Shown: positions 1-64,000 of the stretch, one piece after another | Numbering within the stretch: the stretch's first letter is position 1 | How the letters are laid out: the number at the start of each line of letters is the position of its first letter | DNA from: an uncultured Bacteroidota bacterium | GTDB taxonomy: Bacteria; Bacteroidota; Bacteroidia; Chitinophagales; LD1 | DNA: 64,000 nucleotides | Direction: 5' to 3' | NCBI GenBank assembly: GCA_903919075.1 | Contig: CAIXGR010000007.1 | Span: 13,537-77,536, forward strand | Position numbers and translations under genes: made by a program | Notes under the pieces: model-generated | Seen by the model: only the letters and a program-made list of their open reading frames with translations | Told to the model about the DNA's origin: nothing | Database searches by the model: none

Positions 1-202
1 GAATTACCAGAAATATTGTAATGGTTTTAAATGTATTTTTCAAAGCCAGAATTTTTTGTGTAAAGATAACGCTTTACAGGCATAAGAAATTTGATTTAGC
101 CCCTGTATGCTACAAAATGGATACTAAAAAGAACAATTTGGACTGTAACTAATAGTGGTGTTAATATTTATACGGATTTGGGACCATTTAGTTAACAGTT
201 TT

Positions 203-239
203 TAAATAAAAAACGCCCCCTTTAAAAAAGGGGGCGTTT
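203..239 (-). terminator. Rho-independent terminator after the SusC/SusD/lipoprotein operon
   Basis: Inverted repeat AAACGCCCCC (211-220) / GGGGGCGTTT (230-239). On the minus strand the hairpin is followed by TTTATTTA and lies about 20 nt past the stop at 260. Confidence 0.7.
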
Positions 240-259
240 AGCAAAAAATATGCTCGTAT

Positions 260-904
260 TTATTGTTTTACGAAGGTACGAACCTGAGAGCCATAACCGC
301 TGGCTGCTATTGCATACGATATGCTAATAGGCGGGCCATATGTTATTTGAGCTTGTGAAAAACTTGCCGGGCCGCTGGAAGGGAAAATTTGATCAGGAAT
401 TAGAATTGTGGAATCGGTTTGTATTAAAAAAACTGCGGGATCAAATAGCGAATTGCCTCCCACGTTATCCGTCTGAAATAGACCTCTTCCCAGTTTAGTA
501 ACATTTGTTGTTGCACTAGTGCCGGAACGAAGATATACTCCACTTATGTCGAAAGCGGAAGATATACCTGTAACTGCAACATCGCGCGTTACAGATGCTT
601 TTAACCCATTTTTATTGGTGGCACTGTATGTAATTACAAAAAGGCCATCGGATGTGGTAACAACCGGTGTGGAGGCCGTTACTGTGCCGCTTTCTCCAGT
701 TACAGTATCTACCCATGAGGCACCGGGATCTGAAAATGCATCACCATGGTTCAATATAATAATTGGATCACCGTTTAGGGTAAGTACCGGAAAGCTAAAC
801 TTAACCAGCTTTGATACAGTTTTATCCTTTTTGCAACCCGGTAGCACAAAAGTTGCGATACACAGTGTAAGTAGCGAAATTGATATGATTGATATTCGTT
901 TCAT
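260..904 (-). CDS. PUL-associated surface lipoprotein, Ig-like/DUF5011-like domain
   Basis: I moved the start from the ORF-track 946 to the internal Met (MKRISIISISLL..PGCKKD, lipobox Cys), so it no longer overlaps the SusD stop. It lies 20 bp downstream of the SusD-family gene. The beta-rich segment LTLNGDPIIILNHGDAFSDPGASW resembles Ig-like DUF5011 folds. Confidence 0.6.
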   Translation of the reverse strand: MKRISIISISLLTLCIATFVLPGCKKDKTVSKLVKFSFPVLTLNGDPIIILNHGDAFSDPGASWVDTVTGESGTVTASTPVVTTSDGLFVITYSATNKNGLKASVTRDVAVTGISSAFDISGVYLRSGTSATTNVTKLGRGLFQTDNVGGNSLFDPAVFLIQTDSTILIPDQIFPSSGPASFSQAQITYGPPISISYAIAASGYGSQVRTFVKQ

Positions 905-924
905 ATTCGTATAATTTAAAGGGT

Positions 925-2433
925 TTAAGGATTTACATCCCACCAAATTTTATCGGTTATAAGTTTAACACCTGGGAAATTGGTATTGTTGTTAATCTCG
1001 AGACTAGGATATACTATACGACGCGGAAATTGACCAGCACTAAGAGAAGAAGATTGCGAAGTAACGAAACAGCTGGGTATTCTGGTTCTGCGCCATTCTG
1101 TCCATGCCTCAAAATTTTGATTGCCACACATACTAACCCACTTTTGAGTTAAAATAAGTTTTAACTGTTGTGCTTGTGTTGTTGCGCTGGCAAAGTTTAC
1201 AGAATCTGAAGTTTCGTATGCGGTTTCGTTGGGATCTACAGATGAATTAAGCCATGATGCCCAAGATGCTTCAATGCCAGCATTATAAGTGGGACCGGCA
1301 CTTCCTGGCAGCCATCCTCTAGCCTGTGCCTCAGCCTGCAAAAAGTAGCTTTCTGAAGTAGTTAAAAACCTTACCGAAGCTGCTGGGGCAATAATTTCGG
1401 TTGAATTTGGTGCGCTGTAATTAGCATCCTGAGTTTGACCGGTTAAATTTAACCAGGCACCTTGAGGAATTCCAACGTAATGGCTTCCATTTGCTGTTGC
1501 ATCATAAAAATCGCTTACACGGGTATCACCTAAACCATTCATATAATTAATGCAGGTGCTGCTGGCCAGTAAATCGTTAACTATTAAGAACACCCTTGTT
1601 GCATATAGAGGGAATTTTTGATAAATAACATCGGCGTAACGAAGCATGGCATCATCAGTTGATGGAGTTGTTAAAAATACTGCCCCGCTGGTGTTTAATT
1701 CAGTAATACCTGCTTGGGCCACACTTGCTCTGGGTCCAGGTAAAAGCGCTCCTCCTGAAGTAAGCCCCCCTCCCCCTTGCCGAATGTAAATTTTAAGCAA
1801 TAAGGTGTTAGCAAACATTTGCCATTGGGTCATTGGTGCGCCTGGGTAAATTAGGTCCTCGGATGGGGAATTTTGGGTCGCATCAATTATGCTGAGCCCG
1901 GTTTTAATCCAAACAACCAGACTGTCGTATACCACAGATTCGTCGTCATATTTAGGGGCCTTGTTAGCGGCACCTTTCAATGCTTCGGTTAATGGCACTC
2001 TGCCAAAAGCATCGGTTATTACCTGAAAATCGTAGGCCTTTAAAAAATATGCAATGGCTGCATAGTTTTTTTCGGTAGCGTCTGCATTCTGGATTATATA
2101 ATCGAGATTAGCTGCAGAGGCATATAGTACCGTCCAAAGGTTGTCATTATCAGGTGAAATGCTTTTGTATTCTTCGTAAGTTCCGTATTGGCTGCCGTTA
2201 GCCGGGTCTTGGGTCCAATACTGCGCCCATATACCGCCAATGATACTAAGTTGGTTGCCCACCATATATCCTATATTGGCTTCAACGGCTGGTAATACTA
2301 ATTTTACGTCTACCGATTCTGGATTATTGGGGTTTTTATTTACATCCAAAAACTTATTCTTTTTGCATGTTGTAAGCGTAAACAGCAGCACAACCAACAG
2401 CGCTATTTTCGAATATTTATATGTATTTTTCAT
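925..2433 (-). CDS. SusD/RagB-family nutrient-binding outer-membrane lipoprotein
   Basis: 502 aa with a lipoprotein signal (LLFTLTTCKKNKF). It sits immediately downstream (20 bp) of a SusC-type TonB-dependent transporter. Size and helical/aromatic composition are typical of SusD-like proteins. Confidence 0.85.
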   Translation of the reverse strand: MKNTYKYSKIALLVVLLFTLTTCKKNKFLDVNKNPNNPESVDVKLVLPAVEANIGYMVGNQLSIIGGIWAQYWTQDPANGSQYGTYEEYKSISPDNDNLWTVLYASAANLDYIIQNADATEKNYAAIAYFLKAYDFQVITDAFGRVPLTEALKGAANKAPKYDDESVVYDSLVVWIKTGLSIIDATQNSPSEDLIYPGAPMTQWQMFANTLLLKIYIRQGGGGLTSGGALLPGPRASVAQAGITELNTSGAVFLTTPSTDDAMLRYADVIYQKFPLYATRVFLIVNDLLASSTCINYMNGLGDTRVSDFYDATANGSHYVGIPQGAWLNLTGQTQDANYSAPNSTEIIAPAASVRFLTTSESYFLQAEAQARGWLPGSAGPTYNAGIEASWASWLNSSVDPNETAYETSDSVNFASATTQAQQLKLILTQKWVSMCGNQNFEAWTEWRRTRIPSCFVTSQSSSLSAGQFPRRIVYPSLEINNNTNFPGVKLITDKIWWDVNP

Positions 2434-2453
2434 ATATTTTCTTTTATTGAAAT

Positions 2454-5400
2454 TTAGAAATCAATAGTTACTCCTCCGCCCATGCTGCGTACCGATGGGA
2501 TATTCACAAATTCAAAACCCTGAACATTGCCTGCACCGTTGGCGTTAATTTCCGGATCGATGTAGGTATTTGCTTTAGGTACCCACATGGCCAGATTTGA
2601 ACCAAATGCTTTTATTGACAATCCGGTTATGTATTTTGTTTTAGCCAGTAGCTTTGCAGGGAAAGTATAGCTAATTGAAATCTCCCTCAGCTTCACAAAG
2701 CTGGCATCTATTAACTGGTATTGCGGAAACTGCAAATTATTGATTGTAAAAGCCCAGTAATTAATTGGCGCTACTTTAGTTGTGCTAGCCACATAATCTC
2801 CAGCGCTGTTCATATAAACGCTGTTAGGCACAACAAATGGTTGCCGATCGTTGTATGTTGTTAAAGGATCATTTCCAAGAAACTGTTGTAGTGATGCGGT
2901 GTTAGACCAAACCTGTCCTCCGGCCCTTCCATCTATTAACACACTTATCTTAAAGCCTTTGTATGAAAATGAAGTGCCAATGCTGCCTAACCAATCCGGT
3001 TGATTATTACCCAATATTTGGGCTTTAGGAGTTGGTAAGGGTAGCCCACTTGAACTGTCGACTACAACATGGCCGTGACCGTCGGTTTGAGCTGCAGTTC
3101 CGTAAAATGCACCGTAAGGTTGACCAGCTTGAGCAACAACTGATATACTAGAAGAACCGCCCAAAACTATCTGGGTAGCATTATCGGCAACTTTTACAAC
3201 CCTGCTGTAATTTTTGGTGAAGGTGCCGTATATCTCCCATTTAAATCCTGACTTAGTACTTACCGGTATAATGTTAAAGCCCAACTCTACGCCTTTGTTA
3301 GTTAAAATACCAGCATTAACTACCTGGGCCGAATATCCGGTACTAGGTGCAACAGGAATTACCAATATTTCATTAACGGTACGCTTATCGTAATATGTAA
3401 AATTCAAGCTCAATCTCTCCTTCAAAAATGCTAAATCAAAACCGGCCTCCCATGTTGTTGAAATTTCGGGCTTCAAATCTGGGTTTGCAAGGGTGGTGCT
3501 ATATGTATAGCCCGGAATATTTGAAGCGACACCGTTGTAATATGGAGATTTTACGTCCGTATTGTTAAATAGGTCGTTTACATCACCTAATGTAAAGTAA
3601 TTTCTTAATTGATAAGGTGCGGCATCTTTACCAATTTGAGCAATACTTGCACGTAGTTTAGCATAAGAAAGAATCATTGGATTAACCTTCTTCTTAAACA
3701 CATCGGTAAGTATAAATGAAGAGCTGATACCGGGATAGAAGTAAGAGCGATGGTCAACAGGTAAGGTAGATGACCAGTCGTTACGCGCATTTATATCAAC
3801 AAAGAAAAAGTTTTTATAGCCTATATCTATTTCTCCGTATGCACCAATAATACGGTTGGTGAAAGTTTGATCTACAGTAGTTGGCCGGTCTTTAGAATTA
3901 CTAATTGTATATAAATCAGGTATATTCAAACCTGCTGTTTCATTATAAGTATTTCGTAAGGTATTGCTATAAATACTATTACCGAGTAAAACACTAAAGG
4001 TAACATCATGCTTGAACTCTGTAGAAAAGCGAGCCATGACATCATTATTAATTGTATTAACTCTATAAATATCCTGATCGAATTTGCCGATGTATTCAAT
4101 AGGAAAAATATCAGGAGCTGCCTGGTAATTTGAAGATAAATAGCCTATGCTGTTATAGTTATATTTTAAAAAGCTTTGTTCACGTGTATCAGTATAAATG
4201 TCTGAGCCAAACCTATTGGTAAGGGTAAGCCATTTTACAGGTTTATAATCAACAGTTACATTGGTTAAAAACCGGTCTACATTGCCAGTTGTTTTTTCGT
4301 TAGCTAAAACCCAGTATGGATTGGGATAATAATGGTCGAAATATGTACCCGGTTGATTGTAAGGACTGCTTAAATCCCTTGATTCTGAAATAGGAATATC
4401 GCGTGGGGTATTTAATAATACATTGTATATACCCTGATTGCCTTGAGCATTTAGTGGAAGAGAACTGTTTGTTTTTGTATAATTAAAATTACCGGTTACC
4501 GATAGGTTATCAGAAAACTCGTGCGTAACATTAAGTCTTATCGAGTTTCTGTTGTATCCGGTTGTAGGGACAATTCCATCGTATTTTACATTATTAAATG
4601 AACCGTAAAAAGTAGTGCCTTTGTCGCCACCAGAAATGGAAATATTATTATTATAAGTAGCGCCCACATTAAAAAACGAACTGATGTTATCGGGAATTGC
4701 TGAATAAGGTTTTACTCTTATAACCCCGTTAACCGGTACGCCCCATGGTTGTAAAGAGCCATTAAATTTTGGCCCCCAGCTCCAGTTTTGTGCTGCGTCA
4801 TAAAACGGATTGCCGTTGTTGTCTTCGGTTCCCTGCCCAAATTCGTTTTGCATGGTTGGTATTTTTAAAGGCGTTTCGGCACTAATATTTGTGCTTAACG
4901 AAACTTTAAATTTCCTGCCCGATTTAACAACGTCTTTACCCGATTTTGTGGTGTATAGAATAACACCATTTGCGCCGCGCTGCCCATAAAGAGCCACCGC
5001 TGCTGCGCCTTTTAATACCGTTACTGATTCAATGTCCTCGGGGTTAATATCATTCCCACGGTTTCCTGCATCGTATTGATTGTTCATAGCATCGGCATTG
5101 GTGCTAATACCATCCGGAAATCCGAAATCGGAGTTGTCAATGGGCACCCCGTCCACTACTATTAGTGCATTGTTATTGCCGGTAAGCGATGACCCGCCGC
5201 GCAATACAACTCTTGTTGACCCGCCCGGTGCACCAGAGGCATTGTTTATTTGCGCACCAGCTACTTTACCCTGTAATGCTTCGAGAGCGTTGCTGGGTGA
5301 GGCATTATTTAAATCATCGGTATTAATTGTTGTGGTTGAGTAACCCAAACTTCTTTTCTCTCTTTTTAATGCTTGTGCTGTAACAACAACTTCTTCTAAA

Positions 5401-5753
5401 TGCAAAGCATCTTCCTCAAGCGCTGCGTTTAAGTTTCCGCTGGCAAGAGAAATTTCATAAGTCTTAAACCCAATGTATTTTACTACAAGGGTAGTAGAAC
5501 CCGGTGGTACAGCCAGGGAATATTTGCCATCAACATCGGTAACTGTGCCAACTGATGTTCCTTTGACTGACACAGAAGCGCCTATGACAGGCTCACCCTT
5601 TTTGTCTTTTACTGTGCCTTGCAGTACGTTTGTGGTTTGCGCATTACTACCCGGTGCATTATTAGTGGGTACCCCATTAACCTGTGCATTGAGATAAGTA
5701 AATGTGGAAACCATTACTAATGCAAGAACAGCATTGAGTAACATTCTTTTCAT
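2454..5753 (-). CDS. SusC/RagA-family TonB-dependent outer-membrane transporter
   Basis: 1099 aa with a signal peptide and an N-terminal carboxypeptidase-regulatory-like domain (GTVKDKKGEPVIGASVSVKGTSVGTVTDVDGKYSL). Plug and barrel follow, with a C-terminal aromatic residue (..GGVTIDF). There is no STN domain. It is paired with a SusD gene. Confidence 0.92.
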   Translation of the reverse strand: MKRMLLNAVLALVMVSTFTYLNAQVNGVPTNNAPGSNAQTTNVLQGTVKDKKGEPVIGASVSVKGTSVGTVTDVDGKYSLAVPPGSTTLVVKYIGFKTYEISLASGNLNAALEEDALHLEEVVVTAQALKREKRSLGYSTTTINTDDLNNASPSNALEALQGKVAGAQINNASGAPGGSTRVVLRGGSSLTGNNNALIVVDGVPIDNSDFGFPDGISTNADAMNNQYDAGNRGNDINPEDIESVTVLKGAAAVALYGQRGANGVILYTTKSGKDVVKSGRKFKVSLSTNISAETPLKIPTMQNEFGQGTEDNNGNPFYDAAQNWSWGPKFNGSLQPWGVPVNGVIRVKPYSAIPDNISSFFNVGATYNNNISISGGDKGTTFYGSFNNVKYDGIVPTTGYNRNSIRLNVTHEFSDNLSVTGNFNYTKTNSSLPLNAQGNQGIYNVLLNTPRDIPISESRDLSSPYNQPGTYFDHYYPNPYWVLANEKTTGNVDRFLTNVTVDYKPVKWLTLTNRFGSDIYTDTREQSFLKYNYNSIGYLSSNYQAAPDIFPIEYIGKFDQDIYRVNTINNDVMARFSTEFKHDVTFSVLLGNSIYSNTLRNTYNETAGLNIPDLYTISNSKDRPTTVDQTFTNRIIGAYGEIDIGYKNFFFVDINARNDWSSTLPVDHRSYFYPGISSSFILTDVFKKKVNPMILSYAKLRASIAQIGKDAAPYQLRNYFTLGDVNDLFNNTDVKSPYYNGVASNIPGYTYSTTLANPDLKPEISTTWEAGFDLAFLKERLSLNFTYYDKRTVNEILVIPVAPSTGYSAQVVNAGILTNKGVELGFNIIPVSTKSGFKWEIYGTFTKNYSRVVKVADNATQIVLGGSSSISVVAQAGQPYGAFYGTAAQTDGHGHVVVDSSSGLPLPTPKAQILGNNQPDWLGSIGTSFSYKGFKISVLIDGRAGGQVWSNTASLQQFLGNDPLTTYNDRQPFVVPNSVYMNSAGDYVASTTKVAPINYWAFTINNLQFPQYQLIDASFVKLREISISYTFPAKLLAKTKYITGLSIKAFGSNLAMWVPKANTYIDPEINANGAGNVQGFEFVNIPSVRSMGGGVTIDF

Positions 5754-6309
5754 AGAAGTTAGATTTGGTTAAGAAATAGGTTATCGCACTTGCAAGGTAA
5801 AACAGTTTTCAGACATATTAGATCTATTAACAAATAAATTGTTGACAAATAGGTGGTTTTAAATGAAGGATGATAGTATTCGTTTTTTACTATCCTAAAC
5901 GGTTTTATTTTTTGGCATGTAATTTGATGGGTGATAATATTTTTTATTTTTCAAAAATCAATTATCTGTAAATCATGAACTTATGAAATAGTTTTGTTTT
6001 GTATATAATTCCATTAAATCTTTGATTGATTGGTATTTGTGTAAAAGAATTTACTTCTTGTTAATTTATTAGGGTAGAATAATATGTGCATAATTATAAA
6101 GAGCGCGAGTAACTACGTATCGGTTCTGAATATATTATAAGAAGAGAAGTAATAGATATCTTCCAACACAAGTTATAGCTAACTCAATTCGGTTATTATC
6201 AAAAAAACAATTTTTATCTCTAATGAATAAATATTATTTTTGTAGTATTGATTTAATTATTAACCGATAAGCGCAATTACCGTGCAAATAAGAAAAGTAA
6301 GCGCCAGAT

Positions 6310-6392
6310 ATGGTTGACAATGGTTGACACTTTTAAAGCTATAAATATTGATTATCAATGGTTCCGTTTTTAAGGTGTCAACTGTCAACCAT
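6310..6392 (-). repeat. Composite palindromic intergenic element, copy A core (inverted relative to copy C)
   Basis: The core reads ATGGTTGACAATGGTTGACAC (6310-6330), then 16 nt, ATTGATTATCAAT (6347-6359), 14 nt, and GGTGTCAACTGTCAACCAT (6374-6392). Its reverse complement aligns to 60480-60562 without indels (69/83 by hand). Confidence 0.85.
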
Positions 6393-6502
6393 GTTTCTGA
6401 TATGGTTTCTAACTTTAATAAACCTTTGGGACGAATGGATTTTTTAAGGCGTAATCAAAATCTTTTTTGCATGTTTGCCGAAGTAATGAAACCAATTTTT
6501 AG

Positions 6503-7996
6503 ATGAAAAAAATTCTTGTAGCTAACCGAGGGGAAATTGCTTTGCGGGTAATGAAAAGTGCCAAAGAGATGGGCATTAAAACTGTTGCAGTATTTTCAGA
6601 AGCTGATCGGAATAGCCCGCATGTGAGATATGCTGATGAGGCAGTTTGTATTGGGCCGGCATCATCAAAAGAATCGTATTTAAGGAGAGATAAAATTGTT
6701 GAAGTAGCGAAAATGCTAGGTGTTGAGGGTATACATCCCGGCTATGGTTTTTTGAGTGAGAATGCTGTTTTTGCAAAGTTGGTTGAAGAAAACGGCATTA
6801 CTTTTATAGGGCCCACCCCTGAAGCGATTGAAGTAATGGGTAGTAAGCTTGCGGCGAAAGAAGCTGCAAAGAAGTTTGACATACCGATGGTACCGGGGAG
6901 TGAGGGAGCTATTACCGATATACCAGAAGCCAAGTTATTAGCTGATAAAATTGGTTATCCTATTCTTATAAAGGCATCGGCAGGTGGTGGTGGTAAAGGC
7001 ATGCGTGTAGTAAATGCTGCTGCTGAATTTGAAGAGCAAATGCAGCGGGCGCAAAGCGAAGCATTGAGCGCATTTGGAGATGGAAGTGTTTTTATTGAAA
7101 AATATGTGGGTTCGCCAAAGCATATTGAAGTACAGGTATTAGGAGATAATTATGGCAACATTGTTTATTTATTTGAAAGGGAATGCTCCATTCAACGCAG
7201 GCATCAAAAAGTAATTGAAGAGGCACCAAGTTCATGTTTAACACCAGAAAAGCGCAAGGCAATTGGAGAAGCAGCGGTAAAGGTTGCCCAATCGTGCGCT
7301 TATATTGGTGCTGGTACCGTTGAGTTTTTGGTTGATGAAGCTTTGAATTTTTATTTTTTGGAAATGAATACCCGCTTGCAGGTTGAGCACCCGGTAACTG
7401 AAATGATAACCGGTATAGACCTTGTAAAAGAGCAAATAAAAGTAGCAAGAGGAGAGAAGCTGAGCTTTACACAGGATGATTTGGTAATGCGTGGCCACGC
7501 TATTGAGTTGCGCGTTTATGCTGAAGACCCTATGAATAATTTTTTGCCTGATATTGGTAGATTAGAACAATACAAGAAACCGGAAGGCCCTGGAGTGAGA
7601 GTTGATGATGGCTATGAAGAAGGAATGGATATTCCTATTTATTACGATCCTATGCTAGCTAAACTAGTAGCTTACGGTAAAGACAGGGGAGAAGCTATAG
7701 AAAGACTGGTGCGTGCCATTGACGATTATAAAATTGTAGGTGTAAAAAACACACTCCGTTTCGGGAAATTTGTTTTGCGCCATCCCGATTTCATTTCGGG
7801 CCAATTTGATACCAATTTTGTGGCTAAGAATTACAAGCCTGAATATTTGAAAGTTGAGCAAGATGATGAAATGGAAATTGCCGCTCTTATTTCATCGCAT
7901 ATATATGAAGGTAAAAAAAGTACCCCAAATGGTGTAGCTACCAAAGCAGCTGCCGGTAAAAGTAATTGGGTGAAAAATCGTAGTTCTTATCGCTAA
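6503..7996 (+). CDS. accC: Biotin carboxylase (acetyl-CoA carboxylase subunit)
   Basis: The N-terminus MKKILVANRGEIALRV, the ATP-grasp motifs (GYPILIKASAGGGGKGMRVV, EMNTRLQVEHPVTE) and HAIELRVYAEDP are all typical. No C-terminal biotinyl (AMKM) domain is present. Confidence 0.92.
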   Translation: MKKILVANRGEIALRVMKSAKEMGIKTVAVFSEADRNSPHVRYADEAVCIGPASSKESYLRRDKIVEVAKMLGVEGIHPGYGFLSENAVFAKLVEENGITFIGPTPEAIEVMGSKLAAKEAAKKFDIPMVPGSEGAITDIPEAKLLADKIGYPILIKASAGGGGKGMRVVNAAAEFEEQMQRAQSEALSAFGDGSVFIEKYVGSPKHIEVQVLGDNYGNIVYLFERECSIQRRHQKVIEEAPSSCLTPEKRKAIGEAAVKVAQSCAYIGAGTVEFLVDEALNFYFLEMNTRLQVEHPVTEMITGIDLVKEQIKVARGEKLSFTQDDLVMRGHAIELRVYAEDPMNNFLPDIGRLEQYKKPEGPGVRVDDGYEEGMDIPIYYDPMLAKLVAYGKDRGEAIERLVRAIDDYKIVGVKNTLRFGKFVLRHPDFISGQFDTNFVAKNYKPEYLKVEQDDEMEIAALISSHIYEGKKSTPNGVATKAAAGKSNWVKNRSSYR

Positions 7997-7998
7997 TA

Positions 7999-8517
7999 TT
8001 AAGGTGCGCAGCCAATAACAATTGGGCTTGTTTGTATTCTATTACTAAAATGCCCTGCCAAATCGCGAATAACGATGGTGAATGTAAGGGTATCTAAGCT
8101 ATTAAAACAATTGGCATCGCACTGAATACATTTTGTGTTATCTACAAGTTTATGCACTTCCATAGTGCCTGATATGTCTTTGTATTTTCCAGCAGGCCTC
8201 AGGTCTGGCGATTGAAGGCCTGAAACACAATAATTGGGCTCTCTATTTTCTATTAAAAATATATTAAACTGACTTAGGAAAAAACAGGAGGTGTCGTTAT
8301 TGCAACAGTGGGTATTTGTATCGGGTGGTAAGGAACTTGGGCCAATATCGCCATCGCCATCAGTAAATGAAAAGCTGATAATGGCGGTATCGCCACTTCG
8401 CACATAAGGAGATGCTGAAATAAATTCGACATGTGGAATAATAGAATAGCTGGGCGCCTTAACACAGGAGTATAGTGTACAACTAATAACCGCACCCAGA
8501 AAAATCAGATTTCTCAT
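7999..8517 (-). CDS. Hypothetical Cys-rich lipoprotein
   Basis: The start is set at the internal Met (MRNLIFLGAVISCTLYSC, lipobox). It has no recognisable catalytic motifs and about 12 Cys residues. Confidence 0.5.
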   Translation of the reverse strand: MRNLIFLGAVISCTLYSCVKAPSYSIIPHVEFISASPYVRSGDTAIISFSFTDGDGDIGPSSLPPDTNTHCCNNDTSCFFLSQFNIFLIENREPNYCVSGLQSPDLRPAGKYKDISGTMEVHKLVDNTKCIQCDANCFNSLDTLTFTIVIRDLAGHFSNRIQTSPIVIGCAP

Positions 8518-8579
8518 CGCTTCAAATAAACTGAAATTTCGATGATTTATTGCAATTTTACAGGCAAAATTAACACCCC

Positions 8580-9563
8580 TTGTTATCATTAAACAGTAAA
8601 ATTTTTTCGGTTACCGATTCTACATTTGAAGAGTTTGCGCTTGAAGTTTTCAAATACCAATTTGAAAACGTTGATATATACCGCGCCTTTTGTCAATCAT
8701 TAAAAAGAAGCCCTGCAACCGTTAAGGGCGTTACTGATATTCCATTTTTGCCAATTGAGTTTTTTAAAAGCCATAAAATTATTGCATCAAACTGTGTAGA
8801 ACAAAAGGTGTTTGAAAGCAGCGGAACTACCGGTGTGATACCTTCGCGACATTATGTTGCCGATGTTTCGTTATATGAGCAAAGCTTCATTTTAGGGTTC
8901 GAGAAATTTTATGGAGATCCTACAGAATATGTTTTTCTTGCTTTGCTGCCTTCATACATAGAGAGGGGTAATTCATCGCTTACCTATATGGCTGATAAAT
9001 TGATTGGCCTTTCGGGTAAACAGGAGAGTGGATTCTTTTTAAATGATTTTGAAAGGCTCCACAGTGTTTTGCTGGCATTGAAAGAGCGAAAGCAAAAAAC
9101 TATTCTGTTAGGTGTAAGTTTTGCTTTGCTAGATTTTTCTGAAATGTATCAAATAGATTTTCCGGAATTGATTGTTATGGAAACCGGAGGTATGAAAGGA
9201 AGGAGAGAAGAACTAACTCGTGAGGAAGTACATTATATATTAAAAGGTGGATTCGGTGTTACTAAAATACATTCGGAATTTGGTATGACTGAACTATTAA
9301 GCCAGGCTTATTCGAAGGGAAATGGCGTTTTTGATGCTCCGCCGTGGATGAAAATTCTTACCAGAGATGTGTATGACCCTATGAGAATTGGTGGTTTTGA
9401 CACTGTGGGAGCTGTGAATTTGATAGATTTTGCCAACCTTTTTTCCTGTTCTTTCATAGCCACAAGTGATTTGGGCAGGGTAACTAAAGACGGAAATTTT
9501 GAAGTTTTGGGTAGGGTAGATAATGCAGAGTTGAGAGGGTGTAATCTTATGGTGATGGAATAA
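8580..9563 (+). CDS. LuxE/PaaK-family adenylate-forming acyltransferase (acyl-protein synthetase-like)
   Basis: 327 aa with a TTG start in the track. The sequence (FENVDIYRAFCQSL..IPFLPIEFFKSHKI..SSGTTG..ETGGMKGRR) matches the Bacteroidota LuxE-like acyl transferase family as I recall it. Confidence 0.6.
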   Translation: MLSLNSKIFSVTDSTFEEFALEVFKYQFENVDIYRAFCQSLKRSPATVKGVTDIPFLPIEFFKSHKIIASNCVEQKVFESSGTTGVIPSRHYVADVSLYEQSFILGFEKFYGDPTEYVFLALLPSYIERGNSSLTYMADKLIGLSGKQESGFFLNDFERLHSVLLALKERKQKTILLGVSFALLDFSEMYQIDFPELIVMETGGMKGRREELTREEVHYILKGGFGVTKIHSEFGMTELLSQAYSKGNGVFDAPPWMKILTRDVYDPMRIGGFDTVGAVNLIDFANLFSCSFIATSDLGRVTKDGNFEVLGRVDNAELRGCNLMVME

Positions 9564-9901
9564 CGCAAGCCAGGCGCATTAATACAAATTGCATAAATTT
9601 ATCTTGTATTTCCTGCTTTATATCAACTAGTTATAGTGTTTTATTTAAGTCTAGTTCAACAAATCCAGTATATATTAAGAAATCATTGCGTGGGTATAAG
9701 TATACTTCTGCAGGTAGTTTAAAATATGCACAAAAATGCTATGTGTAAGTGAAAATGTGAGTTTTTAGAGGACACCTATAATCTTTTTGTTTCTATAAAC
9801 AAACAAATTTTAGCAATGAAATGTGCATAACATATTTCAACAAACATTCAGATTTAATAATTTTGATTACTATCTTTCGCTCATTAAAAACCAAAATTAT
9901 T

Positions 9902-10234
9902 ATGGCAACTAAAAAAGCAACAGCTAAAAAAGCAACAGCAAAAAAGGCACCAGCTAAAAAAGCCGCGAAGCCTGCAACAAAAAGAAAACCTAACGCAGCC
10001 TTCATGAAACCGATGAACATCGGCGCTGCATTACAGCCTATCGTAGGCAGCAAACCTCTTCCACGTACTGAGGTAACCAAGAAAGTTTGGGAATACATTA
10101 AGAAGAACAAACTTCAAGATGCAAAAGAAAGACGTAACATTAATGGTGATGCTAATCTTCAAAAAGTTTTCGGTGGCAAAAAAACCGTAAGCATGTTTGA
10201 AATGGCTAAGCACATCAACAACAATCTTTCTTAG
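9902..10234 (+). CDS. SWIB/MDM2 domain protein with Lys/Ala-rich histone-H1-like N-terminal tail
   Basis: The start is set at the ATG at 9902 (MATKKATAKKATAKKAPAKKAAKPATKRKP). The C-terminal core PLPRTEVTKKVWEYIKKNKLQD...NGDANLQKVFGGKKTVSMFEMAKHI is a SWIB/MDM2 signature. Confidence 0.85.
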   Translation: MATKKATAKKATAKKAPAKKAAKPATKRKPNAAFMKPMNIGAALQPIVGSKPLPRTEVTKKVWEYIKKNKLQDAKERRNINGDANLQKVFGGKKTVSMFEMAKHINNNLS

Positions 10235-10275
10235 TAGTTTTCAGCAAAAAGGATTAAACCTTTTTATTATAAAAA

Positions 10276-10309
10276 TTGCCCCGCTAGTTTTAGTGGGGCA
10301 ATTTTTTTT
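10276..10309 (+). terminator. Bidirectional rho-independent terminator between convergent genes
   Basis: Hairpin TTGCCCCGCTA / TAGTGGGGCAA (one G-U pair) flanked by AAAAA upstream and TTTTTTTT downstream. It sits between the SWIB gene (+) and the ankyrin gene (-). Confidence 0.8.
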
Positions 10310-10360
10310 AAGCATTATTTCCTCAGATGTTTATGGTTACATTGGAATAATTGCAATTAA

Positions 10361-10948
10361 TTATTTGGATAGACTTTTCAGTTTTGCGATGGTTGCATTT
10401 TTATCAATGCGGGCATCTTTGTTACTCTGTATCGTGTAATCAGTTATCTCAGCTTTAATTGCATAATCAAGTGCTGTCATTCCTGTTGCATCTTTTTTTG
10501 AAGCATCAGCACCTTTAGCAAGTAAGTGTTCAACTACATCTACTTTAGCATTTTGGGCGGCAAGCATTAACGCAGTGGCGCCATTCGCTGACGCTATATT
10601 TACATCAGCACCACTTTTAGTTAGTAAAGTTGTAGCCGTTATGCCGCCATAATATGCACAGGCTACCATTAAAGGCGTACGTCCTTTTGCCGATCTGGGT
10701 TCATCGGGTTTTGCTCCATTGGTGAGCAAAAGTTTTATCATAGGAATATCGTTCCACCTACACGCAACCATAAGCGGGCTGCTACCATTTTCGTCTAGCT
10801 TGTTTGGGTCAGATCCTGATTTTATAAGTTTTAAAGCCAGAGTGGTATCGTTTTTGTTTACTGCTTCTATAAGTGTTTGCGACTTAGCTGCAAAGGGCAC
10901 AAACAGGATAAGAATAATAAGGGCTATTAATGAACAATCTTTTATCAT
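10361..10948 (-). CDS. Secreted ankyrin-repeat protein
   Basis: Signal peptide (MIKDCSLIALIILILFVPFAAKSQ) followed by about 4 ANK repeats (G.TPLM.A....G......LL..GADVN-type motifs). Confidence 0.85.
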   Translation of the reverse strand: MIKDCSLIALIILILFVPFAAKSQTLIEAVNKNDTTLALKLIKSGSDPNKLDENGSSPLMVACRWNDIPMIKLLLTNGAKPDEPRSAKGRTPLMVACAYYGGITATTLLTKSGADVNIASANGATALMLAAQNAKVDVVEHLLAKGADASKKDATGMTALDYAIKAEITDYTIQSNKDARIDKNATIAKLKSLSK

Positions 10949-11063
10949 AGTTTATAATTTAATCAAATATATCTCAATTACTTTAAAAATGACATTAGCC
11001 AATTTATCAATGATAATTTAGCCGCCGAAATTTTAACTTAGCCAAAATCATTCAATCTCTTTT

Positions 11064-12218
11064 ATGCTTTCGTTTTGGGAAAAACAGTCGCTAATAAATT
11101 ACGACATTATAATTATTGGTAGTGGTATTGTGGGGCTTTCAACTGCAATTTCTATAAAAGAAAAATCGCCTGGAAAAAGGGTGATGGTTCTTGAACGCGC
11201 TGTTTTGCCAACCGGTGCAAGTACTAAAAATGCAGGTTTTGCGTGTATTGGCAGCCTTACCGAAATTCTTGATGATTTAAAGGTAATGAGTGCGGAAGAA
11301 GTATTGCAACTGGTAGCCTTACGCCTAAGCGGGTTGAGAAAACTAAAAGCCCGACTAGGTGAGAGCAATATTGAATATGCAGAAAATGGCAGTTGGGAAC
11401 TAATAAGAAATGAGCAAAGCGAATTGGCAGCGCTAAATAGCCTAGATGATATTAACGAAAAACTTAAACCGGTGGTGGGTGGAAAAGCTTTTGAGTGTTA
11501 TCCCTACAAAGCCAAAAAAGCTGAGTTCGGGTTTAATGATAGATATGTAGAATATGTGGTGAAAAATAATTACGAGGGGGAATTGAATACCGGTAAGATG
11601 ATGCGCTGCCTAATTGATTTGTGTTTGGCAAAAGGTGTTGAAATAAAAACCGGTTGCAATGTTGTGAAGATAGACGAAAATGAAACCGGCGTAAGTATAA
11701 TTGTTAGCAATTCATTTTCGGAAACAGAAATAGTGTTTAGGGCAACGCAAGCGGGTATTTGTACTAACGCGTTTACAGGTAGTTTATATCCTGACCTTGA
11801 TATACAACCGGGTCGCGGACAGGTACTGGTAACAAAACCTATTTCAAATGTTACTTTTAAGGGCATTTATCATTTTAATAAAGGATTCTATTATTTTAGA
11901 AGACTTGGTGATAGGGTATTATTCGGTGGGGGTAGAAATCTGGATATTGAAACAGAACGGACTACAGATTTTTCGGCCAATGAAAAGATAAGGAAAGACC
12001 TGCTTGATAAACTGGCCGATATGATTCTACCGGGCCAGGCTTTTGACGTGGAAGATTGGTGGACAGGGATAATGGCATTTGGGGCAACTAAAAAGCCAAT
12101 TCTGAAACGACAATCGAAAAGCATAAGCCTTGGGGTAAGAATGGGCGGTATGGGGGTAGCTATTGGCAGTGAAATAGGAGAGCAGCTGGCTGAAATGATA
12201 CTAAATGGCCTTAGATAG
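11064..12218 (+). CDS. FAD-dependent oxidoreductase (DAO/glycine-oxidase-like family)
   Basis: N-terminal Rossmann motif YDIIIIGSGIVGLSTA. Length of about 380 aa and overall layout fit the DAO family. Confidence 0.75.
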   Translation: MLSFWEKQSLINYDIIIIGSGIVGLSTAISIKEKSPGKRVMVLERAVLPTGASTKNAGFACIGSLTEILDDLKVMSAEEVLQLVALRLSGLRKLKARLGESNIEYAENGSWELIRNEQSELAALNSLDDINEKLKPVVGGKAFECYPYKAKKAEFGFNDRYVEYVVKNNYEGELNTGKMMRCLIDLCLAKGVEIKTGCNVVKIDENETGVSIIVSNSFSETEIVFRATQAGICTNAFTGSLYPDLDIQPGRGQVLVTKPISNVTFKGIYHFNKGFYYFRRLGDRVLFGGGRNLDIETERTTDFSANEKIRKDLLDKLADMILPGQAFDVEDWWTGIMAFGATKKPILKRQSKSISLGVRMGGMGVAIGSEIGEQLAEMILNGLR

Positions 12219-12236
12219 TACAGAAAGGCCATTTTT
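12203..12236 (+). terminator. Putative rho-independent terminator overlapping the stop codon
   Basis: AAATGGCCTT (12203-12212) / AAGGCCATTT (12225-12234) followed by TTTGG. Confidence 0.5.
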
Positions 12237-12357
12237 GGTTTAAATTATTTTAACAGCCTTGCTTGACTATCACAAAAAAAAATATTACTTTCAGTATGGA
12301 ATTTAAAGACACATATCATCTAATACTTGATTGTTTAACAAAAAAACATTTACAGTT

Positions 12358-13182
12358 ATGAAAAACTATTCACTTACATTATTTGCAGTTTTTATGATTG
12401 CAGCAAATGCAATTTTTGCCGAAGAGCCAATTGTTAAACCTCAAATACTAAATACCACACAAGCTGCCAAGCTTGATTTGAACGGTAAGTGGAGTGGTAA
12501 GCGGAACCAATATTCATGGGATAAGAAAACTTTTATTGAGTCTTTTCAATACGAATTTGATTTAAAACAAGAAGGCAACATTGTTACCGGCACTTCTACT
12601 ATTATGAATAGTAATGGTGAGTATGCCGATATGCAACTGGAAGGTGTTGTTATAGGCAACAAACTACATTTCAGAGAATATGAAGTGAAAGGCGCAATTC
12701 GCCCAGATGGTAAAGTATGGTGCTTTAAAAGCGGTGAACTTAATTTTGCAAAAGTTGGTGACGATATTAAACTTGTGGGCTCAACACCTAGCTTTATGGA
12801 AGTATACAACTATCCATGCTCTGGTGGTGAAACTGACCTTAAAAAGGTTGACAACAGCACTAACCTTTCGGTTTTAGTAGAAACCACTCCATCAGGCGAA
12901 GCTAAAGTGGAAAGCACTTTAAATCTTAATGCATACCCCAATCCATTTGTTGATAATGCTAATATTAGCTATAATCTTACCGGAGAGAATTCAAGGGTGA
13001 AACTTGAGGTATATGATATATCAGGTAAATTTGTTGCTAGCCTTTTTGAAGGAACACAAAATGCAGGCAACTACACCTATAATTTCAATAGCAAAAATTT
13101 TAGCTCAAACAGCGGAATTTATATTGCGAAAATGACTATAAACGATGCTGTTTACAGCCAGCAAATGGTGCAAACCAGATAA
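12358..13182 (+). CDS. T9SS type A C-terminal sorting-domain secreted protein, function unknown
   Basis: The start is set at the internal Met with a signal peptide (MKNYSLTLFAVFMIAANAIFA). The C-terminal roughly 80 aa LNAYPNPFVDNANISYNL...IYIAKMTINDAVYSQQMV is a classic Por/T9SS CTD. Confidence 0.8.
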   Translation: MKNYSLTLFAVFMIAANAIFAEEPIVKPQILNTTQAAKLDLNGKWSGKRNQYSWDKKTFIESFQYEFDLKQEGNIVTGTSTIMNSNGEYADMQLEGVVIGNKLHFREYEVKGAIRPDGKVWCFKSGELNFAKVGDDIKLVGSTPSFMEVYNYPCSGGETDLKKVDNSTNLSVLVETTPSGEAKVESTLNLNAYPNPFVDNANISYNLTGENSRVKLEVYDISGKFVASLFEGTQNAGNYTYNFNSKNFSSNSGIYIAKMTINDAVYSQQMVQTR

Positions 13183-13208
13183 AAAGTTTAAACTTAATTG
13201 ACATAATT

Positions 13209-13240
13209 AAAAGTCCCTGCTACTAGCAGGGACTTTTTTA
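13209..13240 (+). terminator. Rho-independent terminator
   Basis: AAGTCCCTGC TACTA GCAGGGACTT followed by TTTTTATTTTT. Confidence 0.8.
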
Positions 13241-13250
13241 TTTTTACCCG

Positions 13251-13865
13251 ATGACAAAAAAGGAAAGGGTAGATTTTATTATAGCTAAATTGGAGGAGTT
13301 GTACCCGGCTCCCGAAATTCCGCTAAACCATAAAGATGCCTATACCATGTTGATTTCAGTTTTGCTTTCGGCACAATGCACTGATAAAAGAGTTAACCTT
13401 ACCACACCCCATCTTTTTAAACTGGCGGATACACCGCAGAAAATGGTGAAGTTAAGTATTAAGCAAATTGAAGATATTGTAAGACCCTGTGGTTTAGCTC
13501 CGGCAAAATCAAAGGCTATACATGGCCTTTCGGAAATATTACTTGAAAAGCATAAGGGCAAAGTGCCCGATACTTTTGAGGAATTGGAACATTTACCCGG
13601 TGTGGGCCATAAAACAGCCTCGGTTATTATGACGCAGATATTTGGCAAGCCGGCATTTCCGGTAGATACCCATATTCATAGATTAATGCACCGGTGGAAG
13701 TTAAGTAACGGTAAAAGTGTTGAACAAACTGAAAAAGATGCCAAGCACCTTTTTCCTGAAAAGCTTTGGAACAAACTTCATTTACAGATTATTTATTTTG
13801 GCAGAGAATATTGTCCTGCACGCGGACATATAGAAGAAAATTGCCCTATTTGCAGTAAAATATAA
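13251..13865 (+). CDS. nth: Endonuclease III (DNA glycosylase/AP lyase)
   Basis: HhH-GPD motif LPGVGHKTASVIM, the catalytic region FPVDTHIHRL, and a C-terminal Cys cluster (C..C..CPIC). Confidence 0.9.
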   Translation: MTKKERVDFIIAKLEELYPAPEIPLNHKDAYTMLISVLLSAQCTDKRVNLTTPHLFKLADTPQKMVKLSIKQIEDIVRPCGLAPAKSKAIHGLSEILLEKHKGKVPDTFEELEHLPGVGHKTASVIMTQIFGKPAFPVDTHIHRLMHRWKLSNGKSVEQTEKDAKHLFPEKLWNKLHLQIIYFGREYCPARGHIEENCPICSKI

Positions 13866-14864
13866 TTGAAATTGGCTGATCAAAATCCAGAAAAAAGTAT
13901 TTTTCGCCTTCAACTTATTGCGGTTGTTATAGGGTTGTTATTGCTTTTGGCCAAATTCGGCGCTTATTTATTTACGCATTCAAATACCGTACTTACCGAC
14001 GCACTTGAATCAATTATTAACGTTGTAGCCGGTAGCTTTGCTTTGTATAGTTTATACATTTCATCTAAGCCTAAAGATTACGACCACCCTTACGGACATG
14101 GGAAAGTTGAGTTTATATCGGCTGGTTTTGAGGGCGTGCTGATAACACTTTCCGGTATTTTGATTATTGGTAAATCCATTATTTCATTATTCCATCACAA
14201 ACCGCTTGAACACCTTGATGTCGGTATTATAGTTGTTTTAGTTTCAGGCATCGTTAATTTAATATTGGGTGTAATGCTTGAAAAAGCTGGCGATAAGCAC
14301 CAATCGTTAATTATGAAAGCCGATGGGCAGCATCTTAAATCAGATGCCTATTCTTCTGCAGGAATTTTTGTAGGCCTGTTATTGATTGTTTTTACCCACT
14401 GGGAACCTTTAGATAATATAGTAGCTATCATCTTTAGCTTTGTAATTATGTATACCGGTATTAAGCTTATTCGTAAATCAGTGGCGGGTATTATGGATGA
14501 GGCTGATGAGAATTTGATGAAATCAATAGTTTCTCATTTAAGCTTGCATAGGAAAGCTGCATGGATAGATATTCATAATCTTCGTGTAATTCAGTATGGT
14601 AATAAGCTGCATGTTGATTGCCATGTAACATTGCCTTGGTATTTTACTTTAGAAGAAGCGCACAAAGAAATTGAAGAAATTGCAGCGATTATAAATTCTG
14701 AGTTTTCAGTACAGGTTGAGTTTTTTATTCATGGCGACCCATGTATTAAACAGTCGTGTAAAATATGTATGATAAGTGACTGCAAAGTGCGGCAGGAAGC
14801 ATTTGAGCAAAAGGTAGAGTGGAACATTGACAATGTAAGGTTGAATAAGAAGCATGGTTTATAA
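13866..14864 (+). CDS. Cation diffusion facilitator (CDF) family metal efflux transporter
   Basis: Six predicted TM segments, DALESIINV and H/D-rich motifs, and a C-terminal cytoplasmic domain. The track start is TTG, so the start is uncertain. Confidence 0.8.
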   Translation: MKLADQNPEKSIFRLQLIAVVIGLLLLLAKFGAYLFTHSNTVLTDALESIINVVAGSFALYSLYISSKPKDYDHPYGHGKVEFISAGFEGVLITLSGILIIGKSIISLFHHKPLEHLDVGIIVVLVSGIVNLILGVMLEKAGDKHQSLIMKADGQHLKSDAYSSAGIFVGLLLIVFTHWEPLDNIVAIIFSFVIMYTGIKLIRKSVAGIMDEADENLMKSIVSHLSLHRKAAWIDIHNLRVIQYGNKLHVDCHVTLPWYFTLEEAHKEIEEIAAIINSEFSVQVEFFIHGDPCIKQSCKICMISDCKVRQEAFEQKVEWNIDNVRLNKKHGL

Positions 14865-14897
14865 AAAAGTATAGAGCCAAGAAAAGTAGATTAAAAA

Positions 14898-15464
14898 ATG
14901 AAAAAGAATGTTGCACAAAACCCATGGCAAAAAATATCAAGTGAGGTGAAGTATGAGAACCCATGGATTAAGATTGTTGAAGATAAGGTGAAAAATCCTG
15001 CCGGAAATGATGGAATATATGGCGTGGTTCATTTTAAAACAAATGCAATAGCTATTATTCCGCTTGATGAAGAAAATAATACTTGGATAGTGGGTCAGTA
15101 TCGCTATCCGTTGGACAGTTACGAATGGGAGGTAATTGAAGGCGGTTGTCCCGAAGGTACTCCACCCCTTGAAACTGCCCGCCGTGAATTGATTGAAGAA
15201 GCCGGCCTAACTGCCGAACATTTTGAATTGATATTGGAGATGCAGCTTTCTAATTCAACTACCGATGAAGTTTCATATACCTATATCGCACGAGGGCTTA
15301 ATTATGTTGGAGAGCAGCCTGAAGAAGATGAAAGGTTGACTATCAGGAAACTTCCTTTTAAGGAATTGTACGAAATGGCATTGCGAGGAGAGATACGCGA
15401 TGGGCTTTCAGTGGCAAGTATTTTGAAGGCTAAAGTGATATTGGAAGCTGATGCAAAGAAATAG
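14898..15464 (+). CDS. NUDIX hydrolase (ADP-ribose pyrophosphatase-like)
   Basis: Nudix box GGCPEGTPPLETARRELIEEAGL. Confidence 0.85.
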   Translation: MKKNVAQNPWQKISSEVKYENPWIKIVEDKVKNPAGNDGIYGVVHFKTNAIAIIPLDEENNTWIVGQYRYPLDSYEWEVIEGGCPEGTPPLETARRELIEEAGLTAEHFELILEMQLSNSTTDEVSYTYIARGLNYVGEQPEEDERLTIRKLPFKELYEMALRGEIRDGLSVASILKAKVILEADAKK

Positions 15465-15582
15465 GATGGAAGCCATGCTTAATAGCAGAACTGGGGTACT
15501 TGATGGTTATAAACATTGAATTCAATCAATTAACATATGAGGTAGCAAAGTTGGAGATTTATTTGTAATTTTAAATATTACG

Positions 15583-15590
15583 TATATTTG
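15583..15590 (+). promoter_or_regulatory. Candidate Bacteroidota -7 promoter box (TAnnTTTG)
   Basis: TATATTTG lies 17 nt upstream of the ATG at 15607. This is a motif match only. Confidence 0.3.
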
Positions 15591-15606
15591 AAAAACAAAT
15601 CCCCCG

Positions 15607-16272
15607 ATGAAACTTTCTTTACTTGCCATATTGTTTTTTTTCTGTTCGTTTGTGCATGCCTCTGCCGATGATTCATTAACTAGTAAGAAAAAAGTTTATG
15701 AGCAGGATTTGTTCATTAATACCACGTTTTTTATAAAACAAATTGTAAGTCTTAGTAATAGTAATATAGCTATTAGCCCTTATATAGTGGGATATAAATG
15801 TTTCTTCACAAAGCATCACGGCATAAGAGTTTCAGTAGGTGGAAGTTTAAACCATTCTAAACAATTTCCTGATTCAACATTTGTAACTATTACAAGCACA
15901 GGCACTCTCAACTCTCGCGTAGGTTATGAATACCGCTGTAAAATGGGCAAGCTATGGAGCTTTTTTACAGGTATTGATGTTTTATTTGACTACAGTTATA
16001 ATAATGTAAAAGTTAATTCTACCGATGATTTGGTAACCACTAATAGTAACACTTGGGATATTGGTGGTGGCCCTATTGCTGGTATTCAGCTTAATATAGG
16101 TAAAAGGGTTGCCCTATTTACTGAGACTGCTTTTTATTATACCTATGGCAGGGCGAACGAAAAAGTTACTTCGGTTAGTTTTCCTGAGTTAAATAATAAC
16201 AAAGCTGTTGCCATTAATCAAAGCGGGCAATTTTTATTGCCAACTTCCGTTTATTTTGTTTTTAAATTTTAA
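15607..16272 (+). CDS. Hypothetical outer-membrane beta-barrel-like protein
   Basis: Signal peptide (LLAILFFFCSFVHASA), alternating beta-strand-like pattern, and a C-terminal ...VYFVFKF. Confidence 0.5.
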   Translation: MKLSLLAILFFFCSFVHASADDSLTSKKKVYEQDLFINTTFFIKQIVSLSNSNIAISPYIVGYKCFFTKHHGIRVSVGGSLNHSKQFPDSTFVTITSTGTLNSRVGYEYRCKMGKLWSFFTGIDVLFDYSYNNVKVNSTDDLVTTNSNTWDIGGGPIAGIQLNIGKRVALFTETAFYYTYGRANEKVTSVSFPELNNNKAVAINQSGQFLLPTSVYFVFKF

Positions 16273-16282
16273 AAGGTTACAT

Positions 16283-17440
16283 ATGAAGAAGTATCCAGTT
16301 GTTTTATTATCGGGAATTGCTGTGGCTGCTTTAATCTTCAATTCCTGTAATAAGCAAACGGCACTAAAGCCATTAACGCCTAACCTGCCCTCTCAAAAAT
16401 ATGACTACGAGTCTGTTATGAGTAATTCGGTTTTGCAGGCTTCTGGTAGCAATGTTCCGTTTAATAATATGGTTAGCAATGCTGGTGCTACTTTGGGCAG
16501 AGTGCTTTTTTATGATCCGCGGCTTTCAATAAATAACTCTGTATCATGTGGTAATTGCCATAAGCAGCAGTATGGTTTTGCCGATAATACTGCACTGAGT
16601 ATTGGTTACAAAGGCCAAAAAGGTACACGCAATGCATTAGCGCTTATTAACTCTTCTACTAAAGCAAGTTTTTTCTGGGATGGGAGAGCGTCAACACTAG
16701 AAGAGCAGGCGCTTATGCCGGTTGTTAACCATGCTGAAATGGGGATGGAAAGATTAGATGTGTTGACAAAAAAACTAGCCGTAATAAGTTATTACCCACA
16801 ATTATTTGAAGATGCATTTGGCAGTGCAGAAATAACTGAGCAAGAAATTTCTTATGCAATTGCACAGTTTGTGCGTTCAATAGTAAGCACAAATAGCAAG
16901 TTCGATGTAAACTCTCAAAATTTTACACCTCAGGAGCGCAGAGGTATGGAGTTATTTATAGATAAATTTCAATGCGCTAATTGCCATAGAGGCGAAAACT
17001 TTGGCGGAGCACCATTGGCTGATACTTATTTTAATGAAGGAGCACCTTCGGGAGTTAGCATTCAAAATATTTCGAATATTGGTTTGGATGTTCAATATGC
17101 CGATCGTGGCGTGGGCTCATTGCTTAACAACTCTAAGTTAAATGGCGATTTCGTAATACCTTCTCTGCGCAATGTTGCGCTTACTGCACCATATATGCAT
17201 GACGGCCGTTTTGCAACCCTTGAGGAAGCTGTAGACCATTACAGCACTGGCATTTTGCCAAATGCTAATCTTGATCCGTTCTTGTTACAACCAAATTTCT
17301 TCTTTAATCCATCTCTTCCTGCGCAGCCGGTAAAAATGAATATGACTGATGAAGAAAAGCAATCGCTGGTAGCTTTTTTGCAAACACTTACTGATAATAC
17401 ATTAGCTACAAATCCAAAGTATTCTAATCCATTTAAATAA
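16283..17440 (+). CDS. Di-haem cytochrome c peroxidase (CCP/MauG family), lipoprotein
   Basis: The start is moved to ATG 16283 to remove the overlap with the upstream gene. It has a lipobox (LIFNSCNK), two CXXCH motifs (CGNCH, CANCH) and the conserved PSLRNVALTAPYMHDG. Confidence 0.88.
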   Translation: MKKYPVVLLSGIAVAALIFNSCNKQTALKPLTPNLPSQKYDYESVMSNSVLQASGSNVPFNNMVSNAGATLGRVLFYDPRLSINNSVSCGNCHKQQYGFADNTALSIGYKGQKGTRNALALINSSTKASFFWDGRASTLEEQALMPVVNHAEMGMERLDVLTKKLAVISYYPQLFEDAFGSAEITEQEISYAIAQFVRSIVSTNSKFDVNSQNFTPQERRGMELFIDKFQCANCHRGENFGGAPLADTYFNEGAPSGVSIQNISNIGLDVQYADRGVGSLLNNSKLNGDFVIPSLRNVALTAPYMHDGRFATLEEAVDHYSTGILPNANLDPFLLQPNFFFNPSLPAQPVKMNMTDEEKQSLVAFLQTLTDNTLATNPKYSNPFK

Positions 17441-17445
17441 GCTTT

Positions 17446-18000
17446 ATGCCCGGTAAAAAGTTTCTTGCTTTTGTGATTTCAGTGGCAGTTATTTTTTTTA
17501 TTCAATCCTGTAAACCCGGATGTCCTGATAAAGCTGCTTTTAATTATTCTCCTTCTGCTAAGGAGAATGATGGAAGCTGTTTGTACTGCGATAGCACGAT
17601 GGTTGTTGCCCAAACAAATTACAGTTCAATTGAAGATAGAAATTCGCAAAGCCAGTATGAGTATCAATATGTAATGCGGGCACAGCTTTCTATTGTAATG
17701 CAGCAATTAAGCGGAAATGGTTGCAGGCAATTGGGCTACAATAACACTTTTAATGGTAACTTTTGCACCAACTATTCTAACTATTTGCAGTTGATAAATT
17801 TTACGTCTAAGAATATTACTTTCTCGGGGCAGGTATTTGTTGAATATAGTAGCAAAACATTAACTTATACGTTTAACTCAGCAGTGGTTCCGGCTTACGA
17901 TACTTTGAAGGTAGGTAATATTGGAAATGTATGCGACCCGAGCACCTTTCCATTTGCTCAAATAAGTATTCCTAATAGCTATACAATTCAATATAATTAG
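17446..18000 (+). CDS. Hypothetical Cys-rich lipoprotein
   Basis: Lipobox (FFIQSCKPGC). It lies 5 bp downstream of the peroxidase gene, so it is probably co-transcribed. It carries a CPDKAAFNYSP..NDGSCLYC motif. Confidence 0.5.
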   Translation: MPGKKFLAFVISVAVIFFIQSCKPGCPDKAAFNYSPSAKENDGSCLYCDSTMVVAQTNYSSIEDRNSQSQYEYQYVMRAQLSIVMQQLSGNGCRQLGYNNTFNGNFCTNYSNYLQLINFTSKNITFSGQVFVEYSSKTLTYTFNSAVVPAYDTLKVGNIGNVCDPSTFPFAQISIPNSYTIQYN

Positions 18001-18066
18001 GGTTAGCTATTGGCTAATGTTGAATTGAGTATCTCAAAAAGGAATAAATTTTAAGGTAATAATCGT

Positions 18067-19713
18067 TTATTGATTGACCCTAAAAAAGGCCCATCCGTTT
18101 TTTCGATATAACTCGGTAAGCTTAGGGCTTGCTGAAAGAAGTTCGTTTACCTTTGTGATTTTAGTTACTATATATTTAGTTTTTACCGAGTCTGAAGATG
18201 AAGGAATTTGCTTGGCTGCATAGAAATAATGAGCATAGCTTTTAAAACCTGCTGTTTCAACAATACAGTTTTCATCCTTTTTTGATGCAAGAAATTCTAT
18301 CAAGGATGCTTGGGAATATTTTTCAACCCTGGGCACAATAAATATCATAACGGTATTAATAAATAATGCGCTGCTAATGATAATAAGATATATACCCCAT
18401 TTTATGTTTTTCATTTGAACCATCAAAATTCCAATCATCATAAGCACTATATAGCCAACACCGAAGCGTATATCATTTGCACTCCAATACACCTGGGCAT
18501 TGAGGCATTCTTTTGCAAAATCATCTTTTATATGCAACATGGCGAATAAGTTTGGATGCTGCATGACAAATATGCCACCGGTTAGCGCTGTAACTATAAT
18601 AAGCCCAAGGGAGAATAAAGGAACAGTTTGCCTCCAGGTCCAGCGCATTTTATTGTCGAAAAGATAATTTAGGTAATAAGCAGCAAGGAAAGTGATTGGA
18701 AAATAGCAAAGGGAAGAATAGTGAACAATTTTTGTTCTTACAATTGAAAAAACGATTAGTACAACATATAGCAAATACAGCATCCACTTTTTAAATGCTA
18801 ATTGTTCACTGTCATCTAAATTATTTTTTCGGAATGAATCAACTATCAATGCTGATGCAGGAAATACCCCAAACAGCAATATGAGGAAGTGATAATAGAA
18901 TGGTCCCCCGTGTCCGGCGTCCTCAGTACTTAGCAGGCGGAATTGATATTTTATAAATTCGGCAATGAAGGTAAACCCGCTGTGCCGGTACTCCACACTT
19001 AACCACGCAATTACTATTGCAAAAATAATGGCCCACCAGCTTAGCATCTCGCCTATTTCAATTTTTAGTTTGCCTCTATTAATAATTAAATAAGTTACTG
19101 CCGTAAATACTATTAAAATAATTGCTACCGGGCCCTTAGTAAGCGTTGCCAGGCCGATAAAAAAGGCTGACAGAAATATGTTCCACCGCCTGCCACGCCT
19201 GCGTGATTTTGCATTTTCAAATTCATTGAATATGGTCAACTTGTACATGAAAAATATGCCTAGAAAAATACAAAGGTTAAAAACCGGATCAATGATGCCT
19301 GACTTGAAATATATGTGTGGCAAAATAGAACAAGCAAATAAGAGCGCCCATAAAATTCCTAATTGCGATTTAAAAACATTTCTGCCAACGTTAAAAACAA
19401 CCAACATGGTTATTACGCCACAGATTGCGTTGGGCAGGCGGGCAGCAAATTCGTTAACCCCCAAATAATTCATTGAAATTGCCTGTAGCCAAATAAACAG
19501 TGGGGGTTTTTCGTAAAAGGGCTGAAAGTTAATTTGAACCATTCGGTAGGAATGGGTGAGTAGCATCTCGCGTGCACTTTCGGCAAAATTAATTTCATCC
19601 CAATCGAACAGATGTACTTTGCCAAGGAATGGAATGAATAATAATGCACCTATTATTATAAGAAGCAGTTGTGTTGGAAATTGATGAATCTTTTTCAACA
19701 ACCTTTCAATCAT
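18067..19713 (-). CDS. GT-C fold membrane glycosyltransferase (ArnT / PMT_2, GT39/83-like)
   Basis: 548 aa with more than 10 TM segments. The first periplasmic loop carries FDWDEINFAESAREM (an acidic DE motif typical of ArnT/PMT enzymes). Its start overlaps the PAP2 stop by 4 nt. Confidence 0.75.
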   Translation of the reverse strand: MIERLLKKIHQFPTQLLLIIIGALLFIPFLGKVHLFDWDEINFAESAREMLLTHSYRMVQINFQPFYEKPPLFIWLQAISMNYLGVNEFAARLPNAICGVITMLVVFNVGRNVFKSQLGILWALLFACSILPHIYFKSGIIDPVFNLCIFLGIFFMYKLTIFNEFENAKSRRRGRRWNIFLSAFFIGLATLTKGPVAIILIVFTAVTYLIINRGKLKIEIGEMLSWWAIIFAIVIAWLSVEYRHSGFTFIAEFIKYQFRLLSTEDAGHGGPFYYHFLILLFGVFPASALIVDSFRKNNLDDSEQLAFKKWMLYLLYVVLIVFSIVRTKIVHYSSLCYFPITFLAAYYLNYLFDNKMRWTWRQTVPLFSLGLIIVTALTGGIFVMQHPNLFAMLHIKDDFAKECLNAQVYWSANDIRFGVGYIVLMMIGILMVQMKNIKWGIYLIIISSALFINTVMIFIVPRVEKYSQASLIEFLASKKDENCIVETAGFKSYAHYFYAAKQIPSSSDSVKTKYIVTKITKVNELLSASPKLTELYRKNGWAFFRVNQ

Positions 19714-20360
19714 TTTAGCAGCACTTTATCTTTCCAAGTAATGTTTTGGTAGTATTTTGACTGCACGAAGGTTAAGTAAAAACCGGTAGTAACAAGCATG
19801 CCGATTAGGGAGCCGAAATAAACATCGCGAAAAAAGTGCTGAAGCAAGTATACCCTTGAAACAGCTACAAGTAGCGCCATTATAAAAAATATAATGTTCC
19901 ACATTTTATTTTTCATAAGAATGCTGAGCATAAAAAATAAAGCAAAAGCTGCAGCAGCATGGCCAGATGGAAAGCTTTCCTTAGTTAAAGGTTCAACACC
20001 ATGCACAAAATTTAACTGTACATGTTTAGCTTCAAAAAACACAGCCGGACGTATTTGCGAAGCAAAAATGAATTTTTTAAGTATAGAGTTTGTTACTAAT
20101 GCCAGTCCTGCATTAACGGTTAATATCAGTCCCGTTCCATATCCAAACCGAATGGCTATGGCCAGAATGAGAACTAGCATAGGAAGTTCAGCTATTTGAG
20201 TTATTCTTTTGAAAAACTCATCAAAAAAAGGAGTGTGTAATGAGTTGAAATAGAGAATTTCATTACCGCGTTCCATATTAAAGAAAATAAAGCCGCCTGC
20301 GATGAAAAATACCAGGTATAACCCCAGGAATATTTTGCTTTGCTGAATTAGTTGTTTCAA
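19710..20360 (-). CDS. PAP2-family phosphatase (lipid A / undecaprenyl-PP phosphatase-like)
   Basis: PAP2 motifs PSGH (SFPSGHAAAAF) and SRVYLLQHFFRD (SR-x5-H-x3-D), with 6 TM segments. Confidence 0.85.
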   Translation of the reverse strand: MKQLIQQSKIFLGLYLVFFIAGGFIFFNMERGNEILYFNSLHTPFFDEFFKRITQIAELPMLVLILAIAIRFGYGTGLILTVNAGLALVTNSILKKFIFASQIRPAVFFEAKHVQLNFVHGVEPLTKESFPSGHAAAAFALFFMLSILMKNKMWNIIFFIMALLVAVSRVYLLQHFFRDVYFGSLIGMLVTTGFYLTFVQSKYYQNITWKDKVLLK

Positions 20361-21808
20361 AGTGATTGTGTTTTTGATGGGAAAATATAACGAATAATAT
20401 TACGATAATAATCTGTGCTATACATTTTTGAATCGTTGGCAGCCTTTAATGTAAGGAAAAGACCAATAGGCAATAATACAAAGGTTGAAAGCCACATGCC
20501 ACTAAAAGCGGTAAGAACATTATTTTGAGCCAGCTTTTCGCCTATTATGGAGGCTACATGGTAAATAATGAAAAAAACTACGCAATAAAATAAGGGCCAC
20601 CCCAATCCCCCTTTACGGATAATTGAACCTAGCGGTGCGCCGATAAAGAATAATACCAAGCAAGCTATTGAAAGCGTAAATTTTCTGTATACCTCAATCA
20701 TGTGTGTAACGTAGTCATGGTGTTTATAGTCCAACTGGCGTGCCGTAACATCTGTATAGTTCTTAATGTTCCTAGCGTTATTCATTGCTATTTCCATAAT
20801 TTGCACCCGCTTGGGTTTTTCATAATCATTCAGTATGTCAACTATGTTTTTGAATGGTATGGGTGTAATATTAGAAGTGGTTTTTAAAGTATCAAAATTA
20901 TATTTCTTCATATTAAAATATGGAACCTCATAAGTTAGCATTGTTTTCACAAGGTTCTTTTCTTCAATATGTATAGTATCAATTTCGCCAAAAAGCTGGT
21001 GCAAATTGAGCATTTGTTTCAAATCTTTAAAGAAATTTTCATCAGTCTTGCCCAATATAAATTGCGACAAGTCGAATCTTTTTTCCCAAGAGCCAAAAGA
21101 TGTGCTTACCATTTCATAAGGATTTTCTTTTGTTTCATTCTGATCTTTTGCATCAACCTCTCTGTATTGTCTGCCGTTTTCGAGCCTTAGGGTAAGTGCC
21201 CTGGCATCATCATCTTGTGTCATGCTGCCTTTGGCTGCTGTAATCACATGGTCGTTGCCATGGCCACTGGTATGGTCGTATACCATGATGTTGTAAAGGG
21301 TATTGGTCTTATTATCTTTTTCAGCGGCTTTAATAAAATAGCCATCTAACCCGCTATAAAAAATACCGGGTTTAAGCGCTACCATTGGTTTTTGATGGCG
21401 TATATCATATAGCAGCGTACTAAATTTTAAATTAGCAAGCGGCAAAAGGTTATTTGAAAAGAAAAAGGCAAATAAACTGATACCGGTAACCACAATTATA
21501 AGCGGAAGCATAAAGCGCAAAAGGGAAACTCCTGCAGATTTTAAAGCAGTGAGTTCAAAGTGCTCGCCAAAAGCACCGTAAGTCATGATTGAGGATAGAA
21601 GAACTGCAAGAGGGAGTGCTAAAGGTACCAACCGGGCTGAGGCATAAGCAAGCAATTGAAACAATACCCAAAGGTCGAGCCCTTTGCCTACAAGGTCGTC
21701 AACGTAGGTCCATAAAAATTGCATTACCAGTACAAATTGAGCTATGCAAAATGTTAGGATGAATGGCCCTATGAAGCTTTTAATAACTAACCAGTCTAAT
21801 TTTTTCAT
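20357..21808 (-). CDS. LptF/LptG-family LPS export permease
   Basis: The start is set at the internal Met (MKKLDWLVIKSFIGPFILTF, a typical YjgP/YjgQ N-terminus). It has a periplasmic beta-jellyroll insert and C-terminal TM helices. Confidence 0.8.
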   Translation of the reverse strand: MKKLDWLVIKSFIGPFILTFCIAQFVLVMQFLWTYVDDLVGKGLDLWVLFQLLAYASARLVPLALPLAVLLSSIMTYGAFGEHFELTALKSAGVSLLRFMLPLIIVVTGISLFAFFFSNNLLPLANLKFSTLLYDIRHQKPMVALKPGIFYSGLDGYFIKAAEKDNKTNTLYNIMVYDHTSGHGNDHVITAAKGSMTQDDDARALTLRLENGRQYREVDAKDQNETKENPYEMVSTSFGSWEKRFDLSQFILGKTDENFFKDLKQMLNLHQLFGEIDTIHIEEKNLVKTMLTYEVPYFNMKKYNFDTLKTTSNITPIPFKNIVDILNDYEKPKRVQIMEIAMNNARNIKNYTDVTARQLDYKHHDYVTHMIEVYRKFTLSIACLVLFFIGAPLGSIIRKGGLGWPLFYCVVFFIIYHVASIIGEKLAQNNVLTAFSGMWLSTFVLLPIGLFLTLKAANDSKMYSTDYYRNIIRYIFPSKTQSL

Positions 21809-21889
21809 TGCTGACAGTCGGTAAATATACAAGAATCTGGGCTATTGATTAAGTAACTAATTAGGTAAAATGCCTTCTTAAACGTTGGA

Positions 21890-23518
21890 TTAGAATGAAA
21901 ATTTTCCTCCAATCATACCATTAATGCCATAGGTTTGATAATGATACCAAGGCGGGTACTTAATATTGGCAATATTGTTAAGGGAAATGAAGAAAGAAAG
22001 GTGCTTATTGAAAAGATATTCAACCGCCAGGTTAGCATCAATAGTACCGCTTAGTTTTTTTACTGTATTCTCCGGTAAAAGAGCATATGAAGAAGTAACA
22101 CCATAAATATCTGCCGTTGCGCTGATTTTATTTTTCCAAATATACTTGGTGCGGAAGGTTAATGTAAAATTGGGGTCATGCCATGCGTAAAGATTGTTTT
22201 TAAGTTGATAGCCATTGTAATCGCCAATCACTAAAAATCTCAACCATTCGCGTACATTATAACCCGCCTCAAAATGAAAATTATAAATTAATGTATTTGA
22301 ATCGTATACAACGTTGAAATGTTTCATATCCATTGAATCGTTAACGAACAGGGGCAGGTTGTTTATTTGATTTAAATGAAATGCAACGTTGTATGAGAAG
22401 TTTTGAACTGTTCCTTTTAATCCCACACCGAAATCGCCGGTAACTGAGTTTTTAATAGATACCGAATTTTGAATAAAATTATTGTTATAAGCATACGAAC
22501 TCAGAGAGTTTTTCTGGTCGTAGCGCAGGTACGAAAGGTAGGCTATAAGTGCATGTTCATACAACCTTTTTTCAATATGCAGGTTGGTTACAAAGAATAC
22601 TTTACTGCCATCAATTGTAAGCCCAAATTTGGCATGAGCTCTCCAATCGTCATTATTGAAGGCATAGCCAACCATAGGCGTAAATAGATTTCTTTGTAGA
22701 GTAGGTGAATCGCCTTTGGATTTTAATTCCGACACATCAAAATTAAAAGAGGCTGTTATAGTATGATATTCTGCAATTGTTTTTTGAAAGTTTGTGGTAC
22801 CGGCCATATACCATTCATGAGCATGGCCAAAGGTTTCCTGGAAATAATCAAAGTTGAGAGTTTGGCCAAAGTCAATATTGGCCTTGTTTTTTTGAGCATT
22901 TTTCAGATATACAGAGGCATAGTAATTTCGTAATTGTTGGCGTACTTGTTTTTCGGAGTATAAACTATCGGTGCCGTAAAAATGGGTAAGATAATTGTGG
23001 AAAGTAAAATCAGCTCCTATCTCTAATTTTTCAGGGAAGAATTTTACATAAGCACCCGCAAGGTCATTGCTAAAACTTTGGTTTTTTACCTTGAAAGGTT
23101 GAGCCGATAAATGGTCGTAAGAAAATCCGAATTTCAGATTTTGCGTTTTGTTATCGTTATAAGCCAGCTGAATTAACGGCATTATCTGGCTTCCAAAACC
23201 CACCTTTATGAAAGATGAATTATAATGCTCCAGTTTTTCTTTACTAATAGAAAGCGGCCTTGCCGGGTTAGGTTCGAAAGAAACATCTTTAAAATCTTTT
23301 TGAGGAATTGAATAATCAAGTTTAGGTTTTGTTTCTTCAACTTCAGGTATATCGGGCTGTATATTTATTTTTTGTGCGTCCTGTATTGTGGCTTCGTATT
23401 CTTTAACCACAATTACTTCTTCATTACCAATACCATTTCCATTTTTTTGGGCAAAGCAATTCGTACTGATAAAACCTATCAGTAATGCAGCAATTATTTT
23501 TTTATAGCCTGCTTTCAT
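21890..23518 (-). CDS. Hypothetical outer-membrane beta-barrel protein
   Basis: Signal peptide (ALLIGFISTNCFAQ), Y/F/N-rich beta pattern, and a C-terminal ...GGKFSF. It lies 4 bp downstream of the TPR gene. Confidence 0.5.
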   Translation of the reverse strand: MKAGYKKIIAALLIGFISTNCFAQKNGNGIGNEEVIVVKEYEATIQDAQKINIQPDIPEVEETKPKLDYSIPQKDFKDVSFEPNPARPLSISKEKLEHYNSSFIKVGFGSQIMPLIQLAYNDNKTQNLKFGFSYDHLSAQPFKVKNQSFSNDLAGAYVKFFPEKLEIGADFTFHNYLTHFYGTDSLYSEKQVRQQLRNYYASVYLKNAQKNKANIDFGQTLNFDYFQETFGHAHEWYMAGTTNFQKTIAEYHTITASFNFDVSELKSKGDSPTLQRNLFTPMVGYAFNNDDWRAHAKFGLTIDGSKVFFVTNLHIEKRLYEHALIAYLSYLRYDQKNSLSSYAYNNNFIQNSVSIKNSVTGDFGVGLKGTVQNFSYNVAFHLNQINNLPLFVNDSMDMKHFNVVYDSNTLIYNFHFEAGYNVREWLRFLVIGDYNGYQLKNNLYAWHDPNFTLTFRTKYIWKNKISATADIYGVTSSYALLPENTVKKLSGTIDANLAVEYLFNKHLSFFISLNNIANIKYPPWYHYQTYGINGMIGGKFSF

Positions 23519-23522
23519 TTTT

Positions 23523-26500
23523 TTAATGGTTTAATGAATCAATTTCCATTTGCAAAGTATCGCTTGGTGTTATTGGCATTATCTTCGACTTGTTCAATTC
23601 TTCAGTTCTTATTTTTTCGAGTTTTGTTCTGGCTTCATCCAATACGGCTTTATCGCCTTCGTAGTTACCTACGATACTTTCTAAAGTAGCCTTGGCTTGG
23701 AACGAATTGCCTTGTGCGAAATAATTATCGGCCATTAAAATAAATGTTTTCGCTATCCAGTATTCGTAACTCGAATACCTGTCTTTTATTACAAAGCAAG
23801 TATCCATTGAGTTTTTATATTGTTGTTGCTCGTGCAAAATTTTAGCCACCATATATTTAGCCTCAACAGCTTTTTCGCTTATCGGCAACTCTGTAACATG
23901 GTTGAATGCGCCGAGTGAAAAATCTTTATTGCCTTGTGAGTATAGCGATTTCCCTTTTTCGTAATATGCTTCCTGTCTGTCTTCATCTTTAGCTACTCCT
24001 GAATTTAGTAATTGGTCAGCATACTCAAGTATTTCTTCTTTGTTATCTAATTTTACTGCTGTGCGGAACAATCCTAGCATTGAGGTGTAAGTGTTTTGCG
24101 CTGTAGTGCTGGAGATATATAATTGCTTGTAAAATGCATTTGCTTTTGTGTAATCCTTCAGTTCGAAAAATGCGATGCCGGATGCCTTAAGTAAGGCTTT
24201 TTCGTAATACCTACCGTATTTGTTTTGTATAAGGGCTTCAAAGTCGACTAGGGCAGGAGAGAAGTCTTTAGTTTTTAAGTTACATTCGGCTTTATTCCAA
24301 TGCGCATCATTATTGAAGATACCATTGGGGAATTTGCTAAGATAGATTTCATACAAAGACACTGCGCGGTTGCAATCATTGTTACTATATGCGTTATCGG
24401 CACTTTGGTAAGTAAGTGAATCTTGTTCAGAAGAGCTGATTTTTATATCGGAGTGATTTTTTACGAAATCGAAATATGAATCTGCCTTACCAATTTCCAC
24501 ATAAATTTCTTTCAGCGCATCAAGTGATTCTTTCGCTTCTTTAGATTTAGGAAATTTAGTTACAACACTTTTGTAATCTTCAATAGCTAATTCTTTTTTA
24601 CCAAGGTTGTAATCTATAACTGCAGTTTTTACGTAACATTTTGGCAGCAGCGCGCTATTGGGGTATTTACTAATAATAGACTGATAAGCTGTTAGAGCAG
24701 CGGAATTATTGCCAATAGCGAGGTAAGTTTCACCTATTTCGTAATAAGCTTGGTCGGCATAAGTAGAACCGGGAAACTGACTGAGCAAATAGTTTAAAGC
24801 ATCGATTTTGTCTTCGCTTTTATCTTGCAGGCCAAGAATAATTGCCTTTCTGTATTGCGCATAATCGGCACCGGCCCATTTGGCGGCTACAATTTTTTCG
24901 TAACCTTCAACTGCTTTTTTATAATTCTTGGTAACAAATTCACAATCGGCATAACGTGAATATAAATCGGGCATTAAAGTTTTCTTGCCTTTTGAATCAT
25001 TTGTGTTTTCTGACTCAATTAGTGCCATGTTGAAATACATAGCTGCATCGGAATAGTTTTTCTTTTTAAAATAGCAGTAACCAATATTATAATTGGCTCT
25101 AAACTTTGATGCTTCACCTTTTTGTGCAAGTGCTTCTGTTGCTAACTGCGCGAATTGCTGATAATTTGGTAACGCATCGTCATAACTACCTCGGTTATAT
25201 AAAATTTCAGCTTTAAGATATAATGCCAGTGCCTGTAAATCGATATTAAAAGGGTTTTTTAAAGATTTATCGCACAGAGAAAGGGCCTCATCGAATTTCT
25301 TGTCGTTATATAATTCAACCGCTCTGAAATAAGTTACTTTTTGGTAAGCCTGTTGAATTAATGGGCTATTGCTTTTCAGCGTTTCCATAATGTGATATGC
25401 ACGGTCGTAATTTTTTGTTTGCACTAATGCAGCGGCAAGTAATTCGTTAGTTTCATCAGCATAACTTCCACTTGGATATTTTTGCAAGTAGGTTTCAAAG
25501 CTTTGAATGGCATCGGTGCTGTATCCTAACTCGAATGATAGTTTACCGTAATTGAAAAGTGCATTTTCTTTAATAGCCCCATCGTAATCTTTACTTGCAG
25601 CACTTTGAAAGGCGCTGCGTGCTTTATCTTTCTGGTTTAATTTTAAATAGCAATCGGCTAAAGCGTAGGTGGCGTTTTGGCCCAGTTGTTCATCCAGTAA
25701 ATTTAGTTGCTTGAAATTATCAATTGCTTTAATGTAAGCACCGGTTTTATATTGGCAGTAGGCAAGTTGGTATATGTTATCTTTAGTTGTTTTATTTGAT
25801 TTTGCCATGTAGGTTTCAAGCAATGGCAGCGCTTTCTCGTATTCGCTTTGCTGAAAGTATGCCTGGCCAAGTAACAGCTTCATATCATCTTTATAAAGCA
25901 CATCGTTTCTTTCAATGTTTTTATTGATGTATGGAATCAGCTGTTCGTAATCTTTTTTGAAATAGTATATCTGTGCTATGTAGTAAGGCGCAACTGAAGA
26001 ATACATTTTCGATTCTTCGGCCAGCATAAATCCTTTTAAAGCTGCGTTATAATCTTTATTATAAAAACTGATAAACGAATAGTAGTAATTGGCCGGATAA
26101 TAATATTTAGCTTTTATTTCTTTTACTGAAGCAAACAAAGGTTTAGCCTCTGTAAATTTTTTCTTTGTGAAATAGGAATATCCCAACTGGAATTTGTAGT
26201 CATATACCTGGTCGTTATTTAAATCAAGAACATTGACTTTTGAAAGATAGGTTATGGCATCGGAGTAGTTGCCGGCTTGGTAATAATATTTGCCTAAGTA
26301 AAAATTAATAAGGCGACGCTTATCGGTTTCGTGATATTTTTTGTAGTAGTTAACTAATAGCTGCTCGGCATCTTTATCGTTTACCTCGGTAGCGCAAACT
26401 GCAATGTAATATTCCAGGTTCTGCAATAATACTTCATCGGTATGTGTGGTGGGGGTGGAGGGCTGATTATATATCTCCTCAAATTTTTGGCGTGCAGACA

Positions 26501-26636
26501 TGTAATTCTTTTCATCAAATAACTCCATACCTTTTGTGTAGGCGCTTTCCTTATCTACATAGAAAAGCGTTTGCTGGGCATTAGCTGCCAGCACGAATGA
26601 AAATGCCGATATGAATACGAGAATTTTGCCGGACAA
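23523..26636 (-). CDS. Large tetratricopeptide-repeat (TPR) protein, periplasmic
   Basis: 1037 aa with a signal peptide. The A/Y/L TPR consensus recurs throughout (e.g. YYEIGETYLAIGNNSAALTAYQSIISKYPNS). Confidence 0.8.
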   Translation of the reverse strand: MSGKILVFISAFSFVLAANAQQTLFYVDKESAYTKGMELFDEKNYMSARQKFEEIYNQPSTPTTHTDEVLLQNLEYYIAVCATEVNDKDAEQLLVNYYKKYHETDKRRLINFYLGKYYYQAGNYSDAITYLSKVNVLDLNNDQVYDYKFQLGYSYFTKKKFTEAKPLFASVKEIKAKYYYPANYYYSFISFYNKDYNAALKGFMLAEESKMYSSVAPYYIAQIYYFKKDYEQLIPYINKNIERNDVLYKDDMKLLLGQAYFQQSEYEKALPLLETYMAKSNKTTKDNIYQLAYCQYKTGAYIKAIDNFKQLNLLDEQLGQNATYALADCYLKLNQKDKARSAFQSAASKDYDGAIKENALFNYGKLSFELGYSTDAIQSFETYLQKYPSGSYADETNELLAAALVQTKNYDRAYHIMETLKSNSPLIQQAYQKVTYFRAVELYNDKKFDEALSLCDKSLKNPFNIDLQALALYLKAEILYNRGSYDDALPNYQQFAQLATEALAQKGEASKFRANYNIGYCYFKKKNYSDAAMYFNMALIESENTNDSKGKKTLMPDLYSRYADCEFVTKNYKKAVEGYEKIVAAKWAGADYAQYRKAIILGLQDKSEDKIDALNYLLSQFPGSTYADQAYYEIGETYLAIGNNSAALTAYQSIISKYPNSALLPKCYVKTAVIDYNLGKKELAIEDYKSVVTKFPKSKEAKESLDALKEIYVEIGKADSYFDFVKNHSDIKISSSEQDSLTYQSADNAYSNNDCNRAVSLYEIYLSKFPNGIFNNDAHWNKAECNLKTKDFSPALVDFEALIQNKYGRYYEKALLKASGIAFFELKDYTKANAFYKQLYISSTTAQNTYTSMLGLFRTAVKLDNKEEILEYADQLLNSGVAKDEDRQEAYYEKGKSLYSQGNKDFSLGAFNHVTELPISEKAVEAKYMVAKILHEQQQYKNSMDTCFVIKDRYSSYEYWIAKTFILMADNYFAQGNSFQAKATLESIVGNYEGDKAVLDEARTKLEKIRTEELNKSKIMPITPSDTLQMEIDSLNH

Positions 26637-26883
26637 AACCAGATGATTTATCTATTAACGCAACAAAGTTATTTTTTAGTATGGTGAGGGGGATAACCTA
26701 CAGGTAATCAATTTGCACTTTGTGGGTTGGGGTGTCTATATAATAAAGCACCAACCATAGGGGTAAAGCGGTTAAGTCGCCAGTTGAAGTATAACTTTCT
26801 TGAGTGCTGGTGCCAAAATAACAATTTTGCAGGCTCCGTAATTGCTGCTGTAAGGGATGATTTTAATTCTTAAAGGCCCCAAA

Positions 26884-26914
26884 TAAAAAAAGCACCCCGT
26901 CTTTTACGAGATGC
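26884..26914 (-). terminator. Rho-independent terminator (minus strand)
   Basis: On the minus strand, GCAUCUCG / CGGGGUGC (8 bp including two G-U pairs) is followed by UUUUUUU, about 25 nt after the stop at 26941. Confidence 0.6.
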
Positions 26915-26940
26915 TTTTAATAGTAAGTTTAAAGTTGGTT

Positions 26941-27819
26941 TTATTTTATTACTGCAACCATTTTGTTTACAGTGCTATTTTCGGTTTTTATTGCAAGTAT
27001 GTAATTTCCTTTAGCTACTGATGAAAGATCTAATCTTGTTTCGGCAGCTTCGGTTTTTGTATGGATAACTGTTTGCCCAAGTGCGTTAATCAAGGTAAGG
27101 TCGGCGCTGGTAGCTGTTTCAAGTCTTACATTTACGGAATTGGTTGTAGGGTTAGGATAAGTTGTAACATTATCAGCGGTTAATTCGGGCTGAGTTGAAT
27201 TATCAGGTGCAATCATTTCCATTTTTGTTTCGCCATTGCTATCGCTTGAAGCGTTAGCGTGGGTGCTATGTGTGTTGCCATTAAAATGATTATTGTGTTG
27301 TGCTTGTGAAGGTTGCTGAACATGTGCTGTAGCGGTAGATTGACAACCAAAGGCATCGGTAACAGTTACAGTGTAGAAGCCGGCTATAAGGCCACAAGGG
27401 CTTTCAATATTTGCGTTGTTGCTCCAGTGATATGAGTAATCAGGAGTGCCACCGTATAAATTTAAAGTTATGCAACCATCGCTACCACCATGGGCCGATA
27501 CGTTTTGAATAACAGTTGAAAGATGTATACCGGTTGGCTCAGCAAGCTTAAGGCCATATACGGCAACGTGGCTATTGGCATCAGTAACTGTAACTGAGTA
27601 ATTTCCTGCGATCAAGCCTGTTGGGTTTGGAATTGCTGGTACAGAATTGTTCCATTGGTAAGTATAAGGAGCTGTTCCTCCCGTTACCACTAATGTTATA
27701 CTTCCGTTGTTTCCTCCATTGCATGATGGAGAATTTACTATAGGTTTGATTCCGATAGAAGTTCCGGCGGAAGCGTTTAAACCAGCAAAGGCCAGTGCGA
27801 TTAGTATAAGCTTTTTCAT
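26941..27819 (-). CDS. SprB-repeat protein with T9SS type A C-terminal sorting domain
   Basis: Two SprB-type repeats (CNGGNNGSITLVVTGGTAPYTYQWNN...GNYSVTVTDANS; ..GCITLNLYGGTPDYSYHWSN..GFYTVTVTDAFGC) plus a C-terminal TTYPNPTTNSVNVRL...GNYILAIKTENSTVNKMVAVIK. Confidence 0.8.
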   Translation of the reverse strand: MKKLILIALAFAGLNASAGTSIGIKPIVNSPSCNGGNNGSITLVVTGGTAPYTYQWNNSVPAIPNPTGLIAGNYSVTVTDANSHVAVYGLKLAEPTGIHLSTVIQNVSAHGGSDGCITLNLYGGTPDYSYHWSNNANIESPCGLIAGFYTVTVTDAFGCQSTATAHVQQPSQAQHNNHFNGNTHSTHANASSDSNGETKMEMIAPDNSTQPELTADNVTTYPNPTTNSVNVRLETATSADLTLINALGQTVIHTKTEAAETRLDLSSVAKGNYILAIKTENSTVNKMVAVIK

Positions 27820-28081
27820 TTTAAAGGTTTTTATTTTTTTTAATAGCAGGCTCTTTTTTTTTACCTGCTTTCCTTAATGGAATACCTTCTTATACTGAAT
27901 GAGCTGGAAAAAAGATTCACTTTTTCTATTCTTTTTTTAATGTCCCTTACAAACCGGGTTTTGTTTGCTGTTATACCTCTAATTACAAAGCACTTAGGTA
28001 GTGCCATAGGTATTAACTATAGAAGAATTGTGACTTACTACTTATAGCTTGTAGTGCAACAAAATGTATTTGACGGTGGTT

Positions 28082-30313
28082 TTATTCTTGTAAAGCTTTT
28101 TCAAGGGCGTTTTCATACAGATCTTGGAAAGCACTTGCCACCCCCCATCTTTCCTTGTCTATATATACCATAGCCGAGGTTACAATGCCAATATTTGAGA
28201 ATTCGACATCATGTTGGGTAAGAATATTGATAAACTCGTTTTCCTTGCTTTGTTTTACTGAAACAACTACTATGCTTTGCGATTCGCCAAATAAAAAGGC
28301 GTCTTTACGAATATCTGTATCGCTTTCTATCTCGAAACCTTTTTTACCTGCAATAGCCGATTCAAGCAGGTTAATGAACAACCCACCTTCTGAAATGTCG
28401 TGGGCCGATGCTATAACCTGTTCGGCAATCAATTCTTTTACTGCTTTTTGCACTTTAACTTCGGTTTCCAAATCAAAATAAGGAGCAGGGGAGTTGCTCA
28501 CTTCATGATAACCCGTTAAGTACTCAGATGAAGAAATGTCATTCTTCATTTCGCCAATAATATAAATTTTATCGCCTGAGCTTTTGAAGTTAAGCGACAT
28601 GGCAGTTTCCTTATCTTCAATTATCCCAATCATACCTATAACTGGGGTAGGCATTACTGCACCACCTTCGGGTGATTGATTGTAGAAAGAAACATTGCCA
28701 CCTGTAACTGGTGTGCCAAGAGCCTCGCAGGCTTTCGACATTCCTTTAATAGTATTTGCAAATTGCCAGAAAACTTCTGGTGTATATGGATTGCCAAAAT
28801 TAAGACAATTGGTAATTGCAGATGGCTCGGCACCACTACATATAATATTACGTGCTGCTTCGGCTACCGCTATTTGGCTGCCGGTTAAAGGATCGGCCCA
28901 TACGTATCGGGCATTACAATCAACAGTTACTGCCAAATACTTATTGCTCTCCTGCAATCTTAATACTGTAGCATCTGAAGGATTGTTGGTAGAGGTATTA
29001 GCTATACCAACCATGGAGTCATACTGTTCGTATATCCATTTTTTGGAAGCAATGTTTAGTTGTTGCGATAAAAACTCAGCTACCTTTTTAAGGTTATCAG
29101 GCTCTTGAATAGATTCAATATCGAATTTTTTATTCTCAGCAAAGTATGCAGGCTCTTTTTGCTCTCTATCATAAACCGGTGCGCCACCTCCCAGCACTAA
29201 AGATTCGGCAGGAATTTTAGCTACCAGTTCATTGTTCATATAATATTCAAGTATTCCACCATTGGTTACTTCACCTATTACTGAACAGTGTAAATCCCAT
29301 TTTTGGAAAACAGCCTCCAATTCTTTTTCCATTCCCTTCTTTGCCACTATTAGCATTCTTTCCTGCGATTCGGAAAGTAGAATTTCGGCAGGCTTCATTC
29401 CTTCTTGGCGAGTAGGCGCTTTATCCAAGTGTATTTTCATTCCTGATTTTCCCTTTGCACTCATTTCGGATGTTGAGCATACAATACCTGCAGCACCCAT
29501 ATCTTGCATACCAACTATAGCGCCGGTTTTAATGGCCTCAAGTGTAGCTTCAAGCAATTGTTTTTGTTGGAATGGATCGCCAACCTGAACAGCTGGTAAA
29601 TCTTTTGCTGAGTCATCTTTAATTTCTTTCGATGCAAATGCAGCTCCATGAATACCATCTTTACCGGTTGATGAACCTACTATATAAACAGGGTTTCCTG
29701 CTCCATATGCAGTTGCCGAAACTGTTTCGCCAACCTTTACAATGCCAACGCTCATGGCATTTACAAGAGGATTAGTTTGATACGATTTATCAAAATATAC
29801 TTCGCCGCCAACAGTAGCCACTCCGAAACAATTTCCATAATTGCCAATGCCTTTAACTACTTCTTTTAATAAATGCTTTGTTTTGTCATCTTTCAAATCG
29901 CCAAAACGCAACGAGTTAAGCGAGCATATTGGGCGCGCACCCATGGTAAATATGTCGCGGTGGATACCACCTACACCAGTGGCAGCACCTTGGTATGGTT
30001 CTAATGCCGATGGATGGTTATGCGATTCTATTTTAAAAGCACAAGCAAGTCCGTCACCTAAATCTATAAGGCCTGCGTTTTCTTCACCTGCTTCAACCAA
30101 AAGCTGTTTGCCTTTGCGCGGTAAAGTTTTTAGCAGCTTAATCGAGTTTTTATAGCTGCAATGTTCGCTCCACATTACCGAGAAAATGCTCAACTCATTA
30201 TAGTTGGGCACCCTGCCCAAAATCTGTTTAATCTTTTCAAATTCTTCGGGAAGTAAACCAAGTTTTTTTGCGGTTTCGGGTGTTGCTTGTTCCAGGTGTG
30301 CTGCTGTGCTCAT
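28082..30313 (-). CDS. purL: Phosphoribosylformylglycinamidine synthase subunit PurL (FGAM synthase II)
   Basis: 743 aa with SEHCSYK, ESHNHPSALEPYQGAATGVGGIHRD and duplicated AIR-synthase-like domains. Confidence 0.93.
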   Translation of the reverse strand: MSTAAHLEQATPETAKKLGLLPEEFEKIKQILGRVPNYNELSIFSVMWSEHCSYKNSIKLLKTLPRKGKQLLVEAGEENAGLIDLGDGLACAFKIESHNHPSALEPYQGAATGVGGIHRDIFTMGARPICSLNSLRFGDLKDDKTKHLLKEVVKGIGNYGNCFGVATVGGEVYFDKSYQTNPLVNAMSVGIVKVGETVSATAYGAGNPVYIVGSSTGKDGIHGAAFASKEIKDDSAKDLPAVQVGDPFQQKQLLEATLEAIKTGAIVGMQDMGAAGIVCSTSEMSAKGKSGMKIHLDKAPTRQEGMKPAEILLSESQERMLIVAKKGMEKELEAVFQKWDLHCSVIGEVTNGGILEYYMNNELVAKIPAESLVLGGGAPVYDREQKEPAYFAENKKFDIESIQEPDNLKKVAEFLSQQLNIASKKWIYEQYDSMVGIANTSTNNPSDATVLRLQESNKYLAVTVDCNARYVWADPLTGSQIAVAEAARNIICSGAEPSAITNCLNFGNPYTPEVFWQFANTIKGMSKACEALGTPVTGGNVSFYNQSPEGGAVMPTPVIGMIGIIEDKETAMSLNFKSSGDKIYIIGEMKNDISSSEYLTGYHEVSNSPAPYFDLETEVKVQKAVKELIAEQVIASAHDISEGGLFINLLESAIAGKKGFEIESDTDIRKDAFLFGESQSIVVVSVKQSKENEFINILTQHDVEFSNIGIVTSAMVYIDKERWGVASAFQDLYENALEKALQE

Positions 30314-30566
30314 AGTATTAATACAAATGTAGATTAGTAATTGAGCGGCAAATTTAGTTTTCCGGCGCGTTTTTGAAAGCTATTGTTGATAAATAGGCGA
30401 TACTTAAAAAAATAATATTGAATGGAGATAGAGATTAACTATAGAAAACACTGTGAAGTAACAATTGAGTATTAACCTTATTAGCAAATTTTGTGCTTGC
30501 GTTTTTGGCTTTCGGCTTATTTTTCAATAGCATTGCCTTGCTTTTTGAAAAAAGCGCGCCCACTTC

Positions 30567-31289
30567 ATGAAAAGAAAAAAGATATTTATAGTGCTGGCAG
30601 TTGTTGCAATTATTGCAGGATGCGGTAAGGGTGTGCCTTTTGATGGCGCAAAAATAGCTACTGTTACTAATGTTAAGGCTAATTATACTACCACCTATAC
30701 TTATAATGCTGATGGCGCTATCGCCTCAATGAAGCAAAATACAGGAAGCAAAGTTACTTTTCAGTATAACGACAGTAACGTTTTGCAGAATAACTACACA
30801 CTTGGGCAAAATGTAAGCAGCGCAATAAGCTATACTAAAAATGCAGCAGGCCTAGTTGATACTGCCCAAGGTGAATATCTTTATGGAAATTACAGCTACG
30901 CCTTTATTTTTGATGGCAATTCGCAAATTACGCAGCAAAAAAATTATGTATTAGGAGCTTTGCAGTCAACTGTTACTTATACTAACGTAAACAAGAACGT
31001 TTATAAAATTGACAGTAACCTTGTGGGTTCCAATACGCATTTTTACGACTACTATACTTATATCCCAAGTAATTCAAATAGTATTGGAGTTCAAAACCAA
31101 GGAAGATTTTTTCTCGGCGCAAGCTCTGCCAACTTAGTTTTATCTGACGTTAAAATTGACAATAATCTTGATACGGTTGATGTAATTAGTTACCGGTACC
31201 GGTACGACGTAAATGGTTTTGTTGATACGCTTTCTTCATATCATCGTACAGGGCAACTAATCGACTCTTTGATTTTTACTTATTATTAG
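30567..31289 (+). CDS. Hypothetical lipoprotein
   Basis: Lipobox (VAIIAGCGKG). Y/N/T-rich repeats. No recognisable catalytic motif. Confidence 0.5.
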   Translation: MKRKKIFIVLAVVAIIAGCGKGVPFDGAKIATVTNVKANYTTTYTYNADGAIASMKQNTGSKVTFQYNDSNVLQNNYTLGQNVSSAISYTKNAAGLVDTAQGEYLYGNYSYAFIFDGNSQITQQKNYVLGALQSTVTYTNVNKNVYKIDSNLVGSNTHFYDYYTYIPSNSNSIGVQNQGRFFLGASSANLVLSDVKIDNNLDTVDVISYRYRYDVNGFVDTLSSYHRTGQLIDSLIFTYY

Positions 31290-31307
31290 GAATAAAGGAA
31301 AGTCAAC

Positions 31308-32585
31308 CTACTTTTTTACTTGAAAAATCAAGTTTTTAAAATAGTTCCAATCTTCTTTATTATAGGCTAATGCTTTAAACGAAATTTTATTGTCGGCTAT
31401 ATAATAAGTGAACAGGATAGACGCCACTACCGCAAACGATAAGGCAGCTGCCAAACCTGCACCACTCATTACATAGTCTGGAATTAAAAGGCGGCTAAAA
31501 ATTATCAGCGATACAAACCCAATAAAGTTCGAAAATATTAATGGCGCATATTTACCTATGCCCAAATAAAAGCTGCTAATAACAATAGGCAGGCTGTAAA
31601 CTAATATGCCGGGCAATAAAAAACGCATGCTATGTTTTACATCTGCAAAGCCGGGCCCGAAAATCAATGAATAAAAACCGGCGGGCACCAACCATATCAT
31701 GAACAGGGCAAGCGAAGATAATGCGAAACTTACCTTTAGTAGTTGTGCCGTTCGGTTTGCCTGTTGCTTTACTTCTTCAGAGTGAGATGTTGAAACATAA
31801 TGCACTGTTGAAATACTGCGCGGTATAATCCAAACTGCTTCCAAAATGGAAATGCCTATTGAGAATACTCCCAAATATTGGCTGCCTTCTTGCAAACCAA
31901 GTTTGTAAAAATAATAGCGCAGGTTAAGTAGTTGCAAAATTTCAACCAGCTGGTATAATAACCCATACCGGAAGGATGTTTTCATTTCCTTTAAAGAAAA
32001 ATCTTTCACAAAAGCCGAAAACCGTACAAACTTTTTGATTAAAAAAAAGCTGGCTATAGCTGCAAAGAAATATGCTACCAACGAGGCATATATATAAGCA
32101 TAGGCGCTACTTATTTTCATAAAATAAAAGCAAAATAAAATTCCTGCCAACTGAAAAAGCAGGGGTACCACCTGCACAATATTTGAATTGGTAATTTGCC
32201 TGCGTGCCAATAGAATGGTTTGATGAATGCTAACTATAGATGAAAGAAAGCTGAGCATAGCAATAGAAGGAATGTGATTGGCACTTACAATATGCGCCGA
32301 TTTAAGAAATACAAATCCTGCTATGGCAATAATTACTGACCATAGGTATGCCGGTATTACCAATAATTCTATTTTGTTACGAGGTATAAGGTACACAAGT
32401 GCCTGGCCGCCCAGTATATTGCTTAAAAAAATAAAGAACCAAATGGTTGTTATCAGAAGAGTAACTTCGCCTTTTATTGCTGGGCCGGCATGGCGTGCAA
32501 TAAGCAACGCAATAAGGAAATTGAGGAAGGTGGAAACACCACGGGCAAAAACAGTATTGATAATTAGCCGTTGCAAAAGGAACAA
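31308..32585 (-). CDS. Wzx-like oligosaccharide/polysaccharide flippase (MOP superfamily)
   Basis: 425 aa with about 12 TM segments. The N-terminus (..NTVFARGVSTFLNFLIALLIARHAGPAIKGE) is typical of the polysaccharide biosynthesis protein family. Confidence 0.7.
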   Translation of the reverse strand: MFLLQRLIINTVFARGVSTFLNFLIALLIARHAGPAIKGEVTLLITTIWFFIFLSNILGGQALVYLIPRNKIELLVIPAYLWSVIIAIAGFVFLKSAHIVSANHIPSIAMLSFLSSIVSIHQTILLARRQITNSNIVQVVPLLFQLAGILFCFYFMKISSAYAYIYASLVAYFFAAIASFFLIKKFVRFSAFVKDFSLKEMKTSFRYGLLYQLVEILQLLNLRYYFYKLGLQEGSQYLGVFSIGISILEAVWIIPRSISTVHYVSTSHSEEVKQQANRTAQLLKVSFALSSLALFMIWLVPAGFYSLIFGPGFADVKHSMRFLLPGILVYSLPIVISSFYLGIGKYAPLIFSNFIGFVSLIIFSRLLIPDYVMSGAGLAAALSFAVVASILFTYYIADNKISFKALAYNKEDWNYFKNLIFQVKK

Positions 32586-32645
32586 GTTTATGGCAGCAAA
32601 TTAAAAACCTTTCAAAGATTTTTAGATTTTAGTATTTTTTACCGC

Positions 32646-33947
32646 ATGGTTCAATTATTATATATAGCGCTTTATATTTTTTATACCGGTGTTTTTCTTT
32701 TTGGTATATCAAAGCTAAAGTTTTTTGAAATGGAAGCCACTTCTAAAAAGTTGCTTTCACTTTTCTTTCTTTTAAAGGTAGTTGCAGGCTTATTGCTTAC
32801 ACTTGTTTACACCTATTATTATACCGATACCACTAAAGCTGATATTTACCGATACTTCAACGACAGCAAAATTATCTCGTCAATATTATTTTCAAACCCG
32901 AAGGTATGGCTTAAAATAATGAGTGGCTTGGGAATAAATGATGCTGACACTTTTAGGCACATTGCCCCTACCTGGTATTTCAGCCATCCTGCCGCAGACA
33001 TGGTTACCAGTAATTCTTTTTTTATAAGGGTTCTATCGGTGCTCAATTATTTTTCATTTTATAATATTTATATTAACACCCTGTTGCTTAACTTTATTGC
33101 GTTTACCGGTTTGGTTGCTCTTTATAAAACACTTCGTCCTTATTTTGACGAATTCGAGCAGCTTCTTTATTTGCCTGTTTTTTTGCTGCCTTCAGTTGTT
33201 TTTTGGAGTTCGGGTTTGCTGAAGGAATCTTTTTTGCTTACCGGTATTGCTCTTTATTTATATGCATGGCCCGGGTTTAATAATTTACGTTTATGGAAGA
33301 GCATGTTTTTTATACCAATTGCCTTAATGATTATTGGGCTTACTAAAATTTATGTAGCAGTGCTTTTGTTATCGTTCAGTTTGTTCTTGCCTTCCAGAAA
33401 TTCAATTAACGCTTTGCCATCTGCATTTCGCCGAAGGCTATTGGTTTTTGTAGCCGCGTGTTTAGTTGTAATGAATTATTACGGGCAAAGCTTTTGCGAA
33501 AAGATAATTGAAAAGCGCAACGAGTTTACAGCGCTTGTTATATCTGAAAAAGCTGGTAGTGCATTAGATACGAAATTGCTTACGCCAGATTGTAGCAATC
33601 TTATTTCAATTCTTCCGTCCTCATTGGTCAACTCAGTATTGCGTCCTTTTATTTGGGCTGGGGGTGCAATATTTCAAAGCATTTTTGCTGTTGAAAATGC
33701 CATGTTCATTTTGTTAATGTTGGTGTTGCTTACCTTTTTTTTCAAATGGCCCGATGCTAAAAAATTACGGCTGGCTGTTTTTTGTTTTCTCTTTGCCTTC
33801 TTCAATTATCTTATTATTGGGCTTACGGTACCTGTTATGGGGGCTATTGTTCATTACCGGGTGGTGGCTGCACCGTTTTTATTTATTGGGGTTTTGTTGT
33901 TGCTAGATTTGGATAAGATTAAAAGCAAGTTTAACCCAAGAAGCTAA
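32646..33947 (+). CDS. Uncharacterised polytopic membrane protein (Wzy- or GT-C-like candidate)
   Basis: The start is moved to the Met at 32646 so it no longer overlaps the divergent flippase start. It has about 10 or more hydrophobic segments and no motif I can assign. Confidence 0.5.
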   Translation: MVQLLYIALYIFYTGVFLFGISKLKFFEMEATSKKLLSLFFLLKVVAGLLLTLVYTYYYTDTTKADIYRYFNDSKIISSILFSNPKVWLKIMSGLGINDADTFRHIAPTWYFSHPAADMVTSNSFFIRVLSVLNYFSFYNIYINTLLLNFIAFTGLVALYKTLRPYFDEFEQLLYLPVFLLPSVVFWSSGLLKESFLLTGIALYLYAWPGFNNLRLWKSMFFIPIALMIIGLTKIYVAVLLLSFSLFLPSRNSINALPSAFRRRLLVFVAACLVVMNYYGQSFCEKIIEKRNEFTALVISEKAGSALDTKLLTPDCSNLISILPSSLVNSVLRPFIWAGGAIFQSIFAVENAMFILLMLVLLTFFFKWPDAKKLRLAVFCFLFAFFNYLIIGLTVPVMGAIVHYRVVAAPFLFIGVLLLLDLDKIKSKFNPRS

Positions 33948-34145
33948 TTACCAACTGGCAGTTTCCCAAGTGCCGCCTGCCTGCGCACAACCGTTTTCAA
34001 GCAAATTTAATTGAGCCGAGTTATAGTCTTTAGCACAGTATTGGTAAGTGCTTGAGCCCGGGTTTACGCAATTGTAACATTTTTTGCACGATGATGCAGT
34101 TATTATAAAGCCCGTAGCTAAAAAAGCCGCCAGAAGAAATTTCAT
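33948..34145 (-). CDS. Small Cys-rich lipoprotein (65 aa)
   Basis: The start is set at the internal Met (MKFLLAAFLATGFIITASSC, lipobox). The mature part of about 45 aa has 5 further Cys residues (CKKCYNC..C..C). Confidence 0.45.
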   Translation of the reverse strand: MKFLLAAFLATGFIITASSCKKCYNCVNPGSSTYQYCAKDYNSAQLNLLENGCAQAGGTWETASW

Positions 34146-34196
34146 GTAATAATCTTGAAAGCCAAAAATACAATTTAACCCGAAATACATAAATAG

Positions 34197-34272
34197 GGTG
34201 TTAACACTTTTAAAGTTAAGCTATTAATAATCAATATTTTACTTAAAAACAGTGTTAACACCTGTGAACACC
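34197..34272 (+). repeat. Composite palindromic intergenic element, copy B core (variant arms)
   Basis: The core reads GGTGTTAACAC (34197-34207), 15 nt, ATTAATAATCAAT (34223-34235), 16 nt, then GTGTTAACACCTGTGAACACC (34252-34272). The 15/13/16 spacing is the same as in copy C. Confidence 0.7.
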
Positions 34273-34371
34273 TTTTGTTTCAATTTTAATAAAACCACCT
34301 TTTTAGGCTATCCGAAATACCGGCATCTACAATCTAAATTTAGTTCGTCCGTCATCAGTCAAATATTTGGT

Positions 34372-34379
34372 TACTTTTG
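34372..34379 (+). promoter_or_regulatory. Candidate -7 promoter box (TAnnTTTG) for yidC
   Basis: TACTTTTG lies 44 nt upstream of the ATG at 34423. This is a motif match only. Confidence 0.3.
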
Positions 34380-34422
34380 CCCGCTCAAAAGTTGAACAAG
34401 AATTGCAGTTGCAACTAATCCC

Positions 34423-36321
34423 ATGATGAAGAATAAAGAAACACTAATAGGTTGGACGCTGGTTATAGCGTTGATGATAGGTTTTGTTTTTTACCAGAAC
34501 AAAAAATTTGCTGAAGAGCAGGAGAAAAAGAAAGCCCTGCAAAAAACCGAAAAAACTGAAAAGGGAAGCCCTACAAGCACTGCCCCTACGGTTACCAGTA
34601 GTTCCGATACCACACCGGTAGCGGCTTTTAAGCCAATTAACCCCAATGCTGATAGTTTAGTGCTTTCAGAAGAGTTTGGTGCGTTTTCTGCAGCTGCAAA
34701 AGGCGATGAAAAACTTTTTGTAATAGAGAACGATGTTCAAAAAATTACACTTACCAATAAGGGCGGCCAAATAAAAAGTGTTGAGCTTAAAAAATATAAA
34801 ACATGGGATAAACAACCCCTTATACTTTTTACTAATAAAACAAACAGCCTGGGCTACCAATTTCCCATTGATAACAACCGGATAATTGATACCCGCCAGT
34901 TTTATTTTGTACCCGAGGGCGAATCATTTACGGTAACCGGTGATTCATCAAAATCATTCGCCCTGCGCTTATATGCCGGCGATGGAAAATATTTTGAAGA
35001 AAAATTTACTTTAAAAGGAAACTCGTACCTGTTTAATTACGATATCAATGTAGTAGGTTTGAACAGTATAATTCCAGCCAACAATACTTTTTTAAGTGTA
35101 AGTTGGGATAATACTTTGGTTAGTTTAGAGCACAACATACAACTTGAAAGAAGGTACTCTGCCCTTTACTATAAATATAACCACAGCGATGTAACGCATT
35201 TAAGCGAGGATAAGGAAAGCGAAGATGCTAATTTCGATACGCCACTGGAATGGATTTCGTACAAGCAGCAATTTTTTAATACCACACTTTTCAGCAACGG
35301 TCAATTTGAAAGAGGAAAGTTAAGTACACACTTTAATAAAAACGATAATGCGTTTGTAAAGCAATACCGGTCTAATTTTACCATTCCGTATAAAAGTGGC
35401 GATAAGGTTAATTACGCGTTCCAGTTTTTTATGGGCCCCAATAATTACAACATGTTGGCAGGCTTAGATAAGGATAGAGATGTGCAAAGCATTATTAAAC
35501 TAAGTCCAGATTTTTGGCTTTTCTCGTGGATAAAATATATTACCCGCTTCATCATTTTTGTATTTAGTTGGTTCAATCACATCAACCTAAATTTTGGTAT
35601 CATCATTTTATTGATGACCATTCTTTTAAAAATTGTTCTGCATCCGCTTACAGCAAAATCTATTGAAAGCGCTGCAAAAATGAAAATTCTTGCACCGGAG
35701 TTAGCAGCACTAAAAGAAAAATACGGCGACGACCAAGGTAAAATAGGGCAGGAGCAAATGAAAATATATTCCAAAGCAGGTGTAAGCCCGCTTGGTGGAT
35801 GTTTGCCTTTATTAATACAAATGCCCATACTAATGGCCATGTATTATTTCTTCCCTGCTTCAATTGAGTTGCGCCAACAAGCATTTCTTTGGGCTACGGA
35901 TCTTTCCAGTTACGATTCAATAGCTACCTTCTCAAGCACGCTGCCGCTAATTGGCGACCACATCAGTTTATTTACCATATTAATGACCATCACATCAGTA
36001 GGTCAAGCGGTTATGAACGGGCAAATGAATGCCATGGGCAATCAGCAACCGGGCATGAAATACATGCCTTACTTTATGCCTATTTTGCTCATGTTTATGT
36101 TCAATAATTTTCCAGCGGCGCTTACTTATTACTACTTGTTGCAAAATTTATTAGGTATAGGCCATCAATGGATTATTCAGAAGTTTTTCATTAACGAAGA
36201 AAAACTACGCCGACAAATTGAAGAGAATAAGAAAAACCCTAAACCGGCGTCTACTTGGCAAAAAAAATTGGCTGATATGCAAAAACAGGCGGAACAACGT
36301 AGTAAGCCAAGAAAAGCTTGA
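34423..36321 (+). CDS. yidC: Membrane protein insertase YidC
   Basis: 632 aa with an N-terminal TM segment, a large periplasmic domain, and a conserved C-terminal core (LLMTILLKIVLHPLT..MKILAPEL..LKEKYGDD..KIYSKAGVSPLGGCLPLLIQMPIL). Confidence 0.93.
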   Translation: MMKNKETLIGWTLVIALMIGFVFYQNKKFAEEQEKKKALQKTEKTEKGSPTSTAPTVTSSSDTTPVAAFKPINPNADSLVLSEEFGAFSAAAKGDEKLFVIENDVQKITLTNKGGQIKSVELKKYKTWDKQPLILFTNKTNSLGYQFPIDNNRIIDTRQFYFVPEGESFTVTGDSSKSFALRLYAGDGKYFEEKFTLKGNSYLFNYDINVVGLNSIIPANNTFLSVSWDNTLVSLEHNIQLERRYSALYYKYNHSDVTHLSEDKESEDANFDTPLEWISYKQQFFNTTLFSNGQFERGKLSTHFNKNDNAFVKQYRSNFTIPYKSGDKVNYAFQFFMGPNNYNMLAGLDKDRDVQSIIKLSPDFWLFSWIKYITRFIIFVFSWFNHINLNFGIIILLMTILLKIVLHPLTAKSIESAAKMKILAPELAALKEKYGDDQGKIGQEQMKIYSKAGVSPLGGCLPLLIQMPILMAMYYFFPASIELRQQAFLWATDLSSYDSIATFSSTLPLIGDHISLFTILMTITSVGQAVMNGQMNAMGNQQPGMKYMPYFMPILLMFMFNNFPAALTYYYLLQNLLGIGHQWIIQKFFINEEKLRRQIEENKKNPKPASTWQKKLADMQKQAEQRSKPRKA

Positions 36322-36513
36322 TACCGGTAAGAAGCTAGTAACAACCTGATTTTTATCCCCCAATAAAATCTGGAATAGTGTTAACTTTTTTGAATAGTGT
36401 TAATGATTTACGCTTCTGTGACAAATAATTAACAACTGAATAATGGCGATTGAAAAAAACATTTACTTTTGGCATCCAATATTAATTCATCAAAACTCAA
36501 AACACAACTACAA

Positions 36514-39045
36514 ATGAGAAAGCTTTATACACTATTAGCACTTGTTGCAATAGGTTTTCTTTCTAATGCTCAAACCGCATTAAAAGAGTCGCGTTTAGCA
36601 CAGCGGTTATATCTTGATCCTGCTCCAATGGTTTCTCCTCAAAATAATGCCCACGGTAATCATCATTCTAATGGTTCTCATAGCCAACTTAAGTCTTTGC
36701 GTTCTACGTTGAATTCGCAGAAAATAGGAAGAGCCGGTAACTTGCTTACCGTTATTGAACCCGGATGTAATCAAATAGATGCTAATGATTCATTAAATGC
36801 TGTAACCTTCGTTCACCGGGTTGATAACACAGTTATTGTGAGTGCAAATATTGCTCAATACTGTTACGATATTTCTAAAGACGGTGGAAATACATGGGAT
36901 GCAAACGTTGGTCCAATTACAAACGATCCGGCTATTGATAATATCAGCGTAGCTGGTCGTTTCCCTCAGGGTGTTATTTATAACAAACCCGGAAATACCA
37001 ATGTTGATAGTGCTTACCTGGTATACGCAGGCACATGGCATAATTCTCCACCAACAGGTAACCCAACCGGAAGCTGGCAAGGACAAATGCGTGGAAGGGG
37101 CAAGCTTTCTGGCGATACAGCTACTTATAATGTACATATTGATTCAATTAACCACGGCCATGTAAACATAGCTAGTGGCATGTGTCAGGGTCCGGCGGGT
37201 ACATTCTGGAATATTAACCAGGATTATACCGGAACTTTTACCACCACTGACGATGAGATTACACAAGGATTGATTATTGAAAAAGGTGTTTGGAATTCAA
37301 TAACAGGCGACGTTGACTGGACTAGCCAAACTATACCGCAAACCTTTGCTAAGCAAGATATTAGTAATAATAATACCGTAGCAGGTTCAGTGGCTACGGC
37401 ATTTAATATAGCTTTCGACCCTACAGGAAGATATGGTTGGGCTGCTTGCCTTGGTAATATCCGTTCCAATCCAGGCCTTGATAGCGTTTATGATCCTATT
37501 TTCTGGAAAACGACAGACTTTGGCGCACATTGGACAGGGCCTATTTGGGTTGACTTGGATAGCTTACCAGGTGTTATCGGAAAACTTGGCACTACGCTTT
37601 CCGATTATGTTGGCGGTGGCCCAAGCACTGGTAACCCTACTACCTCTTATGAATGCGATTTAACGGTTGATGTTAATGGTAACCCACACCTGCTTACTAC
37701 AGTAGGTAGCGGAAAGGGATTTGCAATTGAATTTGCAGGATATAATGTTTACGATATTACTTACACTTCAAATGGAATTAGCGGATGTAATTGGAATGGC
37801 TGGTCAGCTATTGACTTGGCTAAAATATATACTTTAAGAGGTACTTTCTCAAACGATAATCCTGCATTAACTGAAGATAACCGTCCACAGGTATCAAGAA
37901 GCCCGGATGCGCATAAAATATTTTTCTTTTGGAATGAGAGCGATCGTACTTTTGAGTTAAGTGACAACAATGATGTTCCTAATTTATTTGGTCGTGCTAT
38001 TGACGTTGTAACCGGAAAAAAGACCCCGATGTACAATTTTACCGAAGGCGATTCATTATGGGGTGGTCAAACTTCAAATTCACCGGCTGGGGTATTTGAT
38101 GGTGCTATTTTCCCCGTTGTAGGTCAAACTTGTTTGTTAAATGGTAACAACTACAATATTCCATTGGTATTAACCCAAATAGATTACTTGCATGATCCTT
38201 CTGGCCCGGGTTCAGATGCTCAGCCTTGCCAGTTCTATTACATAAACAATATTAATATTCCTGCGTCAGACTTTAATGCCACGTATGGTGTTCCACCGGT
38301 TGTTACCTTGGAGGGACCAGATACTATTCTGCAGCTAATAAATACTTCTTATTTTGAATACGGAGCTATAGCAACTGATTGCCACGACGGTGATATTGCT
38401 GTTAGTATTCAAAATGCACCCGATACTGCGCATGCTGGTACATATAATGAATTGTATATTGCAACAGACTCGGCTGGTAATAGCGATACTGTGGTGCGTG
38501 TAGTTATTATTGGTTCACCACCAGTTGCAGATTTTACATGGATTACCGGTATCTACGCCTATCAGGTTTCGTTCCATGATATCAGCACTAACAGCCCTAT
38601 TTCATGGCATTGGGATTACGGTAACGGAACAGGCTCATTAGCGCCAAATCCAGTCAAAACTTTTGGTTCGGTAGACTCGGTGTATAATGTTTGCCTTACT
38701 GCTACAAACGAATTTGGAACATCTTCACCTACATGTCATGCTGTAACTGTTAATGGTGTTCATACACTGGGTATAGCGGAAGTAGGATTTGCTCAACATG
38801 TTAGTTTATTCCCAAATCCAACCAATGGTAAAGTATCTATTTCATTCGATGAAAATACTTCATCTGATTTTACGGTAAGTGCATACAACGTACTTGGCGA
38901 ATTAGTTACTGCACCAGCTGAATACAAAGCAGGTACCACTAATGTTAAAATGGATCTCGCATCGCTTTCAAACGGTATTTATATAATTAAAATACAAAGC
39001 AGCGAAGGCACAGCAATTAAAAACCTGGTGCTTACGCATAAATAA
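36514..39045 (+). CDS. Secreted BNR/Asp-box beta-propeller protein with Ig-like/PKD domains and T9SS type A CTD
   Basis: The start is set at the internal Met (MRKLYTLLALVAIGFLSNAQ). It has Asp-boxes (SKDGGNTW, TTDFGAHW), a PKD-like segment (FTW..VSFHDISTN..WDYGNG), and the CTD LFPNPTNGKVSISF...GIYIIKIQSSEG. Confidence 0.8.
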   Translation: MRKLYTLLALVAIGFLSNAQTALKESRLAQRLYLDPAPMVSPQNNAHGNHHSNGSHSQLKSLRSTLNSQKIGRAGNLLTVIEPGCNQIDANDSLNAVTFVHRVDNTVIVSANIAQYCYDISKDGGNTWDANVGPITNDPAIDNISVAGRFPQGVIYNKPGNTNVDSAYLVYAGTWHNSPPTGNPTGSWQGQMRGRGKLSGDTATYNVHIDSINHGHVNIASGMCQGPAGTFWNINQDYTGTFTTTDDEITQGLIIEKGVWNSITGDVDWTSQTIPQTFAKQDISNNNTVAGSVATAFNIAFDPTGRYGWAACLGNIRSNPGLDSVYDPIFWKTTDFGAHWTGPIWVDLDSLPGVIGKLGTTLSDYVGGGPSTGNPTTSYECDLTVDVNGNPHLLTTVGSGKGFAIEFAGYNVYDITYTSNGISGCNWNGWSAIDLAKIYTLRGTFSNDNPALTEDNRPQVSRSPDAHKIFFFWNESDRTFELSDNNDVPNLFGRAIDVVTGKKTPMYNFTEGDSLWGGQTSNSPAGVFDGAIFPVVGQTCLLNGNNYNIPLVLTQIDYLHDPSGPGSDAQPCQFYYINNINIPASDFNATYGVPPVVTLEGPDTILQLINTSYFEYGAIATDCHDGDIAVSIQNAPDTAHAGTYNELYIATDSAGNSDTVVRVVIIGSPPVADFTWITGIYAYQVSFHDISTNSPISWHWDYGNGTGSLAPNPVKTFGSVDSVYNVCLTATNEFGTSSPTCHAVTVNGVHTLGIAEVGFAQHVSLFPNPTNGKVSISFDENTSSDFTVSAYNVLGELVTAPAEYKAGTTNVKMDLASLSNGIYIIKIQSSEGTAIKNLVLTHK

Positions 39046-39071
39046 AAAAGCAATCTTTTAGGATCTAGAAA

Positions 39072-39107
39072 ACAAAGGCTCTTATAATTAGGAGCCTTTG
39101 TTTTTTT
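39072..39107 (+). terminator. Rho-independent terminator
   Basis: ACAAAGGCTC / GAGCCTTTGT hairpin followed by TTTTTTT. Confidence 0.8.
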
Positions 39108-39178
39108 ATTGAAAAGTAACTAATGACTGAACTCAGTCTTTATTATTTTGTTTTCATTCAACTTTGCATGAATAAAAA

Positions 39179-40276
39179 ATGAGACCTGTATTACGCACCA
39201 ATATTATTATTTTAACCTTGGCAGTTGTGGTTACGCTGTATTTGGTTAGTTGTAATACTAAAAGAACTGCAGGGGTGGTACTTGATGTTGCCGCAAAGCC
39301 TTTCGATAAGCTTTCGGATTACAACTTTTTTACCGGTGTAATTAGCGAATTGAAGCCAAATACAAATGTTACTCCCTACGATCTTATAACACCTCTTTTT
39401 ACAGATTACGCGTATAAGGCACGTTTTATTTTTATGCCACAAGGCAAAACTGCTAATTACGATACCACTAGTGTAATCAACTTCCCCGTAGGGGCTTGCC
39501 TGATAAAAAGCTTCTATTACCCCGAAGATTTTAGAACAAAAAATGGTAAAAGAAAAATTATTGAAACCCGCCTTTTAGTTCATCGTACAACCGGTTGGGA
39601 TGCTTTAGCCTATGTATGGAATGACGAACAAACCGAGGCCACGCTCGAAAATTCAGGTGACATTAAAAAAGTATCGTGGATACATAGTGATGGTACTAAA
39701 CGCGAAATTGATTATGTAGTTCCCAACAAAAACCAATGTAAAGGCTGCCATTGGAACAGCAGCGCCGGTATTACACCACTTGGCCCTAAAGCCCGAAACT
39801 TAAACCGCGATTTTTCTTATTCTGATATTACTGAAAACCAATTCGCCCATTGGGTAAAGGCAGGCATTCTAAAAAGCGCACCCGCCCTTGAAGCAATCCC
39901 TAAATTGGCCGATTGGGCCGATTCTGTTCATTATAATATTAATGAAAGAGCCCGTGCCTATCTTGAGGTTAACTGTGGCCATTGCCATAATCCTAAGGGC
40001 CCTGCATATACCTCGGCCCTGCACTTAAACCTCGAAAATACTAATCCAGAAAATATGGGTGTTTGCAAGCATCTTGTTGATGCCAATAAAGCCACCGGCA
40101 ATAGGATATATGATATAGTGCCTGGCAATCCAGGTCAATCCATCATGGTATATCGCATAAATTCCGTTGAGCCGGGTATAAAAATGCCTGAAATTGGCCG
40201 AACTATAGTTCATCGGGAAGCGGTTGATCTGATTACTCAATGGATTGCCCAAATGGGGCCTGGTAATTGTAAGTAG
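39179..40276 (+). CDS. Di-haem c-type cytochrome-like protein (SO_2930/HNE_0200-like family, tentative)
   Basis: N-terminal signal/lipobox-like region (LYLVSCN). Two CXXCH motifs (CKGCHWNS, CGHCHNPKGPA). The family name is from memory only. Confidence 0.55.
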   Translation: MRPVLRTNIIILTLAVVVTLYLVSCNTKRTAGVVLDVAAKPFDKLSDYNFFTGVISELKPNTNVTPYDLITPLFTDYAYKARFIFMPQGKTANYDTTSVINFPVGACLIKSFYYPEDFRTKNGKRKIIETRLLVHRTTGWDALAYVWNDEQTEATLENSGDIKKVSWIHSDGTKREIDYVVPNKNQCKGCHWNSSAGITPLGPKARNLNRDFSYSDITENQFAHWVKAGILKSAPALEAIPKLADWADSVHYNINERARAYLEVNCGHCHNPKGPAYTSALHLNLENTNPENMGVCKHLVDANKATGNRIYDIVPGNPGQSIMVYRINSVEPGIKMPEIGRTIVHREAVDLITQWIAQMGPGNCK

Positions 40277-40430
40277 GTAGGTTTTTAAAATATAAAAAAG
40301 GTAAAAAGCTCCATTTTTACCCCTCTAAAATGCCATTTAATTTAAGGCTTAAAAGGCGCTGTATCCTGCAAAGCTGAACATTGTAATATACACACAATCA
40401 AACATTACTTTCTTTTTAGCACTATTCTTA

Positions 40431-40438
40431 TATATTTG
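40431..40438 (+). promoter_or_regulatory. Candidate -7 promoter box (TAnnTTTG) for secDF
   Basis: TATATTTG lies 34 nt upstream of the ATG at 40472. This is a motif match only. Confidence 0.3.
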
Positions 40439-40471
40439 CGCTTCCTTTTTAAGGCTTAAAAATTATTTAAA

Positions 40472-43400
40472 ATGCAAAATCTCAAAGGAGTAATCAGGTT
40501 TTTTACCATTATTCTACTTATTGCCTGTGTTTTTCAACTTTCGTTTACCTTCTTGGCGCGTAGCGTTGAAAGCAAGGCCGAAACTTATGCCGATAACCAT
40601 GTTAAATCAGTTGCTTTAACTGCTGCCACGCCTGCGCGCGAGGTAGCCTATCGCGATTCAATAGACGAGGTAAAGAAGCTTTACCGCAGAAATTTCTTGG
40701 ATTCTGTATCGGGTTCGCCGATTATAGACGCATGGGGTTTACGCGAAATTTATACCTATAAATTTTGCCGCGACCACGCACTTACCCTTGGTTTGGACTT
40801 AAAGGGTGGTATGAGCCTTATTATGGCCATATCAGAGGATGATGTATTGCGTAAATTAAGCAATAACAATACACATAAGCAATTCCTTGCGGCTATTGAA
40901 AACGCTAAAAAGGCCCAAGGCATCAATCAATCTGATTTTCTTACCCTTTTCAAACAGGAATATGAAAAATTAGCACCAAACGGCAAACTTGCGGGCATAT
41001 TTGCGCCTATTGAATCTTATCAGGGCAAAATTAACCATACCTCTACCAACGATGAGGTAATTGCTGTATTGCGCAAAGATTTTGATGCTGCAATTCACGA
41101 AACCTTCCAGGTTCTTAAAACCCGTATCGACCAATTTGGTGTTGCTTCACCAAACATTTCGCTACAGGCTAATACCGGGAGAATTATTTTGGAATTACCA
41201 GGTGTAGATGACCCTGCACGTGTTCGTAAACTTTTACAACAAACGGCACAGCTGGAGTTCTGGGATACTTATGAAGCTTCTGAAGTAGTTAATTACCTTA
41301 CGGATGCTAACTCGGCTATTCGTGATTTGCTTGCTAAGGAAAAGAACCTAAATGATTCTATAACCGGTCATGTTGATACTACAAGTTCATCGGCTGCAAA
41401 CATGTTAACTGAAGGCACCCTTGATACTGCCGCCATTAAAACTACTAGTGCTAAAACTACTAAAGCAGCAAAAGATTCTATTGGTAAAAACGCATATCCG
41501 TTATTTGACGTTCTGGGTCCTAACGTTGACCGCCAAACCGGTAAAGCATCTGATGGCCCTATTATTGGTTATGCTTTCGGAAAAGATACTGCTTTAGTAA
41601 ATAGGTATCTTGAGCGTTCAGAAGTAAAAAGTGTTTTCCCTCGCGATTTAAGATTATTATGGGGTGCACATCCTTTAGATGATGTTCGTAACACCTTTGC
41701 ATTGTATGCCATTAAACAAAATCCTGCTTCGCCAGAAGCACCATTAAGTGGTGATGTAATTACTGATGCTACCGGACAATACGATCAGTTTGGAACACCG
41801 GAAGTAGACCTTTCAATGAATGCATTAGGCGCTACTAAATGGGAGAAAATGACCGAGGCTGCTGTAAATGCACAATCGGGCGGAAGGTCAATTAAAAAAT
41901 GTATTGCTATTGTACTTGATAACAGAATTTTCTCAGCTCCCCGTGTTCAGCAAAAAATTGCCGGTGGTAAATCTCAAATTACCGGTATAAAGAATTTGGA
42001 AGAACGTGATGACCTTGCAAACATTCTTAAATCAGGTAAGCTTGAAGCTAAAACCCAGGTTATTCAAGAGCAGGTAATAGGACCATCATTAGGTAAAGAA
42101 TCTATCAAAGCCGGTTTGCTTTCATTGGCTATCGGTGTTCTTTTGGTATTCTTGTTCATGGTAAGTTACTACAGCACCTCGGGTGTTATAGCTAACATCG
42201 CCATGCTTCTTAACTTGTTTATACAGGTTAGTGTATTGGTAGGTATCGGTGCGTCATTTACCCTTCCGGCAATGGCGGGTATAGTACTTACACTTGCAAT
42301 GGCGGTTGATGCCAACGTAATTATAAACGAGCGTGTGCGCGAAGAAGTAACACGCGGCAAAGGCTTACGCCTTGCTGTTGATGAAGGTTACAAACATTCA
42401 TATAGCGCGATTATTGACGGTAACCTTACTACTATGGCCATTGGCGTAGTATTAATGGTATTCGGTTTAGGCCCTGTTCAAGGTTTCGGGCGCGTTCTGT
42501 TCTTTGGTCTTTGGATTTCAATGTTTACAGCGGTAATGGTGTCGAGAGTGTTTTTCGATTATGCATTTAACCGTAACATGAACATCCACTTTGGCAATAA
42601 ATTCACTATGAACCTACTTAAAGGTTTAAACTTCGACTTTATTGGCAAACGCAAAATTACCTACGGAATTTCAACTCTCATATTTGCTATTTCTTTATCA
42701 TCCATGATTTTCTATGGCTTTGATTTAGGAGTTGACTTTAAAGGTGGAAGAAGCTATGTAATTCAATTTGATAAGGATGTGAAAACTGAGGAGGTGGCTA
42801 CAACGCTTGAGTCTGCTTTAGGTGGTGCGCCACAGGTTAAAACCTATGGTAGCAATAACCAGGTTTCTATTACTACAGCTTACATGGTTGATAAAAGCGG
42901 CCCTTCTACCGATAGTATTGTTGAGGCAAGAATATATGCTGGTGTAAAACCATTCTTTAAAGATTATCCTACGCTTGATAATTTCCGTATTAAGAACGTA
43001 AAAAGCTCTATCAAAATTGAAGCAACAATTGCTGATGATATTAGAAGAAGTTCATTTGCAGCGGTATTCTTCGGTTTGTTGTTTGTGTTCGTTTACATTT
43101 TTATACGTTTCAAACGTTGGGAATATGCTACCGGTGCTATTGTAGCGATGGTGCACGATCCGATTATCATATTAGGCCTCTTCTCGTTACTAAGAAAAGT
43201 AATGCCTTTCTCGCTTGAAGTTGACCAGACAGTTGTTGCAGCGGTGCTTACCATCATCGGTTACTCTGTAAACGATACAGTGGTGGTATTCGACCGGATT
43301 CGTGAAACATTAGGCCTGCACCCAACACGCACGCTTATTCAGAACGTAAACGATTCTATCAACCAAACCCTGAGCCGTACCATCATGACTGTTGTTACAG

Positions 43401-43555
43401 TGTTCTTGGTAGCCTTGATATTATTTATCTTCGGAGGAACCCCAATACGTGGTTTCTCATTCGCACTTATACTAGGTTTATTAATAGGTACTTACTCATC
43501 AATTTTCGTGGCAGCACCAATTATGGTTGATTTGATGAACAGAAAGAAGAAATAG
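40472..43555 (+). CDS. secDF: Protein translocase subunit SecDF (fused SecD-SecF)
   Basis: 1027 aa. The SecD periplasmic domain plus 6 TM segments are followed by the SecF half (GLDFKGG.., ..VNDTVVVFDRIRE). Confidence 0.93.
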   Translation: MQNLKGVIRFFTIILLIACVFQLSFTFLARSVESKAETYADNHVKSVALTAATPAREVAYRDSIDEVKKLYRRNFLDSVSGSPIIDAWGLREIYTYKFCRDHALTLGLDLKGGMSLIMAISEDDVLRKLSNNNTHKQFLAAIENAKKAQGINQSDFLTLFKQEYEKLAPNGKLAGIFAPIESYQGKINHTSTNDEVIAVLRKDFDAAIHETFQVLKTRIDQFGVASPNISLQANTGRIILELPGVDDPARVRKLLQQTAQLEFWDTYEASEVVNYLTDANSAIRDLLAKEKNLNDSITGHVDTTSSSAANMLTEGTLDTAAIKTTSAKTTKAAKDSIGKNAYPLFDVLGPNVDRQTGKASDGPIIGYAFGKDTALVNRYLERSEVKSVFPRDLRLLWGAHPLDDVRNTFALYAIKQNPASPEAPLSGDVITDATGQYDQFGTPEVDLSMNALGATKWEKMTEAAVNAQSGGRSIKKCIAIVLDNRIFSAPRVQQKIAGGKSQITGIKNLEERDDLANILKSGKLEAKTQVIQEQVIGPSLGKESIKAGLLSLAIGVLLVFLFMVSYYSTSGVIANIAMLLNLFIQVSVLVGIGASFTLPAMAGIVLTLAMAVDANVIINERVREEVTRGKGLRLAVDEGYKHSYSAIIDGNLTTMAIGVVLMVFGLGPVQGFGRVLFFGLWISMFTAVMVSRVFFDYAFNRNMNIHFGNKFTMNLLKGLNFDFIGKRKITYGISTLIFAISLSSMIFYGFDLGVDFKGGRSYVIQFDKDVKTEEVATTLESALGGAPQVKTYGSNNQVSITTAYMVDKSGPSTDSIVEARIYAGVKPFFKDYPTLDNFRIKNVKSSIKIEATIADDIRRSSFAAVFFGLLFVFVYIFIRFKRWEYATGAIVAMVHDPIIILGLFSLLRKVMPFSLEVDQTVVAAVLTIIGYSVNDTVVVFDRIRETLGLHPTRTLIQNVNDSINQTLSRTIMTVVTVFLVALILFIFGGTPIRGFSFALILGLLIGTYSSIFVAAPIMVDLMNRKKK

Positions 43556-43576
43556 TAATTTATAGCTTATAGTATA

Positions 43577-43619
43577 AAAGCAAAAAGCGCAATCCATTAA
43601 GGGTTGCGCTTTTGCTTTT
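43577..43619 (+). terminator. Rho-independent terminator
   Basis: AAAAGCAAAAAGCGCAA ... TTGCGCTTTTGCTTTT long hairpin, about 20 nt after the secDF stop. Confidence 0.8.
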
Positions 43620-43814
43620 AACATATTGACGTGTCAGCAAGCTAAGTTTTACATACTAGAACTCTTCGGAAAATGCGTTTGTATGTCGAACGATAGTTAG
43701 ACATCTTAATGCTTTTTAAGCGCTAAATGCCAAATTAAGATTCCTCCTAAAGTCGGAATGACAGTTGCGTGCCTGGTTCCGGAGAGTCATTCTAAATTAT
43801 AATGAAGATCGATT

Positions 43815-45506
43815 TTAGTTTCGTTTATAAATAGCAACAGAGTTTGAATACTCCGATTTACAAACTTGTTCCGGTGGGCTCCAACAATAAATTCCCTCAT
43901 TTTTTTCCGGCCACGGAATGCTCACCAAGCCAACCTGCCGATAGTTATTGCTCAAGTATTGTTGCTCCCAATTAAACAGGGTCGAATCAACATGGTCTAA
44001 TGCGGTTGAATACCATGAGCCCGGTACATTTATAGAAACAATAAACTTGGGCTTTGCCGCTTCAATTTCATTCACCATTTGCACTTGAAAGTGATGTGCG
44101 TAAGGGTGGTCCCGCATCATTTCATAAGTATAAACAAAGCCTGTAGCAGCCTGCCGTTGGGCATAAAAATATATTTGGGGCTCGGAGCCAAGCACTGCAA
44201 TTTTATCGTTTGACGAAGTATGCTCACGAATATACTTTCCAATAACTACCGATTCAGGGAAGGGCGCAGAAGTGTAAGTAATGCGGTCGATGGTGTTTCC
44301 ATCCATCTTGAATAAATAATTTTTCTCATTCCAAACTAATACTGCGAAAACTAGTAATATGGCTAGCACACCTGGGTATGCAATAAGAAAATTACTGCCC
44401 AATTTTTTTTGCATGAGGGTGCTAAAGCCAGCACCCTCTGCAACTAAAAGTGCAATGGCTGGGGCACCAAGGATAAAGTAGTGGGGAAAAAAATTAAAGC
44501 CAACACATATAGCACCGGTTGATAGTAAGGCAAGCGCAAGAATAAAAAGCTTTTTTTGAAATTCTTTTTCCAATAGCAATGAGATAATTCCTAAAACACC
44601 AAATACCAGCATAGGCCAAAAAATACCCAAAGTACCATGCTCGCCGGTATCCGGGTGCAACGCCTGAACACCAGTAGCTACTGGCTTTTGCACAGCATAA
44701 ATGCGGGGATAATACCAGGTCCACCACAAAAACTTGTCAAATAATCCGAGATATAAGAACGTGATACAGATTATGGCGAAAGGAAGCAGTAACCCAAGTA
44801 GAAACATTCCGGTTTCTATAATTACATTTTTTCTTCCGGTAATTGTAGCAAGCCGCTTTGCCGAAAAGGATTGATAAAAACTAAACAACAACGCAAATAG
44901 AATAAAGAAAATGGCATGTTGTTTCATAGTATAAGCTATGCCGAATAACAAGCCCGAAACGAAAAAACTAATCAGCGCCTTTTTACGCTTTCCTTCAAAT
45001 GCAAAATCGTTAGCATAAAGCATTAGCAGAATTGCAGGCATGGCAAACAGCAATACAAAATGTTCAGCATTGGCTGAAAAGCCTTGATTCTTTTGGCTTA
45101 ATGTAAATAACGAAAAACACACTGCAGCCAATGCACCAGATAACGGAGTAGATTTTTTTCTGGCAATCAGGAAAACGATAATGGTAGTGAACGCATTTAC
45201 AAAAACAAGCCCCAGGTGTGTAGCAATATTCGTTTGCCCGAAAATTGCCATAATAAAGGCATAAGCAGCATAAATGCCTGGCATTTTTACATGGTAAATA
45301 CTTACAAATGGTGGTATGCCCTTAAGTAATTCCTGTCCCACATACGCATATTCTCCTTCATCGCGCTCAAGCGGTACGCCAAGCAAACGTAATCTGCATA
45401 AAGCGCTAAAAACTATAATTGCGAATAATATAATAGTTGGTAAGTACGACTGTGCCATTTCTGGCAAGGCTTCTTGAAAAGGGGATTTACTTCTATCTTC
45501 TTTCAC
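43815..45506 (-). CDS. GT-C fold membrane glycosyltransferase (ArnT/PMT-like)
   Basis: 563 aa with more than 10 TM segments. The first loop is ERDEGEYAYVGQELLKGIPPF (an acidic DE..Y motif). It ends in a soluble C-terminal domain of about 130 aa. Confidence 0.65.
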   Translation of the reverse strand: MKEDRSKSPFQEALPEMAQSYLPTIILFAIIVFSALCRLRLLGVPLERDEGEYAYVGQELLKGIPPFVSIYHVKMPGIYAAYAFIMAIFGQTNIATHLGLVFVNAFTTIIVFLIARKKSTPLSGALAAVCFSLFTLSQKNQGFSANAEHFVLLFAMPAILLMLYANDFAFEGKRKKALISFFVSGLLFGIAYTMKQHAIFFILFALLFSFYQSFSAKRLATITGRKNVIIETGMFLLGLLLPFAIICITFLYLGLFDKFLWWTWYYPRIYAVQKPVATGVQALHPDTGEHGTLGIFWPMLVFGVLGIISLLLEKEFQKKLFILALALLSTGAICVGFNFFPHYFILGAPAIALLVAEGAGFSTLMQKKLGSNFLIAYPGVLAILLVFAVLVWNEKNYLFKMDGNTIDRITYTSAPFPESVVIGKYIREHTSSNDKIAVLGSEPQIYFYAQRQAATGFVYTYEMMRDHPYAHHFQVQMVNEIEAAKPKFIVSINVPGSWYSTALDHVDSTLFNWEQQYLSNNYRQVGLVSIPWPEKNEGIYCWSPPEQVCKSEYSNSVAIYKRN

Positions 45507-45675
45507 TTATCGACAATTTTTACGCTCCGGTAAACTGGTTAGTCAGTTTTAAATGTAATAAAATATCATTAATGGATATTTGCAATTAAAAAGCGGCAAA
45601 ATTTCTCTTGTATCATTTTCTCACCCGCTTATAAAACAAAGCATATATTTAATTGCAAATTAGATGAGGCTTTAA

Positions 45676-46710
45676 ATGGAGGTAAGAAAGTTTAATCAAA
45701 TTGATTCACTACGGTTTTTAGCAGTTTTAGCCGTGATGTTTGTGCATTGGGGCTGGGCCGGAAGAAAAATTGCCGATATGTTCCTAACCGGTGCACGCGG
45801 TGTTGATTTGTTCTTCGTAATAAGCGGATTTCTTATTACCCTTGGATTGATAAAAGTAAAACAAGAAGGAGAGAAGCCCGGTGTATCCCTCTATAAGTTT
45901 TATATCCGAAGATTTTTGAGAATTTTCCCTGCTTATTATTTGATGCTGCTTTTGGTGTGGTTTTTAAACCATAAAAAAGTTGCCGATGGTATTTGGTGGT
46001 ATCTATTATACGCAAGCAACTTCTATAGTATTAAAATACAAGATTGGGGCGGCTTAATACATTTATGGTCTCTTTCTATTGAGGAGCAATTTTATTTGGT
46101 TTGGCCTTTTGTTATTTTGTTTGTTCCCCGTCGGTTTCTTTTACCTTCAATTGCTTTATCGGTTGTGCTTAGCCTTATTACTAAAATTTATTGGGCAAAT
46201 ACCGGTGCTTCTTTTTGGGTGCAATTTATGCACCCGGTTGCAGCTTTAGATGCGCTGGCCATTGGCGGATTGTTGGCTTATATTTATTTCTTCCACCAAA
46301 CAGTGCTTAGGCCTTTCTTGTGCAATCCATTTGTTTCAGCAATTTTTATCTTTCAGATATTGCTTTGTATGGGTTTAAAATTCGCTACTAACTATCATTT
46401 TATTTACGATATAGGCATCAGAACATCCTTCAGCATATTTTGCTTTTGGTTGATAGGCCGATCTGTTTTTGGGTTTACCGGAGTTGTTGGTTCAATATTG
46501 AACAATAAAATATTTCAATATGTTGGAAAGATAAGTTACGGGTTATATCTCTATCACTTCTTCGTTCCTGGTATGCTTATGGGGCTTAAATATCCCGAGG
46601 AGCGTAACCTTAGATTTGTTTTATACTTATTGGTAACTATAGCCATTTCAGCACTTAGTTGGCGTTATTTCGAAAAACCTATTTTGAAATACAAGGAGAA
46701 ATTTGAATGA
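45676..46710 (+). CDS. Acyltransferase family 3 (membrane O-acyltransferase)
   Basis: The N-terminal IDSLRFLAVLAVMFVHW and FFVISGFLIT motifs, with about 10 TM segments. Confidence 0.8.
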   Translation: MEVRKFNQIDSLRFLAVLAVMFVHWGWAGRKIADMFLTGARGVDLFFVISGFLITLGLIKVKQEGEKPGVSLYKFYIRRFLRIFPAYYLMLLLVWFLNHKKVADGIWWYLLYASNFYSIKIQDWGGLIHLWSLSIEEQFYLVWPFVILFVPRRFLLPSIALSVVLSLITKIYWANTGASFWVQFMHPVAALDALAIGGLLAYIYFFHQTVLRPFLCNPFVSAIFIFQILLCMGLKFATNYHFIYDIGIRTSFSIFCFWLIGRSVFGFTGVVGSILNNKIFQYVGKISYGLYLYHFFVPGMLMGLKYPEERNLRFVLYLLVTIAISALSWRYFEKPILKYKEKFE

Positions 46711-46738
46711 TGTTATTGAGTGTTATCAAATCATCAAT

Positions 46739-47479
46739 TTATTCGTACAATTCACTCTTCATCATTCCCCATTTGCAAAGCCTGTAAATTACCGAAACTT
46801 TAAGGCAGCCCAACCCATACTTAAGACTGCGGCTAAAGTTGATAGAGCTTGCTTCTTCAAAATATTTGGTAGGACAGGTAACTTCGGCTATTTGAAAGCC
46901 CTTGTAAAAAATTTGCGATAGCATTTGGTTATCAAAAACAAAATCATCACTATTTTTCATAAACTGAATTGAAGTGAGAATTTCTTTACTAAAAGCCCTG
47001 TAACCTGTGTGGTATTCCGAAAGCTTTTCGCCCAGCAAAACATTTTGGCTAAAGGTTAAAAACCGGTTAAAAATATACTTATACATAGGCATGCCACCTT
47101 TTAAGGCCCCACCCCCAAGTATTCTTGAGCCTAGTACTACGGGGTATACTTCATTGCCTATTATGCTTATCATAGCCATAAGCAGTTTAGGTGTGTATTG
47201 GTAATCAGGGTGTAGCATAATTACAATATCGGCACCTATTTCAATGGCCTTGGTATAGCAGGTTTTTTGGTTGCCACCATAGCCCTTATTCCGCTCGTGT
47301 TTAATAATATGATGAATGCCCAGGCGCCTGCCCACCTCAATGGTATTGTCTTTACTGGCATCATCCACCAAAATCACTTCATCCACTACATCCAATGGTA
47401 TTTCTCTATAAGTTTGCTCCAGTGTTCTCTCGGCGTTGTAGGCTGGCAGCGCTACCACCACTTTTTTTCCGTTATACAT
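46739..47479 (-). CDS. GT2 glycosyltransferase, polyprenyl-phosphate sugar synthase-like (DPM1/ArnC-like)
   Basis: 246 aa and soluble, with VVALPAYNAERTL, VILVDDASKDNT and the GT-A fold DxD region (MLHPDYQY). Confidence 0.75.
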   Translation of the reverse strand: MYNGKKVVVALPAYNAERTLEQTYREIPLDVVDEVILVDDASKDNTIEVGRRLGIHHIIKHERNKGYGGNQKTCYTKAIEIGADIVIMLHPDYQYTPKLLMAMISIIGNEVYPVVLGSRILGGGALKGGMPMYKYIFNRFLTFSQNVLLGEKLSEYHTGYRAFSKEILTSIQFMKNSDDFVFDNQMLSQIFYKGFQIAEVTCPTKYFEEASSINFSRSLKYGLGCLKVSVIYRLCKWGMMKSELYE

Positions 47480-47577
47480 TTTCTGTTTTTAGTCTAATTA
47501 ATATCCAAAGTATATCTGTGTAATCCTATAATAATCTGTGTAATCCATGATATATTCGTCCCGCAAATCTAACAGAA

Positions 47578-48774
47578 GTGAAGATTCTACAAATTACAAA
47601 AAAATTTCCCTGGCCCGTAAAGGATGGAGAGGTAATTGGCATTATCAACCTTACCATCGGCTTTGCAGGTTTAGGGCATAAAGTAAATGTAATTTCACTA
47701 AACACAAAAAAGCATTATTTCAACCCCGAAAAACTGCCTGAAAAGATAAGACAGCTTGCCAATTTTAAGGCGGTTGATATTGATACAAAAATTAACCCCT
47801 TAAAAGCTTTACTGAACCTTTTTAGCAACAAATCTTATAATATCGAAAGGTTTTATTCAACCGAGTTTGAGCAGAAAATAGCCGATGCGGTTAAAAGCGA
47901 AAACTACGACCTGATACTGTTGGAAGGAATTTACCTGATGCGTTATATTGATGTTATTAGAAAGCATACCAAAACCAAAGTATTACTAAGGCCACAAAAT
48001 GTAGAATATATAATTTGGGAACGACTTCGCGATACCGAACAAAATGGTTTGAAGAAATGGTATTTGAATCTGCTGGCAAACAGAATGAAAAAGTTTGAAC
48101 TGGAAAGTTTGAATAAAGCCGATATATTAATTCCGGTAAGTCAAACGGATATGGATATTTTTCTGAAGTATGGATGCACCTTGCCACATACGGCGATACC
48201 AACGGGTTATGTTTTTGATTCGTTACCGGAAATAAGCGGGACTGAAGAAAATGCCGTTGGCTTTATTGGCGGTATGGATTGGGTGCCTAATCAGGAAGGA
48301 GTGAAGTGGTTTATTGAAAAAGTATGGCCCAAGGTTATTCAACAACTACCCGATGCAAAACTTTATCTTGCAGGACGAAATTTTCCGGATGAAATAAAGA
48401 ATATGCAGGCTAAAGGAATGGTGGTAATGGGTGAGGTGGAAGATGCAAAGCAGTTTATTTTTTCTAAGTCAGTTTCAATTGTGCCTTTGTTTGCGGGCAG
48501 TGGTATGCGGGTAAAAATAGTAGAGGCAATGGCTTTAGGCAGGGCCATTATTTCGACTACTGTTGGGGCCGAGAGTTTGGCTTATACTGAAGGCGAAAAT
48601 ATTTTAATAGCCGATACTGCTGATGCTTTTGCCGATGCCGTAATAAAAGTATTGCAGGATAACAAACTGCGTTTGGCCTTAGGTAAGAATGCGCAGCAAC
48701 TTATACTAGATAAATATGATAACCGCAAAATTTGTTCAGCAATTATAGATTTCTGTAAACCCTATTTAAATTGA
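47578..48774 (+). CDS. GT4 (group 1) glycosyltransferase
   Basis: GTG start. The C-terminal GT-B region (FIGGMDW.PN.EG..WF...VWP, SIVPLFAGSGMRVKIVEAMALGRAIIST) is typical of the EX7E family. Confidence 0.8.
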   Translation: MKILQITKKFPWPVKDGEVIGIINLTIGFAGLGHKVNVISLNTKKHYFNPEKLPEKIRQLANFKAVDIDTKINPLKALLNLFSNKSYNIERFYSTEFEQKIADAVKSENYDLILLEGIYLMRYIDVIRKHTKTKVLLRPQNVEYIIWERLRDTEQNGLKKWYLNLLANRMKKFELESLNKADILIPVSQTDMDIFLKYGCTLPHTAIPTGYVFDSLPEISGTEENAVGFIGGMDWVPNQEGVKWFIEKVWPKVIQQLPDAKLYLAGRNFPDEIKNMQAKGMVVMGEVEDAKQFIFSKSVSIVPLFAGSGMRVKIVEAMALGRAIISTTVGAESLAYTEGENILIADTADAFADAVIKVLQDNKLRLALGKNAQQLILDKYDNRKICSAIIDFCKPYLN

Positions 48775-49970
48775 TAATAACTTTAGCGCTTATCATTTTT
48801 TGGATTTCGGTGGGGCTTATGTTTCACTGTTATGTTTTTTATCCGTTTATTCTTCGTGTATTATCATCCGGCAAAAAAGACAATGAAATAACCTTTGTGC
48901 CAAATGGTGAGCAACTTCCAAATGTGTTTGTTGTTTTTTCGGTTTTTAATGAAGAGAAAGTTATTCGAGAAAAACTGGAAAGTATTTTTAATGCAACATA
49001 TCCATTACACAAATTGAAAGTTTATCTGGGTTCGGATAATTCAACAGACAATACAAATAATATAATTAGCGAATATGTTTTGAAATATCCGCAGCTTATT
49101 TTTGTTCCTTATGCCGAGCGTAATGGCAAGCCAAAGGTTTTAGATAAACTGGTGAACAGAATAAACGAAAGCAATCAGATTAGATCAAAGGATGTTTTTG
49201 TTTTTACCGATGCCAATGTAATTTTTACAACATCTACTATTACTGAGTTGGTAAAACATTTTAAGAACGAAAGCATAGGCCTTGTGGCAGCTAATATTAT
49301 CAGCAAGGCTGTGCAACAGGATGGTATTTCGTTGCAGGAAAAAACATACACCCGTGGTGAAACGGCAATTAAACATTGGGAAGGTTTAATTTGGGGAACT
49401 ATGATTGGTGCTTTTGGAGGCTGCTATGCCATGCGCGCTGATTGTTGGGTTGATATACCAGATAATTATATAGTAGATGATTTTTATTTAAGCATGAACG
49501 TGCTAGCGCAAGGCAAAAAGGCCATTAGCGAAATGAATGCTAAGTGCATTGAAGATGTTTCGAACGATGTCGAACAGGAGTTCAACCGTAAGGCGCGTAT
49601 TCAAACTGGTAATTTGCAGAATTTAAGCACTTATTGGAAACTCCTTTTTCGTTTTAATGCTGTTTCGTTTTGTTTCTTTTCGCATAAGATTATTCGTTGG
49701 ATGGGGCCATTGTTTATAGCCTTGGCTTATGCTACAAATGCTTGGTTACTAAGCATGGGGCCATTTTACTATTTTACGTTTTTATTGCAGAACATATTAC
49801 TGGTTTCGCCTGTTATAGATGCTATTTTTAAAAGGGCGGGTATCCACTGGATGCCTTTGCGCTTTATATCGTATTTTTACATGATGAATTTGGCCCTGTT
49901 GAATGGTTTTATCATTTACCTTACTGGAGTAAAATCAAGCACCTGGACGCCAACTAAACGGAATGTGTGA
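48771..49970 (+). CDS. Membrane-anchored GT2 glycosyltransferase (processive synthase-like)
   Basis: The track start is TTG, overlapping the upstream stop by 4 nt, so the start is uncertain. An N-terminal TM segment precedes a GT-A core (VVFSVFNEE, FTDANVIF) and C-terminal TM helices. Confidence 0.7.
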   Translation: MIITLALIIFWISVGLMFHCYVFYPFILRVLSSGKKDNEITFVPNGEQLPNVFVVFSVFNEEKVIREKLESIFNATYPLHKLKVYLGSDNSTDNTNNIISEYVLKYPQLIFVPYAERNGKPKVLDKLVNRINESNQIRSKDVFVFTDANVIFTTSTITELVKHFKNESIGLVAANIISKAVQQDGISLQEKTYTRGETAIKHWEGLIWGTMIGAFGGCYAMRADCWVDIPDNYIVDDFYLSMNVLAQGKKAISEMNAKCIEDVSNDVEQEFNRKARIQTGNLQNLSTYWKLLFRFNAVSFCFFSHKIIRWMGPLFIALAYATNAWLLSMGPFYYFTFLLQNILLVSPVIDAIFKRAGIHWMPLRFISYFYMMNLALLNGFIIYLTGVKSSTWTPTKRNV

Positions 49971-50008
49971 AATTGATTTTTAATTAAATTGAAATTCGAA
50001 ATAAACCT

Positions 50009-51229
50009 ATGAAACTTGATACAATTGCCGAAGCTATTGAAGACATTAAGAACGGGAAACTTATAGTGGTAGTTGATGATGAAGACCGTGAAAATGAAGG
50101 CGATTTTGTTGTGGCAGCGCGCAAAGTAACGCCAGCTATTATCAACTTTATGGCTACACATGGCCGTGGCCTAATTTGTATGCCTATGGCCGAGGATTTA
50201 TGCGACAAACTCGACCTTCCTTTGATGGTTCAAAAAAATTCATCGAACCATGAAACAGCCTTTACTGTGTCGGTAGACTTATTGGGTCACGGTTGCACCA
50301 CAGGTATCTCAGCTCCTGACAGGGCAAAAACTGTGTTGCATCTTATTGATAAAAATGCCAGGCCTGATGATTTTGCCAAGCCGGGCCATATTTTCCCGCT
50401 TCGCGCAAAAACGGGTGGTGTATTAAGAAGGGCGGGCCATACAGAGGCCACAGTTGACTTGGCAAGAATGGCCGGATTTGAAGAGGCTGGTGTATTGGTA
50501 GAAGTAATGAATGAAGATGGAAGCATGGCTCGTTTGCCCGAGTTAATTGAAATTGCTAAAAAGCATAAGCTTAAAATCATTTCTATTAAAGATTTGATTC
50601 AGTACCGCATGAAGCATGACCGCTTGGTAAAGCGCGAAGTAGAGGTGGATTTGCCTAGTAAATATGGGCATTTTAAAATACGGGCATATTCGCAGGTTGG
50701 TGCACAGGAGCCCCACTTGGCCATATTTAAAGGCACCTGGGAGGAAAATGAGCCTGTATTAGTGCGTGTACATTCTTCTTGTTTAACAGGCGATATAATG
50801 GGTTCTCTTCGCTGCGATTGTGGTGACCAACTTGCCGCTTCGTTGCAAATGATAGAAAAAACAGGCAAAGGTGTGGTGCTGTATATGCAGCAGGAGGGAA
50901 GAGGCGTAGGTTTGTTGAATAAGTTAAAGGCATACCAGTTACAGGAGTTAGGCATGGATACTTATGAGGCTAATCTGCATCTGGGGTTACCTATGGATGC
51001 CCGCGATTACGGAGTAGGTGCGCAAATACTTAACGATATGGGTGTTTCGAAAATGAAACTAATGACGAATAACCCTAAAAAGCGCGTAGGTTTAATTGGC
51101 TATGGCCTTGAAATTGTAGATAATGTTCCTATCGAAATAGCTCCTAATTCGCATAACCACAAATATCTTCAAACAAAACGCGATAAAGCCGGGCACGAAA
51201 TTTTAAAAAAGGAAAACGAAAAAAAGTAA
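50009..51229 (+). CDS. ribBA: Bifunctional 3,4-dihydroxy-2-butanone-4-phosphate synthase / GTP cyclohydrolase II
   Basis: The RibB half has DDEDRENEGDFV and GHTEATVDLARMAG. The RibA half has HSSCLTGD..SLRCDCG and the EGRG.GL motif. Confidence 0.93.
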   Translation: MKLDTIAEAIEDIKNGKLIVVVDDEDRENEGDFVVAARKVTPAIINFMATHGRGLICMPMAEDLCDKLDLPLMVQKNSSNHETAFTVSVDLLGHGCTTGISAPDRAKTVLHLIDKNARPDDFAKPGHIFPLRAKTGGVLRRAGHTEATVDLARMAGFEEAGVLVEVMNEDGSMARLPELIEIAKKHKLKIISIKDLIQYRMKHDRLVKREVEVDLPSKYGHFKIRAYSQVGAQEPHLAIFKGTWEENEPVLVRVHSSCLTGDIMGSLRCDCGDQLAASLQMIEKTGKGVVLYMQQEGRGVGLLNKLKAYQLQELGMDTYEANLHLGLPMDARDYGVGAQILNDMGVSKMKLMTNNPKKRVGLIGYGLEIVDNVPIEIAPNSHNHKYLQTKRDKAGHEILKKENEKK

Positions 51230-51404
51230 AATAACTGCTTCTCTTCAATCAATTATTTAAAATTTATCAAGCATAAATATTTAATATTCTGCACGTTATT
51301 TATGTAATATTTGTATTGTAGTATATTATAAAAAAATGTTTTATAATTGCTGCTGTTGAGATTAGATGTCTGCGACTGATAAAAATCAACCTTTAACATG
51401 AGTA

Positions 51405-51700
51405 GCATCATGGCTTTGTAAGCCATATGCCAATTATCTTTGCCGTAACAATGAGTGAATGGTAAGGTTTCTGAGATAAGATATAACTAAAGTTGGGGGA
51501 TTTTGGATATGCTCTGAACTTGGGACCTTACCTTTTTTAGGTGTTATTACTATGCCTCAATGGCATTTAAAATATCCCCTTCCGAAGCTGTACTTCATTA
51601 ATCGCTGAGTCCTACACCCATCCAATGTGAATGCGGTTTGGAGGGGGACCTTACAAAAAAAACTGCCGATGCATTGAAAATGCATCGGCAGTTTTTTTTG
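51405..51700 (+). ncRNA. Candidate structured small RNA (unknown family) ending at an intrinsic terminator
   Basis: A gene-free gap of about 500 bp lies between convergent genes. It holds an 11-bp hairpin (51405-51430) and an 8-bp long-range helix GGTAAGGT (51461-68) / ACCTTACC (51525-32). The 10-mer GGGACCTTAC occurs at 51522-31 and again at 51645-54. A terminator follows at 51661-51700. The strand is inferred only from the hairpin plus T-run, and no family was recognised. Confidence 0.25.
51653..51700. terminator. Bidirectional rho-independent terminator
   Basis: AAAAAAAA, then AACTGCCGATGCATT GAAA ATGCATCGGCAGTT, then TTTTTTTG. This is a perfect 14-bp stem flanked by an A-run and a T-run. 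Confidence 0.9.
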
Positions 51701-51735
51701 TTTAATTGTCTGGTATCTACAGGTTCACGCCCAGC

Positions 51736-52350
51736 TTATCTGTTTATAACAAGGTAATTATTATATATGTGGTTGTTCGAAAGTTGCAGCCGGTAAAAGT
51801 AGGTGCCATCGGGCAACGGATTTTTGCTATCGCTATCAGTCCCGTCCCAGTTGTTAAAGTAATTATCATCTTCAAACACGAGCGTTCCGTACCGGTTAAA
51901 AACTTTTAAAGATGCTGGCTCAAAATATTCAACTCCGGTAAAAACAAGCAGGTCATTAATGTTATCACCGTTAGGAGAGAACCCTTGTGGAAGAAATATA
52001 TTATCAGGGCAATTTACGGTAATCAAAACCGTGCCGGTATCGCAGTTGCTGGTATCGCATACCACATATGCAAATGAATCGCTACCGCATGCAAAAGTTT
52101 GATGGGCAAAAATTAAATATGCTTTAGTTGAATCAAGATTAATTATTCCCAAGGTATTATCGGTGGTAATAACTTTAGCAATGAACAATGATTGGTTTTG
52201 TATATCCGAATCATTGGCCAGCACATTTAGTATTGAAGTAACAACAGTATCGGAGAGATTGTAAGTATCATTTACTGCAACCGGCCCGGTTTGCGCCATA
52301 AGGATATTGAAACATGAAAAGATAATGCCAAACAGGAAAATGTTCTTCAT
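51736..52350 (-). CDS. Small secreted protein with T9SS type B (gliding-motility CHU_C-like) C-terminal sorting domain
   Basis: Signal peptide. The C-terminus FLPQGFSPNGDNINDLLVFTGVEYF...LKVFNRYGTLVFED..YFNNWDGT......LPDGTYFY matches the type B sorting domain. The N-terminal part is cadherin/VCBS-like (VAVNDTY). Confidence 0.8.
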   Translation of the reverse strand: MKNIFLFGIIFSCFNILMAQTGPVAVNDTYNLSDTVVTSILNVLANDSDIQNQSLFIAKVITTDNTLGIINLDSTKAYLIFAHQTFACGSDSFAYVVCDTSNCDTGTVLITVNCPDNIFLPQGFSPNGDNINDLLVFTGVEYFEPASLKVFNRYGTLVFEDDNYFNNWDGTDSDSKNPLPDGTYFYRLQLSNNHIYNNYLVINR

Positions 52351-52368
52351 AAATAAACTGCTGGTGCT

Positions 52369-53343
52369 TTATCCTTTAGTAAACTCCGCTACCTTTTGCA
52401 CCAAATTTTTCGAACCTGTAAATATTGCGCATCGTTCATGAAAATCGCTTGGCTGAATTTCCAGAATTCTCATTTTGCCATCAATGGCTTCGCCGCCGGC
52501 CTGCTCAACAATAAATGCCATGGGTATGCATTCGTATAATAAACGCAGTTTGCCTTTAGCTTCGCCTTTATTAGCCGGGTACATAAAAATACCGCCCTTT
52601 AGTAAGGTGCGGTGCATATCGGCGGCCATGGCCCCAATATAGCGCAGCCTGTATGGACGAGAGTCGTTATTGTCAACTGCGGTACAGTAGTCAATAAACC
52701 CTCTTACATCATCGCCAAATTTCGAAATATTGCCTTGGTTGATAGAGTAAATTTTACCCTTTTCAGGAATAACAATATTGGGGTGTGAAATGTAAAAATC
52801 ATTATCGCCGGTGCTAAGTGTAAAGCCATTAACGCCTTTGCCGGTTGAAAGAACTAAAACCGTTGAGCTGCCATAAGTAACATATCCTGCTGCTTTAGCG
52901 TTTGCTCCCTTCTGCAAAAAATCGCTCAATTGAATTTTGCCAATTGGGCTAAGTCTTTCATTTACGCTAAAAATGGTGCCCACAGGGGCTGCTATATCAA
53001 TATTCGATGAGCCATCCAGGGGATCCATAGCAACCACATAATTTCCTGTGTCATTAATGTAAGTAACATCTTCGGTTTCCTCTGATATATAGCCTGCACA
53101 CGATTCAGCAGCAGCGAGGTAATCGTGCAGTATTTTATTGGTAAGGTGGTCTAGTTTCTGCACTTCCTCGCCATGTACATTGGTAAAATCGGGGGCATGG
53201 GCACCAAAAATATCTGATACGCCGGCATTATTTACCAGGTGCGATATTACTTTGCAGCCTTCGGCAAATGCAATCAATAGCTTGGCAAGTTCAAGATTAA
53301 CCGAGCCTGTTAGAAAGTCAGAAAGCTTCATTCTTTTATCCAT
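52369..53343 (-). CDS. fbp: Fructose-1,6-bisphosphatase class 1
   Basis: SEE..D.....G.Y.VAMDPLDGSSNID and GKLRLLYE..PMAFI.EQAGG motifs. An alternative start is the Met at 53331. Confidence 0.92.
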   Translation of the reverse strand: MDKRMKLSDFLTGSVNLELAKLLIAFAEGCKVISHLVNNAGVSDIFGAHAPDFTNVHGEEVQKLDHLTNKILHDYLAAAESCAGYISEETEDVTYINDTGNYVVAMDPLDGSSNIDIAAPVGTIFSVNERLSPIGKIQLSDFLQKGANAKAAGYVTYGSSTVLVLSTGKGVNGFTLSTGDNDFYISHPNIVIPEKGKIYSINQGNISKFGDDVRGFIDYCTAVDNNDSRPYRLRYIGAMAADMHRTLLKGGIFMYPANKGEAKGKLRLLYECIPMAFIVEQAGGEAIDGKMRILEIQPSDFHERCAIFTGSKNLVQKVAEFTKG

Positions 53344-53527
53344 CAGAGGGTGTTTTTGGCTTTATAGGCAAACCTAATTTATTCATTCGGCAATCGCAAA
53401 TACCGGTACCAATCTACAAAATTATGAATCAACTACATTCAAATATTTTGAAACAACGCCAATGTCTGCAAATTTTCTTTTAATATTTCCAGCTCTGAAT
53501 ATCTTTGCGCCCTCAAAATAACTTACA

Positions 53528-54016
53528 ATGAGTTTTGTTATAAGGCGGGGCGACGAAAAAGATGTGCCGGGAATGTTCAGGCTGATAAAAGAATTGGCTG
53601 AATACGAGCGTGCCCCTAAGGATGTAATTAACACCGAAAAAATGCTATTGGAAGATGGCTTTGGCCCAAAATCTATTTATAAGGTTTTTGTAGCCGAAGA
53701 AGTTTCGACCAATGATATTATTGGCATGGCCTTGTATTACACTGCCTACTCCACCTGGAACGGGAAAATATTTTATATAGATGATATTATTGTAACCGAG
53801 CGCTACCGCCGCTATGGCATAGGTAAAAAGCTGGTAGATTTGGTATTAAAGGAAGCCCACCACGAGGGGCTTAACCAGGTGCGCTGGCACGTACTGGAAT
53901 GGAACACACCCGCCATTGAATTTTATAAGAAGATGAAAGTTGTTTTTGATACCGAATGGACGACCTGCAAAATGAATAAGCAGCAAATAGCTGACTATGT
54001 AAGCGGGTTGAAGTAA
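53528..54016 (+). CDS. GNAT-family N-acetyltransferase (diamine acetyltransferase-like)
   Basis: Acetyl-CoA binding motif VTERYRRYGIGKKL. 162 aa. Confidence 0.8.
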   Translation: MSFVIRRGDEKDVPGMFRLIKELAEYERAPKDVINTEKMLLEDGFGPKSIYKVFVAEEVSTNDIIGMALYYTAYSTWNGKIFYIDDIIVTERYRRYGIGKKLVDLVLKEAHHEGLNQVRWHVLEWNTPAIEFYKKMKVVFDTEWTTCKMNKQQIADYVSGLK

Positions 54017-54083
54017 AGCGGGAATCCTTTTAATTTTCTATTATCATATTATTATTTTTGTCACATTATCACATTTAAAGTTT

Positions 54084-55349
54084 ATGCAGGTTTACAAATT
54101 TGGCGGGGCATCGGTAAAAGATGCGGAAGCGGTTCGGAATGTTATAACCATTTTGAAAGAAAATAATTTTAACGAAAAGGTAGTGGTTATATCAGCTATG
54201 GGTAAAACTACTAACGAGTTAGAGAACATAGTGAATTTATACTACGCCGGTAACGCCGGTTGGGAAGAGACTTTAAATGCCTTGTTCGAAAAACACACTG
54301 CTATTATTAAAAAGCTATACACCAACGGTGCTATCAATAAAGCTGTTGAGGATGTAAAAAAGTTAATCGAAAATATTCGCGAATTTTTAAAGCACAACAA
54401 TTCGCGCAACTATAATTATATATATGATCAGGTGGTTTCGGCCGGTGAGTATATTTCAACCACTATTGTAAGTGATTATGCTAACAACGAAGGTTTGAAA
54501 AATACGTTGCTTGATATAAAAGAAGTGCTGTTTACCGATAACGCCTATACTGAGGGCAAAGTTGATTTCGAAAAAACAGAGCAGGCTATTGCCAAAAAAA
54601 TACCTGCATTAATAAAAAGCGGGTTTGTAATTACACAGGGCTTTGTGGGCTGCACACCAGAGGGTTTCGCTACAACACTTGGCCGCGAAGGCTCGGATTA
54701 TACGGCCTCTATTCTGGCATTTGCATTAAACGCCAAGCGTATGACTGTGTGGAAAGACGTAGAAGGTATTATGAATACAGACCCTAAGGAATACCCCGAG
54801 GCGCAGTTTTTAGGTGAACTTACGTACCATGAGGCTATTGAAATGACGTACTACGGCGCAAGCGTTATTCACCCAAAAACTATTAAGCCAATACAGAATA
54901 AAAATATTCCGTTAGAGGTGCGCAGCTTTGTGCAGTATGGCAAACCGGGTTCGGTTATATCGGCCAATGCTAATACCAGTTTTTTACCACCTATTATTAT
55001 CTGGAAAAGAAATCAGGTGTTGCTCTCGTTTTCGGCGAAGGATTTTTCGTTTATAGCGGAAGACCATTTAAGCAAAGTGTTTGCCACATTTGCTGAAAAC
55101 CGCTTGCGCATTAACATGATGCAAAATGCTGCTATCAGCTTTTCAATAGCAGTTGATTTTAAGAAAGAAAAGATTGATAACATTATTGCCCAACTACATA
55201 ACGATTTCTCAATTACCCGCAACGATAACCTTTCGCTACTTACCATACGACACTATAACCAAGGTATTATCGATAAGCTGACAAGAGATAAGGACATTCT
55301 TGTTCGCCAAAGCTCGAGAACTACTTTGCAGGTATTGATGAGGGAGTGA
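54084..55349 (+). CDS. lysC: Aspartate kinase
   Basis: The N-terminal VYKFGGASV motif, an amino-acid kinase fold (GREGSDYTA), and C-terminal ACT-like regions. Confidence 0.88.
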   Translation: MQVYKFGGASVKDAEAVRNVITILKENNFNEKVVVISAMGKTTNELENIVNLYYAGNAGWEETLNALFEKHTAIIKKLYTNGAINKAVEDVKKLIENIREFLKHNNSRNYNYIYDQVVSAGEYISTTIVSDYANNEGLKNTLLDIKEVLFTDNAYTEGKVDFEKTEQAIAKKIPALIKSGFVITQGFVGCTPEGFATTLGREGSDYTASILAFALNAKRMTVWKDVEGIMNTDPKEYPEAQFLGELTYHEAIEMTYYGASVIHPKTIKPIQNKNIPLEVRSFVQYGKPGSVISANANTSFLPPIIIWKRNQVLLSFSAKDFSFIAEDHLSKVFATFAENRLRINMMQNAAISFSIAVDFKKEKIDNIIAQLHNDFSITRNDNLSLLTIRHYNQGIIDKLTRDKDILVRQSSRTTLQVLMRE

Positions 55350-55364
55350 TGAGTGCGGAATAGT

Positions 55365-56177
55365 TTAATCCTTCAATCGTGTCCGACGAGGAAAATTAAA
55401 AAGCAACGAGCCAACTATTGGCAAAAAGAAAATAGCAACAGTAAGCATGGAAAAATAAAAGTCAGAGTGCTCATTGTGTAATACGGTGCAAAAAGAATTT
55501 TCGGGTACTACCTTGCAAATAAAATCAAGGCATAAGCGCATGCCTAAAACACCAATTACAATAAATGCTACTGTATCAAGAAAAGGGAAGGTTTCGAGTA
55601 GTTTTACAAAATAACCAGCTACAATCCGCATAGTAATAATGCCTATAAATACACCGGCGCAAACTAAATAAATATTGTTGGTAAAGGCCACAGCAGCAAA
55701 TACGTTATCAATAGAAAAGGTAATATCCATCAACTCAACCATTATTACTGTACTCCAAAAAGTATTTAATCCCGGAATTCTTCTCTTAGGTTTTGCTTCA
55801 GCCGGTAAGCCATCAGGCGTTGTTTTAATGTGAGAGCCATTTTGGAAGATTTTTTTGAATAAAAATTCTCCGCTCAAATACACTAAGTAGCCGCCACCCA
55901 AAAGTTTTAACCAGGTTACTTTTATTAGAAAACTGGCGAAAATTAATGTTATGCCTCGAAAAAGATATGCAAAAAAAATACCTATTCTTAGTGCGCGCTT
56001 ACGCTGTTGTTTCGGTAAATCCATTACCATGGCTGCAAGCACAGCTGCATTATCTACCGAAAGTAGGCTTTCAATAACAACCAGGTTTATAACAACCAAC
56101 AACGCCGTCTTCGGGTCGGGTTGAATAAAATGAGAAAAAAAATTTGAAAAAGAGTCTAACAGCACCACTTTAAGCAA
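55365..56177 (-). CDS. TerC/DUF475-type integral membrane protein
   Basis: Duplicated S.DN motifs in TM helices (LLSVDNAAVLA, FSIDNVFAAVAF). TTG start in the track, so the start is uncertain. Confidence 0.65.
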   Translation of the reverse strand: MLKVVLLDSFSNFFSHFIQPDPKTALLVVINLVVIESLLSVDNAAVLAAMVMDLPKQQRKRALRIGIFFAYLFRGITLIFASFLIKVTWLKLLGGGYLVYLSGEFLFKKIFQNGSHIKTTPDGLPAEAKPKRRIPGLNTFWSTVIMVELMDITFSIDNVFAAVAFTNNIYLVCAGVFIGIITMRIVAGYFVKLLETFPFLDTVAFIVIGVLGMRLCLDFICKVVPENSFCTVLHNEHSDFYFSMLTVAIFFLPIVGSLLFNFPRRTRLKD

Positions 56178-56232
56178 AGTTAACGTGTATTACACGGCAT
56201 GTAAATTCCTATCTAATATTGCACAACCAAAT

Positions 56233-56610
56233 TTAGAAGGTCTTCGCAAGAAATTTATTGAATTCAAAACGTGTATCGGCAAAGCCACCGGTAAAATCTT
56301 TCATGCGGCCCAGCGTTTTGTTTTTTACAGTTTTAAAGTGCTCATCAATATGCTCGGGGCGCTCTTTGGCAACAGCCTCCACTTCGTTTTCCCTTGTTTT
56401 AATATCGTGGTGTAGTATATCTAATTGCTCACGTAGCATAATAAATTCATTCTGAAAATGCTCTACTTGCGCAACTACTTCCTTGCCGGTATTTTTAGAT
56501 GCCACTTCTTCAAGGCGGCTTACTAAAGTTGCTATTTCCTCTCTGTAAAAATCAAGTTCGCGCAACCAATCTATGTCTTGATGATGTAAGTTGTTCAATG
56601 ATGCTTTCAT
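56233..56610 (-). CDS. Hypothetical coiled-coil protein
   Basis: The start is set at ATG 56610 (the track start at 56631 is TTG). The protein is helical and charged with no recognisable motif. It lies downstream of the Usp gene on the same strand. Confidence 0.45.
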   Translation of the reverse strand: MKASLNNLHHQDIDWLRELDFYREEIATLVSRLEEVASKNTGKEVVAQVEHFQNEFIMLREQLDILHHDIKTRENEVEAVAKERPEHIDEHFKTVKNKTLGRMKDFTGGFADTRFEFNKFLAKTF

Positions 56611-56684
56611 GAATTTTGTTTTTAATGCCAAAGTGTGGCGGTTATATTTTAATTTTTATTAGTGCTAAGCTATGTGCAAGATAA

Positions 56685-57521
56685 CTATTGATGCGTAATA
56701 AAAACAGGAATATTTACTTCTTGTATAACCTTAGTAGATAAACTTTGATGGAAAAGCCTTGAAAGCGTATTTTTTCCATAAGCCCCCATTACTACTATAG
56801 CATTTTCGCCTTTAATTTTTAAGTATTTCACCAGTTCCTCCTGGGCATTTCCATTCAATACATCAAAGTTGGCATTTTTAAAATGGGTATGCACAAGGTC
56901 TTTAAAGTTAAACCCGTTTTTAACGTGGTTCGATGATTTTTCATTCACGCTTATAATGGTAGTTTTCAAATCGTCAAGTTCTGGAAAAAGATAGCTGAAC
57001 ATTTTAATAGCGTATAGGCTTGAGGGGCTCCCATCATAACACAAAACGGCCTTATCAAAAAAAGTATAGTTATGCGGCACTATAAGAACCGGACAATGCG
57101 AATCGGCAAGAAAATCTTTTAAAAAAGGGCTGGGATTTTTATCACCCAAAGTAAAAAAGCTTGTGTGTGAATCAATAATAATAAGGTCTGAAAAAGCACT
57201 TTCATTTAGCAGTTCCTGCAATGGAACTCCCTTGTCAAAATGCACTTTATGATTAACCCCTTTTTCATCGCAAGCGCGTTGAAAAAGCTTAATGTTTAAA
57301 TCAATCTTTTCTTTTTCATCCTTTTGCGAAGCCTCTATCGAACTAAAATCAATAAATGGCTGGTCCCAAGCATAAGCATAAGTAAAATTCAAATAGCGCA
57401 TATCCTGAATAAATACTCCAACCAAAAGTGAGTTAGTGGCCTTCGCTATTTCAATAGCATATTTCGATGCTCCTTCAGAGTATTTGGTTCCATCAAATGC
57501 GGCTAATATTTTTTTGCTCAT
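56685..57521 (-). CDS. Tandem universal stress protein (UspA family)
   Basis: 278 aa with two Usp halves. The C-terminus IVVMGAYGKNTLSRLFHQSLSTKVIQEVNIPVFITH is the typical G-x2-G-x9-G(S/T) ATP motif region. Confidence 0.8.
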   Translation of the reverse strand: MSKKILAAFDGTKYSEGASKYAIEIAKATNSLLVGVFIQDMRYLNFTYAYAWDQPFIDFSSIEASQKDEKEKIDLNIKLFQRACDEKGVNHKVHFDKGVPLQELLNESAFSDLIIIDSHTSFFTLGDKNPSPFLKDFLADSHCPVLIVPHNYTFFDKAVLCYDGSPSSLYAIKMFSYLFPELDDLKTTIISVNEKSSNHVKNGFNFKDLVHTHFKNANFDVLNGNAQEELVKYLKIKGENAIVVMGAYGKNTLSRLFHQSLSTKVIQEVNIPVFITHQ

Positions 57522-57708
57522 AATTTTTTTGATTTAAATCTGTTCTTAATCGCCAGTCCCTTTAGCTATAAAACTACAAACAAATTTAACTTATTGGTGC
57601 CAAAATCAATTATGACATTGGTCAATATATTAAACGGAAAATGCTATTTATTATGATAATAAACCGGTCAAATGATTATTTTCGACACTTTTTGAAGGAA
57701 AGCACGAT

Positions 57709-58218
57709 ATGGCAAAACATGATATAAGCAAATTTAAGCGCAGGGCTTACCGTAAAAAGAAGGAGTTAACCTCATTTTTGCGCAAGGTTGGAAATTCCAA
57801 AATAAAGGGAATATTAAAAGCCGTAGCCGAGGCTGAAAAAGAAGTGTGGAAAGAGGTGAACTGTACCAAATGCGCCAATTGTTGTAAAACAATGACGCCT
57901 ACGTACACTCGCCGCGATATCAACCGCATCTCGAAGCATTTTAATATGACTTACGATGAGTTCTATGATAAGTGGCTTCAAAAAGATGAAAACAAGGATA
58001 TTGTAAATCAATCTAGACCCTGTCAGTTTTTGGGTAAGGATGACAGATGCACAATTTATGCCATAAGGCCAACTGATTGTGCCGAGTTTCCGCATTTGAA
58101 CCGGAAAGATTTCCGCTATCAGGCCAAGTCTAAAATCTATAACCAGAATTTACCTTTATGCCCTGCTACGTTGGTTCTTGTTGAAAAACTAAAGCTGGCT
58201 ATTGAAGCCGATTTGTAA
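57709..58218 (+). CDS. YkgJ-family (UPF0153) cysteine-cluster protein
   Basis: CTKCANCC and CQFLGKDDRCTIYAIRPTDC motifs. Confidence 0.8.
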   Translation: MAKHDISKFKRRAYRKKKELTSFLRKVGNSKIKGILKAVAEAEKEVWKEVNCTKCANCCKTMTPTYTRRDINRISKHFNMTYDEFYDKWLQKDENKDIVNQSRPCQFLGKDDRCTIYAIRPTDCAEFPHLNRKDFRYQAKSKIYNQNLPLCPATLVLVEKLKLAIEADL

Positions 58219-58336
58219 AATTTGTTTTTATTCCCGCTCTCAAGAGGGGAGTGTGTTTGCCTTTAGGGGCAGGGGTGTGTGAGAAAAGTTAAATTAAAAA
58301 GAGGAAAATATATTTATTTCACAACAGATTAGCACC

Positions 58337-59698
58337 ATGAAATACTATAACAATATTGTAGAAACGATAGGAAGAACCCCACTGGTAAAACTTAACCGGA
58401 TTACGAAGGATATACCTGGCCTGTTTCTTGCCAAGGTGGAATATTTTAATCCGGGTAACTCTATTAAAGATAGAATAGGGATTAAAATGGTAGAAGATGC
58501 CGAAAAGTCTGGCAAACTTAAACCCGGTGGAACCATTATTGAATGTACATCGGGCAACACAGGTATGGGCCTGGCATTAGCAGCTGTAACCCGCGGTTAC
58601 AAATGTATTTTTACTACTACCGATAAACAGTCAAAGCAAAAGCTGGATATACTACGTGCATTAGGTGCCGAAGTAATTGTATGTCCTACCAATGTCGAAC
58701 CGGAAGACCCACGATCATACTATTCAATAGCTAAGCGTTTAGCAAATGAAATTCCTAACTCCATTCACATGAACCAGTACGATAACCTAAGCAATCGTGC
58801 TGCGCATTATGAAAGTACCGGCCCCGAAATTTGGGAACAGACTGAAGGTAAAGTAACCCACTACGTTACAACTATAGGCACCGGTGGCACTGTAATGGGT
58901 GTGGCTATGTATTTAAAAGAGAAGAATCCTAAAATACAGGTTTATGGTATTGATGTTTACGGCTCATTGCTCAAAAAATTTCATGATACCGGTGAGCTAG
59001 ATACTAAAGAAGTATACCCATATGTAACCGAAGGCATAGGAGAAGATTTTGTGCCGCAGAATTACGACATGAAATACATTGACCACATTGAACAGGTTAC
59101 TGATAAAGATGGAGCACTAATGGCCCGTCGCTTAGCTAAAGAAGAAGGACTGTTTTGTGGTTACAGCGCCGGCACAGTAATGCAGGGCTTATTGCAAATA
59201 AAAGATAAGTTTAAAAAAGATGATGTAGTTGTTATTATTCTACACGATCACGGTAGCCGCTACTTAGCCAAAATTTATAATGATGATTGGATGCGCGAAC
59301 GTGGTTTTTTAGTGGGCGAAGTAGTAACAGCAAAAACTATTATTGAACGCAAACAAATTCGCGAATTGGTAGCTGCTAATCCTAAAGAAAGTGTTGCCTC
59401 TGTATTCAAAAAAATGAAGGAACTTCACATTACCCAGTTACCGGTAATGGAAGGAGAGAAGAACACCGGTAGTATTACAGAGCATAAAATTTTGCAATTG
59501 CTGATTGATAACCCCAACCACCGCGATGATGAAGTAAGCAAAATTATGGGTAAGCCTTTCCCTTTTGTTGACCTTAATGCTACCGCTACCGATATTTCTA
59601 AGCATATTTCTAAAGACAATACAGCTGTATTAGTAAAAGCAAATTCAGGCGCGTTTCATATTATTACCGAGTTTGATTTGATTGAGGCGATGGCGTAA
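58337..59698 (+). CDS. Cystathionine beta-synthase-like PLP enzyme (CysK/CBS fold plus tandem CBS domains)
   Basis: The PLP lysine region is NPGNSIKDR, with TSGNTG and a G-rich loop GTGGT. The C-terminal roughly 120 aa form a CBS pair. Confidence 0.85.
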   Translation: MKYYNNIVETIGRTPLVKLNRITKDIPGLFLAKVEYFNPGNSIKDRIGIKMVEDAEKSGKLKPGGTIIECTSGNTGMGLALAAVTRGYKCIFTTTDKQSKQKLDILRALGAEVIVCPTNVEPEDPRSYYSIAKRLANEIPNSIHMNQYDNLSNRAAHYESTGPEIWEQTEGKVTHYVTTIGTGGTVMGVAMYLKEKNPKIQVYGIDVYGSLLKKFHDTGELDTKEVYPYVTEGIGEDFVPQNYDMKYIDHIEQVTDKDGALMARRLAKEEGLFCGYSAGTVMQGLLQIKDKFKKDDVVVIILHDHGSRYLAKIYNDDWMRERGFLVGEVVTAKTIIERKQIRELVAANPKESVASVFKKMKELHITQLPVMEGEKNTGSITEHKILQLLIDNPNHRDDEVSKIMGKPFPFVDLNATATDISKHISKDNTAVLVKANSGAFHIITEFDLIEAMA

Positions 59699-59737
59699 AA
59701 ATGATGTCGCCAAAGTTGTTTAACCGAACTCAGTTTT

Positions 59738-60328
59738 TTACCTGTCGATCCATCTTAGCACATTGCTCGATGGCCGTCTTTTCTTTTTCCGTTCAACATA
59801 TTCTTTTATTTTCTCTGCATCCTTAGCATTTGGTTGTAGTTTTAAATATTCTTCATAGCATTCAAACATCCTCTCGGTCTCAGCGTATGTGAGCCCGTCT
59901 TTTTTTAATAAGTTTGAATAACATGTGCCAATAAACCAATTGGCGCTATAATATTGTCCACTTTCTTTGTTAAGCAGTGTTAGCGCTTTTTCGAACCTTG
60001 AAATTGCCTGTTTATCTTGCTCAGCATAAAAGTTACCAATTCCACTATACCAAATGGCGGCTACATCAATCGAGTCTATAGCTAATACTTCAACAAAAAT
60101 TTTTTCAGCGTCTGAAAATCTTTTTTGTTTAACTAGAGATAAACCCAGTTGGCATTGATATATTAAATTAGTCGGATTCGCTTTTATGCCATCACTAAAA
60201 GTTTGTTCGGCTTTATCAAACTCATTATTATTAAGGTAAGTATTCCCTTTTTCCAAATAGGTATCTTGCCCGAAAGCAATCGTAAAGTTTACAAGCGTTA
60301 GTAGTATTACAAATATTAGTTGTCTCAT
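59738..60328 (-). CDS. Secreted TPR-repeat protein
   Basis: Signal peptide (ILLTLVNFTIAFGQ) and 3-4 TPR-like repeats. Confidence 0.65.
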   Translation of the reverse strand: MRQLIFVILLTLVNFTIAFGQDTYLEKGNTYLNNNEFDKAEQTFSDGIKANPTNLIYQCQLGLSLVKQKRFSDAEKIFVEVLAIDSIDVAAIWYSGIGNFYAEQDKQAISRFEKALTLLNKESGQYYSANWFIGTCYSNLLKKDGLTYAETERMFECYEEYLKLQPNAKDAEKIKEYVERKKKRRPSSNVLRWIDR

Positions 60329-60479
60329 TTTTTTATTTGTCTTTAGTCAAACTAGAATAAACTTCCTTGCTTACGTCATCAGGTTTTTTGGGTAAAAAAT
60401 TGTCAATCCGGCCAACTGTCAACCCATCCTCATTTTCCATTCTCATAATAAATTAATTATCAATAATTTATAAAAAAAT

Positions 60480-60562
60480 ATGGTTGACAGTTGACACTCT
60501 AAAAATTGAGTCATTGATAATCAATATATTAATCAGTGAAAGTGTCAACCGTTGTCAACCAT
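60480..60562 (+). repeat. Composite palindromic intergenic element, copy C core
   Basis: The core reads ATGGTTGACAGTTGACAC (60480-97), 15 nt, ATTGATAATCAAT (60513-25), 16 nt, then GTGTCAACCGTTGTCAACCAT (60542-62). Confidence 0.85.
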
Positions 60563-60887
60563 AACTGGCTATGCGTTTTTATTTACTCTAAAATACTGCA
60601 TTACCGGTTGGCTATTAAATTCACCTTACAAAAATAAAATTTATTTTTTTGAGATAAAATTTATTATTTATATAATTAAGGATCTCAAGAGAAAGGCTAT
60701 GCCATCGCTCCACGCATCTAATTATCTGTATTCCCTTCTCTACACGAAGCGTGGAGAAGGGGTGAGTCACCGGGAGGTCGCAACTATAGCGCAACTTTAA
60801 CCGGTCCGCAAAGACTTACTAGGTTTGCTTATCCTCGTGCATTTAGCTATATTTACTATGCAAAATTTCAATGCATAAACCGGAATT

Positions 60888-61397
60888 ATGAAAACAAATC
60901 TATTAATAGTTTCATTAGTCATTCTTACTGGAGCCGTATATGCGCAAGGCACTCTTCAATTCAACCAGGTATTATTAATCAATTCAGCAACTCCACAGCA
61001 AGTTCCTAACGGAAAGGTATGGAAGGTAGAAAGCGCTTTGTTCTCGAATGAAACCTATGTAATCTACTCATCTTCACAAGGTGGAAGCTGCTCTTGTGGC
61101 CAGGGTAATGCGGCATATTTATATGCCTATGCTTCAATAGCTGCTTTAGCTACAGGCAACTTAACTATTAACGGCACCACATATAATTATACTTCTGGTG
61201 GCACTATGTGGCTGCCCGCCGGTACCTCTTTAGCTTCTGTAACAATTAGTACGCCCCCGCAGCAATCCACACCCGCCACCGGATGTTATGACAACTACTA
61301 TATCAGCGGTGTTTATCAAGGCTGCGGTCCTTATACTCCCCCAACAGCAACAATTACCAGTATAGTAAGCGTAATTGAGTTTAATATCGTTCCGTAA
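60888..61397 (+). CDS. Hypothetical secreted protein
   Basis: Signal peptide (LLIVSLVILTGAVYAQ). S/T/G/Y-rich. No recognisable motif. Confidence 0.5.
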   Translation: MKTNLLIVSLVILTGAVYAQGTLQFNQVLLINSATPQQVPNGKVWKVESALFSNETYVIYSSSQGGSCSCGQGNAAYLYAYASIAALATGNLTINGTTYNYTSGGTMWLPAGTSLASVTISTPPQQSTPATGCYDNYYISGVYQGCGPYTPPTATITSIVSVIEFNIVP

Positions 61398-61634
61398 TTT
61401 TCCTAGTAGTTTATTGGTTTAATAATGCATTGGCTCTAACCTGAACCCACAGATTCCATAAGGTTATTCACACCTTACGTTTTGCCCACATGTTCCGTAA
61501 GTGCTCTCTTTATCCACGTAATCCACTGTCAACCAGCCCTCAGCTATTAAAGTGGACAGTCGCTCATTTTTACTGTTTCTATGTTAATAACGTTGTTGAT
61601 AAAGCAGGTATTTTTGTGGATAAAATATAGAAAT

Positions 61635-62012
61635 ATGAAAACAGTATTAAAAATAAGTGCTTGCGTTTTGTTTACCGCCTTCGGTTTCTCAAATTCACAG
61701 GCACAAGCTTTAGCAAGTCTTTCATCCGAAGTAACAGTGCCTAGTAAGCCTGCCGCTAATACCGAAATGACTATTATTTTAAAAAACAGTGCTGAAAAGC
61801 CCGTTATTATTTTTGCCGGCCCCAAAGAAGGAATCAGGGACCCCAAAGTAAGAACAGTAGGTGGTTTAAGCAAAAACACGCTTTACTTACAAAGTAATGA
61901 TGTTGTTTGCCTTATGGATCGCGAACCTAAGGCTATGGCCTGCACAGTTATAAAACCCGGCATTAGCTCGGTTGAGGTAAATGTTTCAGCCACCACTATT
62001 TCCAGTAAATAG
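61635..62012 (+). CDS. Hypothetical secreted protein
   Basis: The start is set at the internal Met with a signal peptide (MKTVLKISACVLFTAFGFSNSQAQA). 125 aa. Confidence 0.5.
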   Translation: MKTVLKISACVLFTAFGFSNSQAQALASLSSEVTVPSKPAANTEMTIILKNSAEKPVIIFAGPKEGIRDPKVRTVGGLSKNTLYLQSNDVVCLMDREPKAMACTVIKPGISSVEVNVSATTISSK

Positions 62013-62040
62013 CTTAACAAAATACTTGTCGTTTTAAAAC

Positions 62041-62075
62041 AGCCACTGCATACAGCAGTGGCTCTTCTGTTTTAT
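62041..62075 (+). terminator. Putative rho-independent terminator
   Basis: AGCCACTGC ATACA GCAGTGGCT followed by CTTCTGTTTTATC. Confidence 0.55.
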
Positions 62076-62099
62076 CTTCGTGCATTTTAAATGCGCTAC

Positions 62100-64000
62100 A
62101 TGAAATATGCTTCCTTGTTTGCTCTGGTTTTCACCATCTGTTTTGTGCGTTGGTTATCTCAGGTACATTACAAACCTCTGAATGGTTTTGGCAAAGAATC
62201 CCTGTACGAAAGTCCCGATAATCTTAATGGTGCTGCAGCCTATGAATATTACAGGCAAAGGAATCCAGCCACTGGAGAAATCCCCGTCAATATTCGTAAA
62301 AACGAATTAGCCTTTGCCGCTACTTTGCCAAAATATAATGAAGCTGAGCGAAGCATACAATGGCAAAACCGGGGCCCCTATAATTTAGGGGGTAGAACAA
62401 GGGCGCTTGCTTTAGATGTAACTAACGAGAATATTATTTTGGCAGGCCAGGTAACCGGAGGCATGTGGCGGAGTGATGATGGTGGTGCGCACTTTACTCA
62501 AACTACTCAACCCCAGCAATTGCATTCCAGCACTTGCATAGCTCAGGATAAGCGAGTTGTGCATACCAATGTGTGGTACTATGGCACCGGCGAGCAATAT
62601 GGGGTGGTAAATGCAGCGGGGTTCTCATCTCAATTTGCAGGCGATGGTATTTTTAAATCAACCGATGGTGGACATACATGGGCGCAGCTTCCCTCAACTG
62701 TTACTCCTGATGTTCCCAACCCATTATATCAGGCGAGAAGCTTCAACTTTGTATGGCAAATGGTAACCGACTCTACCGATGCTAACCATGATGTAGTGTA
62801 TGCTGCAGTTGTAAACGGTATATGGCGCAGCGCCGACGGTGGTAATTCATGGGCACCTGTATTAGGATTAGATACTGCGGCAAGTTCTGGTATTTCTTTA
62901 TACAGCGATATAGCAATAACATCTACCGGTGTTTTATATGCCACAATTTCAAGCGAAACGCCAAGCAAAGGAATTTACCGCAGCACAGATGGAATAAACT
63001 GGACAAAAATAACACCGCCTTCTTTTCCAACTTTCTATAATAGAATTGAAATTGGAATTGCACCAAGCGACGAGTCACAGCTATACATTATTGCAGAAAC
63101 ACCTAGCTATGGGCCTACACATCATACCCTTTGGCATTACAAATATTTATCAGGTGATGGCTCAGGTGCCGGTGGCCAATGGAGCAACCGCAGCCCTAAC
63201 ATTCCTGATGATCATTGCCTCGGGTATTTTAGTTTCGATTTCCGTAAATATAATTCTCAAAATTCATACGATATGTTTATTGCAGTTCATCCTAAAGATA
63301 CCAATGTGGTTTTTTTGGGTGGAACAGACCTGTATCGTTCCTGGAACGGCTTCACTACTAACTATTACGATTGGATTGGCGGTTATCAATGCGACTCATC
63401 GCACCTGTCAGATTATGTTTACCCCAATCACCATCCCGATCAGCACCGGCTTATATTTTCCCCCTCCAATCCGGCACTCGCTTATTCAGCTACCGATGGG
63501 GGAATTATGAAAACATATAGCACTTTGTCTGATGTGGTCACTTGGCAGCCTTTGAATAATAATTATAACACCGGCCAATTTTATACTTGTGCCATTGAAC
63601 CGGGTAATACCAATAGCCAGGTAATAGTAGGGGGCCTGCAGGATAACGGCACTTATTTTACCGGTGCTGTAGATTATACAGCTCCGTGGACACGGGTTTT
63701 GTACGGAGATGGAACCTATTGCGCTATTACACATAACCGTACCAACTATTATTTAAGTTGGGATGAGGGACGGGTATATAAAATGACAATTACCGATAGT
63801 GGAACGGTAACCGGTTTTTCGCGTATGGACCCCACGGGTGCCGGTAGTAACTATATTTTTGTTGCCCCTATGATTCTGGACCCGCTAAATGATACAATTA
63901 TGTATCTGGCTGTCGGAAAGTCAATCTGGCGAAATGATTCATTAACGGCTATTCCAATTACCGGTAATGAATACAGCACTATTTCGCAAGGTTGGAAAAT
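62100..64000 (+). CDS. BNR/Asp-box (sortilin/VPS10- or GH74-like) beta-propeller protein, 3'-truncated by the window edge
   Basis: This ORF is absent from the ORF track because no stop is reached. I translated 62100-64000 codon by codon and found no stop. It has an N-terminal hydrophobic signal (MKYASLFALVFTICF) and Asp-boxes WRSDDGGAHF, FKSTDGGHTW, WRSADGGNSW and YRSTDGINW. Confidence 0.85.
   Translation, partial: MKYASLFALVFTICFVRWLSQVHYKPLNGFGKESLYESPDNLNGAAAYEYYRQRNPATGEIPVNIRKNELAFAATLPKYNEAERSIQWQNRGPYNLGGRTRALALDVTNENIILAGQVTGGMWRSDDGGAHFTQTTQPQQLHSSTCIAQDKRVVHTNVWYYGTGEQYGVVNAAGFSSQFAGDGIFKSTDGGHTWAQLPSTVTPDVPNPLYQARSFNFVWQMVTDSTDANHDVVYAAVVNGIWRSADGGNSWAPVLGLDTAASSGISLYSDIAITSTGVLYATISSETPSKGIYRSTDGINWTKITPPSFPTFYNRIEIGIAPSDESQLYIIAETPSYGPTHHTLWHYKYLSGDGSGAGGQWSNRSPNIPDDHCLGYFSFDFRKYNSQNSYDMFIAVHPKDTNVVFLGGTDLYRSWNGFTTNYYDWIGGYQCDSSHLSDYVYPNHHPDQHRLIFSPSNPALAYSATDGGIMKTYSTLSDVVTWQPLNNNYNTGQFYTCAIEPGNTNSQVIVGGLQDNGTYFTGAVDYTAPWTRVLYGDGTYCAITHNRTNYYLSWDEGRVYKMTITDSGTVTGFSRMDPTGAGSNYIFVAPMILDPLNDTIMYLAVGKSIWRNDSLTAIPITGNEYSTISQGWK

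Follow-up and report, generated by a model that had tools for sequence, protein, structure and literature searches.

An undescribed 83-bp palindromic element present in three copies within 64 kb of an uncultured Chitinophagales genome: a possible operator or architectural module

Between a susC-like gene and accC in an uncultured Chitinophagales genome lies a long composite palindrome, and its recurrence nearby raises the question of whether it serves its host as a binding site for proteins, spreads as a selfish repeat, or acts as RNA. We followed it through the whole stretch of DNA analysed (64 kb; hereafter the window), where an undescribed 83-bp palindromic element is present in three copies, A, B, and C. 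Their parts, with that of a half-unit beside copy C, are as follows.

6190-6309, minus strand: tail of copy A, homologous to the tail of copy C only
6212-6242, plus strand: promoter-like block in the tail of copy A (putative function), with TTTTATCTC at 6212-6220 and a -7 box TATTTTTG at 6235-6242
6310-6392, minus strand (canonical orientation): 83-bp palindromic core of copy A
6310-6330, minus strand: arm of copy A, two units at 10-bp phasing, GTGTCAACCATTGTCAACCAT
6347-6359, minus strand: central palindrome of copy A, ATTGATAATCAAT
6375-6392, minus strand: arm of copy A, two contiguous heptads at 7-bp phasing, ATGGTTGACAGTTGACAC
34196-34272, plus strand: core of copy B, without tail; GGGTGTTAACAC at 34196-34207, ATTAATAATCAAT at 34223-34235, GTGTTAACACCTGTGAACACC at 34252-34272
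60401-60464, plus strand: extra half-unit beside copy C; TGTCAAT at 60401-60407, TGTCAAC at 60417-60423
60452-60464, plus strand: second centre-like palindrome, in the half-unit of copy C, ATTAATTATCAAT
60480-60562, plus strand: 83-bp palindromic core of copy C; arm at 60480-60497, centre at 60513-60525, 10-bp-phased arm at 60542-60562
60563-60684, plus strand: tail of copy C, homologous to the tail of copy A
60629-60659, minus strand: promoter-like block in the tail of copy C (putative function), with TATTTTTG at 60636-60629 and TTTTATCTC at 60659-60651

Aligned without gaps, the cores of copies A and C are identical at 69 of 83 positions. With the blocks delimited solely by the self-symmetry of copy C, the symmetric blocks agree at 51 of 52 positions and the spacers at 18 of 31 (Fisher p=4.2e-6), which bears out the original prediction that conservation resides in the blocks and not in the spacers. 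The 18-bp arm ATGGTTGACAGTTGACAC and the 21-bp arm GTGTCAACCnTTGTCAACCAT each have exactly two sites in the window, those of copies A and C, for shuffle expectations of 0.03 (with up to 3 mismatches allowed) and 0.00, respectively; two arm matches were found in none of 100 shuffles. The two arms are mutually complementary except for a 3-nt bulge. The centre, an AT-rich palindrome that can also be written as ATTGATAAT-like or as ATTGATAATCAAT(AT), is identical in A and C at 13 of 13 positions. Heptads start 10 bp apart in the longer arm (6313/6323 in A and 60543/60553 in C) and 7 bp apart in the shorter one (6376/6383 and 60483/60490). Every number given in the original prediction for the 83-bp cores, their identity, the arms, the centre, and both phasings was reproduced, and the third core that it had reported was confirmed: copy B is more diverged (nhmmer E=5e-20) and is laid out as GGGTGTTAACAC-15-ATTAATAATCAAT-16-GTGTTAACACCTGTGAACACC. 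A covariance model run over the window with filters off returned these three copies and no fourth, the next match (51651-51703) being an ordinary terminator. The half-unit that adjoins copy C had gone unnoticed before.

A tail of about 110 nt is common to copies A and C only. The two tails are 75% identical over 76 nt (6195-6270 vs. 60601-60676), or at 84 of 128 positions when gapped. Because copy B shares the core alone, the polar unit of about 200 nt that had been proposed for the element is confined to A and C. The most conserved stretch of the tail, at homologous positions in both copies, is TTTTATCTC followed after 14 or 15 nt by TATTTTTG, which resembles a promoter of the Bacteroidota -33/-7 type and reads into the palindrome, toward accC in copy A and toward a TPR gene in copy C. 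The earlier reading, in which the polar tail acts on the gene in front of it, was not supported: the tail occurs only in A and C, and its putative promoter lies on the opposite strand. At copy C, a -7 box at 60820 belongs to the gene toward which the tail points, whereas susC lacks one within 300 nt. Intergenic DNA (8.1 kb) has 26 TAnnTTTG sites and coding DNA (56 kb) has 51; these boxes normally lie 18 to 68 nt before an ATG, and, judged by sequence, TAnnTTTG is the working -7 box of this genome. A sigma-70 promoter (TTGACA-N19-GATAAT) was rejected: such sites are no commoner than in shuffles, and the phylum uses TTTG/TAnnTTTG.

As originally described, copies A, B, and C all lie within divergent intergenic regions, and these are long, at 278 to 749 bp vs. 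99 to 254 bp for the other separated divergent gene pairs. All eight loci considered, in this genome and others, fall in promoter-containing intergenic DNA, five of them divergent, three tandem, and none convergent (P=0.027 for at least five of eight divergent). Their flanking genes encode a susC-like protein, accC, yidC, a small Cys-rich protein, a TPR protein, a hypothetical protein, guaA, and a TonB-dependent receptor. From arm to nearest -7 box the distance ranges from about 30 to 110 bp. Copy B has an arm directly against the -33 region of the TATTTTTG promoter of the small gene, and at locus L010, in a metagenome contig, an arm lies about 45 bp upstream of the TACTTTTG box of guaA.

Searches beyond the window support the earlier statement that this is not a described element. 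Rfam 15 gave no family at gathering score in the window and none at E<=10, the sub-threshold matches being only those of generic hairpins to miRNA precursor models, and a tRNA/tmRNA scan found none. Viral collections gave no match to the centre-plus-arm patterns, blastn against plasmids and phages returned only AT-rich noise, and a literature search by sequence words returned primers only. In the species-representative genomes, a collection without the source genome, the three-block pattern matched once (L001). A metagenome scan gave 11 loci, mostly chance matches inside genes; only L009 and L010 appear genuine, with L012 and L016 questionable. L001 and L009 belong to unrelated Bacteroidota contigs and have the same architecture and arm-to-centre spacing.

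Conservation at orthologous sites, which had been proposed as a check on function, gave a divided answer. No copy lies upstream of yidC in any of five relatives, and three of four relatives have no repeat units upstream of accC; in a related lake genome (L068; ENA ERZ19045875 scaffold_71), a version with swapped units does lie upstream of accC. Synteny with the relatives breaks exactly at copies A and B. Relatives without copies have intergenic DNA that cannot be aligned, the empty-site comparison of L068 with L070 included, and same-species contigs are identical across copy B, with 1 to 2 SNPs in 5.5 kb.

What recurs is a unit of 9 to 10 bp, TTGTnAACC or, more fully, (T)TGTnAAC(C), from which the arms are built. 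Its sequence is uniform inside each element and differs between elements. Two units at 10-bp phasing recur independently, in copies A, B, and C as well as in L068 at 21120 and 9923, where the unit is TGTAAACC and one instance lies upstream of the orthologous accC; L070 has the 10-bp-phased units TGTAACCCTTTGTAACC and GTGTACTTTTGTGTAC, and L009 has two units spaced 9 bp. Upstream of accC in L068, GTTACAAAAGGTTTACA and GTTTACAAAAGTTTACA stand all in the same orientation around TAATCGATAATTA, so the units would work there without hairpin formation. Because the 10-bp phasing recurs in L068, directly oriented at accC, we read the units as protein-binding sites and not merely as hairpin arms. The palindrome of L068 carries a 1-nt deletion in both arms (GGGTGGGTTACAC / GTGTAACCCACCC). 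One arm stands 15 to 17 bp from the centre in A, B, C, L001, L009, L010, and L068, with 16 to 26 bp for the other spacer, and five of the nine loci that have a centre fit the motif WATCAANNNNTTR, which we take to be the IHF consensus. A streptococcal FabT box, ANTTTGATTATCAAATT (PMC10138225), shares TTGATTATCAA with the centre at 11 of 11 bases, and copy A adjoins the fatty-acid synthesis gene accC. FabT, however, is a MarR-family regulator of Firmicutes, the centre also occurs beside yidC, guaA, and unrelated genes, and the flanking bases differ. In an AT-rich palindrome such a match may well have arisen by chance.

Our preferred reading, tentative at a probability of roughly 0.4, is that the element is an operator or architectural module, a platform in promoter regions on which DNA-binding proteins would dock. 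Its anatomy, its phasing, its positions, and its recurrence with swapped units are observed, and from them we infer that proteins would bind it, what kind they might be, and that they could affect expression. As a composite protein-binding module, it would present its arm units along one face of the helix (10-bp phasing) or contiguously (7 bp), flanking an AT-rich centre at a fixed 15 to 17 bp on one side, and the centre would probably be bound by a second, dimeric or DNA-bending protein. The resulting nucleoprotein complex would form in intergenic DNA that contains promoters, about 30 to 110 bp upstream of the flanking ones, and could act as a shared operator, an upstream site, or an architectural element. 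Bound at A or C, the complex could also stand in the way of the transcript from the tail promoter; alternatively, the palindrome could be transcribed there as an 83-nt hairpin. Block-wise conservation, 10-bp phasing, directly oriented units, and fixed arm-to-centre spacing favour the operator module, as do the match to the BirA half-site set out below, the centre motif, the intergenic setting, the distances to promoters, and a form that is not that of a terminator.

Several observations count against it. The units are TGTCAACCAT in A and C vs. TGTTAACACC in B within one genome, and one transcription factor with a degenerate site would not require units that are uniform within elements and different between them. 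The flanking genes have no common function, no canonical -7 box stands at a constant distance from the arms, no gene for a DNA-binding protein lies near the elements, the window has no regulator gene, and copies are missing at most orthologous positions in relatives. Boxes of the OmpR/PhoB type are two direct repeats with a 7-bp core, one helical turn apart and upstream of promoters, and the direct repeats of the element (TGTCA or GTTTACA in the core) at 10- to 11-bp phasing are like them. The earlier idea that these phased repeats are boxes for proteins gains support from the related elements in other Bacteroidota. In contrast to OmpR/PhoB boxes, however, those of the element sit inside a larger two-fold symmetric structure with a central palindrome, their placement with respect to the -33/-7 boxes varies, and no response-regulator gene is nearby.

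Because copies are absent from most orthologous sites and two lie at synteny breaks, a selfish, non-autonomous palindromic repeat of the MITE or REP/BIME type is a serious rival to the operator module, possible though on balance doubtful. The arms would then be terminal inverted repeats, bound at subterminal sites by a transposase or hairpin-specific enzyme whose gene lies elsewhere, the centre would be a bend site for a host factor, and the repeat would have spread into tolerant intergenic DNA of the lineage. An 83-bp element with terminal inverted repeats of 18 to 21 bp, three times in 64 kb and in three of the longest divergent intergenic regions, suits such an origin, as do its lineage-specific presence and the rarity of its pattern elsewhere. 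The two arms also co-vary between elements, as they should where every subfamily tracks an enzyme of its own. Correia elements (CREE/NEMIS) of Neisseria, and likewise ERIC and RUP, are MITE-like palindromic repeats; those of the Correia type are intergenic imperfect palindromes of about 100 bp with inverted ends of about 20 bp, a central IHF site, and promoter-like ends, and they form a long hairpin if transcribed. The present element is likewise an intergenic imperfect palindrome with inverted ends, an IHF-like centre, and a promoter-like tail, and the layout of Correia and BIME-1 elements, in which an IHF-like site lies between inverted ends, counts in favour of selfish origin.

The element departs from that model in its copy number, three so far, and in showing no target-site duplication at the core ends of A or C (flanks GAAAC / ATCTG in A and AAAAT / AACTG in C), although for core plus tail as the mobile unit the outer boundary is blurred for such a comparison. 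The 110-nt flank shared by A and C is one-sided, and the tail end of the 200-nt unit lacks an inverted repeat. Divergence is block-wise and not uniform, and the same units also occur outside palindromes, in direct arrays that no inverted repeats bound. No transposase or RAYT gene lies within the window, and none of the copies, a small sample, falls inside a gene or between convergent genes. REP/BIME repeats are also lineage-specific extragenic palindromes arranged as inverted pairs with a site for a bending protein between them, but REPs lie mostly after genes, whereas the present elements lie in promoter regions. By the published definition (PMC3733652), a REP is a 20- to 40-bp palindrome, one end of which bears a GTAG or CGTC tag; the cores here end in ATGG...CCAT and carry neither of these superfamily tags.

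An RNA-level role for copies A and C is unlikely. The tail promoter would give a transcript of about 60 nt followed by the 83-nt hairpin, and the product would be a small RNA of about 150 nt ended by that hairpin or a structured distal leader of accC or the TPR gene. Consistent with this, the TAnnTTTG box with TTTTATCTC forms the best-conserved stretch of the tail, the hairpins are predicted to be highly stable (dG of -26 to -39 kcal/mol, with z-scores from -5 to -8), the transcribed minus strand of copy C, and no other strand, has a U7 after the hairpin, and the paired arms change together from one element to another. Copy A, however, has no U-run after its hairpin, and neither tail nor tail promoter accompanies the elements of copy B, L001, L009, L010, and L068. 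G-U pairs favour no strand consistently (a gap of 12 kcal/mol in A, 0.6 in C, and 0.5 in B), and 27 of 31 predicted pairs are invariant in the A-C alignment, which therefore gives no covariation signal. The directly oriented arrays of L068 are unable to fold into a hairpin, and Rfam has no match. An intrinsic terminator was rejected as well: a scan found none in the region of A or C, and a real terminator of this genome has a 12-bp GC-rich stem flanked by A8/T8, unlike the element.

Improbable too is a broader proposal, that Chitinophagales carry 'iteron-palindrome' modules in which BirA-like half-sites with concerted units surround a bend site and form a portable operator or promoter cassette. 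Half-sites of a winged-helix protein would be reused in tandem and everted arrays, the units at each locus would evolve together, and the modules would be moved or rebuilt between promoter regions, sometimes with their own promoter. Arrays of iterons or heptads, such as those of the omega repressor, are bound by plasmid and phage proteins, and like them the element has short direct and inverted units, homogeneous per locus and differing between loci; in contrast to them, it is set in housekeeping DNA of the chromosome, where no rep, par, or terminase gene occurs, and has only two units per arm. An iteron-type origin or partition site was rejected, the arms having two units and not at least three and the neighbours being housekeeping genes without rep/par. 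Arrays of TGTCAACC at 10- to 11-bp phasing occur in four phage contigs (L032, L036, L044, and L059); unlike the element, they have no central palindrome. These phage arrays lie close to terminase-small-subunit-like HTH genes and lack the centre motif. Sites of the attC, dif, DnaA-box, and parS kinds were dropped because of a misfit in motif order or sequence.

That BirA, the biotin repressor, governs accC and other genes through operators of its own is highly improbable, despite the likeness of the units. The published BirA half-site is TTGTAAACC, with variants TTGTcAACC and TTGTtAACC, and the operator bioO is TTGTAAACC-N14/15-GGTTTACAA (PMC545781). The unit TTGTnAACC / GGTTnACAA is the same 9-bp half-site, including the free fifth base (A, C, or T): cgTTGTCAACC in C, caTTGTCAACC in A, TTGTAAACC in L068, and TGTTAACC in L009. 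Moreover, the element or its units lie upstream of accC, the gene of a biotin-dependent enzyme (biotin carboxylase), in both the window and L068. In bioO, however, the half-sites stand head-to-head across 14 to 15 bp, whereas those of the element are in tandem (10/7-bp phasing) or everted 44 bp apart. Head-to-head pairs (TTGTnAACC-N13..16-GGTTnACAA) with up to 2 mismatches are absent from the window and from every element-bearing locus, the sole one lying at L070 639, away from any element; allowing 3 mismatches over the same gaps adds, at or beside elements, only the pairs at 6382 and L068 9807. The canonical BirA operator was dropped for want of this spacing and orientation. The remaining flanking genes are unrelated to biotin, and the window has no bio genes.

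A neutral by-product, in which segmental duplication of A and C combined with slippage repeats in AT-rich intergenic DNA, would explain the contiguous stretch of about 200 bp common to A and C and the homogeneity of units at each locus, as slippage or gene conversion would give, but it too is highly improbable given blocks far better conserved than spacers, an architecture and spacing that recur in unrelated Bacteroidota, and shuffles that never yielded two arm matches.

Very little of the regulatory DNA of Bacteroidota has been charted beyond the Bacteroides of the gut, although for now the practical reach of the element is limited under either reading. Binding by host proteins would make the element a new operator architecture and possibly an unexpected use of a BirA-type recognition sequence; the iteron-palindrome cassette, if real, would rewire the regulation of housekeeping genes and belong to a class not described for Bacteroidota. 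Should the element instead be selfish, Chitinophagales would have a new MITE/REP-like family that marks synteny breaks and carries an outward-independent promoter, relevant both to the rearrangement of genomes and to assembly breaks in metagenomes from lakes.

The palindromic element is real and undescribed, as the original prediction held, and has no match in Rfam. Three copies of its core (two arms flanking a 13-nt centre, with spacers between) lie in the window, occupying three of its four longest divergent intergenic regions:

6310-6392 (-), copy A, between a SusC-like receptor gene and the biotin carboxylase gene accC
34196-34272 (+), copy B, with yidC on one side and a small Cys-rich ORF on the other
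60480-60562 (+), copy C, flanked by genes for a TPR protein and a hypothetical protein

The cores of A and C are reverse-complement copies of 83 bp, 69/83 identical and gap-free, as had been described. Each arm has exactly two occurrences across the window, oppositely oriented, the 18-nt arm at 6375-6392 and 60480-60497 (shuffle expectation 0.03) and the 21-nt arm at 6310-6330 and 60542-60562 (shuffle expectation 0.00), and the positions at which the heptads start bear out the proposed phasing of 10 bp in one arm and 7 bp in the other. Blocks had also been described as better conserved than spacers; with block limits set solely by the internal symmetry of copy C, 51/52 block positions are identical between A and C versus 18/31 spacer positions (Fisher p=4e-6). 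One-sided homology of ~110 nt beyond the core of A and C was likewise recovered (75% over 76 nt ungapped; 84/128 gapped). The third copy described, B, exists (GGGTGTTAACAC-15-ATTAATAATCAAT-16-GTGTTAACACCTGTGAACACC), but has only the core in common with the others and no tail. A half-unit missing from the original list adjoins copy C at 60401-60464. Searches of the 64 kb with nhmmer and a covariance model, filters off, found no other copies, the next-best match being an ordinary GC-rich terminator (51651-51703). This textbook bidirectional terminator (A8-CTGCCGATGCAT...ATGCATCGGCAG-T8) closes 500 nt of non-coding DNA separating convergent genes (51230-51735), and the 420 nt preceding it hold no ORF and no Rfam match.

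The remaining window genes are housekeeping, with no transposase or regulator gene found among them. Two others were noticed: a 137-aa protein (9821-10234, +) with a C-terminal SWIB/MDM2 domain and a Lys/Ala-rich N terminus that looks histone-H1-like and derives from 15-nt tandem repeats (9906-9963), and a 195-aa ankyrin-repeat protein (10361-10948, -). Ankyrin repeats are uncommon among free-living bacteria.

The unit that repeats, (T)TGTnAAC(C)nn, is 9-10 nt long. Units are alike inside one element, whether direct or inverted, but differ from element to element:

Copies A and C: TGTCAACCAT
Copy B: TGTTAACACC
L009, a metagenome contig: TGTTAACCAT
L068, a relative: TGTAAACCTT

Phasing of 10 bp places two units on the same helix face, the arm-to-centre distance stays within 15-17 bp on one side but ranges over 16-26 bp on the other, and direct-orientation arrays also occur. 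Together, unit uniformity, phasing, spacing and direct arrays point to protein binding, not a hairpin, as the primary constraint. We tentatively favor, at a probability of roughly 40%, a composite module that binds proteins in promoter regions and acts as an operator or architectural element. The centre matches the IHF consensus in 5/9 centre-containing loci. It also has TTGATTATCAA in common with the streptococcal FabT box (PMC10138225); both resemblances are leads only.

A selfish repeat, MITE- or REP-like, is possible though doubtful. Co-variation of the arms fits terminal repeats of transposon subfamilies and a hairpin equally well, and the inverted ends, size and lineage-specific presence recall MITEs, but a target-site duplication was not seen and decay is block-wise. 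In PMC3733652, REPs are defined as 20-40-bp palindromes tagged GTAG or CGTC, a definition that the element falls outside. The window derives from an uncultured bacterium of the Chitinophagales, and its best relatives by YidC and AccC are MAGs of the same order, assembled from lake metagenomes. No copy lies near yidC in five of these relatives (74-76% YidC identity), where the yidC promoter block is conserved downstream of copy B's position, and the accC upstream region of L067, L069 and L070 has no repeat units. When window 6393-6503 and 34273-34422 were compared with L004, L017, L019, L021 and L067-L070, the neighbours upstream of accC and yidC differed from all relatives examined while downstream synteny was retained; synteny thus breaks where copies A and B lie.

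L068 (AccC identity 88%) carries related elements, with unit TGTAAACC in place of TGTCAACC. One is palindromic (GGGTGGGTTACAC-17-ATTGATAATAAGT-25-GTGTAACCCACCCTGTAAAC, bordered by TGTAAACCTTTGTAAACC and GGGTTTACAAAATGGGTTATAA) in a divergent region adjoining a TonB-dependent receptor; upstream of accC are two 10-bp-phased pairs in one orientation around TAATCGATAATTA. In L070, TGTAACCCTTTGTAACC and GTGTACTTTTGTGTAC lie upstream of the syntenic receptor gene. A Paludibacteraceae MAG (L001) and the metagenome contigs L009 and L010 each yielded one element of the same layout in database scans. The receptor gene is preceded in both L068 and L070 by short direct repeats with 10-bp phasing, each locus with a different unit (TGTAAACC, TGTAACC, GTGTAC):

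L068, 21120-21137 and 21298-21320
L070, 20121-20145 and 20283-20305

An RNA element driven by a promoter in the A/C tail is unlikely. On both strands the core has a very stable fold (dG -26 to -39 kcal/mol, z-scores -5 to -8), as is automatic for any DNA palindrome, and no strand preference is consistent across copies. A terminator was rejected: the terminator scan was negative, and a genuine terminator of this genome looks different. The Bacteroidota -7 box TAnnTTTG is in use here (26 times in 8.1 kb intergenic versus 51 times in 56 kb coding), usually 18-68 nt ahead of the start codon. The best-conserved stretch of the tail, TTTTATCTC-14/15 nt-TATTTTTG, appears promoter-like from its sequence, on the strand reading into the palindrome:

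6212-6242 (+), copy A, 268 nt from the accC start
60659-60629 (-), copy C, 308 nt from the TPR gene start

Promoter-like boxes also lie proximal to accC and the TPR gene, the accC one being GCATGTTTG (6466-6474), kept in L067, L069 and L070. The original proposal that the tail serves the gene it faces is unsupported, because this stretch reads the opposite way and the hypothetical gene faced by tail C has its own box at 60820; copy B is tail-less. The non-canonical accC box GCA(T/A)GTTTG is retained in four genomes, not L068, and stands ~37-41 nt ahead of accC in L067, L069 and L070; in L068 a canonical TAAATTTG lies 158 nt upstream, immediately following a pair of repeat units. Between tail C and a 169-aa gene, 60684-60870 (+) is GC-richer, with an 11-bp stem (CCCUUCUCUAC/GUGGAGAAGGG), an unexceptional overall fold (z = -1.7) and no Rfam match.

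BirA operators consist of half-sites TTGTAAACC-N14/15-GGTTTACAA, with variants TTGTcAACC and TTGTtAACC (PMC545781). The element's unit is identical to such a half-site (PMC545781), and accC neighbours the element in two genomes, but a sequence scan found at the elements no two half-sites, with up to 2 mismatches, arranged head-to-head across 13-16 bp, so a BirA operator is very improbable. A neutral by-product earns equally little credence, and slightly more goes to explanations beyond these five.

Phage contigs hold dense GTTGACA/TGTCAAC arrays with 10-11-bp or 22-bp phasing, which share the TGTCAACC unit with the element but not its centre; terminase-like genes are nearby:

L031, 11474-11785
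L032, 209-660
L036, 2187-2404
L044, 221-522
L059, 3923-3983

Several are close to contig ends or adjoin genes for small HTH proteins, with a large terminase-like ORF next in line; the arrays may serve in packaging or as operators. The element itself stands out for its unusual architecture, and its BirA-type unit is intriguing.

What the first reader, a model, noticed from the sequence alone, without database searches (positions are those of the whole stretch)
34197..34345. Copy B upstream of yidC: both arms changed together while the geometry is preserved
Seen directly: the core 34197-34272 keeps the arm / 15 nt / 13-nt palindrome / 16 nt / arm layout of copy C. The central palindrome differs at one base (ATTAATAATCAAT). 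The arm heptads are GTTAACA/TGTTAAC and TGTGAAC instead of GTTGACA/TGTCAAC. The left arm is GGTGTTAACAC. The right arm GTGTTAACACC TGTGAACACC again has 10-bp phasing. Both arms carry the substitution, so the inverted symmetry is kept. A change of this kind favours a hairpin or cruciform, or co-evolution with a paralogous binding protein, over simple sequence drift. The polar flank is also recognisable after an insertion of about 30 nt: GGCTATCCG (34306-14) and AAATACCGGCAT (34315-26) correspond to GGCTATGCG (60567-75) and AAATACTGCAT (60591-601) in copy C. The element sits between a divergent small lipoprotein gene and the essential insertase gene yidC, 151 nt from its ATG.
Basis: seen in the sequence. 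Interest (0 to 1): 0.6.

Follow-up and report, generated by a model that had tools for sequence, protein, structure and literature searches.

The report
Dispersed origin-like palindromic intergenic repeat
Copy B is a real but diverged member of a three-copy intergenic repeat found only in one uncultured Chitinophagales bacterium; it is built like the protein-binding core of a mobile-element replication origin and is not a conserved control element of yidC.

Summary
The core at 34197-34272 is real. The window holds exactly three sites with the layout GTTRACAC-15 nt-ATTRATAATCAAT-16 nt-GTGTYAAC; shuffled sequence gives none. Copies A (6310-6392, reversed) and C (60480-60562) match at 51 of 52 arm and centre positions, while their spacers are only 58% identical and carry no indels. 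So arm sequence, centre sequence and spacing are all under constraint.

Copy B has its own 11-bp inverted repeat. Its arm unit is TGTKAACACC, against TGTCAACCNT in A and C. The claimed "polar flank" of B is not significant (P=0.89).

About 139 kb from eight related genomes contains no copy, including the yidC, accC and TPR-gene sites. The yidC promoter is conserved there without the element, so this is a lineage-specific dispersed repeat and not a yidC regulator.

Both arm types recur as tandem repeat clusters in mobile-element DNA. Clusters carrying GTTGACA, GTGAACACC or a third heptad lie directly after primase/helicase genes, and two of them contain the same 13-bp centre.

Best reading (0.45): a DNA-level protein-binding module of the replication-origin type, with B a second binding-specificity class. 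Main rival (0.28): a hairpin-forming REPIN/MITE-like element. Function in the chromosome is unknown.

The parts
34197..34207 (+). Copy B left arm GGTGTTAACAC: one 10-mer unit, the reverse complement of TGTTAACACC, plus C
34208..34222 (+). Copy B left spacer. 15 nt, AT-rich, sequence not conserved but length conserved in all three copies
34223..34235 (.). Copy B centre ATTAATAATCAAT, one change from the 13-bp palindrome ATTGATAATCAAT
34236..34251 (+). Copy B right spacer, 16 nt. The whole region between the arms is 86% A+T
34252..34272 (+). Copy B right arm: G + TGTTAACACC + TGTGAACACC, two 10-bp tandem units. The first unit is complementary to the left arm; the second has no partner
6310..6392 (-). 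Copy A core in the reverse orientation. Arms are ATGGTTGACA(GTTGACAC) and GTGTCAACCAT-TGTCAACCAT; centre at 6347-6359
6195..6309 (-). AT-rich flank of copy A, homologous to the flank of copy C. Contains a TATTTTTG -7-like box at 6235-6242 that reads into the core
60480..60562 (+). Copy C core; centre at 60513-60525
60563..60676 (+). AT-rich flank of copy C, homologous to the flank of copy A
60401..60479 (.). Degenerate extra unit C': TGTCAAT..TGTCAACC-27 nt-ATTAATTATCAAT-18 nt. It shares the left arm of copy C as its second arm
34346..34383 (+). yidC promoter-proximal block conserved in relatives that lack the element. The -7 box TACTTTTG is at 34372-34379
34163..34170 (-). Predicted -7 box TATTTTTG of the divergent lipoprotein gene (33948-34145). 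With the yidC box it places copy B between two outward-reading promoters
   Evidence: inference

Best explanation
Copy B is one of three copies, plus one degenerate copy, of a lineage-specific dispersed intergenic repeat. Its selected parts work at the DNA level as a composite protein-binding site. Two inverted sets of tandem 7-10-bp repeats ('iterons') flank a 44-nt AT-rich spacer, and a 13-bp palindrome sits in that spacer at fixed distance from both arms. This is the architecture of the iteron-type origins that lie just downstream of primase/helicase genes in phages, satellites and integrated elements.

On this reading a sequence-specific protein binds the arm repeats. It is most likely a winged-helix initiator-like protein of a resident mobile element. 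The 10-bp phasing puts successive units on one face of the helix. The AT-rich middle with its palindrome is either bound by a second factor or is the part that melts or extrudes.

Copies A and C carry the iteron class TGTCAACC. Copy B carries a second class, TGTKAACACC. Both arms of B therefore differ together because both must fit the same, different, protein.

Shown: the conservation pattern, the absence from relatives, and the recurrence of both arm classes as repeat clusters, several next to replication genes. Inferred: that a protein binds, which protein it is, and what the chromosomal copies do. They could be orphan origins, titration sites or relics. The element has no dedicated conserved role in yidC expression.
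For: 1. Constraint on sequence and spacing. A and C match at 29/29 core arm and centre positions and at 51/52 with the outer arms included. Their spacers match at only 18/31, with no indels in any copy, whereas the A/C flank alignment is gapped.
2. The arms are direct tandem repeats: 7-bp period on the left and 10-bp on the right in A and C, and one unit on the left against two on the right in B.
3. The region between the arms is 77-86% A+T and the A/C flank 74-77%, against 67% for all intergenic DNA in the window.
4. L011, a Chitinophagales MAG, has the same centre ATTGATAATCAAT, 15 nt after tandem GTGAAC..ACAC repeats. It lies inside a 300-nt region with 8 of the locus's 10 GTGAACAC copies (0.15 expected), including B's exact unit TGTGAACACC. 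The region is directly downstream of an AAA_25 / phrog_239 primase-helicase gene, in a locus that also has Cro/CI-like and excisionase-like genes.
5. Viral contigs L110, L127 and L137 show TTACCACACACCACAC-8 nt-ATTGATAATCAAT-21 nt-GTGTGGTAgGTTAGTGGTAcGTTGTGGTA, with further repeats nearby. In L110 this lies directly downstream of a phrog_1313/15962 helicase-primase gene and near a DnaB-like helicase gene.
6. L055 has ten or more GTTGACA/TGTCAAC heptads followed by AT-rich DNA, directly after a phrog_256/1313 helicase-primase gene.
7. L142 and L199 carry tandem TGTGAACACC, four copies in L142.
8. [quoted passage not shown]
9. Copy B lies between two predicted outward-reading promoters, so it is probably not transcribed.
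Against: - No primase, helicase, initiator, transposase, integrase or transcription-factor gene lies in the 64-kb window. All neighbours are housekeeping genes.
- Three origin-like modules in 64 kb of chromosome have no known rationale.
- The links to L055 and L142 were found by searching for the arm sequences themselves, so only the extra repeats and, for L055, the gene context count as independent evidence. L142's neighbouring genes have no informative annotation.
- The links to L011 and L110 required the exact centre, and the number of candidate regions in the databases is unknown, so chance cannot be fully excluded.
- L125 has the centre with flanking repeats but is not next to a replication gene.
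- In B. finegoldii the same centre occurs in only one of about ten copies of a hairpin family. The centre is therefore not diagnostic on its own.
- The spacing in L110 (8/21 nt) differs from 15/16.
- The mirrored arm changes in B are equally predicted by base pairing.
Confidence: 0.45

Rival explanations
1. A hairpin or cruciform-forming selfish repeat of the REPIN/BIME or palindromic MITE type. The two arms pair in single-stranded DNA or RNA, and a structure-specific transposase copies or maintains the element. Arm changes are compensatory because pairing is selected.
For: - The arms are complementary, with folding z-scores of -6 to -7 for A and C and -3.1 to -3.6 for B.
- Three pairs are changed on both sides in B.
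- The family is lineage-specific and absent from orthologous sites.
- C' and C share an arm in alternating orientation, as in BIMEs.
- Other Bacteroidota carry palindromic families with many compensatory arm changes: the hopbrook MAG L012/15/21/22, B. finegoldii, and a 155-nt palindromic repeat at contig ends in a Dysgonomonadaceae MAG.
- Bacteroidota are rich in genus-specific MITEs (PMC11602168).
Against: - Spacers are not complementary, yet their lengths are fixed.
- The centre is 13 conserved bases that a hairpin does not need.
- A and C arms show no compensatory change at all, despite 42% spacer divergence.
- The second right-hand unit of B is unpaired.
- The A/C homology runs 115-125 nt past one arm only, so the arms are not the element's termini.
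- No target-site duplication is visible.
- No RAYT or transposase gene is in the window.
- All three copies sit between divergent genes, whereas REP-like hairpins elsewhere sit mostly after genes.
Confidence: 0.28
2. An operator or enhancer-like array for a chromosomal transcription factor that controls the divergent promoters on either side: lipoprotein/yidC, susC-like/accC and TPR/169-aa gene.
For: - All three copies lie in divergent intergenic regions. These make up 11 of 49 junctions, about 0.03 by chance after weighting by length (my count).
- B's left arm abuts the predicted lipoprotein promoter.
- Fixed spacing and 10-bp phasing suit a bound protein complex.
Against: - The flanking genes share no function.
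- Relatives keep the yidC and accC promoter blocks without the element, so it is not part of their ancestral control.
- A regulon with two different arm classes in one genome is unusual.
- No regulator gene is nearby.
Confidence: 0.12
3. A mobile cassette that carries an outward promoter. In A and C the conserved flank block holds a Bacteroidota -7 box (TATTTTTG) that reads through the palindrome toward accC or the TPR gene. B would be a truncated relic.
For: The best-conserved flank block, TACAAAAATAAnATTTATT, contains the reverse complement of TAnnTTTG at homologous positions in both copies (6235-6242 + and 60629-60636 -).
Against: - TAnnTTTG is not enriched in the window (77 found, 99 expected).
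- No -33 TTTG sits at the proper distance.
- accC already has its own conserved promoter.
- B has no such box.
Confidence: 0.08

Closest known systems
Iteron-type origins of pri-rep replicons (SaPI/PICI origins; phage P4 ori and crr)
   Same: Two sets of short tandem repeats flank an AT-rich stretch. Repeat sequence is specific to each replicon. Both arm classes of the window recur as repeat clusters, and clusters carrying GTTGACA, GTGAACACC or a third heptad lie directly 3' of primase/helicase genes (PMC6092414).
   Different: There is no replication gene next to any window copy. Three small copies (80-200 nt) are scattered among housekeeping genes. Replication activity is untested.
E. coli BIME-1 / RIP elements (two inverted REPs around an IHF site) and REPINs
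   Same: Dispersed, intergenic and lineage-specific. Inverted arms surround a central protein-site-like motif; the centre contains WATCAANNNNTTR-like strings in B and C, an IHF consensus recalled from memory. Arms alternate in orientation in the composite C'+C.
   Different: The arms of A and C are tandem direct repeats, not hairpins in themselves. There is no GTAG/CGTC tag and no RAYT gene seen. The copies lie in promoter-side rather than 3'-side intergenic regions.
Palindromic MITEs such as Neisseria Correia elements and the Bacteroidota MITEs of PMC11602168
   Same: Size, inverted terminal-like arms, presence/absence between related genomes, and a possible outward promoter.
   Different: No target-site duplication. 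The homology between copies extends beyond one arm. The interior has diverged while arms and centre are frozen.
Integron attC sites
   Same: Two 7-bp boxes per arm. Unequal box spacing on the two arms gives unpaired bases and a polarity. The middle is variable. GTT...AAC lies at the box ends.
   Different: The boxes GTTGACA/TGTCAAC do not fit GTTRRRY/RYYYAAC. There is no integrase and no cassette array. The centre is conserved, which attC centres are not.

Membership tests
Iteron-type replication origin (pri-rep-ori module) | Two or more sets of short direct repeats | tested here: met
   In A and C there are 2+2 heptads, at 7-bp and 10-bp periods. In B there are 1+2 units. C' adds two more heptads.
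Iteron-type replication origin (pri-rep-ori module) | AT-rich stretch between or beside the repeat sets | tested here: met
   The region between the arms is 77-86% A+T and the A/C flank 74-77%, against 67% for all intergenic DNA.
Iteron-type replication origin (pri-rep-ori module) | Cognate initiator or helicase-primase gene adjacent | tested here: not met
   A Pfam scan of the proteins tested across the window found no replication initiator, primase or SF3/AAA_25 helicase. The rest of the genome could not be reached.
Iteron-type replication origin (pri-rep-ori module) | Supports initiator-dependent replication | not testable with these tools
   This needs a plasmid maintenance assay or marker-frequency analysis.
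REP / REPIN (RAYT-associated) | Each unit is itself a 20-40-bp imperfect palindrome carrying a GTAG or CGTC tag | tested here: not met
   The A and C arms ATGGTTGACAGTTGACAC are not self-complementary. No GTAG/CGTC tag sits at the arm ends. Only B's GTGTTAACAC is a 10-bp palindrome.
REP / REPIN (RAYT-associated) | A RAYT (Y1 transposase) gene in the genome, flanked by REPs | not testable with these tools
   None is present in the window. The species is absent from the genome and metagenome collections that could be scanned by DNA pattern.
MITE | Terminal inverted repeats at the ends of the unit | tested here: inconclusive
   Inverted arms exist. But A/C homology continues 115-125 nt beyond the right arm only, so the arms are not both termini.
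MITE | Target-site duplication | tested here: not met
   No shared direct repeat flanks the arms. TA is found on both sides only in C (reading).
MITE | Insertion polymorphism at orthologous sites | tested here: met
   Absent upstream of yidC (L030, L032, L034), accC (L036-L038) and the TPR gene (L108, L109) in relatives. There are no centre motifs in about 139 kb. Same-species contigs are identical.
Integron attC | R''/L''...L'/R' boxes fitting RYYYAAC / GTTRRRY, with an integron integrase | tested here: not met
   GTTGACA and TGTCAAC each fail the consensus at two positions. No tyrosine recombinase is in the window.
Any Rfam RNA family | Match to a curated covariance model | tested here: not met
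   No hit at gathering score in the window. Only sub-threshold miRNA-hairpin look-alikes appear in the relaxed searches.

The most novel reading that the evidence does not exclude
The chromosome of this Chitinophagales bacterium carries scattered orphan copies of mobile-element origin cores in at least two iteron specificity classes. They act in trans on the initiators of phages or satellites. They could be decoys that titrate an invader's initiator, which would be a non-coding defence. Or they could be sites where a resident element starts replication of chromosomal DNA in place.
Probability: 0.1. Interest if true: 0.75.

Novelty: new variant of a known kind. Interest (0 to 1): 0.4.

Why it matters
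If the arms are initiator-binding repeats, this would be an example of origin-type modules spread through housekeeping intergenic DNA without their replication genes. Such sites could titrate or recruit the replication proteins of phages and satellites. The organism belongs to a phylum whose non-coding repeats are almost unstudied.

If it is instead a hairpin repeat, it adds an unusual type to the REP/MITE catalogue: tandem-repeat arms, a frozen centre and fixed spacing.

In both cases it removes a false lead. The element is not part of conserved yidC control. It also shows that a mirrored change in two arms is not by itself evidence for base pairing.

Tried and rejected
- Rfam, at gathering and relaxed thresholds: nothing except spurious miRNA-precursor look-alikes.
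- Literature search for the centre and for the Bacteroides arm sequences: nothing relevant.
- Metagenome pattern scan with free arm positions: 3 chance hits, none with the 15/16 layout or matching arms, so no further copies for a covariation test.
- Genome pattern scan: 24 hits, about half of them chance. The window's species is not among them.
- BLAST of the A/C unit against plasmids and phages: nothing useful.
- 'Phylum-wide conserved centre': downgraded. In B. finegoldii the loops of the hairpin family vary and only one copy has the centre. For perfect palindromes only six positions are free, so several hits may be chance or produced by the search itself.
- Homology of B's flank to C's flank: rejected.
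- Coding potential of the A/C flank: rejected. The frames are broken by stops and indels (reading).
- Fur-box, FNR-box, Pho-box, pC194-type nick-site (CTTGATA) and HincII-site (GTYRAC) resemblances were considered from memory only. None could be tested and none is relied on.
- oriC: rejected. There are three copies, no DnaA boxes and no GC-skew turn at 34 kb.
- The 16688-16769 heptad pair lies inside a coding gene and is chance.
- The genes around L142 gave no informative annotation.

Full report
**What is there.** The sequence at 34197-34272 reads GGTGTTAACAC / 15 nt / ATTAATAATCAAT / 16 nt / GTGTTAACACC TGTGAACACC. The degenerate pattern GTTRACAC-N15-ATTRATAATCAAT-N16-GTGTYAAC finds exactly three sites in the window: 6323-6382 on the minus strand (copy A), 34200-34259 (copy B) and 60490-60549 (copy C). 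None of 100 shuffles gave a match, even with three mismatches allowed.

**Orientation.** In A (read in reverse) and C, the left arm is ATGGTTGACA-GTTGACAC with a 7-bp period. The right arm is G-TGTCAACCNT-TGTCAACCAT with a 10-bp period. This asymmetry gives the element a direction.

**A fourth, degenerate unit.** It lies just left of C: TGTCAAT..TGTCAACC, 27 nt, ATTAATTATCAAT, 18 nt, and then the left arm of C.

**What is under constraint.**
- A and C are homologous over about 200 nt (6195-6396 and 60476-60676).
- Within the 60-nt core they match at 8/8, 13/13 and 8/8 positions of left arm, centre and right arm. The two spacers match at only 9/15 and 9/16.
- With the outer arm units included, the constrained parts match at 51 of 52 positions. 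At 58% spacer identity, 29 of 29 has a probability of about 1e-7.
- No copy has an indel in either spacer, whereas the A/C flank alignment needs several gaps.

Arm sequence, centre sequence and their spacing are therefore all maintained.

**The B flank claim fails.** B's flank aligns to C's flank no better than shuffled sequence (P=0.89). The A and C flanks align to each other at P<0.0005.

**The mirrored change in B.**
- B's arms form an 11-bp perfect inverted repeat of their own.
- On a gapless three-sequence alignment, 3 of 11 pairs are changed on both sides relative to A and C, and sliding the partner destroys the pairing.
- Only 21 of 500 shuffles reach this value. With three sequences that is suggestive, not proof.
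- Folding gives z = -3.1 to -3.6 for B and -6 to -7 for A and C, on either strand and as RNA or DNA. Any inverted repeat would give such values.
- Read as 10-mers, the A/C unit is TGTCAACCNT and the B unit is TGTKAACACC. B's left arm is the exact reverse complement of its own unit.

**Context and comparison.**
- The window comes from an uncultured Chitinophagales bacterium. It has SusC/SusD and T9SS proteins, and the nearest YidC is 76% identical.
- Same-species metagenome contigs are identical across B and C.
- In relatives, the 38-nt block TCGTCCGTCATCAGTCAAATATTTrkTTACTTTTGCsCGC upstream of yidC is conserved (window 34346-34383, with a Bacteroidota -7 box TACTTTTG at 34372-34379). The element is absent.
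- The same holds upstream of accC: the promoter block is conserved and there is no element. The TPR-gene orthologue loci also lack the element; no conserved promoter block was identified there.
- In about 139 kb from eight related genomes there is no centre motif, against three in 64 kb here.
- The three flanking gene sets share no function, and gene order differs from the relatives at all three sites.
- The element is thus a lineage-specific dispersed repeat and not a yidC regulator.
- The window holds no transposase, integrase, RAYT, initiator or regulator gene.
- Rfam has nothing.

**Is B transcribed?** The small divergent ORF most likely starts at 34145, giving a lipoprotein signal peptide. 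It has a -7 box at 34163-34170 on the minus strand. Together with the conserved yidC -7 box, this places B between two outward-reading promoters. It is probably untranscribed, which points to a DNA-level role. This is an inference from predicted promoters.

**Related sequences elsewhere: hairpin families.** A genome-wide pattern scan that required only ACAC, the centre and GTGT returned 24 loci, about half at chance level. Several were Bacteroidota palindromic repeats. Follow-up showed that in B. finegoldii the hairpin family TCACCACAGATTACACGGATT... has variable loops, and only one copy carries the centre. I therefore do not claim a phylum-wide conserved centre. Those families do show many compensatory arm changes and sit mostly after genes. 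They are the model for the rival, hairpin-type reading.

**Related sequences elsewhere: replication modules.** Three other hits point in a different direction.
- L011, a Chitinophagales MAG. The centre lies 15 nt after tandem GTGAAC..ACAC repeats, inside a 300-nt region with 8 of the locus's 10 GTGAACAC copies (0.15 expected). B's exact unit TGTGAACACC is among them. The region is directly downstream of an AAA_25 / phrog_239 primase-helicase gene, in a locus that also has Cro/CI-like and excisionase-like genes.
- L110, L127 and L137, viral contigs. These were found by requiring only ACAC-N15-centre. The centre is flanked by TTACCAC repeats at 7-bp period on the left and GTGGTA repeats at 10-11-bp period on the right, with more repeats nearby. 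In L110 the module lies directly downstream of a helicase-primase gene and near a DnaB-like helicase gene.
- L055, a viral contig. Ten or more GTTGACA/TGTCAAC heptads followed by AT-rich DNA lie directly after a helicase-primase gene of the same PHROG families.

In addition, L142 carries four tandem TGTGAACACC units inside a repeat-rich region; L199, cut at a contig end, shows the same array.

[quoted passage not shown] From memory, not verified here, the P4 iteron is TGTTCACC, the complement of GGTGAACA. Contigs L143, L147 and L158 show such repeats.

**Weighing the readings.** The protein-binding, origin-type reading accounts for:
- the tandem direct repeats in the arms;
- the unpaired extra unit of B;
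- the frozen centre and fixed spacing;
- the AT-rich middle (77-86% A+T against 67% intergenic);
- the joint change of both arms in B, as a switch of binding class;
- the occurrence of both classes as repeat clusters, several next to replication genes.

Its weak points:
- no replication gene lies near any window copy;
- three such modules in chromosomal housekeeping DNA have no known purpose;
- part of the comparative evidence was found by searching for the motifs themselves.

I give this reading 0.45. The hairpin-forming REPIN/MITE-like reading gets 0.28, a chromosomal transcription-factor array 0.12, and an outward-promoter cassette 0.08. The mode of dispersal is unknown under every reading: there is no target duplication and no transposase.

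**Verdict.** The link to yidC is coincidental. The interpretation 'not drift' is right. The finding is a new variant of known kinds of element, of moderate interest. It would become more interesting if the chromosomal copies prove to interact with mobile-element initiators.

Noticed in passing
window 9821-10234 (+), repeats at 9906-9966: A SWIB-domain protein whose N-terminal part is encoded by 15-nt tandem repeats. These give a Lys/Ala-rich tail that resembles histone H1.
   Followed up: no
window 6235-6242 (+) and 60629-60636 (-): The best-conserved block of the A/C flank contains a Bacteroidota -7 box TATTTTTG that reads into the palindromic core, toward accC or the TPR gene. It could be an outward promoter. 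It is absent from B.
   Followed up: partly
window 5754-6502, 34146-34422, 60329-60887: All three copies sit where gene order differs from related genomes: peptidase M1 lies upstream of yidC in relatives, PorP/OmpA upstream of accC, and other genes beside the TPR gene. The repeat may mark, or promote, rearrangement breakpoints.
   Followed up: partly
L041 versus window 59182: A same-species metagenome contig is 99.9% identical to window 59182-63954 but carries different DNA to the left. The breakpoint is inside the 453-aa PALP/CBS gene. This is either a strain rearrangement or a chimeric assembly.
   Followed up: no
window 33948-34190 (-): The 80-aa ORF most likely starts at Met16 (34145), giving a 65-aa Cys-rich lipoprotein with signal peptide MKFLLAAFLATGFIITASSC.
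   Followed up: partly
window 60709-60757: An inverted repeat CTCCACGC...GCGTGGAG lies in the long leader region upstream of the 169-aa secreted-protein gene. There is no Rfam match.
   Followed up: no
L101-L107 (NZ_OY7259xx, B. finegoldii): Records filed as plasmids in PLSDB carry dnaB, pheT, the thi operon and similar genes, so they are chromosome pieces. They hold a hairpin repeat family, TCACCACAGATTACACGGATTnACACAGAT...loop...complement, with variable loops and clear compensatory arm changes, mostly just after genes.
   Followed up: partly
L016 1-165; ends of L017 and L024: A Dysgonomonadaceae MAG has an approximately 155-nt near-perfect palindromic repeat with outer ends GCTGTATCAAAAG...CTTTTGATACAGC and ATTGATWATCAAT at its exact centre. 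It sits at three contig ends, which indicates a high-copy element that breaks the assembly.
   Followed up: partly
L110 598-1551 and L125 8856-9815: Two viral contigs that carry the centre motif also encode a reverse transcriptase of PHROG family 1423.
   Followed up: no
L063 1740-1890: A GC-rich viral contig has three tandem GTTGACA repeats, about 55 nt, then three (G)TCAACC repeats. This lies between an Xre-type repressor gene and a gene whose translation reads like a ParB-like/methyltransferase protein (read by eye, no profile search). The layout is the same in an unrelated, high-GC replicon.
   Followed up: no
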